Assembly: GCA_963733375.1 (NCBI GenBank)
Contig: CAVTDB010000003.1
Coordinates: 1-64,000 of the forward strand
DNA: 64,000 nucleotides
Reading direction: 5' to 3'
Origin: Nitrospirota bacterium
GTDB taxonomy: Bacteria; Nitrospirota; JACRHJ01
Shown: piece by piece, positions 1 to 64,000 of the stretch
Position numbering within the stretch: the stretch's first letter is position 1
Layout: each line of letters opens with the position of its first letter
Program-made: the position numbers and the translations under genes
The notes under the pieces: generated by a model
Seen by the model: only the letters and a program-made list of their open reading frames with translations
The model's database searches: none
What the model was told of the DNA's origin: nothing

Positions 1-919
1 AGGGACTGCTGGAAATGGAGTGCGAACCCCTGTCGCGTCAGCAGGTTTCCGGCATTGACCTCTTCGGAGGCACGATACTCGGCACCTCCAGGACAAACCC
101 GTTCAAGAGGGAAACGGCGCCGAGACTGTCGCCGCAAACATGAAGAAGATGGACCTGCACGCGCTGATAGCCGTGGGCGGCGACGACACCCTTGGTGTTT
201 GCAACAAGCTGTCGAAGATGGGGCTTAATACCGTCGGCGTACCCAAGACCATAGACAACGACCTCTCCGCGACGGACGTCACGTTCGGGTATGATACGGC
301 CGTCTCCATCGCCACGGAGTGCATCGACAGGCTGCATACCACCGCGGAGTCCCACCACAGGACGCTGGTGGTGGAGCTGATGGGCCGCCACGCCGGCTGG
401 ATAACCTGCGCGTCGGGTATCGCCGGAGGCGCGGACATGATACTGGTCCCGGAGGAGCCATTCAATATCGTCGAAGTCTGCAACGTCCTGAAGAAGCGCG
501 CGGCAAGGGGGAAGAAGTTCAATATCGTCGCGGTCTCCGAGGGTGCGGTGTTCTCCGATGCGCCCGGCGTGGAAGGTTCGGTGGTCCTTCAGACGGCGGA
601 CAAGGACGCATTCGGGAACGTACGCCTCGGCGGGATCGCCAACATCCTCGCCAAGGAGATAGAGACCAGGACCGGGTTCGAGACGAGGGCCGTCATCCTG
701 GGGCACCTCCAGAGGGGCGGGACGCCCACCGCCTATGACCGGGTGCTTGCGACCCGTTTCGGCGTAAAGGCGGTGGAACTGGTGCATGAGGGCAGGTTCG
801 GGTTAATGGTGGCAATCCACGGGACGAAGATCGAGGCCGTGCCCCTGGAGGAGGCGGTCGGCAAGACCAAGACCCTGGACATGGAACTCTACGAGACGGC
901 CAAGATTTTCTTCGGCTGA
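1..919 (+). CDS. pfkA: 6-phosphofructokinase, PPi-dependent/mixed-substrate type (5' end outside window, frameshift near 115)
   Basis: GGTILGTSRTNPF upstream of the called ORF; GGDDT, PKTIDND, MGRHAGWI and LGHLQRGG motifs. Confidence 0.9.
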
Positions 920-940
920 CGGAGTAGAAATAAACTAGAT

Positions 941-1939
941 ATGAAAACAATCGCCTTACTTACCTCCGGGGGTGATTCATCCGGGATGAACGCCGCCATC
1001 AGGAGCGTCGTGCATACCGGACTGGATATGGGCCTGCGCGTGATCGGCTTCATCCAGGGTTATCAGGGGCTGATCGAAAACCATTTCATGGAGATGGACT
1101 CCGACTCGGTGGACGGGATAATCCAGCGCGGCGGCACGATACTGCGCTCCGCCAGGAGCGGCGAGTTCAAAAGCGACTGGGGGCAGAGGACCTCGCTTGA
1201 AAACCTTTCAAAAAATTCGGTCGACGGCGTCATCGTAATCGGCGGGGACGGCTCCCTGCACGGTGCGCAGGTCCTGCACGACCTGGGCATCCCGGTCGCC
1301 GGCATACCGGCCTCGATCGACAACGACATCTACGGCACGGACATGGCAATCGGCGTGGACACAGCTCTTAACAACATCGTCCACGCCGTGGACATGCTCC
1401 GGGATACCGCGTCGTCGCACGACCGGGCGTTTATCCTGGAGGTCATGGGCAGAAGCTCCGGATACCTGGCCTATACTTCAGGGCTGGCATGCGCCGCGGA
1501 AGCGGTGATAATACCTGAGATCCCTTACGACCTTGACGCCATCGGGATGCGTCTGCTGGAAGCCAAAAGGCGCGGCAAGACGAACAGCATAGTGATAGTC
1601 GCCGAAGGGGCGGGCTCCGCCTACGCCGTGGAGCTTAAGCTTAAATCGTTCGCCGGCTTCGAGACCAGGATTACCGTGCTCGGCCATCTCCAGCGCGGCG
1701 GCGAGCCGACGGTCTTCGACAGGCTCCTGGGGAGGCGGCTCGGGGCGGCGGCGGTAAAGCGGCTGGTCAAGGGGCAGCGCGGATTTATGGTGGGGCTTAT
1801 AAACAACGAGGTGGTTTCCACTTCTTTCAAGGACGTCTTTGCGCAGAAGAAAACCTTAAGCGAAAAGAACCTTGCAATAGCGCGCCAGCTCTCCGGAGCC
1901 GACCGGCACAACCCGGAAAAGGAGTTAGAAGATGCCTGA
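941..1939 (+). CDS. pfkA: ATP-dependent 6-phosphofructokinase
   Basis: TSGGDSSGMNAAIR, GGTILRSARS, GGDGS, PASIDND and EVMGR motifs. Confidence 0.92.
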   Translation: MKTIALLTSGGDSSGMNAAIRSVVHTGLDMGLRVIGFIQGYQGLIENHFMEMDSDSVDGIIQRGGTILRSARSGEFKSDWGQRTSLENLSKNSVDGVIVIGGDGSLHGAQVLHDLGIPVAGIPASIDNDIYGTDMAIGVDTALNNIVHAVDMLRDTASSHDRAFILEVMGRSSGYLAYTSGLACAAEAVIIPEIPYDLDAIGMRLLEAKRRGKTNSIVIVAEGAGSAYAVELKLKSFAGFETRITVLGHLQRGGEPTVFDRLLGRRLGAAAVKRLVKGQRGFMVGLINNEVVSTSFKDVFAQKKTLSEKNLAIARQLSGADRHNPEKELEDA

Positions 1940-2705
1940 GAAACCTGAGAGCCCCGAGAGCCCCGAAACGCCCGAATCCGTCGACGAGCTGTACATGCGC
2001 GGCAGAGAGTCGTTCGACAGTAAAGACTACGCCCTGGCCCAGAGTTATTTCGAGCAGGTAGTGGCGATAAGGCCGTACGCGGACGTATTCAACAAGCTGG
2101 GCCAGATATATCACGGAAAAGGCGAACTCTCGAAGGCCGCGGAGGCGTTCAAAAAGGCGCTCGCCGTAAACCCCGGCTATACGGAGGTCTCTTTAAACCT
2201 GGCGGTCACCTTAAACGACATGGGCAAATACAACGAGGCAAACGAGATATTCGGAAAGGCCGCGAAGATAGCGCACGCGACCCCCTACTCGATGGACCCG
2301 TACATAAAAGGCAAGCTCGCCAACGAACATTCGAAGATAGCGGACATATATTATGACCTTGGGCTTTTCGGAGAGGCGGTCGAGGAATACAAGAAGGCGG
2401 TAAGCCTGCGTCCGTCGTTCGTGGACATCCTGACCAAAATAGGCATCGCATACCGCGAAAAAGGTATGTACAACGAGGCCATCCGCGAGTTCATGAAGTC
2501 CAAGGAGATTAACCCGCACTACGTCCCGGCGCGGATCAACCTGGGGATAACCTACTACATGAAGGGGTTCATCGACCTGGCCGTCAGAGAATGGAACGAG
2601 GCGCTGGAGGTGAACCCGGAGAGCACGGACGCCATGATGTACCTGAAGTTCGTCGAGAGCGAGCAGGCAGGCGGAGAAGACCTGACCAACCTTGGCGAAG
2701 ATTAG
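1932..2705 (+). CDS. Tetratricopeptide repeat protein
   Basis: Repeated TPR consensus (YADVFNKLGQIY, INLGITYY); start overlaps the pfkA stop. Confidence 0.85.
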   Translation: MPEKPESPESPETPESVDELYMRGRESFDSKDYALAQSYFEQVVAIRPYADVFNKLGQIYHGKGELSKAAEAFKKALAVNPGYTEVSLNLAVTLNDMGKYNEANEIFGKAAKIAHATPYSMDPYIKGKLANEHSKIADIYYDLGLFGEAVEEYKKAVSLRPSFVDILTKIGIAYREKGMYNEAIREFMKSKEINPHYVPARINLGITYYMKGFIDLAVREWNEALEVNPESTDAMMYLKFVESEQAGGEDLTNLGED

Positions 2706-2718
2706 CCGCAAACCTGGG

Positions 2719-2828
2719 AAACCGTTACCTTTTTAGTAAAAAGGTAACACCAAAAACTTTTAAACTGTTTTTTTGTCCCGTTTTCTTTGGTTACTTTCTT
2801 TTTCGCAAAAGAAAGTAACAAGGGTTTT
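2719..2828. repeat. Double-hairpin intergenic repeat, copy A
   Basis: GTTACCTTTTT-AGT-AAAAAGGTAAC (2724-2748) and GTTACTTTCTTTT-TCGC-AAAAGAAAGTAAC (2790-2819). Confidence 0.85.
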
Positions 2829-3803
2829 ATGCCCCCGCTTCTTTCAGTAAAAAATCTCCGCACTGAGTTCCATACCAGGGAAGGAAACTTCTTCGCCGTG
2901 GACGGAGTGAGCTTTCACGTTGACCAGGGAGAGGTGCTGGGCCTGGTCGGCGAGTCCGGGTGCGGCAAGAGCGTCACGGCCCTTTCCATCATGCGCATCC
3001 TCCCGGACCCTCCCGGACGTGTCGCGGGCGGCGAGGTGATATTCGAGGGGGCGAACCTGCTTACGCTGCCTGAGCCGCAGATGAGAAAGATACGGGGCGG
3101 CAGGATCGGGATGGTCTTCCAGGAGCCGATGACCTCGCTGAACCCGGTATTCACGGTGGGCGACCAGGTGGCGGAGGCGCTTATCGTACATAAGGGGATG
3201 CGGAAAGAAAAAGCGTTTGAGCGGGTGGCGGAGCTTTTCGATATGGTGGGCCTGCCCGAGCCGAAAAGACTTCTTGGTAATTATCCACACCAGCTATCAG
3301 GCGGGATGCGCCAGAGGGTTATGATAGCGATGGCCATCTCCTGCGGGCCGAGCCTCGTCATAGCCGACGAGCCGACTACCGCGCTGGACGTGACGATTCA
3401 GGCGCAGATACTGGCGCTGCTCGACGACATCCGGAAAAAGACCGGCACGGCCATCATGCTCATCACGCACGACCTGGGTATAATCGCGCAGATGGCGGAC
3501 AGGGTCGCCGTGATGTACGCGGGCAGGATAGTGGAACAGGCGAAGACGGACGACATATTCTACGACCCGCTGCACCCATATACCGAGGGGCTTTTAGCAA
3601 GCATCCCGAAGCCGGGCGAAAAGCCGGACAGGCTTAGGGCAATCCCCGGCATGGTGCCGAAAATCACCGAACTCCCGCACGGCTGCAAGTTCCTTCCGAG
3701 GTGCCAGTACGCGAAGCCGGAATACGCCGAGAGCGAGCCGGAGCTTACCGAAGTGAAGCCGGGCCACTGGGTGCGGTGCTTCCGTGCGCAGGGGAAATAT
3801 TAA
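2829..3803 (+). CDS. oppD: Oligopeptide/dipeptide ABC transporter ATP-binding protein (OppD/DppD family)
   Basis: GESGCGKS Walker A, LSGGMRQR signature, [10 protein letters not shown]-terminal HPYT and Cys-rich domain. Confidence 0.9.
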
Positions 3804-3852
3804 AGAGAGGCCTCCGCGCGCGAAACCCGCGAAAAAGGGAAGAAATATATTT

Positions 3853-5906
3853 TTAATACGCATTCAGCGGCAATACTAACTTCTGCCCCGGATATATAAG
3901 GTTTGGATTTTTAATAAAGCGATTCCTCTTCCAAATTCTCCTCCATAAGAGCGGGTCGCATAGCTCTGCACCTGCAATGTCCCGGAGAGTATCATTTTTC
4001 TTTACGGTATAATACCTTCCTTTCTCAACTTTCTTAAATAGTGCAATAAAATCGGGGTTGTTTCGATATGCTTCAAAAGCCGGTCTATTTTCTAAATCTT
4101 CTTGAAGCGGAAAGCTTTCCACAATTATTTCCGGCATTGTTCCAACCAGATTTTTTAAAGCCGAAATCATAAGACGCTTTTTACCGAGCAAGGCGTAAAC
4201 CTCCGCTTCAATATCTGTATTATGATAAACCCCGGACGCTCGCAAAGAGTTTAAAATATCTTTTGCCTCATCTCCGGTCAGTTCCTTTGTTTCTTTTTTG
4301 CAATGCAATTGATAAATTGATTGAAGCAGGCGCAAAATTACTATCGCATGCTTAATGTCTGTTTAAAATCCTTTATCGCCGCGTCATAATTTTTTAACAT
4401 GATGTAATCATATCCTCTATAGTTATAGGTATATTTGTTCGGGTATATCTTTAATACCTTGTCATATTCAGCGAATGCCTCTTTAAAACCGCCTGCTTTT
4501 CCAAATAACCATCCCTTGCCGTTATAAGCAGAAGCTGCTTGACTTGGATACGGATTCCGCATGTCATCATAGGCTTTCCAAGCCTCCTTAAATCTTTTCA
4601 TCCTTATCAGAATGTTAGCTTTTAAAAGCAGGGCGTCATTTAATACACACATATCGATAGACTTATTGACAAAACAAAGGGCTTCCTCGTACACACCGAT
4701 GTTATAATAAACTCTGGCTACGTTCATGTAAGCCATTTCAAACATTAAACTGTTTTGGTCTTCCGCTTGCGGTCTCAATTCCAGTTGCTTGTAATACGCA
4801 TCCAATGCACTGGCATATTCTTTAAGCCCCAGGTACGCCCCCCCTTTTATGCCATAGGCAAGGACGAGGCCCCAAACGTCTTTTTGAGACTCTAATTCTA
4901 TGCATTTATCGGCATTGGCTATTGCCTCTTCATATCTTCTCATCTCGTAAAAAGTGTACGCCTTTCCTCCATAGCCTTCCGCACTCTTTTCCGCACTCTT
5001 CGGCGCCATATCAATATATTTCTGATAATCATTTAATGCCTTATCATATTGGCCGATCCTGCGATAGCATTCTCCTCTGTTAAAATAATTACTCGTAACA
5101 TCGGGCTTAGCTTGTATTTTTTCAGTATAATTTTCTATTGAGTTTAAGTTATTCACTGCATCCTGAAGTATTTCTACAATATCCTTAAAGCCTTTATCGT
5201 CCGCGAACTTCATCGCGGTATTGCCATTGGAATCCGTTGCGTTAACGTCAGCGCCATTTGCAATCAGTATCTTCGCACACTCTGCATTGTCTTTATCGGC
5301 CGCTGCCATCAAAGCCGTGGCTCCGCTCGGATTCTTCGCGTTCACGTCCGCGCCATTGTCTATTAGAGTCTGTACACAGTCAACATAGCCGTAAATAACC
5401 GCCAGAATCAACACAGTACAGCCCTCGGAATTCTTCGCGTTCACGTCCGCGCCATTGTCTATTAGAGTCTGTACACAGTCAGCATGGCCGTAAGTAGCCG
5501 CCAGAATCAACACAGTCCAACCCTCGGAATTCTTCGCGTTCACGTCCGCGCCATTGTCTATTAGAGTCTTTACACAGTCAACATGGCCGACAACAGCCGA
5601 AAGCATCAGCGCGGTCCAGCCAAGCGAATCCGCTTCATCCACATCCGCGCCGCTGGCAAGCAGGGCCTTTACACAGTCCAGGTGGCCCCAGCGAGCCGCA
5701 AACTGCAGCGCCGTAAGGCCATCGGAGTCCTTTGCGTTTACGTCCGCCCCTTTGGCAATATAGCTTTTTACTGCTTCAATATCGCCCTTACGGGCTGCGG
5801 TGACGAGATCGCCGTTTATATTCGCCCATGAGATGACGGACGTGAACGTGAGCGAAACGAAAACAATCGCGGCTGCAATAATACCCGTTAAAGGTTTCAT
5901 CAACAT
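3853..5906 (-). CDS. Secreted ankyrin-repeat + TPR + C-terminal LysM protein (probably one gene split near 4290-4345)
   Basis: Signal-like N-terminus; several GADVNAK...G.T.L ankyrin repeats; TPRs; ORF 3853-4335 ends in LysM (YTVKKNDTLRDIA...NPNLIYPGQKLVLP); a TPR-like DSNFAPASINLSIAL bridges the break in another frame. Confidence 0.75.
5330..5590. repeat. 99-bp tandem repeats encoding near-identical ankyrin units
   Basis: attcttcgcgttcacgtccgcgccattgtctattagagtct recurs three times at 99-bp spacing. Confidence 0.9.
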
Positions 5907-5992
5907 TCCCTGGAAAATTAGGGGAAATTAAGGGATACATAAATGGAAAAATCAACGAGGGGGGCCGGTAACGCCCCCCTGAAATTTATCCT

Positions 5993-6487
5993 CTACTCCT
6001 TAATCAGCGACGTCATCTCCGGCACGGTAAGCACCGCGTCTATGCTGTTCTCTTCCCACTTGCGCGAGGGGCCCCAGTCCATTATCACCAGCACGGGCTT
6101 CACCTCGAACCAGCCCTCCTTCACCTTCGTTATGGTCTCTTTGTGCGGCAATATCCCCGCCACGTCCGCATGGCAGAAAATAGCCAGGCCTTCCTGGGCG
6201 TTCTCCCGTATCACGGACTCAAGCTGGTCCGCCTTGTCCAGGCGGCCAAGCCGTCTGTCCGTATCCACCTTCGATACGTCGTCCGAACCAAGCTCTTCCA
6301 GCGTAAGGAGCGCCGTGTCGAGACACCGGGCCGCCGGCGACGATACCGCCTTCTGGACCCGGTATCTTTCGCCAAGCTTCCCCTTCACCATGTCCACCAC
6401 CTGCTCCACTTCGTACCTCCCGGTGAGGCTGAGCCTCCTGGGCGGCCTGTTCGCGGTCTTCGCATGAGTTATGATGACTATCTTCAT
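5993..6487 (-). CDS. SixA-like histidine phosphatase superfamily protein (degenerate motif)
   Basis: IIT-HA in place of RHG/RHA; LSLTG, SSPAARCLDTA and downstream FCH. Confidence 0.6.
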   Translation of the reverse strand: MKIVIITHAKTANRPPRRLSLTGRYEVEQVVDMVKGKLGERYRVQKAVSSPAARCLDTALLTLEELGSDDVSKVDTDRRLGRLDKADQLESVIRENAQEGLAIFCHADVAGILPHKETITKVKEGWFEVKPVLVIMDWGPSRKWEENSIDAVLTVPEMTSLIKE

Positions 6488-6631
6488 TTTCCGCCTCCTC
6501 GTTTTATATTGCGCGTTAAAAAAAATTAATCTAAAATTAACCGCCGTTTAATAATCGTAAATTATAATTCAGCCGTCGCCGCAATCGCGGCTGGAATATT
6601 CATATTATATATAATTTCAGAGGATTTAACG

Positions 6632-6727
6632 ATGCTCAAGAAAATCATTGTATTCGTCGTGCTCCTTGTCGCTTTCGTCGGTCTCGCGATGTTAAACTAC
6701 TCTTCGGCCGGACCGGTCGGTTATTAG
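6632..6727 (+). CDS. 31-aa single-pass membrane/secreted peptide MLKKIIVFVVLLVAFVGLAMLNYSSAGPVGY
   Basis: AGAGGA RBS shortly upstream of ATG, AT-rich promoter region, KK plus hydrophobic helix; stop abuts the convergent gene. Confidence 0.55.
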   Translation: MLKKIIVFVVLLVAFVGLAMLNYSSAGPVGY

Positions 6728-7484
6728 CTATTTCAGGTTCGCAGTCAGCCAATCCGCTACCTGCCCGAGAAGCTTCGGGTCCTTCTGGAACATCTGGGCG
6801 CCGTGCCCGGCGTCTGTCAGGATAACCGTTTTCTTCGGCCCGGCCGCAAGCTTCTCCAGCGTCTTGACGGTCTCGTACGACGCCTCGTCTTCCGTGGACG
6901 CGGCCATGAACACCGGCCTGGCCCCATACTCCTTCATCGGCCGGGTCGTATCGATGTTGTGATAACCAAGCCCTGGCGAGAGCAGCACGAGCGCCTTCAC
7001 CTCCGGGTGCTTTGAGGCATACAATAGCCCGGTGGACGACTGTATCGAAGCCCCCACCAGCCCTATCGGCCCTTCCCCACTCCCTTCTGATGGAGATATT
7101 TCAACACGGAGTCTATATCTATGGTCATATTCTCGAAATCCTTATCCGAAAAACTCTCGTAAGTAACTTTCTTCCCGTCAAGCATGGGTGCTCTCCCCGT
7201 GACCGCGCGCATCGTACGCAAGCGACGTTATAGCCTTTCGCGTTCAGCGCCTTCGCAAGCCCGGTAAACTCCGAGCGGTTGCTGCCCAGCTTGTGCATGA
7301 GGAGGATTACGGGGCTTCCCGGCTTGCCGGGGTAATAGGTCCCGCGCAGTAGCCAGCCGTCCGGGGTCTGGACGGTTATCTCCTGGGGAGCGGATGGCCC
7401 GTGGGACTGGTCGGTTTTCTTTTTCGCGCCGAAGGCGGCGGCGGGGATGAGGGTCAGTACAAGGATTGCTGCCAGAATTTTCAT
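6728..7484 (-). CDS. Secreted alpha/beta hydrolase (frameshifted)
   Basis: Signal peptide, LLMHKLG, GASIQ nucleophile elbow, VLLSPG, GHG catalytic His. Confidence 0.7.
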
Positions 7485-7581
7485 ATACCAGGCTCCTTTT
7501 TTAAAGCGAGTTGGCGTATCGAGACAGTATAGCAGACCGCGGAATTATATCACAAAGCGGGAAAAGGTAAATGAGAAATAC

Positions 7582-8653
7582 CTATACCACCTCCCATTTG
7601 CTGGTCTGCCAGTTGTCCGCTCCGCCGTCGGCCGGAATCCAGGAAGGGAGCGGGAGCCGCAGGCGTTTGGACAGCGCGTTGACGTACGGCTCATACATGC
7701 TCCTTAGCTCCCACAGTTTCACTTCATAGTCCGGGCCCTCGCCAAGCCGATGCCCGGCCTCCAGGAGCAGGGCGCGGAGCTTTATCAGTTCGGGTCCGGG
7801 CAGACGGTCCTTGCGCCGGTTCTATGGGCGGCGCGGAAAGCACCTGCGCCAGGTCCACTATCGCGTGGCGGGTAATCGCGAAGGTCAGCCGCGCCTGCCG
7901 CTCACAAGCCCCTTCCAGCCCGGCAATGACAAGGGCGGCCGCGTCGAGTATCGTCGTCAGGGAGGATAGCCAGGACTGGTTGTCGTGCTGGGAGCGGAAG
8001 AAGGCAAGCGCCGGATATGAGAGATGGCTCTCCAGAAGCTCCGCCGACCATATCTCCCAGTCCGCGAAAAGCTGCCTCAGCTCCTCCATCCCGTATTGCC
8101 CGTAGTGGCGCCTCAGCATCTCCGCCGCGGTCGCGGGCGAACCGGCGCGCGCGTCCATGAGGGATATCCGGACCTCGCGCCTGGCGAACGACTCGTTCAG
8201 CGGGGGGAAATAGCTTATCAGTATGGCCAGGAACCCGAACCCAAGCGCGGCCTCGACGATGGCCAAGGATTTCCCGGCCATGCCGCTCGGTATATTTCCC
8301 ATGCCGCCTAAAGGGAAAAAGACGCTGCCGCTGAAAAACAGGCTCTGCCGGAAACCTGGATGCAGGCCGGCGGAGAAGTAAATCAGGGCGAAGCCCGAGA
8401 TAAGTCCGGCGGCCCAGATAGCCAGTAGCAGTATGAGGGAGAGCGGCCCGAAATAACTGAGCATCGCTTCATGCCTTTTGCGCGAGCAGATCCTGTCCGC
8501 GGCGAAGGTCCATATCCTCCAGGTCGCCCGGAAGAAGAAGCGGGCCAGGCGCACCCTCCTTGTGACGCGCCTTGGGAGGATTACGGTCTCAAACCCGTCC
8601 CAAAGCACGATAAGAACCAATATCACGCCTATAACGGCATAGAGTACCTGCAT
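7582..8653 (-). CDS. Two-TM ion (potassium) channel family protein (frameshift near 7800)
   Basis: TM helices, pore-like FFSGSVFFPLG, RE..I.LMDARAGSP and ESHLSYP motifs; C-terminus continues as MYEPYVNALS...DNWQTS. Confidence 0.65.
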
Positions 8654-8744
8654 GGAAAAAGTATATCAGGTACTCAAAAAAAATCGAACACTGTGAGCGC
8701 GATTTTTACAGCGCCAACAAGTTATAAGCTGAAAGGCGACGTAT

Positions 8745-9638
8745 TCACGCCGCCTTCCTGTATTTGGCCGCCGCCTCTTTCCATCCGTGCTTAATGAGGT
8801 ATTGTTCAAGACTCAACATCTCCGGATGAATCTTCTTTAGCGAAGCAAGGTCCACCCTATAGCTGGTCTCGTTGAACCACTTGAACATCCTGCCCATGTC
8901 CTCGTTCAGCCTTAGAATCTGTTCAACCGGCAGTTCCCTGTACTCCACCGGCTTTCCGATTACCCGGCTGAAGACCTTCGCGGCCTCGGGCAGAGTCATC
9001 TCGTCCCCCACGATATCGAGCTCTTTGCCGATATACTCCCTCGGCTTGTCGAACGCCAGGGCGACGAAATACGCGAAGTCCTCCGGACTCAGCATCTGGT
9101 GCACCCTGTCAGGCTTTATGGCCAGGGAGAGGACGCCGTCCATTATGGATTTTTTCATCTGGCCGCTTTCAAAGTTGAACATGTAGAACCCCGGCCTTAA
9201 AATAGTGTACCTTAGCCCGGTGGACTTTATGTGCTCTTCAATCTCGCCCTTGCTTTCGAAATGAGGGATGCCGGTCTTCCTGTCCGCCGCGATGACGGAG
9301 CTGTAAACGTAGTGCCTTATCCCGGCGGCTTTCGCGGCGTCCGCTAAATTCCGCCCCTGCGCTACCTCGCCGCTACATGCCCTCCTCGGCCCAGGTATGT
9401 ACCGCGAATACGCCGCAGACTCCGTCAAGCGCATTATCCAGGCTGCCCCGGTCATTCAAGTCGCCCTTCACCACCTCGATGCCTTTTTCGGCCAGATGTT
9501 TCGCATAAGGGCTGATCTGTATTCTCGGGTAAGCGCGCGCACCTTCCAGCCTTCATCGAATAGTTTATCGGCCACGGCGCTCCCTTGGCTCCCCGTAGCG
9601 CCGGTAACTAAGATTGTGGTCTCGGATTTTTTAATCAT
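8745..9638 (-). CDS. NmrA/HSCARG family NAD(P)-binding protein (frameshifted)
   Basis: ILVTGATGSQG at the N-terminus; HYVYSSV, PHFESK, TILRPG. Confidence 0.85.
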
Positions 9639-9775
9639 CTTCCCCTCCTTCCCGGTCTAAAAACGGAAAATCCGCCTCCGGGAAATACATTTGTTCTTCT
9701 TTATATTATACCTTCCCGGCCGCACTTATCCAAGTCTTGGGCCAAGCCTTGACACCGCTCGTTCCGGCGATTTTT

Positions 9776-10582
9776 TTATTTAAACTTGCACCACTCCACC
9801 TTATCCTTGCTCCAGGGACTCTTCCTGCCGGAAAGATACGCCTCCATCCCTTCCCTCTGCTCGGTCCCGGGGCCGAAGGACTCGCCGAAGGCGTTTATCT
9901 CCGCTTCTTCCAGGACTTCGGAATAGCCCTTGTCCAGGCCGAAGTTTATCAAGGTCTTCGTCTGCCGCACTGAGTCAGGGGCGTTGTTGGCGATTGCAAA
10001 CGCGAGCTCGCGCGCGGCGTCCATAAGTTCGTGCTGGTTCCGTACCACCTTGCTCACAAGCCCGATGTCGAGCGCCTCGAACGCGCTTACCTCCCTGCCG
10101 GTGAACAGTATCTCCTTCGCCCTTCCCGCGCCTATTATCGCCGGGAGCCGGGTGGTTGCGCCGGAGGAGGGCGGCACTCCTATTTTTATCGTGTTCATCG
10201 AAAACACGGCGTCTTCAGTGCATATCCTTATGTCGCATGAGAGCGCAAGCTCAAAACCTATGTCGTATGCCTTGCCGCTTATAGCCGCGATAACCGGGAC
10301 CGGCAGGTCTTCAAGCCCCCGCATTGCCTTATGGCCTATGCGGGACAGTAACTTCGCTTCCTCGCGCCCGACATTTACCATGTCCTTTATGTCCATGCCG
10401 GATGAGAAGTTAGGGCCCTCCCCGGTTATCACCACGCTGCAGAGTTTTATCTTGGGCCTTAGCTCCTCCAGGATGAAACGGTTTATGTCCGCCATCACCG
10501 CGCGTGAGATGTGGTTGTCCGGCGGGTCGTTCAGGACTATCGCGCCGATGCACTCCGGGCTTGTAAACGTCACGTAGGCCAT
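9776..10582 (-). CDS. Enoyl-CoA hydratase/isomerase family protein
   Basis: FSSGMD, GFELALSCDIRI, AKEILFTG crotonase motifs. Confidence 0.85.
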   Translation of the reverse strand: MAYVTFTSPECIGAIVLNDPPDNHISRAVMADINRFILEELRPKIKLCSVVITGEGPNFSSGMDIKDMVNVGREEAKLLSRIGHKAMRGLEDLPVPVIAAISGKAYDIGFELALSCDIRICTEDAVFSMNTIKIGVPPSSGATTRLPAIIGAGRAKEILFTGREVSAFEALDIGLVSKVVRNQHELMDAARELAFAIANNAPDSVRQTKTLINFGLDKGYSEVLEEAEINAFGESFGPGTEQREGMEAYLSGRKSPWSKDKVEWCKFK

Positions 10583-10583
10583 A

Positions 10584-13500
10584 TCAGATTTCCTCCCACT
10601 TTTTCCTCTGGAATATGAAATACAGGACGGGTATCACGACCAGCGTCAGCGCGGTGGACGCCGCCATGCCGAATATCAGGGCCCATGCAAGCCCGCTCCA
10701 TACCGGGTCGGAAGCGATTACCGACGCGCCCAGTATCGCGGCCAGGGCAGTCAGGACTATGGGCCTCGTGCGTATCGCGCCCGCCTCTATCAGCGCCCGT
10801 TCAATTCGCATGCCCTCGTTTTTCTTGTCCTGGATAAACTCGATCAATATGATGGAGTTCCTTACGACTATGCCCGCGAGCGCTATGATGCCTATCATGG
10901 AGGTGGCCGAGAAATAAACCCCGGCAAGGGCAAACCCGGGCATTATGCCGATCATGGCAAGCGGTATGGGGCCCATTATGATGAGCGGCACGATGAACGA
11001 CCTGAACTTTCCGACGAGCAGAAGGTATATCAGGATGAGCGCCACGGCCATGGCGGCGCCCAGGTCCCGGAACACGTCGCGGGTAAGCTTCATCTCCCCG
11101 TCCCAGTTCAGGCTGTACCCCTGGGGCAAGGGATTTTTGCGCAGCGTTTTCATCATGTCGAGCACGGCGTAAAGCGGGGGCCTCGCCGCCATTTCGCCGT
11201 AGACGTACACCACCTTCCTCATGTCCTTGTGGTATATCGGCTTGTCCTCCTGCCCGGGCACGATGCGGGCAAGCTCCGTGAGCGGCACTTGCCTTCCGTC
11301 CCTGCCCGTCACGTACGCCTGGGCCAGGTCGTACGGCATCGCCCTCATCTTGCGCGGGAAGCGCAGGAATATGTCCACGGGGTTCTTCTCACCCGGCGCG
11401 TGCAGGGTCGTTACCGAAACACCCTCCACGGCAATCTTCATCGCGCCGATTACGTCTTCCGTCGAAATCCCGTTCTCCGCCGCCTTGGTTTTGTCCACCA
11501 GGATATGGTACATCGTGGAGTCTTCCTGCCGGCTGTCGTCTATGTCCGTCACGCCGTCCGTCCCCCGGAAAAGCCCCCGCACCCGGCCGGCAAGTCCGCG
11601 AAGCGTGTCATAATCCGGTCCGTATATCTCGGCTAGAACCGTCGCGCGCACGGGCGGCCCCGGCGGGTCTTCGACTATTTTGATGTTCGCGCCGTATCTC
11701 TTTGCCAACGCCGCCGATATCCGGCCTTATCTCAAGCACAAGCTTCTCGCTCGATATGGAGCGCTTGGATTTATCGACAAGGTTTACCCTTACGTCCGCG
11801 TACTGGGGGGCGTCCCGGAAACTGCTTCCCCGGAGAAGCCCGTTAAAGTCGACGACGGAGTGGACTCCCACGAAGGCTTCGTAGTCGCTCACTTCCGGTA
11901 TGCCGGACAGATATTCCCCCACGGCTCTCGCCACGCGGTCCGTCTCTTCCAGGGCGGTCCCTTTGGGCATGTCCACGGTAATCAGGAACGTGTTCTTGTT
12001 CGCCTTCGGCAGCATCCGGAACTGGACCCACTCAAGGAGCGGGAACGTCATAACCGCCGCGAACAGCAGGACGATGACAGCCATGAAGAGGCGTCTTTTC
12101 GATTTGCTTTCAAGGAGCGGTCCGAGTACTTTCTTGTACAGTTTGAATATCCAGGTATCCTCTAACTTCCCCTCCCCGGCGTGCCTTACCTGCACCAGCC
12201 TGAAAGCCGCCCAGGGCGTGACGATAAACGCGACCATCAGCGACGCCAGCATCGCGACCGGGACGTTGAACGGTATCGGGGCCATGTACGGTCCCATCAT
12301 GCCCGTGACAAAGAACATCGGCAGGAAGGCGAGTATGACGGTCAGCGTCGCGAGCACCGTCGGGCTGCCGATCTCGTTAACCGCCGTTATGGCGGCCTGG
12401 AGGCGCGGCATCTTCTGGGCCTGGTAATGCCTGTGTATATTTTCCACCACGACGATTGCGTCGTCCACAAGGAGCCCCAGGGACAGGGTGAGCGCGAAGA
12501 GCGTGATGCGGTTTATCGTCTGCCCCGCGAGCATCCCCGCCCCGAGAGTCACGAAAAGCGTGAGGGGTATCGCAAGCGCCACTATTAAAGCGTCCCGCCA
12601 TCCGAGCGCGACGAGCAGGAGCAGGACGACAATCGTAATACTGAGTATCAGGTGCTCGACGAGTTCGTTCACGGCGCGGTTGGCCGCTTCGCCGTCGTTT
12701 CGCGTGACTGTCGCCGTTATGCCCGGCGGGAGAGAGCCTTTCAGCTCGTCCAACTTCCTCAGTATGTTTTCCGAGACCTTGACCGCGTTCTCGCCCTTTT
12801 TCTTGGCTACCGCAATCGTAACCGCGGAATGTTCGGATTTATCCGGCGCGGCGCTCCCCCGGCCAAAAGCGATCCGCGTAAATTGAGTCGTATCCTGGAC
12901 CCCGTCCTCGACCTCCGCCACGTCTCTTAAGTAAACGAGCCTGCCCCCGGAGCTTCCCACGACCAGGCCCTTCACGTCCGACGCTGAGCCTAAGTACCCT
13001 CCGGTCTCGATAGAAAATTTTTTGCCCGCGGTCTCAAAGCTGCCCGTCTTCAAGTTCGCGTTCGCCGAAGTCAACGCCCCCTGCACCTGCAGGGGCGATA
13101 CGCTATATGCCGCGAGCCGTACCGGGTCGAGCGTTACCATCACCTGCCTGTTCCGTCCGCCCACTACATAAGACGTCGAAGTGCCCGGCACCTTCTGCAG
13201 CTCTTCGAGCACGTTGTCCGCCACGCGCTTCAGCTGGTAGTCGTCGTATCCGCCGCCGGAGAGGGTAATCGCCACTACCGGCACGTCGTCCACCTCTATC
13301 GGCTTGAAGAGCGGGGGGATTACCGCGCCGGGCGGCGCGTAATCCAAATTGGACATCACCTTGTTGTAAAGGTTCAGAAGGCTCTTCTCGCGGTCCTGCC
13401 CGACGTAGAACTTCACGGTAACGACCGCCATCCCGTTCGTCGAGACGGAATATACGTCCTCGACGCCCTTTATCTCGCGCATCAGCCGTTCCAGGGGCCT

Positions 13501-13707
13501 TGCGACAAGCTCCTCCACTTCCTTCGCGCTTCCGCCCGGGTACATGACGTAGATGTTCGCCGCCGGGACGACTATCTGCGGGTTCTCCTCCCTCGGCGTG
13601 TAAAAAAGCGCAAACACCCCAAGCGCCGCCACCGCCACCATCAAAAGCACGGTGAGCTGGGAGTTGATGAAATACTCGGTTATCCTGCCCGCTAAGTTCA
13701 ACTTCAA
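10584..13707 (-). CDS. RND efflux permease, AcrB/AcrD/AcrF family (frameshift near 11700)
   Basis: [43 protein letters not shown]. Confidence 0.92.
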
Positions 13708-13711
13708 TGCG

Positions 13712-13822
13712 AAAACCTCCGTTACTTTCTTTTGGAAAAAAGAAAGTAACCAAAGAAAACCGTACTTAAAGTCCCGCTTTCTTTTGGTTACTTTTCTTTC
13801 CCGTGAAAGAAAAGAACGATTT
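13712..13822. repeat. Double-hairpin intergenic repeat, copy B
   Basis: GTTACTTTCTTTT-GGAA-AAAAGAAAGTAAC (13721-13750) and GTTACTTTTCTTTC-CCGT-GAAAGAAAAG-AAC (13787-13817). Confidence 0.85.
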
Positions 13823-14959
13823 TTTCATTTTACCCGCATTCCCGGCGCGCAGATTATTCAAATCGCCGACCGCTACCTTCTCGCCGCCTGATAGTCCGGA
13901 GAGCACTTCCATTTCGCCGTCCGTCTGCGCGCCCAGCCGTACCGCCTGGAACCGGAGTGTCGATTCCGGCGTCACGACGTAAACGCCCTGCATCCCCTCC
14001 TTGTCCACCAGCGCGGCGCCGGGCAGCAGTACTGCACTTCTTTTCCCGGTGGGTAGCCATGCCCTTCCGAACATGCCCGGCTTTACGCCCGCGGTCTGCG
14101 GGATATCGATTTTCACGGTGAAGGAGCGCGTGGACGGGTCTGCCGTCGGGAGTATCTCGGCGACTCTGCCTTCCAGTTCCCTGCCGCCAAGCGCATCGAC
14201 GGTAATTTTTACGGTGTCGCCCTTCTTAATCTTTGCGACCCCGTTTTCCTGTACGGTGCATGAAAGTCTTAACCGCGAGTTATCGACTATCTTCAGAAGC
14301 GGTCTGCCCGGCGACGCCATCTCGCCCGTGTTCGCCATCTTCGCGGATACGGCCCCGTCCAATGGGGAGCGCAGTATTGCATAGCCCATCATCACGTCCG
14401 TTTCCTTGATTGCGGCGTCGGCCTGGGCAATCTTGGCCTCCGTCTGCCCGCGCATGGCCGCGGCCTGCGCCGTCTTCGCCTCCGCCATCTTTAGCTGGGT
14501 GGACATGTCGTCCAGTTCCTTCTTCGTGACCGCCTGCTCTTTATAGAGGTTGTCCATGCGTCCGTAATTTATCCGGGTATTCTCAAGCGCGGCCTTCGCC
14601 CCGCTCATCGCCGCATCCGCCTCCCTGAGCGCCGCCTGGCCCTCCGCCCTGGACTGGAACGCTTCCTGCCTCTTAGCGGCTATATCCGCCGCGTCTATGG
14701 TGACGAGTACTTCTCCCCGCCTGACCGGGCTGCCTTCATCGACCCGAAAGGCCGTTATCTGGCCCATTATCTTGGATGAAAGCACCGCCTCACTCTTCGC
14801 CTCAACCGTCCCGACCGCCTGGAGCGTGTCCGTTATTTCCCTGGACTGCACGAATGCCGTGCGGACCTGGACAGCCGGCTGTATGGGCGCCTTGGGCGGC
14901 TCTTTTGAACATCCTGAGAAGATAAAAATCAACGGCAGGAGAAGTAAAAATTTTTTCAT
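13766..14959 (-). CDS. RND efflux periplasmic adaptor (MFP); the true stop is probably near 13825
   Basis: Lipoprotein signal FSGC; lipoyl/hairpin pattern; ADPSTRSF and PGMFGR. Confidence 0.9.
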   Translation of the reverse strand: MKKFLLLLPLIFIFSGCSKEPPKAPIQPAVQVRTAFVQSREITDTLQAVGTVEAKSEAVLSSKIMGQITAFRVDEGSPVRRGEVLVTIDAADIAAKRQEAFQSRAEGQAALREADAAMSGAKAALENTRINYGRMDNLYKEQAVTKKELDDMSTQLKMAEAKTAQAAAMRGQTEAKIAQADAAIKETDVMMGYAILRSPLDGAVSAKMANTGEMASPGRPLLKIVDNSRLRLSCTVQENGVAKIKKGDTVKITVDALGGRELEGRVAEILPTADPSTRSFTVKIDIPQTAGVKPGMFGRAWLPTGKRSAVLLPGAALVDKEGMQGVYVVTPESTLRFQAVRLGAQTDGEMEVLSGLSGGEKVAVGDLNNLRAGNAGKMKKSFFSFTGKKSNQKKAGL

Positions 14960-14974
14960 TTAAATGCACCCCTT

Positions 14975-15082
14975 AAAGTCTGCTACCTTTTTGGAAAAAG
15001 GTAGCGCCAAAAACTTTTGGGCTGTTACCCCCGGCTTTCTTTTGGGTACCTTTTCTTTCACCTGAAAGAAAAGGTACGGTCT
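14975..15082. repeat. Double-hairpin intergenic repeat, copy C
   Basis: GCTACCTTTTT-GG-AAAAAGGTAGC (14982-15005) and GTACCTTTTCTTTCA-CC-TGAAAGAAAAGGTAC (15046-15077). Confidence 0.85.
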
Positions 15083-16425
15083 TAGTATTTCCTGCCTATG
15101 GCAAGTCTCAGCGCCGCGGCCGCAACGTTATAATCATAAAGTGCCTGAGCGTCGTTCGTGCGAGCGCGTGTCAGGGCGGTTTCGGCGTCGATAACGTCCA
15201 GGGTCTTCGCCATACCGGCCCCAAAGCGCTTCCTGATTATCCTTAGGCCCTCTTCGCCCTCTTTCACCGACGCGGATGATACCGCCATACGCTGCCTCGC
15301 CTCTTCAAGGTCGTTATAGGCCTTGCGCACCTCGAAAAGCACGCCCTCGCGCATCCCGTCATACATATAGGCGGTGGCGTTTCTTTCGGCCCTTGCTTCC
15401 CGTACCTTGTTCGTGGTTAAAAAACCGTCGAACACATTCCAGGTTATTCGGCCCATTAAAGTATAGGAGTCCCCGCCCCGGCCGAACGCATCCTGGCTGT
15501 CCCTGTCGTACTGGCCTGTCAGGTTCAGGTCCGGCAGGTAGTCCGTCTTCGCCAGGCGGACGCCTTCGTCCATGTTCCGCACATCCATGGACATGCCCTC
15601 CAGGTCCGGCCTTTGCTTGAGCGCTTCGGCCTGGAGGTCGGCAAGGCTGCCCGGAAATGCGCGGTATTCGAGTCCGTCGATGATCTCAAACGGCGTGTCC
15701 TGGGGCCGTCCGAGTATCCTGTTAAGCGCGGCCTTCGCCGTCGCCTCGCTGTTTTTCGCCTTGATCAGCATCTGCTGTATTTCCGCCAGGTGTACCTTCG
15801 CCAGGAGCACTTCGGAGCCTATCAGCATCCCCTGGCCGGACAGCGACTGCGCGAGCTTCAGGTGCTCCCCGGTGGCCTTTTCCGCCATTTCCGACACCTT
15901 GACATATTCCGCTGCGAGCGCCACTCCCCAGTAGCCCTGCGCAGTTTCATACACCGTCTCCATGCGCGCCCGCTCGTGCGTCATTTTCGCGGACTCGAAA
16001 GAGAGTTTGGCGCGTTTTAAGCCCAGGTACTCCTTTCCGCCATTGAAAAGCGGCTGGATGACCTGCACCCTGAAATTGAAATCGTTCAACGGGTCGGGGT
16101 TGTTGAGGCTGTTTATGGCGAAATCGGACTGCTGAAAGCTCCGCTGATTTAACTTCGAACCGAACACCGTGACGGGGTTGTCGGAGCGGACGAAGGTCTC
16201 GGATATATTCGCCTTGGGCAGGAAGGCCGACGCGGCCTCGCCGACGCCCGCCTCGGATGCCTTCAGCTTCTCGCCTTCCGAGAGGAGCGACAGGTTGTTT
16301 TTCAGGGCGGCATCTATGGCCTCGCTCAGTTTAAGCCCGGAAGGAATATTTTCCGCGCGCGTGGCTGGCGGCGCGGCAAAAATTATCAGAAGCGTCAGGG
16401 ATGCGAGTATCGAGATAATCTTCAT
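15082..16425 (-). CDS. TolC family outer membrane efflux protein
   Basis: Signal peptide, LSEAIDAALKNN, QPLFNGG, two OEP-like halves. Confidence 0.88.
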   Translation of the reverse strand: MKIISILASLTLLIIFAAPPATRAENIPSGLKLSEAIDAALKNNLSLLSEGEKLKASEAGVGEAASAFLPKANISETFVRSDNPVTVFGSKLNQRSFQQSDFAINSLNNPDPLNDFNFRVQVIQPLFNGGKEYLGLKRAKLSFESAKMTHERARMETVYETAQGYWGVALAAEYVKVSEMAEKATGEHLKLAQSLSGQGMLIGSEVLLAKVHLAEIQQMLIKAKNSEATAKAALNRILGRPQDTPFEIIDGLEYRAFPGSLADLQAEALKQRPDLEGMSMDVRNMDEGVRLAKTDYLPDLNLTGQYDRDSQDAFGRGGDSYTLMGRITWNVFDGFLTTNKVREARAERNATAYMYDGMREGVLFEVRKAYNDLEEARQRMAVSSASVKEGEEGLRIIRKRFGAGMAKTLDVIDAETALTRARTNDAQALYDYNVAAAALRLAIGRKY

Positions 16426-16428
16426 TTT

Positions 16429-17019
16429 TTAGACCTTCAATATCGTGCAGAAGTTCAGCCAAAGACGCTTGCCCTCGTCCGAGAGCGAGAATGAAAGGCC
16501 GCTTAGAGACCATCTCATGGCGGCGAACTGGATCATCCCGAGATAGGTCCTGGCCGTCTCCTTGATTTTCACTTCAGGCCTGATGCTCCCATCCTTCCTG
16601 CCTTCGGCGAGGACATTTTCTATCGTGGATATATATTCGCCCATGCACGTTACAAGCTTGTCCCTCAAGGCCGGGTATTTAACGTGCATCTCCTCGGAGA
16701 ACAGCAGTCTCGGTATCCCGCTTCTCTGCTCCACCTGGGCTACGTGGCTGGCCATTATTCTTTTCAGCTTCTCCCTTGGAGAAACCTTCTGCCCGGCCAG
16801 TTCGAGCGCCCTGTCGGTTATCACGGCCCCGATCTCGTCGATTATTGCTGAAAGTATAGCTTCCTTATCCTGAAAATGCCTGTAAAGCGCGGGTTCCGAC
16901 GTCCCAAGCCTCTCGGCCAGTTTCGCCGTCGTCAGGCCGCTTACTCCCAGCTCGCCTATTATGGCGATGGCCGTATTTACTATTTCCGCCTGTCTGACTT
17001 TTGTATTTTTTCTTTTCAT
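16429..17019 (-). CDS. TetR/AcrR family transcriptional regulator
   Basis: LTTAKLAERLGTSEPALYRHF helix-turn-helix. Confidence 0.92.
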   Translation of the reverse strand: MKRKNTKVRQAEIVNTAIAIIGELGVSGLTTAKLAERLGTSEPALYRHFQDKEAILSAIIDEIGAVITDRALELAGQKVSPREKLKRIMASHVAQVEQRSGIPRLLFSEEMHVKYPALRDKLVTCMGEYISTIENVLAEGRKDGSIRPEVKIKETARTYLGMIQFAAMRWSLSGLSFSLSDEGKRLWLNFCTILKV

Positions 17020-17029
17020 GCAACCCTCT

Positions 17030-17097
17030 TGTTAGTAATTACTAACATAACATCACTGCCCTGTCAAGTCCTTTTTGTTAGTGCTTGCTAACAAAAA
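17030..17097. promoter_or_regulatory. Two TGTTAG-N6-CTAACA palindromes (probable TetR operators) flanking a minus-strand TTGACA
   Basis: Perfect palindrome tgttagtaattactaaca (17030-17047); tgttagtgcttgctaaca (17076-17093); tgtcaa at 17062-17067. Confidence 0.75.
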
Positions 17098-17220
17098 TAC
17101 GCCGGCGGGTTGTTCGGCCCGGCGATCAGGGTTCGCAGGGTTCGCAGGGTTCACTGGGTTAACCGTCTCTTCGGCGCACCCGAGCGGGTGTCGCCGGGTT
17201 CGCCCTTTTCGTTTCCATCC
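17093..17220 (-). ncRNA. Candidate sRNA with repeated AACCC motifs
   Basis: Minus-strand TTGGCG-N17-TATTAA promoter-like motif (17254-17226), six AACCC motifs, terminal GC hairpin plus T-rich tail. Confidence 0.35.
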
Positions 17221-17606
17221 CGCTCTTAATACCTTTTCCTGATTCGCGCGCCAAGCCAGCACCAATTAGCGGCTAATAATATATAAGTCGATTTATGGAC
17301 GGATTTTAGCGGGTATCGAAAACAGGCCGTTTTACCCCGTACAGGGGCGGCTTTTTGGACAAAAAGAGGGGGTCACGAGACGCATGTTTTTTAAACGGGA
17401 TTTAAGGCTGTTTTCTTTTGTTTTACGGGAGGTTACGCCGCAAAATTTAGAATTTTCCGAATGCCGGGAATTCTCATTTCGCTTCTCGTAAGTATTTGAA
17501 AACCAAGGAATTGCAAATCGAATTGCAGGCGGATTTCACTGCTTCGCATTTATTAATAAAGAGCTTTTTATTTGACCGGCAGAAATGCTCCTTCGGACCG
17601 TTGTCT

Positions 17607-18635
17607 TCAGGAAAGCTCCGCCAGGTCGCGGACTAACCGCTCGGAGTCGTCCCAGCCGAGGCAGGGGTCGGTGATCGATTTTCCATGAATGTTTTCCCCG
17701 ACCTTCTGCGAGCCTTCGACAAGATAGCTCTCGATCATCAGGCCCTTGACCTTGCTCCGGAGCGTCTTCGAACCCGCGCGGCTTAGCATCACCTCTTTGG
17801 CTATCCTCGGCTGATCGTGGAACATTTTGTTCGAGTTGGCGTGGTTCGTATCCACAATTATCGACGGGAAGAGCAGGTTCCGCTTCTTGTAAATCTCCGA
17901 GAGCCGCATGAGGTTCTCGTAGTGGTAGTTCGGTATGTTGGTGCCATGCTGGTCGACCGCGCCCCGAAGGATGCAATGGGTGAGCGGGTTGCCGGTGGTC
18001 TTTACCTCCCAGCCGTTATAGATCAGGACGTGCGGGAGCTGGGCCGCGTTTACCGAGTTCAGCATGACTTCAAGGTCGCCGTTAGTGGGGTTCTTCATCC
18101 CCGCCGGGACGTCGATGCCGCTTACCGTCAGGCGGTGGAGCTGGTTTTCTACGGAGCGCGCGCCTACCGCGACATAACCTAAAATGTCCTCTATATAGGC
18201 ATAATTTTCAGGGTACAGCATCTCGTCGGCGGCGGTCAGATGCGTTTCCTTCATCGCGCGGATATGCATTTTCCTGATTGCTTTCAGGCCCTTAACCATG
18301 TTCGGCGCCTCGGTGGGCGTCGGCTGATGGGCCATGCCCTTATAGCCCTCTCCTGTGGTGCGGGGCTTGTTCGTATATATCCTGGGGATGAGTACCAGCT
18401 TATCTTTCACCTCGTCCTGCAGGCGTGCCAGCTTCGCAACGTACTCTATCAGCGCTTCCTCGTTATCGGCGGAACACGGGCCGATTATGACAAGGAATTT
18501 ATCGCTTTCGCCCTTGATGACCGAAGTGATTTCGCGGTCGCGCGCCGCCTTGACCTCCGCCAGCTTTTCAGGCAGCGGCATTGTTTTTAATATTTCCTCG
18601 ACCGACGGCATTTTTCTGAGATACTGAAAACTCAT
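17607..18635 (-). CDS. aroG: 3-deoxy-7-phosphoheptulonate (DAHP) synthase, class I-alpha
   Basis: IGPCS, KPRT, GARS, GMKN and GKSITDPCLGW motifs; feedback isoform not determinable. Confidence 0.92.
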   Translation of the reverse strand: MSFQYLRKMPSVEEILKTMPLPEKLAEVKAARDREITSVIKGESDKFLVIIGPCSADNEEALIEYVAKLARLQDEVKDKLVLIPRIYTNKPRTTGEGYKGMAHQPTPTEAPNMVKGLKAIRKMHIRAMKETHLTAADEMLYPENYAYIEDILGYVAVGARSVENQLHRLTVSGIDVPAGMKNPTNGDLEVMLNSVNAAQLPHVLIYNGWEVKTTGNPLTHCILRGAVDQHGTNIPNYHYENLMRLSEIYKKRNLLFPSIIVDTNHANSNKMFHDQPRIAKEVMLSRAGSKTLRSKVKGLMIESYLVEGSQKVGENIHGKSITDPCLGWDDSERLVRDLAELS

Positions 18636-19148
18636 TGATTACCTCATTATTAAATAATAGCCTGAAAACGAAAAGGTAACAGCGCTTGAAGTATCATATA
18701 TTCTTAGGTTTTTAAGGTCAATAACATTTTATTGGACGCTCCCGGCATAGCCGCCGCATGCGAATTGATTTTTTCGTATAAAAAGTTGTTGATTTATGGC
18801 TGCCGTGACAGGAAAATTGGACTGACGCGAAAAAATAAACGTTTAATTTACCGGTAGTTGCAGGGTTCACACCGTGATTTTCCGTACCGCCGAAATCGCC
18901 TGATTTACGGGTGTAAGCCTTTATAAAATAAGGTATAATATGCGTTAGGCCCGCCAAAAAACCATGTCTCCAAAACCCCTCCCGGACCCCCAAAAAACGC
19001 CTCAAATGCCGTGCGGACGTCATGAAATTGATACCGCATGAAATTTATTGATTTTTCCATTTATATATAAATAAATGTGAACCGATGACGGCTTGGCCGA
19101 TTAAAGGAAGAGCTATTAAGAGCGCTGGGTCTTACGGGTTTATGTGAT

Positions 19149-19197
19149 AGAAAAGGCGGCCGGCCTGGAGGGGCATCTCAGGCAGACTGCCTTTTCT
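19149..19197. terminator. Bidirectional intrinsic terminator
   Basis: AGAAAAGGCGG...CTGCCTTTTCT inverted repeat. Confidence 0.6.
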
Positions 19198-19232
19198 ATC
19201 TTATCTATTTTGCGTTGCGCTCTAAGAGCCTA

Positions 19233-19598
19233 TCAGAGTTTTTCGCCACGGGATTTCTCTACCTTCGTCACCTTTTTTGCATAGCAATTTGCGCCCTTCG
19301 TCATGCAGGTCACCTCGACCTTGTCCCCGGCCTTGATTTTTTTGGTTTGTATCTCTTTTATCTTGAAGGTCGTGTCTTTGCCGTCCTCGCCGGTCAACAC
19401 CATCTCGCCCTTTTTGTGGTCTATTGACTTAAGCGTGCCGGTGACCTTATGAATGCCCTCGAGCCCGCAATTTTTCTTGGCGGCACAGGGGTTGTTAGGG
19501 GTAACGGGCGCTGGCTTCACGGTTTCGGCGGCAAAGGCGCCTCCGGTAAATACGACAAACGTCAGGACGGACAGGATGGCAACCAGATATTTCCTCAT
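19233..19598 (-). CDS. Small secreted OB-fold-like protein with an NPCAAK motif and 4 Cys
   Basis: AAGGAGG RBS, signal peptide ending AFA, VTGTLKSIDH...IKAGDKVEV beta-barrel pattern. Confidence 0.65.
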   Translation of the reverse strand: MRKYLVAILSVLTFVVFTGGAFAAETVKPAPVTPNNPCAAKKNCGLEGIHKVTGTLKSIDHKKGEMVLTGEDGKDTTFKIKEIQTKKIKAGDKVEVTCMTKGANCYAKKVTKVEKSRGEKL

Positions 19599-19928
19599 AC
19601 AAACCTCCTTGTTATCGAGTTGTATATAGTGCCCCACCTTGCGCTTTGACTTCAATTATAGCATGGTTAACAAGAACCGACCTCCGGGGTTGTTGTAATC
19701 GCGGGTTTCGGGCGCGGCGTATCGCTAATTTCCCCTGATTTTCCCGCCTGGATTTAAAACATCTTAAGCCTGCTGAACCAAAATGCTCCATGCTCAAAAA
19801 ACCGCGTCACGACAAAAGGATATTTGCGTGATATATTATGAAAATTCCTTATAAAACCAGTACGGCACCGCCGTTTTATAGATCATGCCCTGTAATTAAC
19901 GATTGAAGATAACGGACGGAGACTTGCC

Positions 19929-20384
19929 ATGCTAAAAGAATTTAAGGAATTTGCTATTAAGGGAAATATGGTTGATATGGCCGTCGGCATCGTTATCGGC
20001 GCGGCCTTTGGCACCATAATCAGTTCACTCGTGGCGGATATCATCATGCCGCCTATCGGGCTTCTCCTGGGAAATGTCGATTTCGGCAACCTCTTTATCC
20101 TGCTGAAGGAAGGCAGGCTTCCCGGCCCGTATAGTTCACTCGCCGTTGCCAAAGCCGCCGGTGCGGTGACTCTCAACATCGGCGTTTTTATCAACACGAT
20201 AATCAGCTTTCTGATTATCGGGTTCTCGGTTTTCTTCGTTGTCCGTTTCATAAATAAGCATAGACAACAGGAAGCCCCGCCGCCTGTTGCCGAAACAAAA
20301 GAATGCCCTCATTGTCTATCCGTCATTCCGCTTAAGGCAACTCGTTGCGCCCATTGTACGGCGGAGTTGAAGGCAGGGGCTTAA
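19929..20384 (+). CDS. mscL: Large-conductance mechanosensitive channel with C-terminal zinc ribbon
   Basis: EFKEFAIKGNMVDMAVGIVIGAAF; CPHC...CAHC tail. Confidence 0.95.
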   Translation: MLKEFKEFAIKGNMVDMAVGIVIGAAFGTIISSLVADIIMPPIGLLLGNVDFGNLFILLKEGRLPGPYSSLAVAKAAGAVTLNIGVFINTIISFLIIGFSVFFVVRFINKHRQQEAPPPVAETKECPHCLSVIPLKATRCAHCTAELKAGA

Positions 20385-20441
20385 GTAAAGCTTGTTCAAT
20401 AACGCAGGATAAACCGTTAGATACCAAAAAAAGGGGGTATC

Positions 20442-21462
20442 ATGAACAAGAAGCACCAGTGCGCTTTGATGTTATGTCTCGTGTCTTTATTTTTTTTCGC
20501 TTTTATTCAGGATGTGCGGGCTGATCAGGTCACCTCTCCTGACAATGGCGATTCTCTCAGCGGGACAATAGAAAAAATCGTGGCGGGCAAGCTCACCCTT
20601 AAGACGGATTACGCAGGCTCCATCGACATTGATATAACGAAGATAAAAAAAGTCTCACGTCATCCCCCGTAGAAGGTCCGATCTGCAGGACGGCGAGGTC
20701 TTGAAAGGGCAGCTTCAAACGACAGAGGATGGTCAGGTCAAAGTTGAGGGAAGTGACCAGCGGCAGGCAACCTCCTTCGACTGGAATAAGGTTGCATCGA
20801 TTAATCCCCCTCCCGTCAAATGGACAGGCAGCGTCACCGTCGGGGCCAACGACCAGACCGGAAACACACACAAAAACGGAGCAAGTATCGCCATCGCGGC
20901 CTCCAGAAAAACGGAGACGGACAAATTCAGCCTCGGATATCAGTTCAACTATTCCAAGAGAATGACGCAGTCACGGCACGCAATCATTACGGTTATTTAC
21001 ATTATGACTATTTTTTCACCAAGAAATTCTATGGTTATTTAGGTACAGAATTACTGAGCGACACTTTTCGCGACTTGAAACTCAGGGTCGCTGTCGGCCC
21101 CGGCGTTGGATATCAGATCTGGGACGACCCGATAAAGTCCTTTAGTGTTGAAGCCGGTTTGTCGTATATCCACGAGAGCCATGAAACCAGGAGCGACGAA
21201 GACTTCCTCTCCGCCGAGAATCGGCGGGAACTTCAAGTACAACATCGCAAATTTCATCATTTTCACTGACGGTTTAATCCTCTATCCCCGCCTCGACCAT
21301 GTAGGGCGATACCTTCTCCACAATGAAGCCGCGCTGTCCGCGCCGTTAGGCTCCGCATGGGCCCTTAGGTTTGCCAATATACTCGACCACGACAGTAATC
21401 CGAGTCCCGGAAGGGCAGAGAATGACATCCAGTGGCTACTCGGCATGCAATATGCCTTTTGA
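20442..21462 (+). CDS. DUF481/YdiY-like outer membrane beta-barrel (several frameshifts)
   Basis: Signal peptide, NGD.LSG.I N-terminal domain, GPGVGYQ, C-terminal aromatic YAF. Confidence 0.7.
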
Positions 21463-21501
21463 TTAAATGCCAGGCTGCAAGGCGGCGGCAAATAGGACGG
21501 A

Positions 21502-22831
21502 TTATTTTTTCTTTTTCTTTCCCGCCTTCTTCGCGGGCTTCGCGCGCGGAGGTTCCTCTGCCATGGGTTTCGCGGCTTTTGCCTTTGGCGCGGAATAGGT
21601 TTCCGGGGGCCGCCTTATCTCTATTTTCTTTTCTGCCGCCCCTTTCGCCTTCGGCGCGGAATAACTCGCGGCAGCCGGAGGCCTGGTCTCCGCTTTTTTC
21701 GCCGCAACTTCCGCCACAACTTCCGCCGTCTCCCCGGCTTTTCTGTTGTGGTTCGTCGCACAGCGAGCGGTCGTGCAGCCATTTGGAAATATTCGGGGCC
21801 AGCTCTTTCTGGGATTTCGAGCCGACGAAGACGCCGATGTGTCCGCCCTTGAACTCGTAGAGGGACTTATCAACAGAACCTACGAGGTCGTTTAGCGGCT
21901 TGGTCGAGCTGGGCGGGACAAGGTGGTCGGAGCTGGCGTAGATGTTGAGCAGAGGCATCTTTATATTTTTCAGGTCCACCTTTTTGCCGTTAATCTGAAG
22001 CTCCCCTTTTACCAGCTTGTTCTGCTGGTACATTTCCTTTATGAACCGGCTGTACGCGGCCCCCGCCTGTCCGGGGCTGTCGAAAATCCATTTCTCCATC
22101 CGCAGGAAATTCAGGAGTTTCTCCCTGTCCTCCATTATGTCTATCATCTCGACGTACTTGCGGATGTTGAGCGTGAACGGCGCCATCATCAGGAAGCCCG
22201 CGTTTAAAAACTCGCCCGGCACCACCCTGAACACCTCGGCGATCTTGTCCGCGTCCATATAGTCCGCCCAGGAAAAAAGCAGGGCGTCGTGCGTATCGAA
22301 ATCTATCGGCGTGACCAGGGTCACCAGGTTCTGCACCTTCTCGGGGTAGAGCGCGGCATAAATCGTGGAGAAGGTCCCGCCCTGGCATATCCCCATCAGG
22401 TTCACTTTTTTGGCGGGCGTCGTCTTCGTGATAAAATCGACGCAGTCGTTTATGTACTCGTCGATGTAGTCGTCCAGCGTGACGTACATGTCCTGCTTCG
22501 TCGGATAGCCCCAGTCTATGATATAGATGTCCAGCCCCTTCTGAAGGAGCTTCCGGATGAGGCTCCTGTCCGGCTGAAGGTCCAGCATATACTGCCGGTT
22601 CACGAGCGCGTAGACGATGAGCACGGGGACCTTGCACGTTATCTTCCCCTCCTGTACGTAGTGGTACAGTTGCAGCTTGTCTTCCTCGAATACAAGCTCC
22701 TTCGGCGCCGTGCCGACGTCTATCTTCTCGATCGTCGAGATCGTCTGAAGGCCCTTTATGGTCTTCTCGCTTAGCTCGCCCAGTTCCTTGATTATGTTTT
22801 TCGAATCGAAAGCCGCCGCCATGCCGTTCAT
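21502..22831 (-). CDS. phaC: Class III poly(3-hydroxyalkanoate) synthase PhaC with Ala/Lys/Pro-rich tail (frameshift near 21750)
   Basis: YALVNR, GICQGG lipase box, MEKWIFDSP, DHLVP, GGHIG. Confidence 0.92.
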
Positions 22832-23922
22832 GCCGCCTCCCGCTTCTCGTCCGGCTTCGCGCTTAACTCGTCCACCCGCCTCTCCAGGCCCCTGATCTTT
22901 TTCTTCAGGACGTAGATGGTCTTGTAGAGGTCGTCCATCTCGGAGCGGAGCGCGACCGGGACGTCGTAGAGGTACAGCTCCATGAGCTTGAAATTATGGC
23001 CTCTGACGGTCACCGCCGAATTCATCAGGTCGCCCTGCAGCATGGCGTATTCCTTCGTCTTTCCCAGTTCGAGGTATTTCTTCTCGGATACGTCCATCCA
23101 CAGGTCGAAGAACTCGTTGAACCCCCGTATCTCGTTATCCTTGATCCGGCCGGCGAAAACCTCGACCACCCTCTCCGCCGCCTTCAGCCCCGTCATGTAC
23201 ATCACGTACTGGTATTTTACCGCCTTCGACATGAAGACGGACAGGTCGTCCATCCCGCGGAGCAGAAGCTCTATCTTCTCCCTGTCCTTGCCCACCTGCC
23301 TTACGTGGAAGAGCCTGCCGAAGGTGCTGTCGTAGGAGTTGAAGGCGTTATGGAAGATGTTGGTAATGGATTCGGGGTGGCCCTGGATGAGCTGCGGGAG
23401 GTTCTTGATGTTTTCCTGCACGCCGTCCATCCAGGGCCCCAGGAATTCGGTCGCCGCGATGCTCCAGGTGTCGTACACCTTGGAGGTCTGGCTGGATAGT
23501 TCCTTTATGCCGTCCGGGCTGAACCCGAAGGTATTGTCTATGACCTCCTTTAACTTGGCCGGGTCTAAAAGCTTCTGATAGACGCCCGGGTCCGTCGCCT
23601 TCTCCTGCATGGCCTGGAAAAGCGGCATCCATACCTCGTAGAGCTTCAGGTAGACGTTCTGGCCGTTGCACGACTTGAGCAGGGCGTCTTTCAAGACGCT
23701 GACGTTCGGGTATTTCGTGTCCGGGATGGAATGGGCGGCCGTCTGAAGCCATGAGTTGTAAAGTTTCAGGAAGAGCTTGCCGATGTCGTCGCGCGGGGCC
23801 TGCTTCTCCGGCGGCACGAAAAGCGCCTGCCTCAGTTCACCCGCCGATTCTATCCACGACTGGACGAATCTCTCCTGCGACTTAAACCAGTCCCCGAAAT
23901 AACCCGCCGCATCCGTAGCCAT
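22828..23922 (-). CDS. phaE: PHA synthase subunit PhaE
   Basis: Overlaps the phaC start; FFDLW and RSEMDDLYKTIYVLKK C-terminal motifs. Confidence 0.85.
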   Translation of the reverse strand: MATDAAGYFGDWFKSQERFVQSWIESAGELRQALFVPPEKQAPRDDIGKLFLKLYNSWLQTAAHSIPDTKYPNVSVLKDALLKSCNGQNVYLKLYEVWMPLFQAMQEKATDPGVYQKLLDPAKLKEVIDNTFGFSPDGIKELSSQTSKVYDTWSIAATEFLGPWMDGVQENIKNLPQLIQGHPESITNIFHNAFNSYDSTFGRLFHVRQVGKDREKIELLLRGMDDLSVFMSKAVKYQYVMYMTGLKAAERVVEVFAGRIKDNEIRGFNEFFDLWMDVSEKKYLELGKTKEYAMLQGDLMNSAVTVRGHNFKLMELYLYDVPVALRSEMDDLYKTIYVLKKKIRGLERRVDELSAKPDEKREAA

Positions 23923-23958
23923 AAAATTCCTCCGGCCTCCCTCAAGTCCCCGGCCCAG

Positions 23959-24385
23959 TCAGGCTGCTTCTTCCGCGCCCTGCTCCGCCGCCTGGGCCTT
24001 CCGGCTCGCCTCTTCGGCCGCGTGCCTGCCCATCTCGAAGAGGTTGGTGCTCATCCTCCGGCCTATCTCCATCTGCTTGTCGATGGTATGCCTCAAGGCT
24101 TCCTGCATCTTTATGACTTCGTCGGTATAGGCCTTGGAGGTGTTTACCATGGTCTCCACCATCGTGTTGTAGATATTGAAAGCCTCTTTTTGCGCGCCTT
24201 CCATCTCCTGCCCGGCATGCCCCTGGGACTGGGTCGAGCAGATGCGGGCTCAGCATCGCCTCCTGCATCTTCCGGGTAGATTCAGCCATGCGCTCCCAGA
24301 GCTCCTTCTGGGTATTCATCCACGTCTCCATGAACTCTTTCTGGGACTGTACATATGAATCGAGGATTTCAAACTCTTTAGCCAT
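23959..24385 (-). CDS. Small helical phasin-like/PHA granule-associated protein (frameshifted)
   Basis: Amphipathic helical composition; located in the phaEC operon. Confidence 0.5.
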
Positions 24386-24400
24386 TTTCCACCTCCGGTT

Positions 24401-24829
24401 TTATTTGAGCCCTTTAAATAGCTCGAGGATATTCTGTGATAAGTCCTTGTTCATCTCGAACTGTTTGGAGATGATGGACTCCCAGACTTTCTGCGCCCTT
24501 TCCCCCGCCTCGCTGAACAGGTTCATCTGAAGCTGCTTGATCGTTTCCCTTAAGAATTCGTTCTCCTTCTTAAGCCCCTCCTTCTCCTTCACGACCTCGT
24601 CGTATTTGTAATGGGGCATGAAGCCGAGGATTATATAAAAATCCGCCAGCTTCTCGAACATCTCCGGCCCGAAAGGGAAACTGTCCTTCGCGGGGTTCAT
24701 GTTCCAGAACTTCTTCGCCGCCTCTATCCCCTCCGTCTGCATCTTTGAGTTGAAGTCGAAAAGACTCTTCTTGAAAAGAGGGTTCGAAAAAAGGTCCATC
24801 ATTTGTTTGTAGACCTCGGCACTGAACAT
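24401..24829 (-). CDS. Hypothetical coiled-coil protein, first gene of the phaEC operon
   Basis: GGAGG RBS; coiled coil EKEGLKKENEFLRETIKQLQ. Confidence 0.7.
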   Translation of the reverse strand: MFSAEVYKQMMDLFSNPLFKKSLFDFNSKMQTEGIEAAKKFWNMNPAKDSFPFGPEMFEKLADFYIILGFMPHYKYDEVVKEKEGLKKENEFLRETIKQLQMNLFSEAGERAQKVWESIISKQFEMNKDLSQNILELFKGLK

Positions 24830-24906
24830 TTTGCCTCCGCTGGTTGTCAAATATTGTCCCCATCGTTTTAAGTATAGCCGATGGTTAACGCCTGTCAAAA
24901 CGCCTA

Positions 24907-24926
24907 GTTTATAAGCACTTATAAAC
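24907..24926. promoter_or_regulatory. Palindrome GTTTATAAG-CA-CTTATAAAC in the divergent pha promoter region
   Basis: Perfect 9-bp inverted repeat between divergent operons. Confidence 0.55.
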
Positions 24927-25018
24927 AAGTATTGATTATCGCCCCGGGCCCGGTTTGTGCTTATTCAAATCAGGCGATATAATATTGCAGATATTTCAAA
25001 ACATGGAGGTGACCGCAA

Positions 25019-25762
25019 ATGGAAATCGCGGAAAAAAAAATAATCATAACCGGCGGCGGCAGGGGCATGGGAAAACGGTTCGCGCTCGACCTTAAAAAAC
25101 TGGGGGCGAAGCCTTTTATCCTTGACGTGGACCAGGCGAACCTGGACGCCATGAAAAACGATTCCGGCATACCGGGCATGGTCGTGGACGTATCCGACGA
25201 GAAACAGGTCGTGGATTTCCTGGAGAAGTATACCGCCGAGAACGGCACTCCCGACGTCATGATAAATAACGCGGGCATCACCGCGGACGCCCTTTTCATA
25301 AAGAAGAAAGAGGGAGAGGTAATCAGGTTCCCGGCAGGCAACGCCGAGAGGGTAATAAAGATCAACCTGTTCGGGGTGTTCTTCTGCGCCAGGGAGGCGG
25401 CGTACCACATGGTAAAGAACGGGGTGAAGGGCGTGATTATAAATATCTCGTCCATATCCCGCGCGGGCAATGTCGGACAGACGAATTACTCCGCGGCTAA
25501 ATCGGCCGTGGACGCCATGACGGTCACATGGGCCAAGGAGCTGGCGAAGTACGGTATCCGTGTCGGGGCAATCGCGCCCGGGTATATCAACACAGAAATG
25601 GTGGCTAAGATACGCCCGGAGATGCTCGACAAGATTATCCAGAACATCCCGCTCGGACGCCTGGGCGAGATGGAGGAGATATCGTACGCGGTGGAGTTCA
25701 TCATCAGGAACGAGTTCTACACCGGCCGAGTCCTGGAGGTGGATGGGGGGATGAGGATCTAA
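25019..25762 (+). CDS. phaB: SDR acetoacetyl-CoA/3-oxoacyl reductase (PhaB/FabG-like), copy 1
   Basis: TGGGRGMG, NNAGIT, GQTNYSAAK; pha context. Confidence 0.75.
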   Translation: MEIAEKKIIITGGGRGMGKRFALDLKKLGAKPFILDVDQANLDAMKNDSGIPGMVVDVSDEKQVVDFLEKYTAENGTPDVMINNAGITADALFIKKKEGEVIRFPAGNAERVIKINLFGVFFCAREAAYHMVKNGVKGVIINISSISRAGNVGQTNYSAAKSAVDAMTVTWAKELAKYGIRVGAIAPGYINTEMVAKIRPEMLDKIIQNIPLGRLGEMEEISYAVEFIIRNEFYTGRVLEVDGGMRI

Positions 25763-25783
25763 ATTATGTAGGAGGGCAGGGCA

Positions 25784-26527
25784 ATGAAAATCGCAGGAAA
25801 AAAAGCAATTGTGACGGGCGGGAGCAGAGGTCTTGGGAAGAAGATCGCGCAGACCTTGAAAGGTCTCGGCGCAAGTCCTTACGTCATCGGCCGCACGCAG
25901 GATAATATAGACGAACTGCATAAAGAGTTCGGGATACCCGGAGCCGCGGTCGATGTCGGAGACGAAAAACAGGTCGAGGAATTCTTCAGTTCGTACGCGG
26001 CCGAATTCGGCGCCCCGGACATAGTGATAAACAACGCGGGCATCACGGCCGACGCGCTGTTCATCAAGAAGAAGGGCGACGAAGTCGCGAAGTTTCCGTT
26101 CTCCAACTGGGAGCGCGTAATAAACGTCAACCTGACGGGCGTATTCCTCTGCGCCAGGGAAGCGGCTTATCACATGGTGAAGAACGGCGTGAAGGGCATA
26201 ATCATCAACATCTCGTCCATCTGCCGCGCGGGGAACCTGGGGCAGACGAACTACTCGGCGTCCAAATCCGCGGTCGATGCCATGACGGTAACCTGGGCGA
26301 AAGAGTTGTCAAGGTTCGGCATCCGGGTCAGCTCGATCGCGCCGGGCTATGTCAACACGGACATGGTAAAGGACGTCCGGCCGGACGTGATGGAGAAAGT
26401 AATCGCCAACATACCCGTGGGAAGGCTGGGCGAGACGGAGGATATTTCCCAGGCGGTCCGGTTCGTGCTGGAGAACGAGTTCTTTAACGGGCGCGTCCTC
26501 GAAGTGGACGGCGGGATGAGGATTTAA
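25784..26527 (+). CDS. phaB: SDR acetoacetyl-CoA/3-oxoacyl reductase (PhaB/FabG-like), copy 2
   Basis: TGGSRGLG, NNAGIT, GQTNYSASK; close paralogue of copy 1. Confidence 0.75.
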   Translation: MKIAGKKAIVTGGSRGLGKKIAQTLKGLGASPYVIGRTQDNIDELHKEFGIPGAAVDVGDEKQVEEFFSSYAAEFGAPDIVINNAGITADALFIKKKGDEVAKFPFSNWERVINVNLTGVFLCAREAAYHMVKNGVKGIIINISSICRAGNLGQTNYSASKSAVDAMTVTWAKELSRFGIRVSSIAPGYVNTDMVKDVRPDVMEKVIANIPVGRLGETEDISQAVRFVLENEFFNGRVLEVDGGMRI

Positions 26528-26634
26528 AACCTTTTCCACCATTTTTGCGAAAAAGGTGGAGCCAAAAACGGTTAAACTGTTCCAGCTTTCTTTTGTGTTA
26601 CTTTTCTTTCTCCGAAAGAAAAGTAACGGTCTTT
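26526..26634. repeat. Double-hairpin intergenic repeat, copy D
   Basis: TCCACC(A)TTTTT-GCG-AAAAAGGTGGA (26535-26560) and GTTACTTTTCTTTC-TCC-GAAAGAAAAGTAAC (26597-26627). Confidence 0.85.
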
Positions 26635-26647
26635 ATGTGAGGAGATA

Positions 26648-27831
26648 ATGGAAGCATACATAATCGGCGCTGTCAGGACGGCGGTCGGAAGGTTCAACGG
26701 CTCGCTTACGCCCATGAACGCGGTGGAGCTTGGCACGATAGTCGTCAAGGAGATTATTAACCGGGCAAAGATTAACCCGGAGCAGACAAACGAAGTTATA
26801 ATGGGCAACGTCATCCAGGCGGGCCTGGGGCAGAACCCGGCCAGGCAGTCGGCCATACTCGCAGGCCTTCCGGAGAATATACCCTCCTTTACCGTGAACA
26901 AGGTCTGCGGCTCGGGGTTAAAGGCCGTGGCGCTGGCGGGTCAGGCTATCGTGGCGGAAGGTTCCGATATCATCATCGCCGGCGGCATGGAGAGCATGAC
27001 AAACGCGCCCTTTATCTCCCGTTCGATGAGGTGGGGACAGAGGCTCGGCAACGCGGAGATGATAGACACGCTGATAAACGACGCGCTCTGGGACAACTTC
27101 TACGACTGCCACATGGGCATAACCGCCGAAAACGTCGCCGAGAAATATCACATTACCCGAAAAGAGCAGGACGAGTTCGCCGCGCTCTCCCAGCAGAAGA
27201 CGGAGAACGCCATAAAGGAGGGCATTTTCAAGGACGAGATAGTGCCGGTACGGGTAAAACAGGAACGCGGAGAAGACAAGATATTCGATACCGACGAGCA
27301 TCCCAGGTTCGGCACGACGGTCGAAAACCTCTCGAAGTTAAAACCCGCTTTCAAGACGGACGGCACCATAACCGCGGGTAACGCGTCCGGGATAAACGAC
27401 GGCGCCGCCGCCGTGGCGGTGGTATCGAAGAGGATGCTGGACGAGATGAAACCGCCCTGGGCTTTCAGGATACTGGCCTCGCAGGCCTCCGCGCTCGACC
27501 CGGCGTTCATGGGGCTTGGCCCCATCACCGCATGCAAGGCCCTCCTTGCCAAGGCGAACGATCGGCGTAAACGACCTTGACGTCATAGAAGTCAACGAGG
27601 CCTTCGCCTCCCAGTCCATACAGGTCCGGCGCGAGATGGGCTGGGATATGGACAAGGTGAACGTAAACGGCGGGGCTATCGCAATCGGCCACCCGGTGGG
27701 CGCAAGCGGCGCGAGGATACTGGTGACGTTGATTTACGAGATGGTGCGCAGAGACGCCTCGCTTGGGCCTTGCGTCACTGTGCATCGGCGGCGGACAGGG
27801 CATCGCGATGATAATCGAGAGGGCGAGATAA
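26648..27831 (+). CDS. phaA: Acetyl-CoA C-acetyltransferase (thiolase), frameshifted near the 3' end
   Basis: [20 protein letters not shown] and CIGGGQG motifs. Confidence 0.92.
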
Positions 27832-27839
27832 ATCAAAAT

Positions 27840-27866
27840 CAAGGGAGGACGACGTGTCCTCCCTTG
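27840..27866. terminator. Hairpin terminator between convergent genes
   Basis: CAAGGGAGGAC-GACGT-GTCCTCCCTTG. Confidence 0.6.
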
Positions 27867-27884
27867 CGGTTCTGCATGGGCCGG

Positions 27885-29259
27885 CTATTTTGCCGGCCCT
27901 GAATTTTTGGCCGCCGGGCCTTTCTTCGTCTCCTGGCCCGAGATAACCAGGTCCTTTATCGTCCGGCCGCCCGAGGCGTCCGATATTTTTTCTTCCATTT
28001 GCATAAGAAGCGCGTCCACCTCGTGCGCGTCCCCCTTTGCAAGCCGGGCAAAGGCTTCGGCCCCTGCCCTCCTCGCATGCGAAATCAGTTCTTTCACGGT
28101 TATGTTCTCGATATCTTTTCCGGGCAGGTACCCGGCCCCCTCTTCACCCGTTTCATAAATAAGCTTTTCACCCTCCAGGACCCGGACCGTGTCCTGCACG
28201 ATATCCGGCGGGAGCCTCAACCGGGCAGACAGGGTAGCCAGCGTCCAGGGCGGCTTCCCGAAATAAAAATTATATCCGACCAGGTACATCACGAGGACGG
28301 ACAGCTTCTCTTTCAGGCTTCCGCTTAAGGCCTCCGGCGTCTCTTTCAGGCTCGCGTAGCGCGGGTATTGATAGAAAAAAGAGACCGAGCCGCCGACCAG
28401 GAATATGAGCCAGCTCCAGTAAAGCCACATCATGAAAAGTACGACAATGGCGAGACCCGCGTAGATCGCGGAATAGTTGCCGGAAGATACTACAAACGTG
28501 GCGAACGCCCATCCGGTTATCTCCCATGCGACTCCGGCGAATATCCCACCCGCCAGGGCGGAGGTGAACTTTACTTTCGTATTGGGCAGCAGGATATAGA
28601 TGAGCGTGAAGACCGCGCACGTCATGATGTACGGGATCAGGCGGCCAAGGAAAATATATACGACGCCAAACGGACCGATAGCGGCGATCTCTCGCACCAG
28701 CGTGTTGCTCTTAAGGGAGGCGGTCAGGCCTATCGCCGAGAACATCAGTATCGGCCCTACGAGCAGTATGCTCAGGTACTCGCTGAACCTCCTGGATAAG
28801 CTCCTCGGCTTCCTTACCCTCCAGATGTAGTTCAGCGCCTCTTCTATCTTGTATATGACCCCTATGACCGTATAAAAGAGAAGCGACAGCCCGATTACGC
28901 CCAGCACCCCGACCTTCATCCTGCCGATGTATTGAGTTATATTCTGGGTTATCTCCGCCCCCCTGCGGCCCCAAGGGCTTCAGAAAATTGTTCAGCATGG
29001 GTGCGACCTGGTTATGCACCCCGAACGCCGCTAAGACCGAGAAACTTACCGCAAGTAACGGGACGATGGAGAGAAGGGTGGTGAAGACGAGGCTCATAGC
29101 CCGCAGGGCGAGCTGGGGATCCGTGAACTGCCGCGCGGTCAGATAAATTAATTTCCATGCCTTTACAAGATAGGCCTCGTGCTTTTTGAGTGCGCTTTCG
29201 TCCAGGTTCCAGACTTCCTCCGCGAGGAAGCGATATGTCTTATGCAGTGCCGAAAACAT
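27885..29259 (-). CDS. YihY/BrkB family membrane protein with C-terminal winged-helix (frameshift near 28960)
   Basis: [43 protein letters not shown]. Confidence 0.85.
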
Positions 29260-29260
29260 T

Positions 29261-29747
29261 TCAATACTCTTTTACCGGATTCATGACCCAGCGCGCGCCG
29301 GAGCGCAGCCAGTTCTCCTATATGGAATGCGTTATGGTCCGCCGCAAGCAGTATCTCCCGGAAAACCGTATATCCTTCGGCGTGCGGTATGGGGGCAAAG
29401 AGGTCCGTCTTCGGGCTCCGCGCGATAGCCGCCAGCGCCTTTAAGTCCGCCTTGAACCCCTGTACCGTCTTTTTCCATTTCGCGGGAGTCGCCTTCTCGC
29501 CCTCCGGCGGCCAGTAGCCGTCGGGGAAGTCCGGCGAGACGTGGTCTTTGTCCTGTACAAAGTCCAGGATGTCCCATTGGGCAATCCGCATGTGCTCTAG
29601 AAGGTGCCAGACGGTATAGCTGGCGTTCGGGATTTTTTTGTTAATGTCCGTCATGGGAAAATCCGAGACGGCGAAGTCGAAATCCATATGGGCGTTGCCG
29701 CCCAGCAGCAGCGCGAGCAGTTCTTTTCTGATTAATTTAGTGTCCAT
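29261..29747 (-). CDS. DinB family protein
   Basis: GGNAHM, WHLLEHMRIAQWDILDF, DHNAFHIGE. Confidence 0.8.
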
Positions 29748-29860
29748 AACAAAAAGGTACCATTTGCGGGCGATTTTGGAAAGCCCGGCTTTAGAGTCTG
29801 ACTTTGCCTTTTAAGTTCTTCCATAAAATGATATTATCGTAACTTCAACCGGGGCTTTCA

Positions 29861-31786
29861 ATGAAAAAACATAAGGTCATATTCCAGCCGTCAGGCGTCA
29901 GCGGCGAGATAAACGACGGGGCCACCCTGTTAGATGCGGCGCGCCAGCTTGGCGCGGGCCTGGAGAGTATCTGCGGCGGCAAGGGCGTCTGCGGCAAGTG
30001 CAAGGTGCGGGTGGAAGAGGGCAATTTCGAGAGTGACGGCATAGACTCGAAGATGTCCCATTTAAGCGGTTTGACCGATGCGGAGAAGAAATTTATCTGC
30101 CCCTCGGACGGCCCCGGCACGAGGCTCGCCTGCCTTTGCCGTGTGCACGGAGACGTGAAGATTTTCGTGCCCGAGGCGTCCAGGGCCGGGAAGCAGGTAG
30201 TGCGAAAGGGCGCGCGCGAGGTTTCGGTAGACGTACAGCCTGCCGCAAGAAAATACTTCGTCCAGCTGGCTCCCCCGTCGCTGCAGGACATGGGCGAGGG
30301 AGACCAGGAACGCCTTCAAAATGCCCTTCAGGCGCAGTACGGGCTTTCCCGCCTGTCGGTTGATTATTCCGTCCTGAAGGGCATTCAGGATACGTTAAGA
30401 AAAGGCGGGTGGAACGTTACCGTTACGGTATGGCGCGGGAAAGAGATAGTGAAGCTGGAGCCCGGGTTTGCCCCGAATCCGTTTACGGGCTCGCGGTTGA
30501 CGTCGGCACCACCACCGTGGCCGGGTATCTGTGCGACCTTGTCACCGGAAAGGTAGTGGGGACGGAGTCCGCTATCAATCCGCAGGTCGTCTACGGCGAA
30601 GACGTGATGTCCAGGATCACTTACGCCATGTCGAACCCGGACGGCCTCGCCGTTATGCAGGCGGCAATCAGGGAATGCATAAACGGGATAATCGGCAGGC
30701 TGACCGGCGGCATCGGCGGCGGGCAGTCTATCGTGGACATGACGGTCGTCTTCAATACCGTCATGCACCATATTTTCCTTGGCATAGACCCGGCAAACAT
30801 CGGCGTCGCCCCGTTCATCCCGGCATTGGAGCGGCCCATGAACGTAAAGGCGCGCGAGCTGGGTATAGACATCAACCCGTCCTCGTACATACACGTCCTC
30901 CCGGTGGTGGCGGGGTTTGTCGGCCCGGACAATGTCGGCGTCCTGATAGCCGAGGAGCCGTATAAGTCAGCCGAAAAAGTGCTGATAATCGACATCGGCA
31001 CGAACGGGGAGCTGCTGCTTGGCAACAAAGACGGCGTATCTTCCGCATCCTGCGCCACCGGCCCGGCTTTCGAGGGGGCACAGATAAAGTTCGGGATGCG
31101 GGCCGCGAGAGGCGCGATAGAGAGCGTGAAAATAGACCGGCAGACAAAGGAGCCCTCGTTCAAGGTAATCGGCGGCACGAAGGCCAATGGCCTCTGCGGC
31201 TCCGGAGTTATAGACGCCGTGGCCGGGCTTTTCAAGGCCGGGATAATCGACAAGACCGGCAGGTTCGTAATGGACCCGGACACGGCCCGTACGGGGGGCA
31301 GGGTAAGGAGGGACGCCAAGGGGAAGCCCGAATATGTCCTTGCCTGGAAGGACGAGACCGCCCTTGAGACCGACATAACCATTACCCAGGCGGACGTGCG
31401 GGCGGTCCAGCTTGCCAAGGGGGCGCTATACGCCGGCGCGAAGCTTCTTATGCGGAAGATGGGCGTGGAAAAAGTCGATAAGGTGATACTCGCGGGCGCG
31501 TTCGGGAGCTATATAAACAAGGAATCGGCGCTGACGCTCGGGATGTTCCCGGAGTGCGCCCTGGACAATATTTACGCCGTGGGGAACGCGGCGGGAGACG
31601 GCGCGGTAATGGCCCTTATAAATATCGGGAAAAAGGGAAGAGGCCGAAAGGGAAGCGCGGAAGCTTAAGTACATGGAGATAGCGATGGAGCCGGACTTCC
31701 AGGAGGAGTTCCTTGCGGCGATGGATATCCCGGCGCGGGGATTTGACAAATCCGTTAATAGTGGTATAATAGAGTTTAATGAGTGA
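29861..31786 (+). CDS. ASKHA-domain (DUF4445) reductive activator of corrinoid proteins, RACo/RamA-like (frameshifted)
   Basis: 2Fe-2S CGGKGVCGKC...RLAC; DVGTTT, DIGTNGE, CATGPAFEG, GLCGSG, AGAFG, VGNAAG. Confidence 0.9.
31743..31770 (+). promoter_or_regulatory. Consensus sigma70 promoter with extended -10
   Basis: TTGACA-N16-TATAAT with TG upstream of the -10. Confidence 0.8.
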
Positions 31787-31880
31787 GGGATAAATTCAGT
31801 ACCGTAAAGAGGCAAAAACTCGAAAGAGAAAAAAGCCTCCGAAAAGGGAAGAATAAAATTCCTTGCTCATTGTTTTTTTT
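31778..31880 (+). ncRNA. Candidate structured ncRNA, copy 1 (~94 nt plus U-tail)
   Basis: 5' AAUGAGUGAGGGAU pairs with 3' AUUCCUUGCUCAUU; CUC-GAAA-GAG hairpin; T8 tail; homologous to copy 2. Confidence 0.7.
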
Positions 31881-31926
31881 ATTCCTTTTTATTCCTTCAC
31901 GAATTTAAGCCGTGGAGTTCATGCAG
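31876..31926 (-). pseudogene. Degenerate duplicate of the msrB 3' end
   Basis: ttattccttcacgaatttaagccgtggagttcatgcag resembles ttattccttcacgaatataagcgctgcggagttcatgcag at 32175-32214. Confidence 0.75.
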
Positions 31927-31945
31927 GACCAGTTACCGGACCGAT

Positions 31946-31973
31946 TTGACAAATTCCGGGACGGTGGTAGAAT
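31946..31973 (+). promoter_or_regulatory. Sigma70 promoter with extended -10 (second copy)
   Basis: TTGACA-N16-TAGAAT with TG upstream of the -10. Confidence 0.8.
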
Positions 31974-31980
31974 AGGAAAT

Positions 31981-32082
31981 AATGAGTAAGGAATAAATTC
32001 GGAACCGTAAAGAGGCCAAAACTCGAAAGAGCAATAACCTTCGATAAGGGAAAGAATTAAAATTCCTTGCTCATTGTTTTTT
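31981..32082 (+). ncRNA. Candidate structured ncRNA, copy 2 (~95 nt plus U-tail)
   Basis: 5' AAUGAGUAAGGAAU pairs with 3' AUUCCUUGCUCAUU; same CUC-GAAA-GAG hairpin; T6 tail. Confidence 0.7.
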
Positions 32083-32174
32083 GGGGCGGGGCCCCTCCCA
32101 AGGCTACATCCCGCCCGCTCATCTCTTCAAGTGCGCGTCCGGCGTATCCAGCCCGGTCCGTTTTTATTTCTTTT

Positions 32175-32721
32175 TTATTCCTTCACGAATATAAGCGCTG
32201 CGGAGTTCATGCAGTAGCGAAGGCCGGTGGGCGCGGGTCCGTCGTCGAATACGTGGCCCAGGTGCGCGTCGCACCTGCTGCAAAGCACCTCGGTCCTCGT
32301 GATAAAAAAACCTTTATCAATTTTCGTATATACGTTTTCTTTCGCTATCGGCTGCCAGAAGCTCGGCCACCCGGTCCTGGAATCGTACTTGGCGTCGGAA
32401 CTGAACAGGTCGAGTCCGCAGCAGACGCATTTATATATCCCTTTTTCGTGGTTGTCCCAGTAGGCGTTCTCATACGCCGGTTCCGTACCCGCTTCCCTCG
32501 CCACATGGAACTGCTCCGGCGTGAGCAGCTTGCGCCACTCATCTTTTGATTTTATTACCTTCTCCGACATGATATATCCTTTCTTCCCGGCCGAATAAAC
32601 CCTTATCGCATGCGGCCTTACAGCAGCCGAAGCATGACCGGCGCGGCCTTGCCGAGCATGAGCATACGGCAAGCGCCGCAAGTGCCAGTATCGCCGCCGA
32701 AAATTTCATCTGGTCCTCCAT
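32175..32721 (-). CDS. msrB: Peptide-methionine (R)-S-oxide reductase, probably with a frameshifted N-terminal signal (core starts at 32570)
   Basis: YKCVCC, SRTGWPSF, HLGHVFDDGP, RYCMNSAAL. Confidence 0.93.
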
Positions 32722-32837
32722 ATTTTGTTTATTATAACATTTGTTCGTTATGTTATATTTTTAGAACACCTTTTCTTTTCTTTTACGAAAAGTCATCGCG
32801 AGAAAGAAAACAAAAGAAAACGGGGGGTAAGGGACAA

Positions 32838-33686
32838 TTGCAGATAAAATGGGGGCCTGCGGTCATTCTGGCCGCCTACGTAATCCTGCTCGTCCTCGAA
32901 ACTCTATTCCCGTTAAGGGGCAGGAAGCTTCCCCGAAAAGGCCGGTTCCTGGTAAACGCGTCCATGACCGCGCTCGTATTCTTAGCCGGGGGTTTAATCG
33001 TCCGGACGGTCGGCCTCTCCGTTGCGGCGTGGGCCGAAGCGAAACCCTTCGGGCTCCTTCACATTGCCCGATTGCCGGCCTGGGCCAGGTTTGCCCTGGG
33101 CTTCCTGCTCATGGACCTCTCCTTTTACTACTGGCACCGGATAAACCACGAACTGCCGATACTCTGGAGGTTCCATAACGTCCACCACGCAGACCCGGAC
33201 ATGGACGTCACCACCTCGTTCAGGTTTCACTTGGTCGAGGTGCTTTATTCCACGGGGTTCCGGGCGCTTCAGGTGCTGATAACCGGCGTGTCGCCTTTTA
33301 CCTATGCCGTTTACGAGATTTTCTTCGCCTGCGAAACGGCGTTCCATCACAGTAACCTCCGCCTCCCCGTCAGGTTAGAGTCATTACTGAACAAGATAAT
33401 CGTCACGCCCCGCATGCACGGCATACACCACTCTTTCGTCATGGAGGAGACCAACTCGAACTACTCCACTATCTTCAGGTGGTGGGACTGGCTTCACGGC
33501 ACCCTGGACCTGGGAGTGCCGCAGAAGGATATCACTATCGGCGTACCCGCCTACTCAGCGCCGGGGGATAACGGTTTTATGCGGCTTAACCTCATGCCGT
33601 TCGAAAAGCAGCGGGATTACTGGAGGCTGCCGGACGGCGGGATCAAAAAGCGCGGCGCGCACGACAGAAGGGCAATGGTGGAATAA
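32838..33686 (+). CDS. Sterol desaturase/fatty acid hydroxylase family protein
   Basis: YYWHRINH, FHNVHH, FHHSN, HGIHH histidine boxes. Confidence 0.88.
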   Translation: MQIKWGPAVILAAYVILLVLETLFPLRGRKLPRKGRFLVNASMTALVFLAGGLIVRTVGLSVAAWAEAKPFGLLHIARLPAWARFALGFLLMDLSFYYWHRINHELPILWRFHNVHHADPDMDVTTSFRFHLVEVLYSTGFRALQVLITGVSPFTYAVYEIFFACETAFHHSNLRLPVRLESLLNKIIVTPRMHGIHHSFVMEETNSNYSTIFRWWDWLHGTLDLGVPQKDITIGVPAYSAPGDNGFMRLNLMPFEKQRDYWRLPDGGIKKRGAHDRRAMVE

Positions 33687-34649
33687 ATGAGATTCGAGGA
33701 AAAGATAGCGGGCTATACGGGCGGCGGGCTTAGGTGTACGGATATCGAAGTCCTGCAGGTGAACCTCGGGCTTAAATGCAACCAGGCTTGCCTCCATTGC
33801 CACGTCTCCGCCTCGCCGGATAGAGACGAGGTGATGCAGTGGCCGACCATGTCGTTAGTCCTTGACGCGGTGACTCAGGCCCGGCCGAAGCTCGTCGATC
33901 TGACGGGCGGCGCGCCGGAGATAAACCCTGATTTCAGGAGGTTCGTATCGGCCCTTTGCGACGGCGGTTCTACTGTCCAGGTAAGGACGAACTTAACCGC
34001 GCTCCTTCTGCCGGGAAACGAGGACCTGCCCGAATTTCTGGCACAGCGAAATGTCCGGCTTGCGGCTTCCATGCCCTGCTATCTCGAGGAAAACGTGCGC
34101 GCGCAACGCGGGGCGGGGGTATACGAAGACAGCATAACCGCGATAAAAAAACTGAACGCGCTTGGATACGGCGACTCATCCGGTCTGTCTATCCGGGCTC
34201 TCGGCTCGACCTTATCTACAACCCCGGCGGGACGTATCTGCCGCCTGGTCAGGGCGCGCTCGAAGCGGACTACAGAAGGGAGCTTTCGCTTCAGGTTCGG
34301 AGTAGTATTTTCGAACCTCCTGACTATCGCCAACATGCCGCTCGGGCGTTTTCGCTCTCAGCTGCCGGGAGAAAAAGAGCGCGAATACATGGAGCTTCTG
34401 GAAGGGTCTTTCAACCCGGAAACCCTGGAGGGGGTCATGTGCAGGCGCCAGGTGAGCGTCGGCTGGGACGGGCGGCTCTACGACTGCGATTTCAACCTCG
34501 CGCTCGGCCTCCCCATAGCCGGGGACGCGCCGCGCACCATAGCGGATTTCGACGCCTTAAAGCTTGCCCGCCGGAGCATCGCCACGGGCCCCCACTGCTA
34601 CGGCTGCACGGCCGGATGCGGCTCTTCCTGCAAAGGCGCGTTAGTATAA
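33687..34649 (+). CDS. arsS: Arsenosugar biosynthesis radical SAM protein (DUF3641), with local frameshifts
   Basis: LQVNLGLKCNQACLHCHV, DLTGGAPE, ASMPCY, YDCDFN, HCYGCTAGCGSSC. Confidence 0.88.
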   Translation: MRFEEKIAGYTGGGLRCTDIEVLQVNLGLKCNQACLHCHVSASPDRDEVMQWPTMSLVLDAVTQARPKLVDLTGGAPEINPDFRRFVSALCDGGSTVQVRTNLTALLLPGNEDLPEFLAQRNVRLAASMPCYLEENVRAQRGAGVYEDSITAIKKLNALGYGDSSGLSIRALGSTLSTTPAGRICRLVRARSKRTTEGSFRFRFGVVFSNLLTIANMPLGRFRSQLPGEKEREYMELLEGSFNPETLEGVMCRRQVSVGWDGRLYDCDFNLALGLPIAGDAPRTIADFDALKLARRSIATGPHCYGCTAGCGSSCKGALV

Positions 34650-34761
34650 AACCGTTACTTTTCTTTCGCGGGAAAGAAAAGTAACACAAAAGAAAGCTGG
34701 ACTGTTAAACGCCCAAAAGTTTTTGGCGTTACCTTTTTCCTAAAAAGGTAACAAAGGTTTT
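34647..34761. repeat. Double-hairpin intergenic repeat, copy E (opposite orientation)
   Basis: GTTACTTTTCTTTC-GCGG-GAAAGAAAAGTAAC (34654-34685) and GTTACCTTTTT-CCT-AAAAAGGTAAC (34728-34752). Confidence 0.85.
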
Positions 34762-36106
34762 AATCTTTATAATAGATTTTCGCAAGCGTCTCCGGCTTCA
34801 CGCCCAGGGCGTACAGTATCCTTAACGCATGGTTCCTGACGGCGGAAAAATATATGCCGTCGGAAATATATTTTCTTGCCGAAGTCTCTGCGCGCTCTTT
34901 GAGGATGCGTATCCTGCCGCCGCGCCTCCGCACCCTTTTCATAAGCTCCACGTCTTCCATCAGGGGGATGTCTTTGTAACCGCCTATCTTATCGAAATAG
35001 TCCTTCCGGATGAAGATCGCCTGGTCGCCGTACGGGACCCGCGTAATACGCGAGCGGATACCCGCGGACCAGGTAACGAACTTCATAAACCGGCGGTCTG
35101 AATTAATCAGCAGGTCGAAGGCCCCGCCTATGTACCTGCCGGAGCTTATGACTTCGTCGATTTTCCTGAACGCATTTTCGGGGATAAGGGTATCCGCGTG
35201 CAGGAAGACCAATACCTCTCCGCGAGCCTTTGCCGCGCCTTCATTCATCTGCCTTGCGCGCCCTTTTCCGGCGGAGACCTTTATCACGCCTGCCTCTTCA
35301 ACCGCTTCCAATTCAACCGCTTCCAAAGTGTCCATCTCCGGGCTCCCGTCAACGACTATTATCTCAGCGGTTCGGCCCCGGTCGATTTTGCGCAGGTGCC
35401 TGATTACACGGTTGATATTCACCGCCTCGTTCAGGACCGGGATTATCACCGAGAATTTCTTGCGGACGGATAGCCCCGCGATCTCTATATCCTCCACCCG
35501 GTCGATATCCATCAGCTCCGGCAGGATGTGCGGCTCCGCCTCCGCCCCCCCCGCCGCGCCTGCCCCCCTCGCCGCCCCCGCCCGCTTGAAGGCGGCCATC
35601 GTATCAGTGAAAACTGTATCCGCGCCCCATCTGATCCCGTTAAAGACTTCGGGCAGAAAACCCTTTCGGCTGAAGCCGATAAGGTAGTATCCGCCGTCTT
35701 TTGCCGGGCCGATGGCCGCGCCGTTATCAGGAAGCTTCGAAAACGCCTCTTCGATAATATTGCCGCTTAAATCCGGGATATCGCTTCCGGCCAGGACGAC
35801 GTATGCGGCCCCGTCCGAGAAGGCGGATCTAAATGCGTTTTCCATCCGCTGGCCCAGGTCCGCCCCGGCTTGCGGAAAATACACGCGCCCCTCTCCCAGC
35901 CACGTCTTAACTTCCGCCGCCTTATCCGGCGGATAAAAGTCTATCCGTATGTCGTAGTCCCCGCCTTCGACGGCTTTCAGGGAACGCGCGCCGATTTCCT
36001 TATAGAGTTCAACGGCCAGGTCTCTGCCTATCTCCGCCGAAAGGCGCGTTTTTACCGCCCCCCGTTCGGGGGATTTGACGAAGAATATAAGGAGCCGCTT
36101 GTCCAT
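34760..36106 (-). CDS. Fused DUF2064 (TIGR04282-like) and GT2 (TIGR04283-like) glycosyltransferase
   Basis: VKTRL, DLGQRM, GSDIP, GPAKDGGYYLIG, then SVIIPVLNE, GRARQMNEGA, FLHADT, PYGDQ, PLMED. Confidence 0.88.
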   Translation of the reverse strand: MDKRLLIFFVKSPERGAVKTRLSAEIGRDLAVELYKEIGARSLKAVEGGDYDIRIDFYPPDKAAEVKTWLGEGRVYFPQAGADLGQRMENAFRSAFSDGAAYVVLAGSDIPDLSGNIIEEAFSKLPDNGAAIGPAKDGGYYLIGFSRKGFLPEVFNGIRWGADTVFTDTMAAFKRAGAARGAGAAGGAEAEPHILPELMDIDRVEDIEIAGLSVRKKFSVIIPVLNEAVNINRVIRHLRKIDRGRTAEIIVVDGSPEMDTLEAVELEAVEEAGVIKVSAGKGRARQMNEGAAKARGEVLVFLHADTLIPENAFRKIDEVISSGRYIGGAFDLLINSDRRFMKFVTWSAGIRSRITRVPYGDQAIFIRKDYFDKIGGYKDIPLMEDVELMKRVRRRGGRIRILKERAETSARKYISDGIYFSAVRNHALRILYALGVKPETLAKIYYKD

Positions 36107-36266
36107 TATCAAAATATATGCCCGTTGAGCCAATGCAGTCAAATGTTATTCTCACAGCCATTTGAAATATACGGGATGCTGATATATACTTAACAAGATA
36201 AGGTCATATTAAGAGCATGGCAGAAGGTACTTAAGGACCTTGAATCAGCAGGGAGAAGTAACGGTA

Positions 36267-36911
36267 ATGTCCGAGTCGAAAGAGAAAAGACACGGCGAGG
36301 ACCAGGAGGGGCGCGGCATTGACCTGCATGTCCTGGGTCTTATAATCGCTTCGGAAAATGTCTTGTTCGCCCTGCCCGATGCATCCCGCATCGCGGAATA
36401 TTTCGGCGACACGCTCGTCTCAATACCCGGCATAAAAGGATGCCGCGTCTGTATTGACGGCACATCGGTGCAAAGGGGCGAGGTGGACGACGGCGACGCC
36501 TGCGGCGAATGCATGGCCCGGCACGCGACTGACGGCTCCCCGTTCCGATGCGGCCTTGAGGGTCAACCCGGCATACGGGTGATCCCGCTCGAGGCCAAGG
36601 AACATTTTTTCGGTTTCCTCGTCTTCAAGACGGACGAGACGGGCTCATTTATGCCGTACGAGCCCTTTATAGACAACCTCGCCACTTTCATTACGCTTTC
36701 ACTCGAGAACCGCCTCCAGAAAGACCTCCTGCAGGAGGCGCACGACAGCCTGGAATTAAAGGTGCGCGAGCGGACGGAAGAACTGAACGAAAAAGTGGAA
36801 GAACTCAAGAAATTCTCCAAAGTCGCCCTCGGCCGGGAGCTCAGGATAATAGAGCTAAAGGAAGAAGTCAAAAGGCTGAAAGACGAACTCTCACAAGGCA
36901 AAGCCGCCTGA
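36267..36911 (+). CDS. Cys-rich GAF-like sensor plus coiled coil, with no output domain
   Basis: CRVC, CGEC, further C; LELKVRERTEEL S-helix; GRELRIIELKEEV tail. Confidence 0.65.
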   Translation: MSESKEKRHGEDQEGRGIDLHVLGLIIASENVLFALPDASRIAEYFGDTLVSIPGIKGCRVCIDGTSVQRGEVDDGDACGECMARHATDGSPFRCGLEGQPGIRVIPLEAKEHFFGFLVFKTDETGSFMPYEPFIDNLATFITLSLENRLQKDLLQEAHDSLELKVRERTEELNEKVEELKKFSKVALGRELRIIELKEEVKRLKDELSQGKAA

Positions 36912-37015
36912 CACTACACCCGGCCATTAGCGCCAGGTTGCGGTAGTCACTTCCGCTGGTATACTTAATTAAATCAAAGCCGAGTCCGCTACTCCCCTGT
37001 TGAGAGCACAAAACC

Positions 37016-38200
37016 ATGCGTGATACCCAGGTCCGCCGGCTTTCTTGCCGTTCTTCGTTCACGACTGCTTTACTGGCCGCGCTCGCATGCCTTTGCCTGA
37101 GTGTTCCGGCATGCGGAAAGAAAAAACCGCCCGCGCCGCCTCCGCCGGCGGTCGAAGTCGTGAGCGTTATCCAGAGAGACATCCCCGTAATCCACGAGTG
37201 GGTCGGCTCCACGGACGGCCTGGTCAACGCCGCTATCAGGGCCCAGGTCACGGGGTATCTGATAAAACAGGACTATGTGGAAGGCGACGTCGTAAAGAAG
37301 GGGCAGGAACTCTTCGAGATAGACCCGCGGCCTTTCCGGGCCGCGCTGGACCAGGCCCAGGGGACTCTTTCACAGTACACGGCGCAGTGGGAGAATGCAA
37401 AGGCCACACTGGAAAGGGTCAAGCCTCTGGTCGCCCAGAACGCCCTGAGCAAGAAGGACCTGGACGACGCAACCGGCGCGGAACGCTCCGCAAAGGCTCA
37501 GGTCGCAGCCGCACGGGCGGCCGTGGAGAACGCCCGGATAAACCTTGGCTTCACAAAGATTATTTCACCCATCGGCGGCGTGGCGGGCCTCGCCACCACG
37601 CAGATAGGAACCTCGTCGGCCCCGCCCTTGGGGCGGAGTTGACTACGGTTTCGACAATCCAGCCGATAAAAATCTATTACGCGATAAACGAGGAGGCCTA
37701 TATCGACTTCATGCGGCAGTTCGGCTCCGATGCCGCGGGCTTAAGGCGGCCAGGAAGCTTAGGATTGAGCTGGTCCTGGCGGACGGTACGAAATATCCCT
37801 ATACAAGGGAACTTTTACGCACTGGACCGGCAGGTGGACGTGAGGACGGGTACGTTAAGGGTGGAGGCGCTCTTTCCAAACCCGCGCAACCTTCTGCGCC
37901 CCGGGCAGTTCGTGAGGGTACGGGTGCTGGCCGGCATGAGGAAAGGGGCGCTTTTACTGCCGCAGAGGGCGGTTACGGAGCTTCAGGGGGGCTATCAGGT
38001 GGCCGTGGTCGGCCCGGATAACAGGGTGTCTCTCAGGTCCGTCAAACCCGGCGAACAAATCGGGACGTTCTGGGTGATAGAGACGGGGCATAAGCCCGGG
38101 CGAGCGAGTGGTGGCGGAAGGCGCCCAGAAGGTGAAGCAGGGCCAATTGGTAAACCCGAGGCCGTTTGCCGTCAGCACCACAGCCGAAAAAAGGTAAATA
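37016..38200 (+). CDS. RND efflux periplasmic adaptor (frameshifted)
   Basis: Lipobox VPAC, IRAQVTG, FEIDPRPF, LRPGQF. Confidence 0.88.
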
Positions 38201-38207
38201 GCGCCCC

Positions 38208-41200
38208 ATGTACCGGTTCTTTATCAGACGCCCGATTGTCGCGATGGTCATCGCGATTATCATGATAATCGTGGGACTGGTCGCGATGTCCAGCCTGCCT
38301 GTCGCGCAGTATCCGAAGATCGTGCCGCCTGAAATCCTCGTCCAGACAACTTATGTCGGGGCCGACGCTCAGACCATAGAGCAGGCGATGGCCACGCCGC
38401 TTGAGCAGCAGATGAGCGGCGTGGACAACATGAACTACATGTACTCCATCAATTCCAACAACGGCCTGATGCGCCTGACGGTAAATTTCGACGTTGCGAC
38501 GGATCCGAATACGGACCAGATACTGGCCCAGCTGCGCGAGGGTCAGGCGGAACCGCAGTTCCCGGTGGACGTGCGCAACTACGGCATAACGGTGCAGAAA
38601 TCATATTCCACGCCGCTCGCGCTCTTCGCGCTGTATTCGCCCCACGGCACATACGACGCCACCTTCCTGGCCAACTATGCCTCCATAAACTTAAACGACC
38701 AGCTGACACGGGTAAAGGGTATCGGAAGCGTCGCCGTCTTCGGGGCGGGCCAGTACGCCATGCGCTGCTGGGTGCGTCCGGACGTCCTGGCAAAGCTGAA
38801 CATCACCATCCCCGAAATCGTGACGGCGCTCCAGAGGCAGAACACGGTGAACCCCGCGGGGCAGGTGGGCGGAGAGCCCGCACCGCCCGGGCAGGAATAT
38901 ACTTACGCAATCCAGGCGCAGGGGCGGTTAGTTACGCCGGAGGAGTTCGGGCGGATAGTCATAAGGGCGAACCCCGACGGCTCTTTAGTCCGTTTAAGCG
39001 ACGTGGCCAGGATCGACCTGGGCGCCCAGGACTACAGCCTCATCGGGCGCTTCAACGGAAAGCCCTCCGCCATACTCGCCCTCTACCAGCTGCCGGGCAC
39101 GAACGCGCTCGACGCCGTGGACGGCGTGAAGCAGGCGATGGCGAAGATGCGGCAGTCGTTCCCGCCGGACCTCGATTACGCGGTCGCGCTGGACACCACG
39201 CAGTCCGTGAGAGAAGGGATAAAAGAGATCGAGATAACGCTGGGGATTGCCATGCTGCTGGTGATCCTCGTGGTATTCGTCTTCCTCCAGGGATGGCGGG
39301 CCACGCTCATCCCCGCTATAGCCGTCCCGGTCTCCCTGATAGGCACCTTCGCCTTTTTCCCGCTACTTGGTTTTTCGATAAACCCCATCGCGCTCATGGG
39401 GATGGTGGTGGCGATAGGGCTCGTGGTGGACGACGCCATCGTCGTCGTCGAAGCCGTGGAGAGGCATATCGAGGACGGGCTGGCTCCGAAGGAGGCGGCA
39501 GAGAGGGCGATGGAGGAGGTCGCGGCTCCGGTCGCGGCCATCGCGCTGGTCCTGGCGGCTGTCTTCCTGCCGACCCTTTTCATACCCGGCATAACCGGAA
39601 GGCTTTATACGCAGTTTGCCGTCACTATCGCTATCTCGGTGCTGTTGTCCGCGTTCAACGCCCTGACGCTCTCCCCGGCGCTTTGCGGCGTCCTGCTCCG
39701 CCCGAAGAAGAAGACGCGCGGGCCGCTCGGCTGGTTTTACGGCTGGTTCAACCGGACCTTCGACCGCGCGCGCGAAGGCTACATCAGCATATCCCGCGCC
39801 ATCATCCGCAAGGCGGTAATCGGGTTTGTCATCCTGGCCGCGCTCACCGCCGGGATATATCTGCTCGGCAAGCAGATCCCGGGCGGCTTCCTGCCGGAGG
39901 AGGACCAGGGCTACCTGTTCAGCGTCATCCAGCTGCCCGACGCCTCCTCGCTCCAGCGCTCGTCGGAGGCCGCGCGCAATGTCGAGCGGGTAATCCTCGG
40001 CACGCCGGGTGTTAAGTCCTGCACCTCGGTCATCGGCTTCAGCCTCTTGAGCTTCGTGAGGAACACTTCAGCAGCTTCTTCTTCATTACCCTGAAGCCGT
40101 GGTCCGAGAGGGACGGTTGGAGAAGGCCCCGGACATCCTGGCCCATCTGAACCGGGACTTAAGCAAACTGCCGCAGGGCATCGCGGTGGCGTTTCCCCCG
40201 CCCGCCATACAGGGTGTCGGGTCCTCCGGGGGCGTTACGTTCATCTTCGAGGACCGCGCCGGCAAAGACATTAAATTCCTGGCGGACAACACGAAGAAGT
40301 TCATAGACGCGGCCGGGAAACGTCCGGAGATCGCGCGGGTCAGCACGACCATTCTGCCCAGCGTGCCGCAGTATTTCGTGGACGTGGACCGGGACAGGGT
40401 CTTAAGCCAGGGCGTGGACCTGGGGGAGGTTTACGGCACGCTCCAGTCGTTCATGGGAGGGCAGTTCGTAAATTACTTCAACCGTTTCGGCAGGCAGTGG
40501 CAGGTGTACGTGGAGGCCGAGGGCGATTACAGGACCAACGTCAGGCAGTTGGGCCAGTTTTACGTGCGAAACGCAAGCGGAGGCTCCGTGCCGCTCGCGG
40601 CTGTGACAAAGACGTCAAGCGCGGACGGGCCCGGAGTTTACCATGCGCTATAACGAATACCGCTCGGCGCAGATCAACGCGACCGCCGCCCCCGGCTACA
40701 GCACGGCGCAGGCGATGAAGGCCCTGGAGGAGGTATTCGCGAAGACGATGCCGCCCGAAATGGGATACGACTACCTGGGGATGTCGTACCAGGAACAGCT
40801 GGCAAGCAAGGGCATCCCTCCCGCGGCTATATTTTCTCTCTCGCTGGTTTTCGTCTTCCTGATACTCGCCGCTCTTTACGAAAGCTGGTCTTTGCCGTTC
40901 AGCGTCCTTTTGGGTACGCCCGTCGCGGTATTCGGCGCGTTCGCCGCACTCCTGCTCCGTGGGATGGTATTCAATATCTACGCGCAGATCGGGCTCATCG
41001 TATTGATAGGTCTCGCGGCCAAAAACGCGATACTCATAGTCGAATTCGCGAAGACGGAACATGAAAAAGGCAAAGGGCTGGAAGACTCGGCGCTGGCCGG
41101 GGCGAGGCTAAGGCTTCGCCCGATACTGATGACGTCCTTCGCGTTTATCTTGGGCAGCGTGCCGCTTGCGCTGGCCAGCGGTTCCGGCGCCATCGCCCGG

Positions 41201-41350
41201 CAGATTATGGGTACAGACGTCATCGGCGGGATGCTGGCGGCAACCGGCATCGCCATATTCTTAATCCCGATGATGTTCTATGTAATTGAGAAATTCAGCG
41301 AACGCGGGAAGAAAGTAACGCCGCCGAAATCCGGATGGGCAAGGACATGC
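38208..41350 (+). CDS. HAE1 RND efflux permease (frameshifts near 40090, 40630 and the 3' end)
   Basis: [44 protein letters not shown]. Confidence 0.92.
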
Positions 41351-42772
41351 GTAAACTTCTTTTCGCTATTTTTATCCTTTTCGCGTTTAACGGCTGCATG
41401 GTCGGCCCGGACTATAAACGCCCGACGGTGGACATACCGGGGTCGTGGCGCACGCCGGAGACAAACGCTCAGGACATGGCCGACACGGCCTGGTGGGAGC
41501 AGTTCGGCGACCCGGCGCTTAACGAGCTTATAAAAACGGCCATACAACAGAACAAGGACTTGAAAGTGGCCTCGTACAGGGTGGAGGAGTTCGAAGGCCA
41601 GGTTATCACGACGCGCGCGCCTTTGTTTCCGCAGGTGGGCGCGGGATTTAGCGCACAGAGGAACCGTATCTCCGAAAAGGGCCAGGAACCGCTTTCCGGC
41701 TCGATTAAAAACCCGGCCAATATATTCAACGCGTCGATAAACGCAAGCTGGGAGATAGACCTGTGGGGCAGGATACAGGCGTTCGACCGAAGCGGCGCGC
41801 GCGGACCTTCTAAGCACCGAGGAGGCAAGGAGAGGCGTCATCCTTACCCTCGTAACGCAGGTGGCCGGAAGCTACGTGAACCTCCTCGACCTGGACAACC
41901 AGTTGGATATCGCGAAGCGAACGGCGAAGACACGCGGGGACTATTACGGGATATTTCAAAAGCGCTACAAGGCGGGCATAATATCGGACTTAGAGCTGTA
42001 TCAGGCAAAATCGCAATACGAGCAGGCGCTGGCGGCCATACCGGCCCTGGAAAAAGCCATTGCCCAGCAGGAGAATGCCTTAAGCCTTTTGATTGGCCGC
42101 AATCCCGGCCCAATACCGAGGGGCAAAGGCATCAATGGTCTTAACCTGCCTCCCATACCCCAGGGGCTGCCGTCGGAGCTGCTTGAGCGGCGGCCCGACA
42201 TACTTCAGGCGGAACAGAATTTAATCGCGGCCAACGCCCGCATCGGGGCCGCGAAGGCCCAGTATTTCCCGGCGATAACGCTGACCGGCGCGTTCGGCTT
42301 TTCCAGCACGCAGTTGTCGAGCCTGTTCACCGGCCCGGCGCGCGCCTGGAACTGGATGGGCACCGCAATCCAGCCCATCTTCACGGTGGGCCTGATTTCC
42401 GGGCAGGTAAAATCGGCGAAGGCGGTCCGGGAGGAGGCCCTTTTCCAGTATGAAAAGGCAATCCAGGACGCCTTCCGGGACGTGGACGACGCGCTCGTGG
42501 ACCAGATGCGAACGAAAGAGCAGCTTGAGGAACAGGCAAGGCTGGTGGAGTCGTTAAGGGTTTCCGCCAGGGTTGCGCGGCTCCGCTACGATAACGGCTA
42601 CACGAGCTATATCGACGTGCTCGACGCCGAGCGCAGTCTCTTCGACGCCGAGCTTGGCTATACCCAGACGAAAGGCGCGTTATTTCAGGCGCTGATAAAC
42701 CTTTACAAGGCGATGGGAGGCGGCTGGATAACGATGGCGGAAACGCCGGTTTCAAAGGCGCCGCCGGATTGA
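41347..42772 (+). CDS. NodT/OprM family outer membrane efflux lipoprotein (frameshifted)
   Basis: [11 protein letters not shown] lipobox, [24 protein letters not shown]. Confidence 0.9.
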
Positions 42773-42796
42773 CAACCCGTGCCCCGGAGCTATAAT
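42769..42796 (+). promoter_or_regulatory. Sigma70 promoter for the DUF4142 gene
   Basis: TTGACA-N16-TATAAT. Confidence 0.6.
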
Positions 42797-42838
42797 TTTA
42801 GAAGGGCTATGAGATATTTTAATCAGGAGGGATGTACA

Positions 42839-43362
42839 ATGAAAAAGATTTTAGCTTCAATATCAATACTCAGCTTCATGCTGATGGTTACGGTTCTGTT
42901 CGCGCAGGCCGCGGAGAAAACTTGACCGGAAGGACATGAAATTTGTCCACGATGCCGCAATCGGCGGCATGCTGCAAGTTCAGCTTGGGCAGATTGTAAA
43001 GGACAAGGCCCAGTCGCAGGACGTGAAGGATTTCGGCGCGCGCATGGTAACCGACCACACCGGAGTCAATACCGCGTTGAAACAACTCGCAGATAAGAAG
43101 GGTATAATGCTGCCCGATAAGCTGGACGCAAAGCATGAAAAAATCGTCGATAAGCTCTCCAAGCTCTCCGGCGCGGACTTCGACAAGGAATACATGAAGC
43201 ATATGGTGAAGGGCCATGAAAGCGATGTGGCTGCTTTTAAAAAGGCGTCTAAGGAGCTTAAAGGACCCGGACCTGAAGGACTTTGCCGCAAAGACGCTGC
43301 CGGCTTACGAGGAACACCTGAAACTGGCAAAGGAAACCGCCGCTAAATTAGGGGCTAAATAA
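42839..43362 (+). CDS. DUF4142 secreted protein (frameshifted)
   Basis: Signal peptide; VKDFGARMVTDH, FDKEYMKHMVKGH. Confidence 0.8.
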
Positions 43363-43390
43363 GCGGTTGTCGATACGACTTTGCCTTTTT

Positions 43391-43420
43391 AAGCCGCAGG
43401 GGTTTAACCCCCTGCGGTTT
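43391..43420. terminator. Intrinsic terminator
   Basis: AAGCCGCAGGGG-tttaac-CCCCTGCGGTTT. Confidence 0.65.
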
Positions 43421-43435
43421 CTATTTCACTGAAGG

Positions 43436-43885
43436 TTATCTGGACGTTAAAGGTATGTAATCGATATGCGCGGAGTCCAGTGCAGGCTTTTTGCCTACCC
43501 CGTAATAGAAGTAGCTTCCGATTATCGTGAAATCCTTCTCTTCTCCATTTGTCTTCATCGTTATGGCAAAAGGCGAGGCCGGGTAGAACGGTGATTCTAT
43601 GTCTTCATCACGCGGCATCCCTTCAGCCGAATTCACTATCTTGCCCTGCTCGTCCAGCCCGACCAGACTCAGCTTGACCGCTTGCAGTCCATTATCGAGG
43701 CTGAACGGTTCGACGAACCCCTGTGCGGTAACGGTATTTTTATCCGGCCGGATAATGTTCCAGTACACCTTGATAAAAAGCGTATTCTTGCGGAACTGGT
43801 AGTCCCGGGCATGATACGTAGTGGCGGAGTAGTGCGCACAACCCGCGAGCAGCAAAAGCGTTATAACGAGCGCCAGCTTTTTCAT
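43436..43885 (-). CDS. Hypothetical lipoprotein
   Basis: LLLAGC lipobox; AGGAGG RBS. Confidence 0.7.
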   Translation of the reverse strand: MKKLALVITLLLLAGCAHYSATTYHARDYQFRKNTLFIKVYWNIIRPDKNTVTAQGFVEPFSLDNGLQAVKLSLVGLDEQGKIVNSAEGMPRDEDIESPFYPASPFAITMKTNGEEKDFTIIGSYFYYGVGKKPALDSAHIDYIPLTSR

Positions 43886-43971
43886 TGCGATTCCCCTCCT
43901 GAAGAAACTCTTTTATTTTATTATATCTTTTATTTTTTAATCAGAGGGAAAGCGGAAGCGGCGGAATCCGC

Positions 43972-43995
43972 TTGACAAGTAAACGATTGTTCACT
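43972..43995 (+). promoter_or_regulatory. -35 TTGACA followed by a palindromic candidate SOS operator
   Basis: AGTAAAC-GATT-GTTCACT directly upstream of the lexA-like gene. Confidence 0.6.
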
Positions 43996-44019
43996 ATGCA
44001 CTATATGCATGAGGAAATT

Positions 44020-44604
44020 ATGAGAGAAAGGACAAAGATGGAATCCCATATCGTGGAAATAAACAGCTTTTACCGCGAAAAAGGCAGGATGCCGTCTTAT
44101 TCGGAGATGGGCGAACTCGTCGGGTTTAAATCCAAAAATGCCGTATTCAAGCTTGTCGGCAGGCTTGAGGCGGCGAATGTCCTGAAAAGAGACGATAAAG
44201 GCAGGCTTATCCCCGTCTCGATTAAAAATACGACGAAGGTGCTGGGCACGGTCGAGGCGGGCTGGCCGTCTCCCGCCGAAGAGGAGCTTGCCGACACTTT
44301 ATCCCTGGATGAATTTCTCATAGAGAACCCTGCCGCTACTTTCATGTTAAAAGTCTCGGGGGACTCCATGACGGGGGCCGGGATAATGCCGGGCGATATG
44401 GTCCTGGTCGATAAAGGCGCGGTGCCGAAAAGCGGAGATATAGTAATCGCCGAAGTCGATAACGAATGGACGATGAAATACTTGCGTAAAAGAGGCGAAA
44501 GCGTCTCGCTGGTCCCTGCAAATCCCGCTTACAAACCGATAAAGCCAAAAGACGAACTCCGCATTGCAGGCGTGGTAACCGCGGTAATAAGGAAGTATAA
44601 GTAA
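44020..44604 (+). CDS. lexA: LexA-family repressor with UmuD-like cleavage region (S24 peptidase)
   Basis: MPSYSEM...GFKS winged HTH; VEAGWPSPAEE; VSGDSM; EWTMK. Confidence 0.8.
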   Translation: MRERTKMESHIVEINSFYREKGRMPSYSEMGELVGFKSKNAVFKLVGRLEAANVLKRDDKGRLIPVSIKNTTKVLGTVEAGWPSPAEEELADTLSLDEFLIENPAATFMLKVSGDSMTGAGIMPGDMVLVDKGAVPKSGDIVIAEVDNEWTMKYLRKRGESVSLVPANPAYKPIKPKDELRIAGVVTAVIRKYK

Positions 44605-44622
44605 CCCCCACGGCAGCGCCAG

Positions 44623-45937
44623 ATGAATAATCAGCCTTTAACTATTTCCTCGTGGCCGCGGGCCATCCTCCATGTGGACGCCGACGCTTTCTTTGCGTCA
44701 TGCGAGCAGTCCCTGCACCCCGAATACAAGAACAGGCCGGTTATAACGGGCAAGGAGCGCGGTATAGTAGCCGCGTTCAGTTATGAGGCCAAGGCACGGG
44801 GCGTGAAGCGGGGCATGCGGCTTTTCGAGGCGAAGAAAGTTTGTCCCGACGCCGTGATACTTCCGTCCGATTATGAAAGTTACGGGCTCTTCTCTTTGCG
44901 CATGTTCGAGATACTTCGCCGGTTTTCCCCGGACGTGGAGGAGTACAGCATCGACGAGGCCTTCGTGGATTTAACCGGATTAAGGAGGAGCTTCCACGGC
45001 TCCTACGGGTCCATTGCCGAAAAGGTCCAGCAGACAATCCAGAAAGAGCTGGACCTTTCCGTGTCGGTCGGGGTGAGCCTCTCCAAGGTCCTTGCGAAGA
45101 TTGGATCAAAAAACAATAAACCCCATGGCATTACCATTATTCCCGGACGTGAAATCCATACATACCTTGAAAAACTACCCAGTGGAAAGCGTCTGGGGCA
45201 TCGGGAGAAATACCGCCGCCTATCTTAATAAATTCGGGATAAAGACGGCCCTGGACTTTGCCGGAAAAGACGAGGCTTTTCTAAAGAAACACTTATCGAA
45301 ACCGTATCAGGCCGTATGGCATGAGTTAAACGGCAGGAGCGTGTTCCCGGTAACGACGGAGACCAAAACCACCTATCAATCCATCGGAAAATCAAGGACG
45401 TTTACCCCGCCCTCAAGCGACAAGTCTTTCGTTTACGCCCAGCTGTCGAAAAACCTGGAAAACGCATGCATAAAAGCCAGGCGCTATAACCTCGCCGCCA
45501 AGCGGCTAATCCTTTTCTTAAAGAGGCAGGATTTCAGTCATGACGGTCTGGAGATTTCGCTGACACGGCCCACGGCGTATCCCGTCGAATTATTCGAGAC
45601 GTTAAGGGAGGGATTTTCCCAGGTATTCAAATCTAAAGTCTTATACCGTTCCACGGGTGTCGTCCTTGCGGGCCTCATGCCGGAGGTCCAGGTCCAGTAT
45701 ACCCTCTTCGACGACACCGCGAAGATTAAGAAGATGGAAAAGATATACAGCGCCATCGACGCCTTATCGAATAAATACGGGAAACATACAGTCCAGCATT
45801 GTTCAAGCCTGCCGACTAAAATACAGGCCCAGCATGAGGGCGAGCGCGGGGACGTGCCCGTGAGGAAAGACGACCTGTTAAGGGGAGAGAACAAACGGCA
45901 GCGGATAGGAGTCCCGATGGTTTATATCAAGATTTAG
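44623..45937 (+). CDS. dinB: Y-family DNA polymerase (Pol IV/UmuC-like), frameshift near 45180
   Basis: LHVDADAFFASCE, YEAKARGV, YSIDEAFVD, WGIG. Confidence 0.88.
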
Positions 45938-45978
45938 GGGCAAGCGGAAGCCCGCGCAGTTTAGCGCTGCGGTCCCAC

Positions 45979-46010
45979 AAAAAAGGCCCCGGAATATTCC
46001 GGGGCCTTTT
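45979..46010. terminator. Bidirectional terminator
   Basis: AAAAGGCCCCGGAAT-ATTCCGGGGCCTTTT. Confidence 0.75.
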
Positions 46011-46033
46011 GGATTTACCAATCGTTTTTCAGT

Positions 46034-46231
46034 TTACGCGTTCCTGACGTTGACCGCCTGTGGTCCCTTCGGGCCGTCAGTCACTTCAAACTCTACCTGC
46101 TGTCCTTCGCTCAGGCTCTTGAAACCTTCCATCTTTATCTCGGAAAAATGCACGAACACGTCCTTGCCTTCTTCCGGAGTGATGAAACCATAGCCCTTGC
46201 TCTCATTGAACCACTTCACTGTACCCTTCAA
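46034..46231 (-). CDS. cspA: Cold-shock protein
   Basis: [12 protein letters not shown] and DVFVHFS RNP motifs. Confidence 0.95.
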
Positions 46232-46433
46232 TTCAATACCCCTTTTTCCTTGGCGGGCGCAAATTTGCGCTTTTCGCCAGTTGTAAACCTGTTAAAATGT
46301 CATTTAATATAGATCTACAAGAAAACAGGCATAAAGAAAGCTGCCAGCAACGCTGGCTGCAACACTTGATATAATTATATCTGATTATCGCCGGGATGTA
46401 CAGTTTTAATTAAGCGCCCTGTAAAGAGGTGGC

Positions 46434-46823
46434 ATGATGAAATTTATAGTCCTGCCGGGAAGAATACTTTTTGCGGCGATATTCGTCATGGCCGCGCCGA
46501 ACCACTTCAAGGCGGCCACCATCGCATACGCCTCGGGGCACGGCGTCCCCATGGCCGGCATACTCGTGCCGCTATCGGGGGTGATGGCGCTCATGGGGGG
46601 CCTCAGCATAATCCTCGGATATAAGGCGCGGTACGGGGCATGGCTCCTGGTGCTGTTCCTTGTCCCGGTGACCTTTACGATGCATAACTTCTGGGCCGTG
46701 GCCGACCCGTCGGCGGCGAAGTTCCAGCAGGTCATGTTCATAAAAAATATCTCGATGCTGGGCGCGGCACTGATGATCACTTACTTCGGGTCCGGGCCGT
46801 TCAGCCTCGACAGGGGAAAATAA
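46434..46823 (+). CDS. DoxX family membrane protein
   Basis: GRILFAAIF, MHNFW, FIKNISMLG, GSGPFSLD. Confidence 0.88.
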   Translation: MMKFIVLPGRILFAAIFVMAAPNHFKAATIAYASGHGVPMAGILVPLSGVMALMGGLSIILGYKARYGAWLLVLFLVPVTFTMHNFWAVADPSAAKFQQVMFIKNISMLGAALMITYFGSGPFSLDRGK

Positions 46824-46869
46824 CTGAGAGATATTATGAATTTGCAGGCCCGGAAATAATCCCCCATAG

Positions 46870-48645
<1,776 letters not shown>

Positions 48646-48659
<14 letters not shown>

Positions 48660-48945
48660 CGGGTTGAGCAGGAAGGACTTCTTAAAGGAAGTTGACGACG
48701 AGTCCAGGCGGCTGAAGGCCTCGAGGGGCGACAAAAAGGGGATGTGGCATTACCTCGCCTCGTCGGTCTCGGTTGGGTGGCTCGTAGTCATTCCGGCCTT
48801 GGGCGGCGCGTACCTGGGCAGGTACCTGGACCGCCGCCTGAACATGGGCGGATTTTGGACTCTGAGCCTCATGATGGCGGGCATTGTGGCCGGGATATTC
48901 TGGATATGGTATTCGGGTATGGGAAGAGGCGGTAAACTGAAATGA
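48646..48945 (+). CDS. atpQ: AtpZ/AtpQ (ATPase gene 1) membrane protein
   Basis: VGWLVVIPALGGAYLGRYLD motif. Confidence 0.8.
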
Positions 48946-49626
48946 CGAACATATCGTCCGACATCATTTTCACGGCTGGGCCCTGTCGAAATCTCGGACG
49001 CCGTGGTGATAACCTGGGCCGGGATGGCGGTCGCGATAATCCTGGGTTACATCGCGGGCAAGAGGCTCAAGCTTTACCCGCGCAAGTGGCAGAACCTGCT
49101 CGAAGCCGCGGCTACCGGCGTGAACTCCGCCATCGAGGAGGTCATGGAGCGCGACCCGTGGCCTTTTTTCCCGTTGATAGCGACAATATGGTTCATGATT
49201 GGCTGCGCCAACCTGACGGGAATAGTCCCGGGCCTCATTTCACCCACGAGGGACATAAGCACCGCGGCGGCGCTGGCCGCGATATCGTTTCTATCCGTCC
49301 ATTACTTCGGGATCAGGTACAGAGGGTTCCTGCACTACCTCAAGCACTACATGGAGCCTGTCTGGGTACTCTTTCCGTTCCACATAATAAGCGAGCTGTC
49401 CAGGACCGTCGCCCTGATGCTGAGGCTTTTCGGAAACGTAATGAGCGGCGAGATGATAGCCGGCGTGCTCCTTATCGTGGCGGGGTTTTTGGTGCCCGTC
49501 CCTTTCGCGCTGCTCGAGGTAGTCGTGGCAATCCTTCAGGCATACATATTCGGGATGCTGACGCTCATATTCATAGCGGCCGGCGTACAGGCCATTGAGG
49601 TCGAGAAAACAAAGGAGGCGGCTTAA
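48942..49626 (+). CDS. atpB: ATPase subunit a (frameshift near 48985)
   Basis: [10 protein letters not shown] with conserved Arg; LQAYIF. Confidence 0.9.
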
Positions 49627-49627
49627 A

Positions 49628-49894
49628 ATGGATTCCAAAACGATCGTGGTAGTCGTATCCATCGCGGCGGCGGCGCTGGCCATCGCGATCGGAGGTTACG
49701 GTCCGGCAAGGTCCGAGGGCGAGGCTGTCGCGAAGGCGATGGAGGCGATAGCCAGACAGCCTGAGTCGTCCGGCCAGATAATGAGGACGCTCTTCGTGGG
49801 CCTGGCCTTCATCGAGGCGATAGCGATATACGCGCTCGTTATAGCCATGGTCATCCTGTTCGCCAACCCGCTCCTGGAGTTCATCAAAAAATGA
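49628..49894 (+). CDS. atpE: ATPase subunit c
   Basis: ARQPE loop; FIEAIAIY. Confidence 0.92.
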
Positions 49895-50625
49895 AATTCA
49901 GCATAACGACATTCGTTATACAGATAATCAATTTCGTGCTGCTCTCCTACATCCTGTACCGCGTCCTGTACAAGCCGCTCAGGAACATCATGGAGAAACG
50001 CAGGCGGCTCGTGATGGAAGACATCGACCGCGCCTTGCGGATGAAGGAGGACGCTGTAAAGCTCAAGGAGAAGTACGAAAAACTGATGAAGGAGATCGAC
50101 AGCTTCGAGAAGAAGGAGATGGAAAAGGCGGTGGGACAGGGCGAAGAGGCCAAAGCCGCAATACTCGAACGTGCCTCGCGCGAGGCGCGTGAAGAAAAAG
50201 AGAAAGCCGCCGCGGTCATAGAGAATGAGCGCAGGGAGATGATGTCTTCACTGAAGATGGACGCCGCCGAGATCAGCGCGGAGCTGGCTTCAAGGCTCCT
50301 TTCCTCCCTGGCGGACGTGTCGCTCCACAGGAAGCTGGTGGAGATGATGCTTAAGGAGCTTGAGGAACATCCGCCTTCCGTGGCCGGGAGGCCCGGCGAA
50401 GGCGCGAAGGCGGTCGTGGCGTCCGCGTACGCCCTTGACGAATCGGAGTCCAGAAGCATGGAGACGCTGCTGAAGGACTACGTCGGGCAAAGGGTCGCCA
50501 TAGAACAGAAGGTCGAGCCGGAACTTATCGCGGGCGTGAGGCTGTGGCTGGACGGACACGTGCTCGACGGGAGCATCAAGGGCCAGCTGGCCGCATTCAA
50601 GGAACGCGCCCTGGAGGGGCCTTAA
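49891..50625 (+). CDS. atpF: ATPase subunit b with fused delta-like domain
   Basis: QIINF.LL, LYKP, coiled coil, [10 protein letters not shown]-terminus. Confidence 0.88.
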
Positions 50626-50630
50626 GCGAA

Positions 50631-52172
50631 GTGGATGCGATAATAGAAAAACTGAGGCAGGCGGCGGGCCGCGCCTCCATGCAGGTCGTCAGGCAGTCGG
50701 AGGGCGTGGTGCTCTCCGTGGGCGACGGCATCGCGACGATAAGCGGGCTATACGGCGCGAGCCTTTACGAATTGCTGGAGTTTCCGGGCGGCGTCAAGGG
50801 TATCGCTTTCGACCTGGACCCGGAGGTGATCCGTGTGGTGCTCCTTGAAGGCGAGGAGGGCATAAGCACGGGGGACACGGTAAGGCTGACCGGCAGGACG
50901 CTCTCGGTACCAGTGGGCGAGGGCTTTATCGGGCGGGTAATCAGCCCGATCGGGAGGCCGCTCGACGGGTTTGCGCCGCCCGCGGCGTCCAGCTACTACC
51001 CGCTTGAACGCGTCGCGCCGGCCGTGGTAAAGAGGGACTACGTCTCCCAGCCTGTTTATACCGGCATCCGCGCGATCGATTCCATGATACCAATCGGAAG
51101 GGGCCAGCGCGAGCTTATCGTGGGCGACAGCGCAAGCGGCAAGACGTCGATCGCCATAGACACCATAATCAACCAGAAGGGCAAGGACATCCTGTGCGTG
51201 TATGTGGCGGTAGGCCAGAAGGTCTCCACTACGCTAAGGGTGGTCGAGCAGCTTAAGAAGCATGACGCGATGGGGCATACGTTAATCGTGTGCGCCGGCG
51301 CGGACACCCCGCTTGGGCTTCAGTACATTGCGCCTTACGCGGGCTGCGCCATCGCCGAGTCTTTTTTCGACAGGGGCATCGATACGCTTGTCGTATACGA
51401 CGACCTGACAAGGCACGCCGAGGCGTACCGCTCGCTTTCGCTTTTGCTGAGGCGTCCTCCCGGCAGAGAGGCGTTTCCGGGTGATATCTTCTTCCTGCAC
51501 TCCCGGCTGCTGGAGCGCTCCGCCAAGCTCGCAAGCCACTACGGCGGCGCGTCCATGACCGCCTTGCCGATAGTCGAGACGCAGTCCGGCAGGATATCGA
51601 GCTACATCCCCACGAACCTCATCTCGATAACGGACGGCCAGATATACCTTGACCCCGAGCTGTTCGACAAGGGCATACTGCCGGCCATTGACCTGCGGAA
51701 ATCGGTTTCGAGGGTCGGCGGCAAGGCGCAGGCGCCGGCGATGCGCGAGGTATCAAAGAGGCTGAAGATAGAATACGAGCATTTCATGGAGGTGGAGGTA
51801 TTCACCAAGTTCGGGGCGAAGTTAGACAGTGAGACGCTCTCGGTATTGAGGCGCGGCGAGCTTTTAAGAGAGATACTGAAGCAGGAGCGGTTCAAGCCAA
51901 TGCCTGCCGAGGAGCAGGTCTGCGTGTTCCATGCCCACGGGCAGGGATACCTGGACGGACTGAAGCCGGAGGAGGTCTGGCCGTTTCTCGGCGCGTATAT
52001 AAAAGAGCTTCACTCGCTGCAGGAGGACCTCTTAGACGAGTTGCGGGGCGACAAGACGCTTACATCCAGGATGAAGACCAGGCTTGAAAAAACCCTGAAA
52101 AGGATGACAGCCAGGAAAACGGTGACGGATGATATCGAGCAGGGAACTGGAGAACCGGAGAAAGAGCAATAA
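50631..52172 (+). CDS. atpA: ATPase alpha subunit
   Basis: GRGQRELIVGD, YDDLTRHA, RPPGREAFPGD, SITDGQ. Confidence 0.95.
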   Translation: MDAIIEKLRQAAGRASMQVVRQSEGVVLSVGDGIATISGLYGASLYELLEFPGGVKGIAFDLDPEVIRVVLLEGEEGISTGDTVRLTGRTLSVPVGEGFIGRVISPIGRPLDGFAPPAASSYYPLERVAPAVVKRDYVSQPVYTGIRAIDSMIPIGRGQRELIVGDSASGKTSIAIDTIINQKGKDILCVYVAVGQKVSTTLRVVEQLKKHDAMGHTLIVCAGADTPLGLQYIAPYAGCAIAESFFDRGIDTLVVYDDLTRHAEAYRSLSLLLRRPPGREAFPGDIFFLHSRLLERSAKLASHYGGASMTALPIVETQSGRISSYIPTNLISITDGQIYLDPELFDKGILPAIDLRKSVSRVGGKAQAPAMREVSKRLKIEYEHFMEVEVFTKFGAKLDSETLSVLRRGELLREILKQERFKPMPAEEQVCVFHAHGQGYLDGLKPEEVWPFLGAYIKELHSLQEDLLDELRGDKTLTSRMKTRLEKTLKRMTARKTVTDDIEQGTGEPEKEQ

Positions 52173-52983
52173 ATCAATCCTGGGCGTCGTCAAGGCGATG
52201 AAGGCCCTGTCCGCGGCGAACGTCCGGAAAGGCGGGAGCGTGCTCGAACACACGCGCCGGTACAGGGAGTTCGTGGACCGGGCCGCTTCAGTCGCGGCCT
52301 CGCTTCCGGGAGTCAGCATACTGCCGCAGGGCGAAAAGACGCTGATCGTGGCTTTCGGCTCTCAGTACGGGCTATGCGGGGCGCTGAACGAACGGGTATT
52401 GGAAGAGGTTGCCGAGGCCGTCACTGGGCGGGCGGATATAGCGGGAATAATCTACACGGGCAGGCGTATAGCGGACCGGGCACCCACCCTTTTCATCCCG
52501 GCGGAAGACATCGACGCGCCGGGCTCCGTAGATGGGCTCGACGAGACGGTCAGCGAGCTTCTGACGATGATTTACAACAGATACAAGGACGAGGTTTTTG
52601 GAGAGCTGCTCTTCATATACCCGTCGTTCGCACAGGATACGCTCATGGTAAACCGGCACCCCGTCCTGCCGCCCCCCTTCAAGCCGCAAGAGATGGAGCG
52701 TGCCTTGCCGCCCATGCTCTACATCCCGCCTGCCTCCGTGATGGAAGGGGTGTTAGAGGAATATATTTATGTCCAGCTTTACGCCACCGCGCTCGAGACG
52801 GTGATAGCGGAGAACGAAAGCCGGATGCGGAGCATGGACTACGCCGAAAAAAATATCAAGAAGCGCATCGATGAGCTGTCGAGTTCCTACAATTACGCGC
52901 TCCAGGAGGAGGTCACGGGAGAGATCCTCGAGATAATCGGCGGATACGAGGCCCTCGGGGTGCATTTAAAAAACACGCGATAA
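52129..52983 (+). CDS. atpG: ATPase gamma subunit
   Basis: VKAMKAL, GLCGALN, ENESRMRSM, QEEVTGEILEIIGG. Confidence 0.88.
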   Translation: MISSRELENRRKSNKSILGVVKAMKALSAANVRKGGSVLEHTRRYREFVDRAASVAASLPGVSILPQGEKTLIVAFGSQYGLCGALNERVLEEVAEAVTGRADIAGIIYTGRRIADRAPTLFIPAEDIDAPGSVDGLDETVSELLTMIYNRYKDEVFGELLFIYPSFAQDTLMVNRHPVLPPPFKPQEMERALPPMLYIPPASVMEGVLEEYIYVQLYATALETVIAENESRMRSMDYAEKNIKKRIDELSSSYNYALQEEVTGEILEIIGGYEALGVHLKNTR

Positions 52984-53011
52984 ATGATTTAAATCAGCAT
53001 GGTTTTGCACC

Positions 53012-53048
53012 AAAAATAAGCCACCCTTACGGTGGCTTATTGATTTTT
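53012..53048. terminator. Bidirectional terminator
   Basis: AATAAGCCACC-CTTAC-GGTGGCTTATT. Confidence 0.7.
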
Positions 53049-53128
53049 GCCGCCCGGGCCGGGACTCGAAACCAAGGGTATAATTACGCTACTCCTGCCC
53101 TTATCCCGCCCTTAACGGCGCTAATCCA

Positions 53129-53605
53129 TCATGCCGCTTTTTTGAACGCGACTTTGGCAGCCTCCTCGATTTCCTTCGCCGTCATGTCCTTTACATGGGT
53201 GGCGAGGCTCCAGCAGTACCCGAACTGGTCATGCACCGTGCCGACCCGGTCTCCCCAGAACATGTCATCTACGGCCATCTTGGACTGGGCGCCCGCTGTT
53301 ACGGCCTTTTTGTAGGCTTCGTCCACGTTTTCGAGGTAAATATAGAAGCTGACGGGGGAGCCTCCCAGGGTTTCCGCGCTTTTATTTTGCATCTGCGGGT
53401 TTTCATCCATAATCATGAAGATCGAGTCGCCTATCTGGATTTCCGCGTGCATCACCCCTTTGCCGTCCGGTCCGGGCATGGCGTAGCGCTCAACGGCGCC
53501 AAGGGCCTTTTTGTAAAAATCGATGGCCTTTCGGGCGTCCTTGAACGTCAACGTCGGCGTGACGCTGTGATATCCTTCCGGTATTGCTTTTGGCATTTCC
53601 AGCAC
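53129..53605 (-). CDS. VOC/PhnB family (glyoxalase-like) protein
   Basis: IPEGYHSVTP, MHAEIQIGDS, DMFWGDR. Confidence 0.88.
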   Translation of the reverse strand: MLEMPKAIPEGYHSVTPTLTFKDARKAIDFYKKALGAVERYAMPGPDGKGVMHAEIQIGDSIFMIMDENPQMQNKSAETLGGSPVSFYIYLENVDEAYKKAVTAGAQSKMAVDDMFWGDRVGTVHDQFGYCWSLATHVKDMTAKEIEEAAKVAFKKAA

Positions 53606-53749
53606 CTCCTTGTAATACAGGCTTTTTCTCCTTTATATATAATTTTAGCACATATATGGAGGTAATCAAATTTGCCGCAATCCGGCTGCTCCGTTATATA
53701 TCTAAAAAGGCTTGCGCTGGCAGAAAGGGGTATTCGTCGGCTTAAGAAG

Positions 53750-54082
53750 TTATTTTGAATCGGACGGGAGGCGATAGGCTACGAAGGCGAAACAGAAAGA
53801 GATAAAGATGGCGATACAGGCTATGGTGTATGCGAGCTGTTGCCCATGCCATAACCCGTCAAACCACTGCATGAATTCCGTCGCAAGCACATTAGCGGTC
53901 CCGCCGTAGATTTCCACCTCGCGCAGGTACGCCTTGGAATTATCGAGCCCGGGCATCGGCACGCTATCCGGCGGGCCGCCGGAGGAAAGATAAATAGAAA
54001 GGGCGCCAGTCAAACCAACCAGTAGAATTATGGCGGAAATGAGGTAGAGCAGCGTCCGCTTTTGTATTGTCGTCTTTTGCAA
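53750..54082 (-). CDS. Hypothetical two-TM membrane protein
   Basis: Two hydrophobic helices; YGGTANVLA...WFDGLWHG. Confidence 0.6.
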   Translation of the reverse strand: MQKTTIQKRTLLYLISAIILLVGLTGALSIYLSSGGPPDSVPMPGLDNSKAYLREVEIYGGTANVLATEFMQWFDGLWHGQQLAYTIACIAIFISFCFAFVAYRLPSDSK

Positions 54083-54257
54083 ATTTTATCCTGCATATCA
54101 ATAAAAAAGTCAGGCCGGGAGCCTTAAAGGCAGGCTCCCTGCCCGACCGTGACGCCGTCTAATCGAAGCCCGACACTATTCCTCCCCTTCTTCCTTTTCC
54201 CCACCCATCTTCATTTTATCCATCTTCATTTTATCGCAGCAGGCCATGCCGCAACCC

Positions 54258-54794
54258 TTATGCAGGTGCCTTCAGGCTTTTAAGCTGCTCGGGAGTCAGC
54301 ACGTCGCGCGCCTGCGCGGCATGTTGCAGGACGGCCGTTTCAAGCGCCAGACGAGCGTCTTCGACATCTTTCAGCTTCGCCGCCGCGTCCTCTACTTTAT
54401 AGTCCGGCCTCTCCAGGGTTTCCTTAAGGTCAATCCTCTTCAGCATCACGTCGGCGCCTTTGGATATGAAATCCTTCTTCATATCGAAGGATATCTTTTT
54501 CAGGGAAGCCAGCTGGTCGTCGGTCAGTTTCAACTCCTTCGCGTGCATGATGTAAAACCGCGGCATTTTGCCGGCCATCAAATCGCCCATGCGGCCGAAT
54601 TCGCCGCGTCCGCGTTCCATGCCTCTGCCATGCATCATGCCTCCCATGCCCCCGCCTTGATCGCCCTTCATGCCGCAGGACATGCCAGGCGCCCCGGGAC
54701 GGCCTGCCTCTCCCGGCCCCTCGTGCGCCATCGACACTATCGGGACAGACACGGCAAACAGAAAAGTAAAGACAAACATAGTAAGCTTCTTCAT
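54258..54794 (-). CDS. Spy/CpxP-like periplasmic protein, Met/Gly/His-rich
   Basis: Signal peptide; LKLTDDQ and VLTPEQ LTxxQ motifs; a CGMACCDKMKM tail follows in another frame. Confidence 0.75.
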   Translation of the reverse strand: MKKLTMFVFTFLFAVSVPIVSMAHEGPGEAGRPGAPGMSCGMKGDQGGGMGGMMHGRGMERGRGEFGRMGDLMAGKMPRFYIMHAKELKLTDDQLASLKKISFDMKKDFISKGADVMLKRIDLKETLERPDYKVEDAAAKLKDVEDARLALETAVLQHAAQARDVLTPEQLKSLKAPA

Positions 54795-55013
54795 CTGGAA
54801 CCTCCGGGTTGATTGTATCATGTCGCCATCAGTGTAGAGGGCCGCCTTTTCATCTTTATTAAATTTTCCCGCACACCTCCATTTTTAAGTTAAACTCCGA
54901 AATTTAGCGGTGTCAAATGCCCGACGAGTTAATTAGAAAGACGGCATGTCCGGCAGAGAAGTTACAGAATAATCCGGCTTTTTTTTGCCTGATCGATTAA
55001 TTCTGCTTGTGCC

Positions 55014-55125
55014 CTTACGGACAACGCATTAAGATATTCCCCGGCAGGTTCAATAGTAGAAGTAAGCGGTACTGTTTGAGATAGAAGTTGCCGGCCACGG
55101 CCACGGTTTGCCGGAGGAAGATGAG
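55014..55125 (+). pseudogene. Remnant of a KdpD-type HATPase domain
   Basis: Translates as LTDNALRYSPAGSIVEVS then IEVAGHGHGLPEED (N and G1 boxes), directly before kdpE. Confidence 0.6.
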
Positions 55126-55142
55126 AAAGGGAAAAATGCCTC

Positions 55143-55835
55143 TTGGAAATGAACCAGTCTAAAATACTCATAGTCGATGACGAGAAGGCCATCCAGCGTT
55201 TCTTGAGAAATGCTTTAAGCGGCGGGGAATTCGCGCTGCATGAGGCTGAAACCGGGCAGGAAGCCCTTGCGGCGGCGGCACAGCTGCGCCCCGACCTGAT
55301 TATCCTGGACTTGGGGCTCCCGGACATGGACGGCCTGGAAGTCATACACCGGCTCCGGGAGTGGACGAAGATACCCGTAATCGTATTAACGGTGCGTGAA
55401 CGCGAAAGCGACAAGATCTCCGCCCTCGATGCCGGGGCCGACGATTACCTGACAAAGCCTTTCGGGATTGGAGAGCTGCTGGCGAGGATGCGCGCGGCCC
55501 TGAGGCGCTCGGTCCAGGAAGCCTCCGAGCCGGCATATAAAATAGAAGGACTCGAAGTGGACCTGGCCAGGCGCAGGGTGCTTGTCGGGGGGCGGGAAAT
55601 ACAGCTTACGCCGACTGAATACGACGTCCTGAAGCTATTGGTCATGCACGCGGGGAAGGTGCTTACCCACCGCCATATGCTGAGCCAGATATGGGGGCCG
55701 ACTTATCTTGAACAGCCTCATATCCTGCGCGTAACCATCAGCAACCTGCGGCACAAGCTGGAGCCGGAGCCGGAACGCCCCCGCTATATCCTGACGGAGC
55801 CGGGGGTCGGCTATCGCCTTAAAGCAAATTTTTAA
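55143..55835 (+). CDS. kdpE: KdpE-type response regulator
   Basis: LDLGLPDMDG, ALDAGADDYLTKPF, AGKVLTH, YILTEPGVGYR. Confidence 0.85.
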   Translation: MEMNQSKILIVDDEKAIQRFLRNALSGGEFALHEAETGQEALAAAAQLRPDLIILDLGLPDMDGLEVIHRLREWTKIPVIVLTVRERESDKISALDAGADDYLTKPFGIGELLARMRAALRRSVQEASEPAYKIEGLEVDLARRRVLVGGREIQLTPTEYDVLKLLVMHAGKVLTHRHMLSQIWGPTYLEQPHILRVTISNLRHKLEPEPERPRYILTEPGVGYRLKANF

Positions 55836-58800
55836 ACCTTCAGCATATCCTGGACTTTCTCAAGAAGCTTATTAATCTTATACGGCTTCTCCAGGACGAG
55901 CGGTCCTGCCCAGCCCCTCCATCAGCTCCTTCATTTCAATCTCATGGTAGCCGCTTAAAAGCAGGATACTTATGTCATCCCTTATATTCCGCATCTCTTT
56001 AGCCGCTTCGTCACCCCGTACATGCGGCATGATCAGGTCCATTATCACGGCGGAAACAGAGTCCCGGTTCTTCTTGAAAATTTCAATGCCCTCGGCCCCG
56101 TCCGCCGCGGTCAGCACTTTATATCCCACGGTCTCAAGCACTTTTTTCGCCATCAGCCGCGAATCCTCTTCATCGTCCACGACCAAGATAGTGCCTTTGC
56201 CATCCCGGATGTCTTCGGTCCCAGGCCTTATTCGCGGCCGCCTCCACCGGCGTCGCGGGGACCGGCAGAAGCACCCGGAAGGTCGCGCCGCAAGCTTCCT
56301 CGGTTTGAAGCCCGATCCCCCCGCCATGCCCGATCGCTATTCCGAATACAGCCGAGAGACCGAGGCCCCGGCCCATGAACTTAGTGGTAAAAAATGGGTC
56401 GAATATCCTCTTTCGCGTCTCCTGGCTCATGCCGCAGCCCGTGTCCGAGACCTCGACATATACGTATCCGCCCTCCGGGAGCCCGGCCGGATGCAGGGTG
56501 TCCAGGTACTGGCGGTCGGCATTTAAAATTCCCGTCGAGATACTTATGGCCCCCTTCTTCTCGCCCAGGGCATCCGAGGCGTTAATGATAAGGTTCATCA
56601 CCACCTGCTGCATGTTCTGCGGGTTGGCCATTATCACGGGGAGGCCGTCCGCCAGGCTATATTCAAGCTCGGCCTTTTTAGAGACGGAGGCTATAAGGAG
56701 GCGCGCCGGTTTCCTTTACTACGTCGTTCAACCGGACCGGCTCTTTATTCTCATCTTTTTTGCCGGTAAAGCTCAGTATCTGCTTTGAGAAACCGGCTAC
56801 CTTTTCCGCCGCGTCTTCTATGCCGGTCAAGTATTCCTTTACAAGGGAATCGTTGCCCAGGGCCCTTATCGCCAGGCCGGCGTTGCCTTCGACGGCGACC
56901 ATCATATTGTTTAAGTCGTGCGCTATGCCTCCCGCCAGGACCCGGAGGCTCTCCAGCTTCTGCGTCCTGAGCGCCTCGTCCTCGAGCCGTTTGCGCTCGC
57001 TGATGTCGCGTGTAACCTTTGAGAAGCCGCGCAGCCTCCCGTCCTCGTCATAAATGGCGGTAATAACCGTATTGGCCCAGAACGCGGACCCGTCCTTCCG
57101 TATCCGCAGGCCTTCTTCCTCCTCATAACTGCCCAGTGAGGCGGCATATTCGAGCTGCCGTGCGGGTTTTCCGTCGAGGACGTCTTCCCTGGGATAAAAG
57201 CACGAGAAATGCCTGCCTAATATCTCAGACTCGGCATAGCCCTTTATCCGCTCGGCCCCCTCATTCCAACTGACTACCTCGCCGGCCGGGCTGAGCATCA
57301 GGATCGCGTAGTCCTGGACGCCGGATACCATCAAACGGAAGCGTTCCTCGCTCTCCCTCAGCGCCTCGTCCGCCCGCCGCTTCTCGGTTACATCGTGAAA
57401 TACCAGGACCACGCCGATGATGTTGCCGCCGCCGTCGCGGATGGGCGCCGCGCTGTCCTCAATCGGTATTTCGCTTCCGTCCTTCCTGATTAAAGCCGTA
57501 TGGTTGGCAAGTCCCACGACATGGCCTTCCTGCAGCACTTTCACTACCGGGTTCTGTACGGGCTTACGTGTCTGTTCATTGATTATATGGAAAACCTTTT
57601 CAAGCGGCTGGCCTTCGGCCTCGGCGGATTCCCAACCCGTAGCCATGCTCCGCGACCGGGTTTAGAAACGTGACGCGGCCTTCTTTGTCCGTCGCGATTA
57701 CCGCATCGCCTATGCTCTTTAGCGTCACGCTCAGCTGCTCGCTCTGCCGCCGGATCTCAAGGTTCATCGCGTCGAGTTCGGCCGTACGCGCGCGGACAAG
57801 ACCTTCGAGTTCCTCCTCGGAGCGCTTCTGCTCGGTAATGTCGGTATTAGTGCCAAACCAGCGGACTACCTTCCCCTCCCCATCCAGTACCGGCATTCCC
57901 CGCGTCAGGAAGGGACGAAATACTCCGTCCGCGCCGCGCAGCGGAAAAACCATCTCGAACGGGTTCCCGGTCGCAATAGAAGCCCGCCATTTATCCATGA
58001 CCCCAGGCAGCGCCACGGGGTCGTGTACAGACTGCCAGCCCCATCCTTCCATCTGCTTTGGCGTGGCGCCTGTATACTCATACCAGCGCTGGTTATACCA
58101 GGATATCCAGCCGTCGGCGTTCGCCATCCAGCACAACTGGGGTATGGCGTCGGCAAAGGTGCGGAACTGCGTTTCACTTTCCTTAAGCGCCTCTTCCGAA
58201 CGGAACTTGGACAGGGCCACGGCCAGATAGCCCGCCAACCTCTCCCAATGGGCGACGGCTTCGGGTGTAAGAAGCCCCTTTCGCCGGTCGTTCAGCTGAA
58301 GGAGTCCCAGCCTTTCCTGGCCGACGCGCAGGGCAATCAGGGCCATCGACTCGTATCCCTCGCCGTTGCACCGGTTGCGCGTGCGGGCCTGCCTGTCGGC
58401 CTCGGTCGTGCTGGCGAGGAGTTCCGTAGTGCCGTTGGTCCAGAAATTGCCGAGTTCCGTGAAGAAGGGTTTCGACGGGTCGAACCGTTCCCGGATGACA
58501 TTCCCGCACATGCAATAAAGCACCGGGTTGCCGACTTCATCCCTGATAATCTCGCCCGCCCCGTCTCTGGCGCAGAGCGAGCTTTCCATCTGGATGAACT
58601 TCGCCGGAAATCCCCGCGCCTCGTAATAAGGGAAGTCGTCTCCATCTTTTAAGCGGATGCCCACGGCCTCGAAGCCGGATTGCTCCTTTATGAAGGTGAC
58701 GACCGACCGGACCAGGTCCCGCGTCCCGGTGCTCTGGTTTACTATGCGCAGGAATTCCACCGTTATCTTGCGTTCCTCTTCCTCCCGCCTGAGCTCGGTG

Positions 58801-59923
58801 ATATCGGTATTATAGACGCGTATGAACCCCATCTCGGGCGCATAAGATAACGACTGGTTGAAGACTAATCCGCCCACTTCGAAATCCCGTACAATTTTCC
58901 GCCTTTGGCCTTTTTTAAATTCGGCAATCACCGAAGGCCAATCTTTTAATAGCGGATGCCTGCCTGTTTCCAGGAATTCAGGGAAAGCCTTCTTCGCGGC
59001 GGAGTTTACGTATGTAATATTCCCTTCGATATCAGTCTTGATAATGAAGTTTGGGTTCAGTTCGGGAAATGACGCCAGATGGGCAACCCGCTCCTCCGCC
59101 CGCTTGCGCTCGGTGATATTATCAAAGACGGCCACGAAGTATTCTTTTGCCGGGCTGTAAACCGAGATGGAAAACCATATTCCCAAAGATCTTACTTCAG
59201 TTTCGAACCTCTCTGGCTGGCCCGTCAACGCGACGCGGCCGTAAATCTCGAATAACTCCGGATTCGATTCTCTTACCCCCGGAATGACCTCGGTCACTTT
59301 TTTACCGATTACGTTTTTCAGGCCGGTCAATTTTCCGAATGCGCTATTGACGTCGAGATAGACGAAATCTTCCGGACGGCCTGCTCATCATAAAGCATCC
59401 TGCAATATGCGAAGCCGTCCAACATGTTTTCAAAAAGCGACCGATAATGCTCCTCGCTTGCGCGTACTGCCTCCTCCGCCCGTTTGCGCTCGGCCTCCGC
59501 CCTGTGTTTTTCCGTTACGTCGTGGAATACGATGACTACCCCGATGGTAATCGCCGCCGGAGTCGCGGATGGGCGCTGCGCTGTCTTCGATGGGGATCTT
59601 TTTCCGCCCCGTCTTTCCTTATCAGGGTAGCAGCTATGGTTGGCCAGACCTACGACATGGCCTTCGCGCAGGACGCGTTCCACCGGGTTCTCGGTGAGCT
59701 TCTGCGTTTCTGCTCATTGATGATATGGAAAACCTTTTCGAGCGGCTGGCCTTCAGCCTCGGCGGATTTCCAGCCCGTCGCCCTCTCTGCGACCGGGTTC
59801 AGGAAACGTGACGTGGCCTTCCCTGTCCGCCGCGATTACTGTGTCACCTATACTTTCAAGGGTTACGCTGAGCCATTCGCGCTGCTGCCTGAGCTGTTCG
59901 GCGGCTTCCTTGTCTCTCATCAT
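55832..59923 (-). CDS. Large multi-PAS/GAF hybrid histidine kinase with C-terminal receiver (multiple frameshifts)
   Basis: Multiple PAS domains, Cys-rich GAF, GGIAHDLNN H-box, FDPFFTTK, GLGLS, receiver ILVVDDE. Confidence 0.88.
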
Positions 59924-60264
59924 TGCAGACCTCGGTTTTACATATCTTTATTTTTTGTCAGGGGATTTGCGGGACGAGTTGGCGTACGTGGACGGTTGCG
60001 AGTATGAAGGCCTTTCCCCGTGGACTTGACTGCAATAATTTTCAATTAATGCGAAGTTGTGTAATTGTATCATAATAAGTAAAAAAATAACAACCGTGGC
60101 GAATATAAAAATTTTCCTGAAATCGCGTACGCCTGGTTTTAATTAATTTACTTTAAACTGGACAAAATAATGACCCATATAATAATATTATCCGTCTTAT
60201 CAATTAAATCATAAATTTAATAAGGCCTGAACTCCACGGGAGATTATTATGGCTCGAGCACGGG

Positions 60265-60888
60265 ATGGATAATTTAATTGCGATGATCCTCGAGGGCGAC
60301 TGCGCCGCATCGGTTTCACAGGCCAAAGCCCTGCTCGAAGAGGGGGTCAGCCCAAAACAGATCGTCACGGGCGGCATCGAGGCCGCCATGTCCACGTTGA
60401 ACGCAAAATGCACCCTTGAACAGTTCAACCTGCTGGAGATCATGCTGGCGGGCCGCGCGGTCATGGAGATAATGAAATTTCTTAACCTGGCCGGCCCGGC
60501 GATGGGGCGGCAAGGGACAATCCTAACTGCCACCCGGCAAGGTGATATCCACGACTTAGGCAAAAACGTCCTTAAAACGGTACTTATCGGCAGGGGATAT
60601 AATGTCGTGGACTGCGGCAAGGACTGCCCTTTGCAAAAGCTTATCGAGACCGCGGTAAAGGAGCAGCCCCTGGCAGTCGCCATCAGCGGCCTTATTACCC
60701 CCATCATCCCGCTGGTGAGACAGGTAAAGGACCTCCTTTTCATCCGGGGCTTAAGCGACGTGAAGGTAATCGCCGGAGGCGCGGCGTTAAAGCAGTCATC
60801 AAATGACAGGCTGAATGTCGATTTCCTGGCTGAATCGGCATTTGACGTCCTTCCCTATCTTGACGGGTTGACCGGGGGGACGCCATGA
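60265..60888 (+). CDS. Cobalamin-binding corrinoid protein (MtaC/MtbC-like)
   Basis: Cap domain plus GDIHDLGKN (DxHxxG) and SGL motif. Confidence 0.9.
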   Translation: MDNLIAMILEGDCAASVSQAKALLEEGVSPKQIVTGGIEAAMSTLNAKCTLEQFNLLEIMLAGRAVMEIMKFLNLAGPAMGRQGTILTATRQGDIHDLGKNVLKTVLIGRGYNVVDCGKDCPLQKLIETAVKEQPLAVAISGLITPIIPLVRQVKDLLFIRGLSDVKVIAGGAALKQSSNDRLNVDFLAESAFDVLPYLDGLTGGTP

Positions 60889-61893
60889 ACAGCCTGGAAC
60901 GGGTGAGCGCCGCCGTCAATTTCAGACAGACGGACCGGGTGCCGGTAATCGCCCAGGTGTTCGGCCACGCGGCAACGCTCTCTGGCGTGCCTGTGAGTGA
61001 TTACGTACGCGACGGCGGAACGCTTGCGAAGTGTCAGTTACAGGCACTCAAGCGGTACGGTTATGACGCGGTCTTCTCGGTGATGGACGTGAGCGTGGAG
61101 ACCGAAGCGGCGGGCTCGGTCTTGCGTTACCCGAAGACAATTATCCCGTGGTCGAGAAATACGCATTCTCCGCCGACGGCGACCGGGACGGCCTTTCCAT
61201 CCCGGACCCGCATAAAGACGGCCGGATGCCGGAAATGCTAAGGGCGCTGGAAATCCTGAGGCGGAAGACCAATGGCGAGACGCTGGTGGTCGGCTGCGTC
61301 ATGGGCCCATTTACGCTTACTACGCAGCTCCTCGGCATGGAGGACGCGCTTTATATGGCGGTTGACGACGCGCCACGCATGGAGCGTCTGATGGATTTTG
61401 CAACCGAGACTATTATCCGGTTCGGCAAGGCCCAGCTCGAAGCGGGAGCGCATCTGCCCATAGTCTTCAACCCTTCCGCATCGCCCGCCGTTATCCCGCC
61501 GCAATTTTTCCGGGAATTCGAACTGCCCAGGCTTGGGCGGATATTCAAGGCCTTCATGGAAAGCGGCTCCCTGGCAAACTGGCTTCATATCGCGGGCCCT
61601 GTCGGTCCGATCCTGCCGTATTATAATACCGCCGGAGTCACTATAGCGAACTTCGATTACTGCATAAGCCCCGAGACCGCGATGGAAGGACTCCCCGCCG
61701 TCTGCGTTGACGGAAATATCAAACCCGTAACTTTTGTGGACGGCACCCGGCAGACATCGAATCGGACGCCGTGAACCTGCTCGGCGCTTTCAAAAAGCGC
61801 GGAGGCTTTATCCTTTCCTCGGGCTGCGAAATCCCTCCCGAATCAAGACCGGAGAATATAGCCGCGATGGTCGATTCGGTCCGGGCAAGGTAA
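60885..61893 (+). CDS. UroD-superfamily MtaA/CmuA-like methyltransferase (frameshifted)
   Basis: DRVPV, VETEAAG, MGPFT, LHIAG, GNI.P, ILSSGCEIP. Confidence 0.85.
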
Positions 61894-61899
61894 CCTAAG

Positions 61900-63489
61900 A
61901 TGCCGCAGCTCACGGTTATTACAAATGATATAGCGCGGAAGATATCCTTCAATAAAGGGGACTCTCTCCGCGAACTTTTATCCGGCGCCGGCCTCAGGGT
62001 CCGTTCCGGATGTCTGGGGAACGGGGCCTGCGGCCTGTGCCTTGTGCAGGTTGAGGCCGGGAATGCTGGCGAGCCGACCAAAACCGAACTCATAAGCCTG
62101 TCTCCCGAACAGCTGGCGGCTGACGTGCGACTTGCCTGCCAGTTAAAGCCGGAGGGCGACCTCCGCGTCAGGATTATAGACTCCGCCTCGACATCCCATT
62201 GGCGGGACCTGGGCCCTGGCCCATTCACCCCGGCGGATATCGGCCCTTCGGCCGGTGCGTCCTCCGAAACCGCATATGGCCTGGCGGTGGACCTGGGGAC
62301 GACCCATATCAGCCTCTCCCTCTGGGACTTAAACCTGGAAGCAGGCTTGCCGGGCGCATTGGCTTAAACCCCCAGTCCATCTGCGGCCAGGACGTGGTGA
62401 CGCGCTTGATCGCCGCCGGGCAGTCGCCGGAAAATGCAGGCAAGATCGCCAGGATGCCGCTCGACGCCCTCTACGAGGGCTTACTGGATATGTGCTCACG
62501 GGAAGGTTTCGGCCTCCGGGACGTGGTCCGGGCCGTCATCGTAGGCAATACCGCCATGCTTGCCCTGCTGACGGGATCAGACCCCCGGATATTACTTCTG
62601 CCTGATTCCTGGACACTGCCGGTCGACCTGAACCAGGACTACGCCAAAGCCTGGGCGGAGGCCATCGGGCTAAGTCCAAAGGCGGTGGTGGATGTAGTTT
62701 CACCTCTCGCGGGGTTCGTGGGCTCAGACCTTCTTGCCGGAGTGGTCGCCACGCGCCTGACGGAGCGGCCGGGCAGCCTTTTGATAGATTTCGGGACGAA
62801 CTCGGAGATGGCGCTCTGGGACGGCGGGACGCTATGGGTGACATCCGCCGCGGGCGGGCCGGCGTTTGAAAGCTGTGGGATGCAGTGCGGCATGCCCGCG
62901 GAGCCGGGCGCAATCTACCGCGTTACTCGGCAACAGGAAGGCGAAATGGATTTTCAGGTAATAGGCGGCGGCGAGGCCAAAGGGCTCTGCGGTTCAGGAC
63001 TGGTAGACCTTATTGCCTTGCTGTGCGACTGCGGGGGAATTGAAGCCCACCGGGAAGTTTGATTCCGGGGACGGTTTTGCCGTCCAGAAGGAAGGTCCGG
63101 CAATCCGCCTCACCAAGGGAGACGTGGACATGTTTCAGCGTGCGAAGGCGGCTATCGGCGTCGGGATAAAGACGCTCTTGGGGAAGGCGCAGATAGGAGC
63201 GGACGGCCTTCGGCGCGTATGCGTATGCGGGGTGTTCGGCGCCCGGCTGAATACCCGGAACGCACGGAAAGTCGGTCTCCTGCCGGATATCCCGGACGAA
63301 CGGATCGAACTTTGCGGGAATACCGCGCTGGCCGGATGCGAAAGCCTGCTCCTGTCGCCGGAATGGAAGCGGAGTTGGCAGCGGCTTAGAGGACGGACGG
63401 CCATCATCAACCTCTCACATATACCGGATTTCGAGGAGCTTTTCCTGGAGAACCTGTACCTGCGGCCGATGAAGGTGGACAAGGCATGA
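61900..63489 (+). CDS. Second ASKHA (DUF4445) RACo/RamA-like corrinoid activator (frameshifted)
   Basis: CLGNGACGLC...RLAC; DLGTT, GFVGSD, DFGTNSE, GGPAFE, GLCGSG, GNTAL. Confidence 0.9.
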
Positions 63490-64000
63490 AAAATATACAA
63501 TACGACAGCGCACAGTTGTTCGAGGCCTTCGTCAAATCGGCCCAGTATCTTGTCCGCCTCAATTCACGAGCTGGACGTCTGGGAACACTTAGGCAAGTTT
63601 ATAGCGACTTACTTTCCCGCGGATTGGACCGCCCTGGTGCAGCAAGACCCCGTGGACGGGGTCTTTGTCCAGCACTGCACACTGCCCGAAGAGGCCGCCG
63701 CGCTGATCATCCGCACGGATGGAGTAAAGACACTCATAGCCGACGCGCTTGACACCGGCTTTCTGGCAACGGAGGTCATCCTCACCCCTCGGCCATCCAT
63801 GACCGCCTTCCTTCCCATCGCGGGGGAACAAAAAGTCATACTGATAGGCCACGAGACTACCGGGCCGATTTCGAAAGAGCTGCTTAATACCTACCTCGCG
63901 ATAGCCGGCATGGCAGCCACGACCTTCGAGCGGCTACGTGCCGAGGAAGCGCTCCGGCTGGCGGGCAGCTATAACCGGAACCTCCTGGAAGCGAGCCTCG
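63486..64000 (+). CDS. N-terminus of a GAF-like/PAS sensor protein (frameshifted, runs off the window)
   Basis: ATGA overlap with the ASKHA gene; GAF-like region then AEEALR..YNRNLLEASL PAS entry. Confidence 0.65.

What the first reader, a model, noticed from the sequence alone, without database searches (positions are those of the whole stretch)
31743..32082. Tandem pair of independently promoted ~95-nt A-rich structured RNAs (candidate new ncRNA class)
Seen: two homologous units 203 bp apart. Each has TTGACA-N16-TA(T/G)AAT with an extended -10 TG, and homology resumes 7 nt after the -10 at AATGAG. The first ~14 nt pair with the last ~14 nt, and differences between copies keep pairing (G-U becomes A-U). 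The interior has an invariant CUC-GAAA-GAG GNRA hairpin and short CC/GG and GAGG/CCU(C/U) helices separated by A-runs, folding as either a rod with A-rich internal loops or a three-hairpin junction. A U-tract follows. Promoter spacers have diverged while the boxes and RNA are conserved. Both begin with a 4-codon AUG...UAA, and no longer ORF is conserved. It matches no tRNA, SRP, 6S or riboswitch I recognise. Inference: highly expressed stand-alone RNAs, possibly protein-binding decoys or scaffolds.
Basis: partly seen in the sequence, partly recalled or inferred. Interest (0 to 1): 0.85.

Follow-up and report, generated by a model that had tools for sequence, protein, structure and literature searches.

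The report
New small RNA family in Nitrospirota
Two neighbouring copies of a roughly 95-base, rod-shaped non-coding RNA gene, each with its own strong promoter and terminator, belong to a previously undescribed small-RNA family confined to one little-known group of peat and wetland Nitrospirota; its function is still unknown.

Summary
Two 92%-identical units (RNA 31778-31880 and 31981-32082, + strand) each follow a near-perfect TTGACA-16-TATAAT/TAGAAT promoter. Each folds into a rod closed by a 14-bp helix that runs straight into a U-tract. Rfam 15 has no match. SRP and 6S RNA lie elsewhere in the genome.

The RNA is conserved, with its promoter, in relatives: three genera of one Nitrospirota family, plus 5 metagenome contigs. 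It was found in 0 of 139 genomes of other families in the phylum. Compensatory changes support the rod.

A second subfamily, next to birA, shares the promoter and terminal helix but has a different rod interior.

The tandem pair is a recent duplication seen only in this genome; it carried along the 3' tail of msrB. The GAAA loop is not conserved.

Expression is not shown, and function is inferred only. I favour a trans-acting, protein-bound structured sRNA. Hfq genes are present in 5 of 5 genomes; CsrA and Ro were found in 0 of 5.

Verdict: a real, new but ordinary-looking sRNA family of moderate interest.

The parts
31743..31770 (+). Promoter of copy 1: TTGACA, 16 nt, TG-n-TATAAT
   Evidence: 12 of 12 consensus positions. 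The ATTTGACAAA -35 block is kept in all 11 subfamily-A loci.
31778..31880 (+). sRNA copy 1 (subfamily A). P1 is 31778-31791 paired with 31858-31871; the GUUUUUUUU tail is 31872-31880.
   Evidence: fold -30.6 kcal/mol, z -4.47. CM R2 109 bits.
31881..31930 (.). Degenerate duplicate of the 3' end of msrB (minus-strand sense), carried along by the tandem duplication
   Evidence: aligns with 32160-32220, the true msrB 3' end.
31946..31973 (+). Promoter of copy 2: TTGACA, 16 nt, TG-n-TAGAAT
   Evidence: 11 of 12 consensus positions.
31981..32082 (+). sRNA copy 2 (subfamily A, close to the genus consensus). P1 is 31981-31994 paired with 32062-32075; the GUUUUUU tail is 32076-32082.
   Evidence: -29.3 kcal/mol, z -5.51. 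CM R2 120.9 bits.
32077..32172 (.). G+C-rich 96-nt stretch between copy 2 and msrB that relatives lack
   Evidence: gap in unit 1; an RNA-library contig of a relative joins 32076 to 32173. G002 runs straight from the U-tract into the msrB tail.
32175..32681 (-). msrB (SelR domain), convergent with the sRNA genes
   Evidence: PF01641, E 7e-51.
29861..31785 (+). RACo-like 2Fe-2S/ASKHA gene upstream, co-directional with the sRNAs. Its 3' end overlaps the copy-1 promoter. It is read in three frames in this assembly.
   Evidence: The orthologue in G001 is intact and ends at the TGA inside the -35 hexamer.

Best explanation
These are two copies of a stand-alone small non-coding RNA gene from a family restricted to one family-level lineage of uncultured Nitrospirota.

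Each gene is a complete transcription unit. It has a strong sigma-70-type promoter (ATTTGACAAA, 16 nt, TAnnnT). Its inferred start lies 5-7 nt after the -10 box, at the first base of a 13-14-bp terminal helix (P1). P1 closes the whole RNA and, with the U-tract behind it, doubles as the intrinsic terminator.

Between the P1 strands lies a rod of four short helices separated by A/G-rich internal loops. The RNA is about 42% A in a 55% G+C genome.

The lineage has copied this gene repeatedly. One subfamily sits beside birA, a second (this one) sits at varying sites, and this genome has a fresh tandem duplicate.

Shown: sequence, promoter, helix and terminator conservation, compensatory changes, strand, and no known family.

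Inferred: that it is transcribed as a discrete ~95-100-nt RNA and acts in trans.

Most likely mechanism (about 0.4 of the total): it works as a protein-bound structured RNA. The partner would recognise the conserved terminal helix with its flanking A-runs and U-tail, and the variable rod interior would specialise each paralogue. Hfq is the only candidate partner found in the genomes, at three Hfq-domain genes each.
For: Promoter:
- The promoter matches 12/12 and 11/12 consensus positions.
- The same -35 block and -10 spacing stand before 11 of 11 subfamily-A loci (9 distinct sequences) and 6 of 6 single-rod subfamily-B loci; the two-rod RNA at the G004 birA locus has the same -35 block as well. 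The spacers in between differ.

Structure:
- Every member folds alone into the same rod.
- On the 9 distinct A sequences, 95.1% of cells pair. Six pairs changed on both sides (0 of 500 shuffles reach this). Slid controls pair only 38-53%.
- Across 14 A+B sequences, P1 shows compensatory changes at positions 2 (A-U/C-G), 3 (U-A/A-U) and 9 (A-U/G-C), and wobble switches at 7, 8 and 12.
- Subfamily B has 3 more pairs changed on both sides.

Strand:
- The G-U pairs in P1, the U-tract, and the weaker fold of the opposite strand of copy 1 (-22.6 against -30.6 kcal/mol) fix the strand. For copy 2 the opposite strand folds nearly as well (see evidence against).

Not a known RNA:
- Rfam gives nothing.
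- SRP RNA and 6S RNA are present elsewhere in 5 of 5 genomes.

Not tied to one neighbour:
- It is flanked by RACo/msrB in genus g1, follows a B12-radical-SAM gene in G007, has other neighbours in G004, and lies between a CopD-like gene and birA for subfamily B.

Candidate partners:
- Hfq-domain genes occur in 5 of 5 genomes. CsrA and Ro/TROVE were found in 0 of 5.
Against: - No transcript ends are shown. The only RNA-library contig over the region (two runs that look like one data set, depth 2.9) extends beyond both predicted ends, so it could be msrB read-through or DNA.
- Diversity is small: 9 distinct A and 6 B sequences, all closely related. The A alignment was fitted to the model, which favours the structure.
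- For copy 2 the opposite strand folds nearly as well (-28.4 kcal/mol, z -5.1).
- Runs of A-R-N triplets, a known Hfq-binding feature (from my own knowledge), are no longer than in shuffles (p 0.2-0.9).
- No protein partner is indicated by gene neighbourhood.
- The family was not found in 2 of 6 genera (G003 is 93% complete, G005 91%).
Confidence: 0.6

Rival explanations
1. It is a classical base-pairing (Hfq-dependent) sRNA. A conserved exposed segment pairs with mRNAs, and the P1 stem plus U-tail serves only as terminator and Hfq anchor. The candidate segments are the apical loop (C-R-UAAAAA in subfamily B and in the G007 copy) and the A-rich internal loops.
For: - Hfq genes are present in 5 of 5 genomes.
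- The RNA ends in an intrinsic terminator with a U-tail.
- Paralogues share their ends and differ in their middles, as recalled for OmrA/OmrB. PrrF1/PrrF2, also recalled, resemble the nearly identical tandem pair.
- An 8-nt A-rich apical loop is kept in 5 of 6 B members and in G007.
Against: - The 5' end is locked in a 13-14-bp helix.
- The apical loop is not conserved within subfamily A: GAAA, AUAA, UUAACU, CGUAAAAA.
- The most conserved bases lie in helices and closed internal loops.
- BLAST of the RNA against its own genome finds no complement longer than 17 nt (E > 0.7).
Confidence: 0.25
2. It is mainly a bidirectional terminator or insulator between convergent genes. The promoter makes only a short by-product RNA with no trans function.
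For: - At the loci where the flanking genes could be named, the element sits between a co-directional upstream gene, whose 3' end the promoter abuts or overlaps, and a convergent downstream gene. At the G004 and G007 loci this rests on unnamed ORFs.
- The opposite strand of copy 2 also folds well.
- An RNA-library contig runs from msrB through the hairpin and stops 17 nt beyond it (contigs cannot show ends).
Against: - A plain terminator needs neither a consensus promoter kept at fixed distance in every member nor ~65 nt of conserved interior with its own compensatory changes.
- The G-U pairs in P1 become A-C mismatches on the other strand.
- Ordinary short G+C hairpin terminators serve elsewhere, for example after birA in G003.
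Confidence: 0.1
3. It is not an RNA gene at all. Instead it is a DNA-level inverted repeat (a miniature mobile element) or a leaderless 4-codon mini-ORF.
For: - It has 14-bp terminal inverted repeats.
- The element sits at different sites in different genera.
- AUG stands at position 2 in genera g1 and g6.
Against: - There are only 1-2 copies per genome (3 counting subfamily B in G002), and no further copies in G000.
- G-U wobble pairs and compensatory changes point to selection on RNA.
- The AUG and the stop are missing in the G004-type and in subfamily B.
- No target-site duplications or transposase were seen.
Confidence: 0.03

Closest known systems
Duplicated enterobacterial/pseudomonad sRNAs such as OmrA/OmrB and PrrF1/PrrF2 (recalled from my own knowledge, not from a call)
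   Same: These are short stand-alone RNAs with their own promoter and an intrinsic terminator. They are present as adjacent or paralogous copies. OmrA/OmrB, as recalled, keep their 5' and 3' ends and differ in the middle, like subfamilies A and B here; PrrF1/PrrF2 resemble the nearly identical tandem pair.
   Different: There is no sequence or Rfam relationship. Here the conserved 5' and 3' ends pair with each other, so the 5' end is not a free seed. The phylum is different, and targets and regulator are unknown.
Y RNA / YrlA (Ro60-bound RNAs)
   Same: The RNA is about 100 nt. Its 5' and 3' ends form a long conserved stem, its interior is variable, and paralogues occur.
   Different: No Rfam match. 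No TROVE/Ro60 gene in 0 of 5 genomes. No tRNA-like module, and it is not next to an rsr gene.
Bacterial small SRP RNA (4.5S) and 6S RNA
   Same: They are rod-like RNAs closed by a terminal helix, with purine-rich internal loops that bind protein.
   Different: Both are already present elsewhere in every genome tested. The candidate scores nothing against their models. It is lineage-restricted, not universal.
CsrB/RsmZ-type protein sponges
   Same: They are strongly transcribed, purine-rich small RNAs found in multiple copies.
   Different: No CsrA gene in 0 of 5 genomes. GGA motifs are not displayed in hairpin loops and are not conserved.

Membership tests
Any Rfam 15 family | Score at or above the family's gathering threshold | tested here: not met
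   There were 0 matches in the 64-kb window. The best sub-threshold hit scored 22.4 bits against a threshold of 55.8, for a plastid 3'UTR motif. There were 0 matches at E <= 1 in four homologous loci.
Bacterial small SRP RNA | Match to RF00169, and being the genome's only SRP RNA | tested here: not met
   RF00169 hits of 73-75 bits lie at other loci in 5 of 5 genomes (G000:C2:82898-82997). None lies at this locus.
6S RNA | Match to RF00013; ~180-nt rod with a central bubble | tested here: not met
   RF00013 hits of 99-107 bits lie elsewhere in 5 of 5 genomes. The candidate is ~95 nt.
Y RNA | A Ro60 (TROVE) protein encoded in the genome, usually adjacent | tested here: not met
   PF05731 was found in 0 of 5 genomes, which are 81-97% complete.
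CsrB/RsmZ-type sponge | CsrA present; repeated GGA in hairpin loops | tested here: not met
   PF02599 was found in 0 of 5 genomes. No conserved loop GGA is seen in alignment A7.
Hfq-associated sRNA | Hfq encoded in the genome | tested here: met
   PF17209 is above its cut-off in 5 of 5 genomes, with three hits each.
Hfq-associated sRNA | Intrinsic terminator hairpin with a 3' U-tail | tested here: met
   P1 is followed by 5-8 U in 14 of 14 members.
Hfq-associated sRNA | A-R-N repeats or other Hfq-binding sites beyond what composition gives | tested here: inconclusive
   The longest A-R-N run is 2-4 triplets, which is no better than shuffles (p 0.2-0.9).
Hfq-associated sRNA | Physical binding to Hfq and Hfq-dependent stability | not testable with these tools
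   This needs co-immunoprecipitation or gel-shift experiments.
Stand-alone bacterial sRNA gene (generic) | Own promoter and own terminator, conserved independently of the neighbouring genes | tested here: met
Stand-alone bacterial sRNA gene (generic) | A discrete transcript is observed | tested here: inconclusive
   The only evidence is a low-depth metatranscriptome contig that overruns both predicted ends.

The most novel reading that the evidence does not exclude
The rods are the RNA subunits of a lineage-specific ribonucleoprotein. The invariant terminal helix, with its A-run flanks and U-tail, would be the docking site for a dedicated protein, possibly one of the extra tandem Hfq-domain paralogues. 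The exchangeable rod interiors (subfamilies A and B, and the two-rod form in G004) would carry different specificities. That would make this a modular scaffold or decoy RNA class unrelated to 6S, Y, CsrB or SRP RNA.
Probability: 0.25. Interest if true: 0.65.

Novelty: new member of a known kind. Interest (0 to 1): 0.4.

Why it matters
Very few sRNAs are annotated in Nitrospirota. A 2022 review's Table 1, seen as a passage (PMC9029176), lists 3 distinct ones. None is known for this uncultured peat and wetland class.

This is a cleanly delimited RNA gene family, with promoter, start, structure, terminator, paralogues and a fresh duplication. It could be synthesised and tested directly.

If the conserved terminal helix proves to be a protein-docking module, it would add a new RNP scaffold type. 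If not, it is one more lineage-specific regulatory sRNA.

It is also a useful candidate for a new Rfam family, and the data describe the lineage's promoter consensus (ATTTGACAAA-16-TAnnnT).

Tried and rejected
- **Rfam.** Gathering and permissive thresholds gave nothing on the window or on four homologous loci.
- **Divergent SRP or 6S RNA.** Rejected, because both exist elsewhere.
- **CsrB-like and Y-RNA-like readings.** Rejected on absence of CsrA and Ro in 5 genomes, which are 81-97% complete, so absence is not proven.
- **A-R-N repeat enrichment for Hfq.** Not above shuffles.
- **Expression from public runs.** 23 runs were listed, all with small shares of the sampled words. Four were laid, two RNA and two DNA. 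The RNA-library runs X19 and X20 give the same 200-nt contig, from a relative. It covers 31964-32076 joined to 32173-32259 at depth 2.9. It overruns both predicted RNA ends and cannot show strand, start or end, so there is no verdict on transcription. No laid contig bridges copy 1 to copy 2, so the tandem arrangement has no independent confirmation.
- **Special regulon behind the extended -35 block.** ATTTGACAAA occurs 10 times in G000 and 9 times in four relatives, mostly before ordinary genes. It is the lineage's strong-promoter consensus, not a special operator.
- **More divergent members in G003 and G005.** A promoter-pattern search found none.
- **Weak CM hits after glnA** (G001:C30, G002:C4; 32-35 bits). 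They lack the promoter and look like plain long terminators, so I dropped them from all counts.
- **Pattern matches G005:C29, G001:C85 and G002:C7**. They are G+C-rich and coding-like, were not examined further, and were dropped.
- **Collection scans.** 73 of 78 metagenome loci and 29 of 33 genome loci failed the CM filter and were treated as chance.
- **Literature.** Two searches gave nothing on sRNAs of this lineage (listings only).
- **Target prediction.** Not attempted, because only G000 could be laid for scripts.
Full report
**1. What is in the sequence**

The region 31743-32082 holds two homologous units 203 bp apart on the + strand.

- **Promoters.** Each unit starts with a sigma-70-type promoter. 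Copy 1 has TTGACA (31743), 16 nt, then TATAAT. Copy 2 has TTGACA (31946), 16 nt, then TAGAAT. Both have TG one base before the -10 box. They match 12/12 and 11/12 consensus positions and were the only two promoter-like sites in 31000-33000.
- **Similarity.** Homology resumes 7 nt after the -10 box. The RNA parts (31778-31880 and 31981-32082) are 92% identical, while the promoter spacers have diverged.
- **Fold.** Both fold into one rod: -30.6 kcal/mol (z -4.47) and -29.3 kcal/mol (z -5.51), with 0 of 200 shuffles as stable in either case. A 14-bp terminal helix P1 joins the first and last 14 nt. Inside are AUUC/GAAU, CC/GG, GAGG/CCUC and CUC-GAAA-GAG, separated by A/G-rich internal loops. G+U6-8 follows P1 directly.

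**2. The pair is a recent local duplication**

- The repeat unit extends past the RNA. After the U-tract of copy 1 lies a degenerate copy (~31881-31930) of the last codons of msrB. The real msrB gene lies convergent at 32175-32681 (SelR domain, E 7e-51).
- Copy 2 carries an extra 96-nt G+C-rich stretch (32077-32172) that relatives lack.
- Relatives have a single strong copy at this locus.
- Copy 2 is close to the genus consensus. Copy 1 has drifted but keeps pairing. For example, A to G at P1 position 12 gives G-U, and GAGG/CCUC is lengthened to GAGGC/GCCUC.
- No independent contig bridges the two copies.

**3. Organism and distribution**

- **The genome.** The window is contig C3 of a 2.39-Mb, 26-contig genome that is 81% complete.
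- **Taxonomy.** The four loci from named records that passed the model are all titled 'MAG: Nitrospirota bacterium'. The genome's class, order and family hold only 12 species genomes.
BLAST found clear homologues in G001 and G002 (same genus) and in G007 (another genus). A covariance model built from these (R1) added G004 at 46.9 bits.
- **The rebuilt model.** With R2, G004 scores 90.8 bits. At E <= 0.001, 6 of 12 genomes of the class have a hit. Five of those are this RNA and one (G008) is the related subfamily B.
- **The rest of the phylum.** In a phylum sample of 151 genomes, all 6 with a hit belong to this family. The 139 genomes of 21 other families gave none (run with stricter filters).
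- **Collection scans.** One pattern scan of metagenome contigs gave 78 loci, of which 5 passed the model: L043 = L045, L108, L097 (identical to G007 over the RNA and the flanks shown) and L040 (G004-like). The same scan of species genomes gave 33 loci, of which 4 passed. Those four are G001, G002, G004 and G007 again.

**4. Conservation of the transcription unit**

- All 11 subfamily-A loci (9 distinct sequences) carry ATTTGACAAA, a variable spacer, and a -10 hexamer (TATAAT, TAGAAT, TAAACT, TACACT or TACAAT). The hexamer ends 5-7 nt before the first base of P1. A U-run follows P1 in every case.
- So the boxes and their spacing are conserved while the spacers are not, which is what a working promoter would give.
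- ATTTGACAAA is not special to this RNA. It occurs 10 times in G000, each time in a promoter-like setting, mostly before ordinary genes.

**5. Structure support**

- **Single-sequence folds.** Each of the 14 members folds on its own into a rod closed by P1; the 9 distinct A sequences all give the same five-helix rod.
- **Pair counts in subfamily A.** On the model-fitted alignment of the 9 distinct A sequences:

| Measure | Observed | Control |
|---|---|---|
| Cells forming standard pairs | 95.1% | shuffles 90.7% |
| Pairs changed on both sides | 6 | shuffles mean 2.0; 0 of 500 reach 6 |
| Pairing with partners slid by 1-3 columns | | 38-53% |

  Three of the six doubly changed pairs lie in the AUUC/GAAU helix.
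- **Caveats.** The sequences are few and related, and the alignment leans towards the model.
- **Apical loop.** The CUC/GAG helix is kept, but its loop varies: GAAA in this genus, AUAA in the G004 type, UUAACU in L108 and CGUAAAAA in G007. The GNRA loop is therefore not a family feature.
- **Mini-ORF.** The 4-codon AUG...UAA is absent from the G004 type.

**6. A second subfamily**

- **Where it came from.** Weak model hits (32-37 bits) next to birA turned out to share more than a hairpin.
- **Members.** In G008, G009, G010 and G006 (4 of the 5 genomes of genus g5), in G002, and in G001 (found by eye after birA), the same promoter block (ATTTGACA-A/G-A, 16 nt, TATAAT or TATACT, then 7 nt) precedes an ~85-nt rod.
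- **Shared helix, different interior.** Its P1 (ACUGAGURGGGAA with UUCCCURYUCAGU) is the P1 of subfamily A with compensated differences, and a U-tract follows. The interior differs but is again a rod, with an 8-nt A-rich apical loop. That loop is C-R-UAAAAA in four B members (CGCAACAA in G006) and also in the subfamily-A copy of G007.
- **P1 covariation.** Across 14 A+B sequences, P1 changes on both sides at position 2 (A-U/C-G), position 3 (U-A/A-U) and position 9 (A-U/G-C). It changes by wobble at positions 7, 8 and 12.
- **Covariation within B.** The six B sequences add 3 doubly changed pairs.
- **G004 variant.** At the G004 birA locus the same promoter drives two rods in series.
- **G000.** It has no detectable birA, so its subfamily-B status is unknown in an 81%-complete assembly.
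- **No subfamily A after the RACo-like gene in G008**.
- **Overall pattern.** The lineage holds a small gene family that has been copied several times. Subfamily B is syntenic in three genera, and subfamily A sits at varying sites.

**7. Context**

- In genus g1 the order is RACo-like gene, then the sRNA, then convergent msrB. The -35 box lies inside the last codons of the RACo-like gene. In G001 the stop codon of that gene is the TGA of TTGACA.
- In G007 the RNA follows a B12-binding radical-SAM gene, with the RACo orthologue 3.5 kb upstream on the same contig.
- In G004 the neighbours are unnamed ORFs. Subfamily B lies between a CopD-like gene and convergent birA.
- No neighbour is shared by all members, which argues for action in trans. 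In the contexts where the flanking genes could be named, the element sits between convergent genes; at the G004 and G007 loci that arrangement rests on unnamed ORFs. This keeps a terminator role in play.

**8. What it is not**

- Rfam 15 gives no match at gathering thresholds. Nothing credible appears at E <= 10; the best hit scores 22.4 bits against a cut-off of 55.8. Four homologous loci give nothing either.
- SRP RNA (73-75 bits) and 6S RNA (99-107 bits) are found at other loci in 5 of 5 genomes.
- CsrA and Ro/TROVE were found in 0 of 5 genomes.
- Hfq-domain genes are present in 5 of 5 genomes, three each. However, A-R-N triplet runs are no longer than composition predicts.
- The own genome holds no complement to the RNA longer than 17 nt.

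**9. Expression**

- Of the 23 runs listed, none holds more than 15% of the sampled words.
- Two RNA-library runs, apparently one data set filed twice, hold a 200-nt contig of a relative. It covers 31964-32076 joined to 32173-32259 at depth 2.9.
- The contig begins 17 nt before the predicted start and runs 87 nt into msrB. It may be msrB read-through, DNA carry-over or an assembly of overlapping transcripts. It does not show a discrete sRNA.

**10. Reading**

- **What I conclude.** The evidence supports a real stand-alone sRNA gene family (about 0.85). It is new in the sense that it is absent from Rfam, and two literature searches found nothing on sRNAs of this lineage (listings only). A 2022 review's Table 1, seen as a passage, counts 3 annotated sRNAs for the whole phylum.
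- **Protein-bound structured RNA (about 0.4).** The best-conserved feature across paralogues is the terminal helix with its A-run flanks and U-tail, the 5' end is not free, and the interior is a closed rod with purine-rich loops. That pattern favours this mechanism.
- **Base-pairing sRNA (about 0.25).**
- **Mere bidirectional terminator (about 0.1).**
- **Limits.** None of these mechanisms is shown.
- **Score.** By kind it is an ordinary bacterial sRNA, and I score it as moderate interest.

Noticed in passing
window 29861-31785 (+): The RACo-like 2Fe-2S/ASKHA gene is split over three reading frames: 29861-30556, 30409-31668, and a C-terminal tail in a third frame. Its orthologue in G001 is one open frame. 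This is either frameshift errors in the assembly or a decaying gene.
   Followed up: partly
G000:C21 about 26219 and 25848 (- strand), outside the window; similar in L166 (G011): Two neighbouring units, each with the same ATTTGACAAA promoter, are followed by A-rich sequence carrying 4-5 repeats of AGAACCA-like words. They may be another duplicated small RNA with repeated binding motifs.
   Followed up: no
L174 2439-2613 (- strand), G004 birA locus: A single ATTTGACAAA promoter is followed by two rod hairpins in series and a U-tract. The 178-nt stretch folded has an MFE of -50 kcal/mol. This looks like a dimeric form of the birA-linked subfamily.
   Followed up: partly
G000:C26:444289-444474 (-), 419069-419245 (+) and 419289-419450 (+), outside the window: There are three Hfq-domain matches per genome in 5 of 5 genomes. 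Two of them lie directly adjacent, inside longer open frames.
   Followed up: no
window 5326-5621: A 99-bp unit is repeated 3.0 times (89% matches). It lies inside the window's lowest-G+C stretch (4001-6000, 44% against ~55%).
   Followed up: no
window 32077-32172: A G+C-rich 96-nt insert lies between copy 2 and msrB. It begins with a GGGGC-GG-GCCCC hairpin and is absent from relatives.
   Followed up: partly
window 33687-34649 (+): A radical-SAM protein with DUF3641 lies beside a fatty-acid-hydroxylase-family gene (32610-33686), just downstream of msrB.
   Followed up: no
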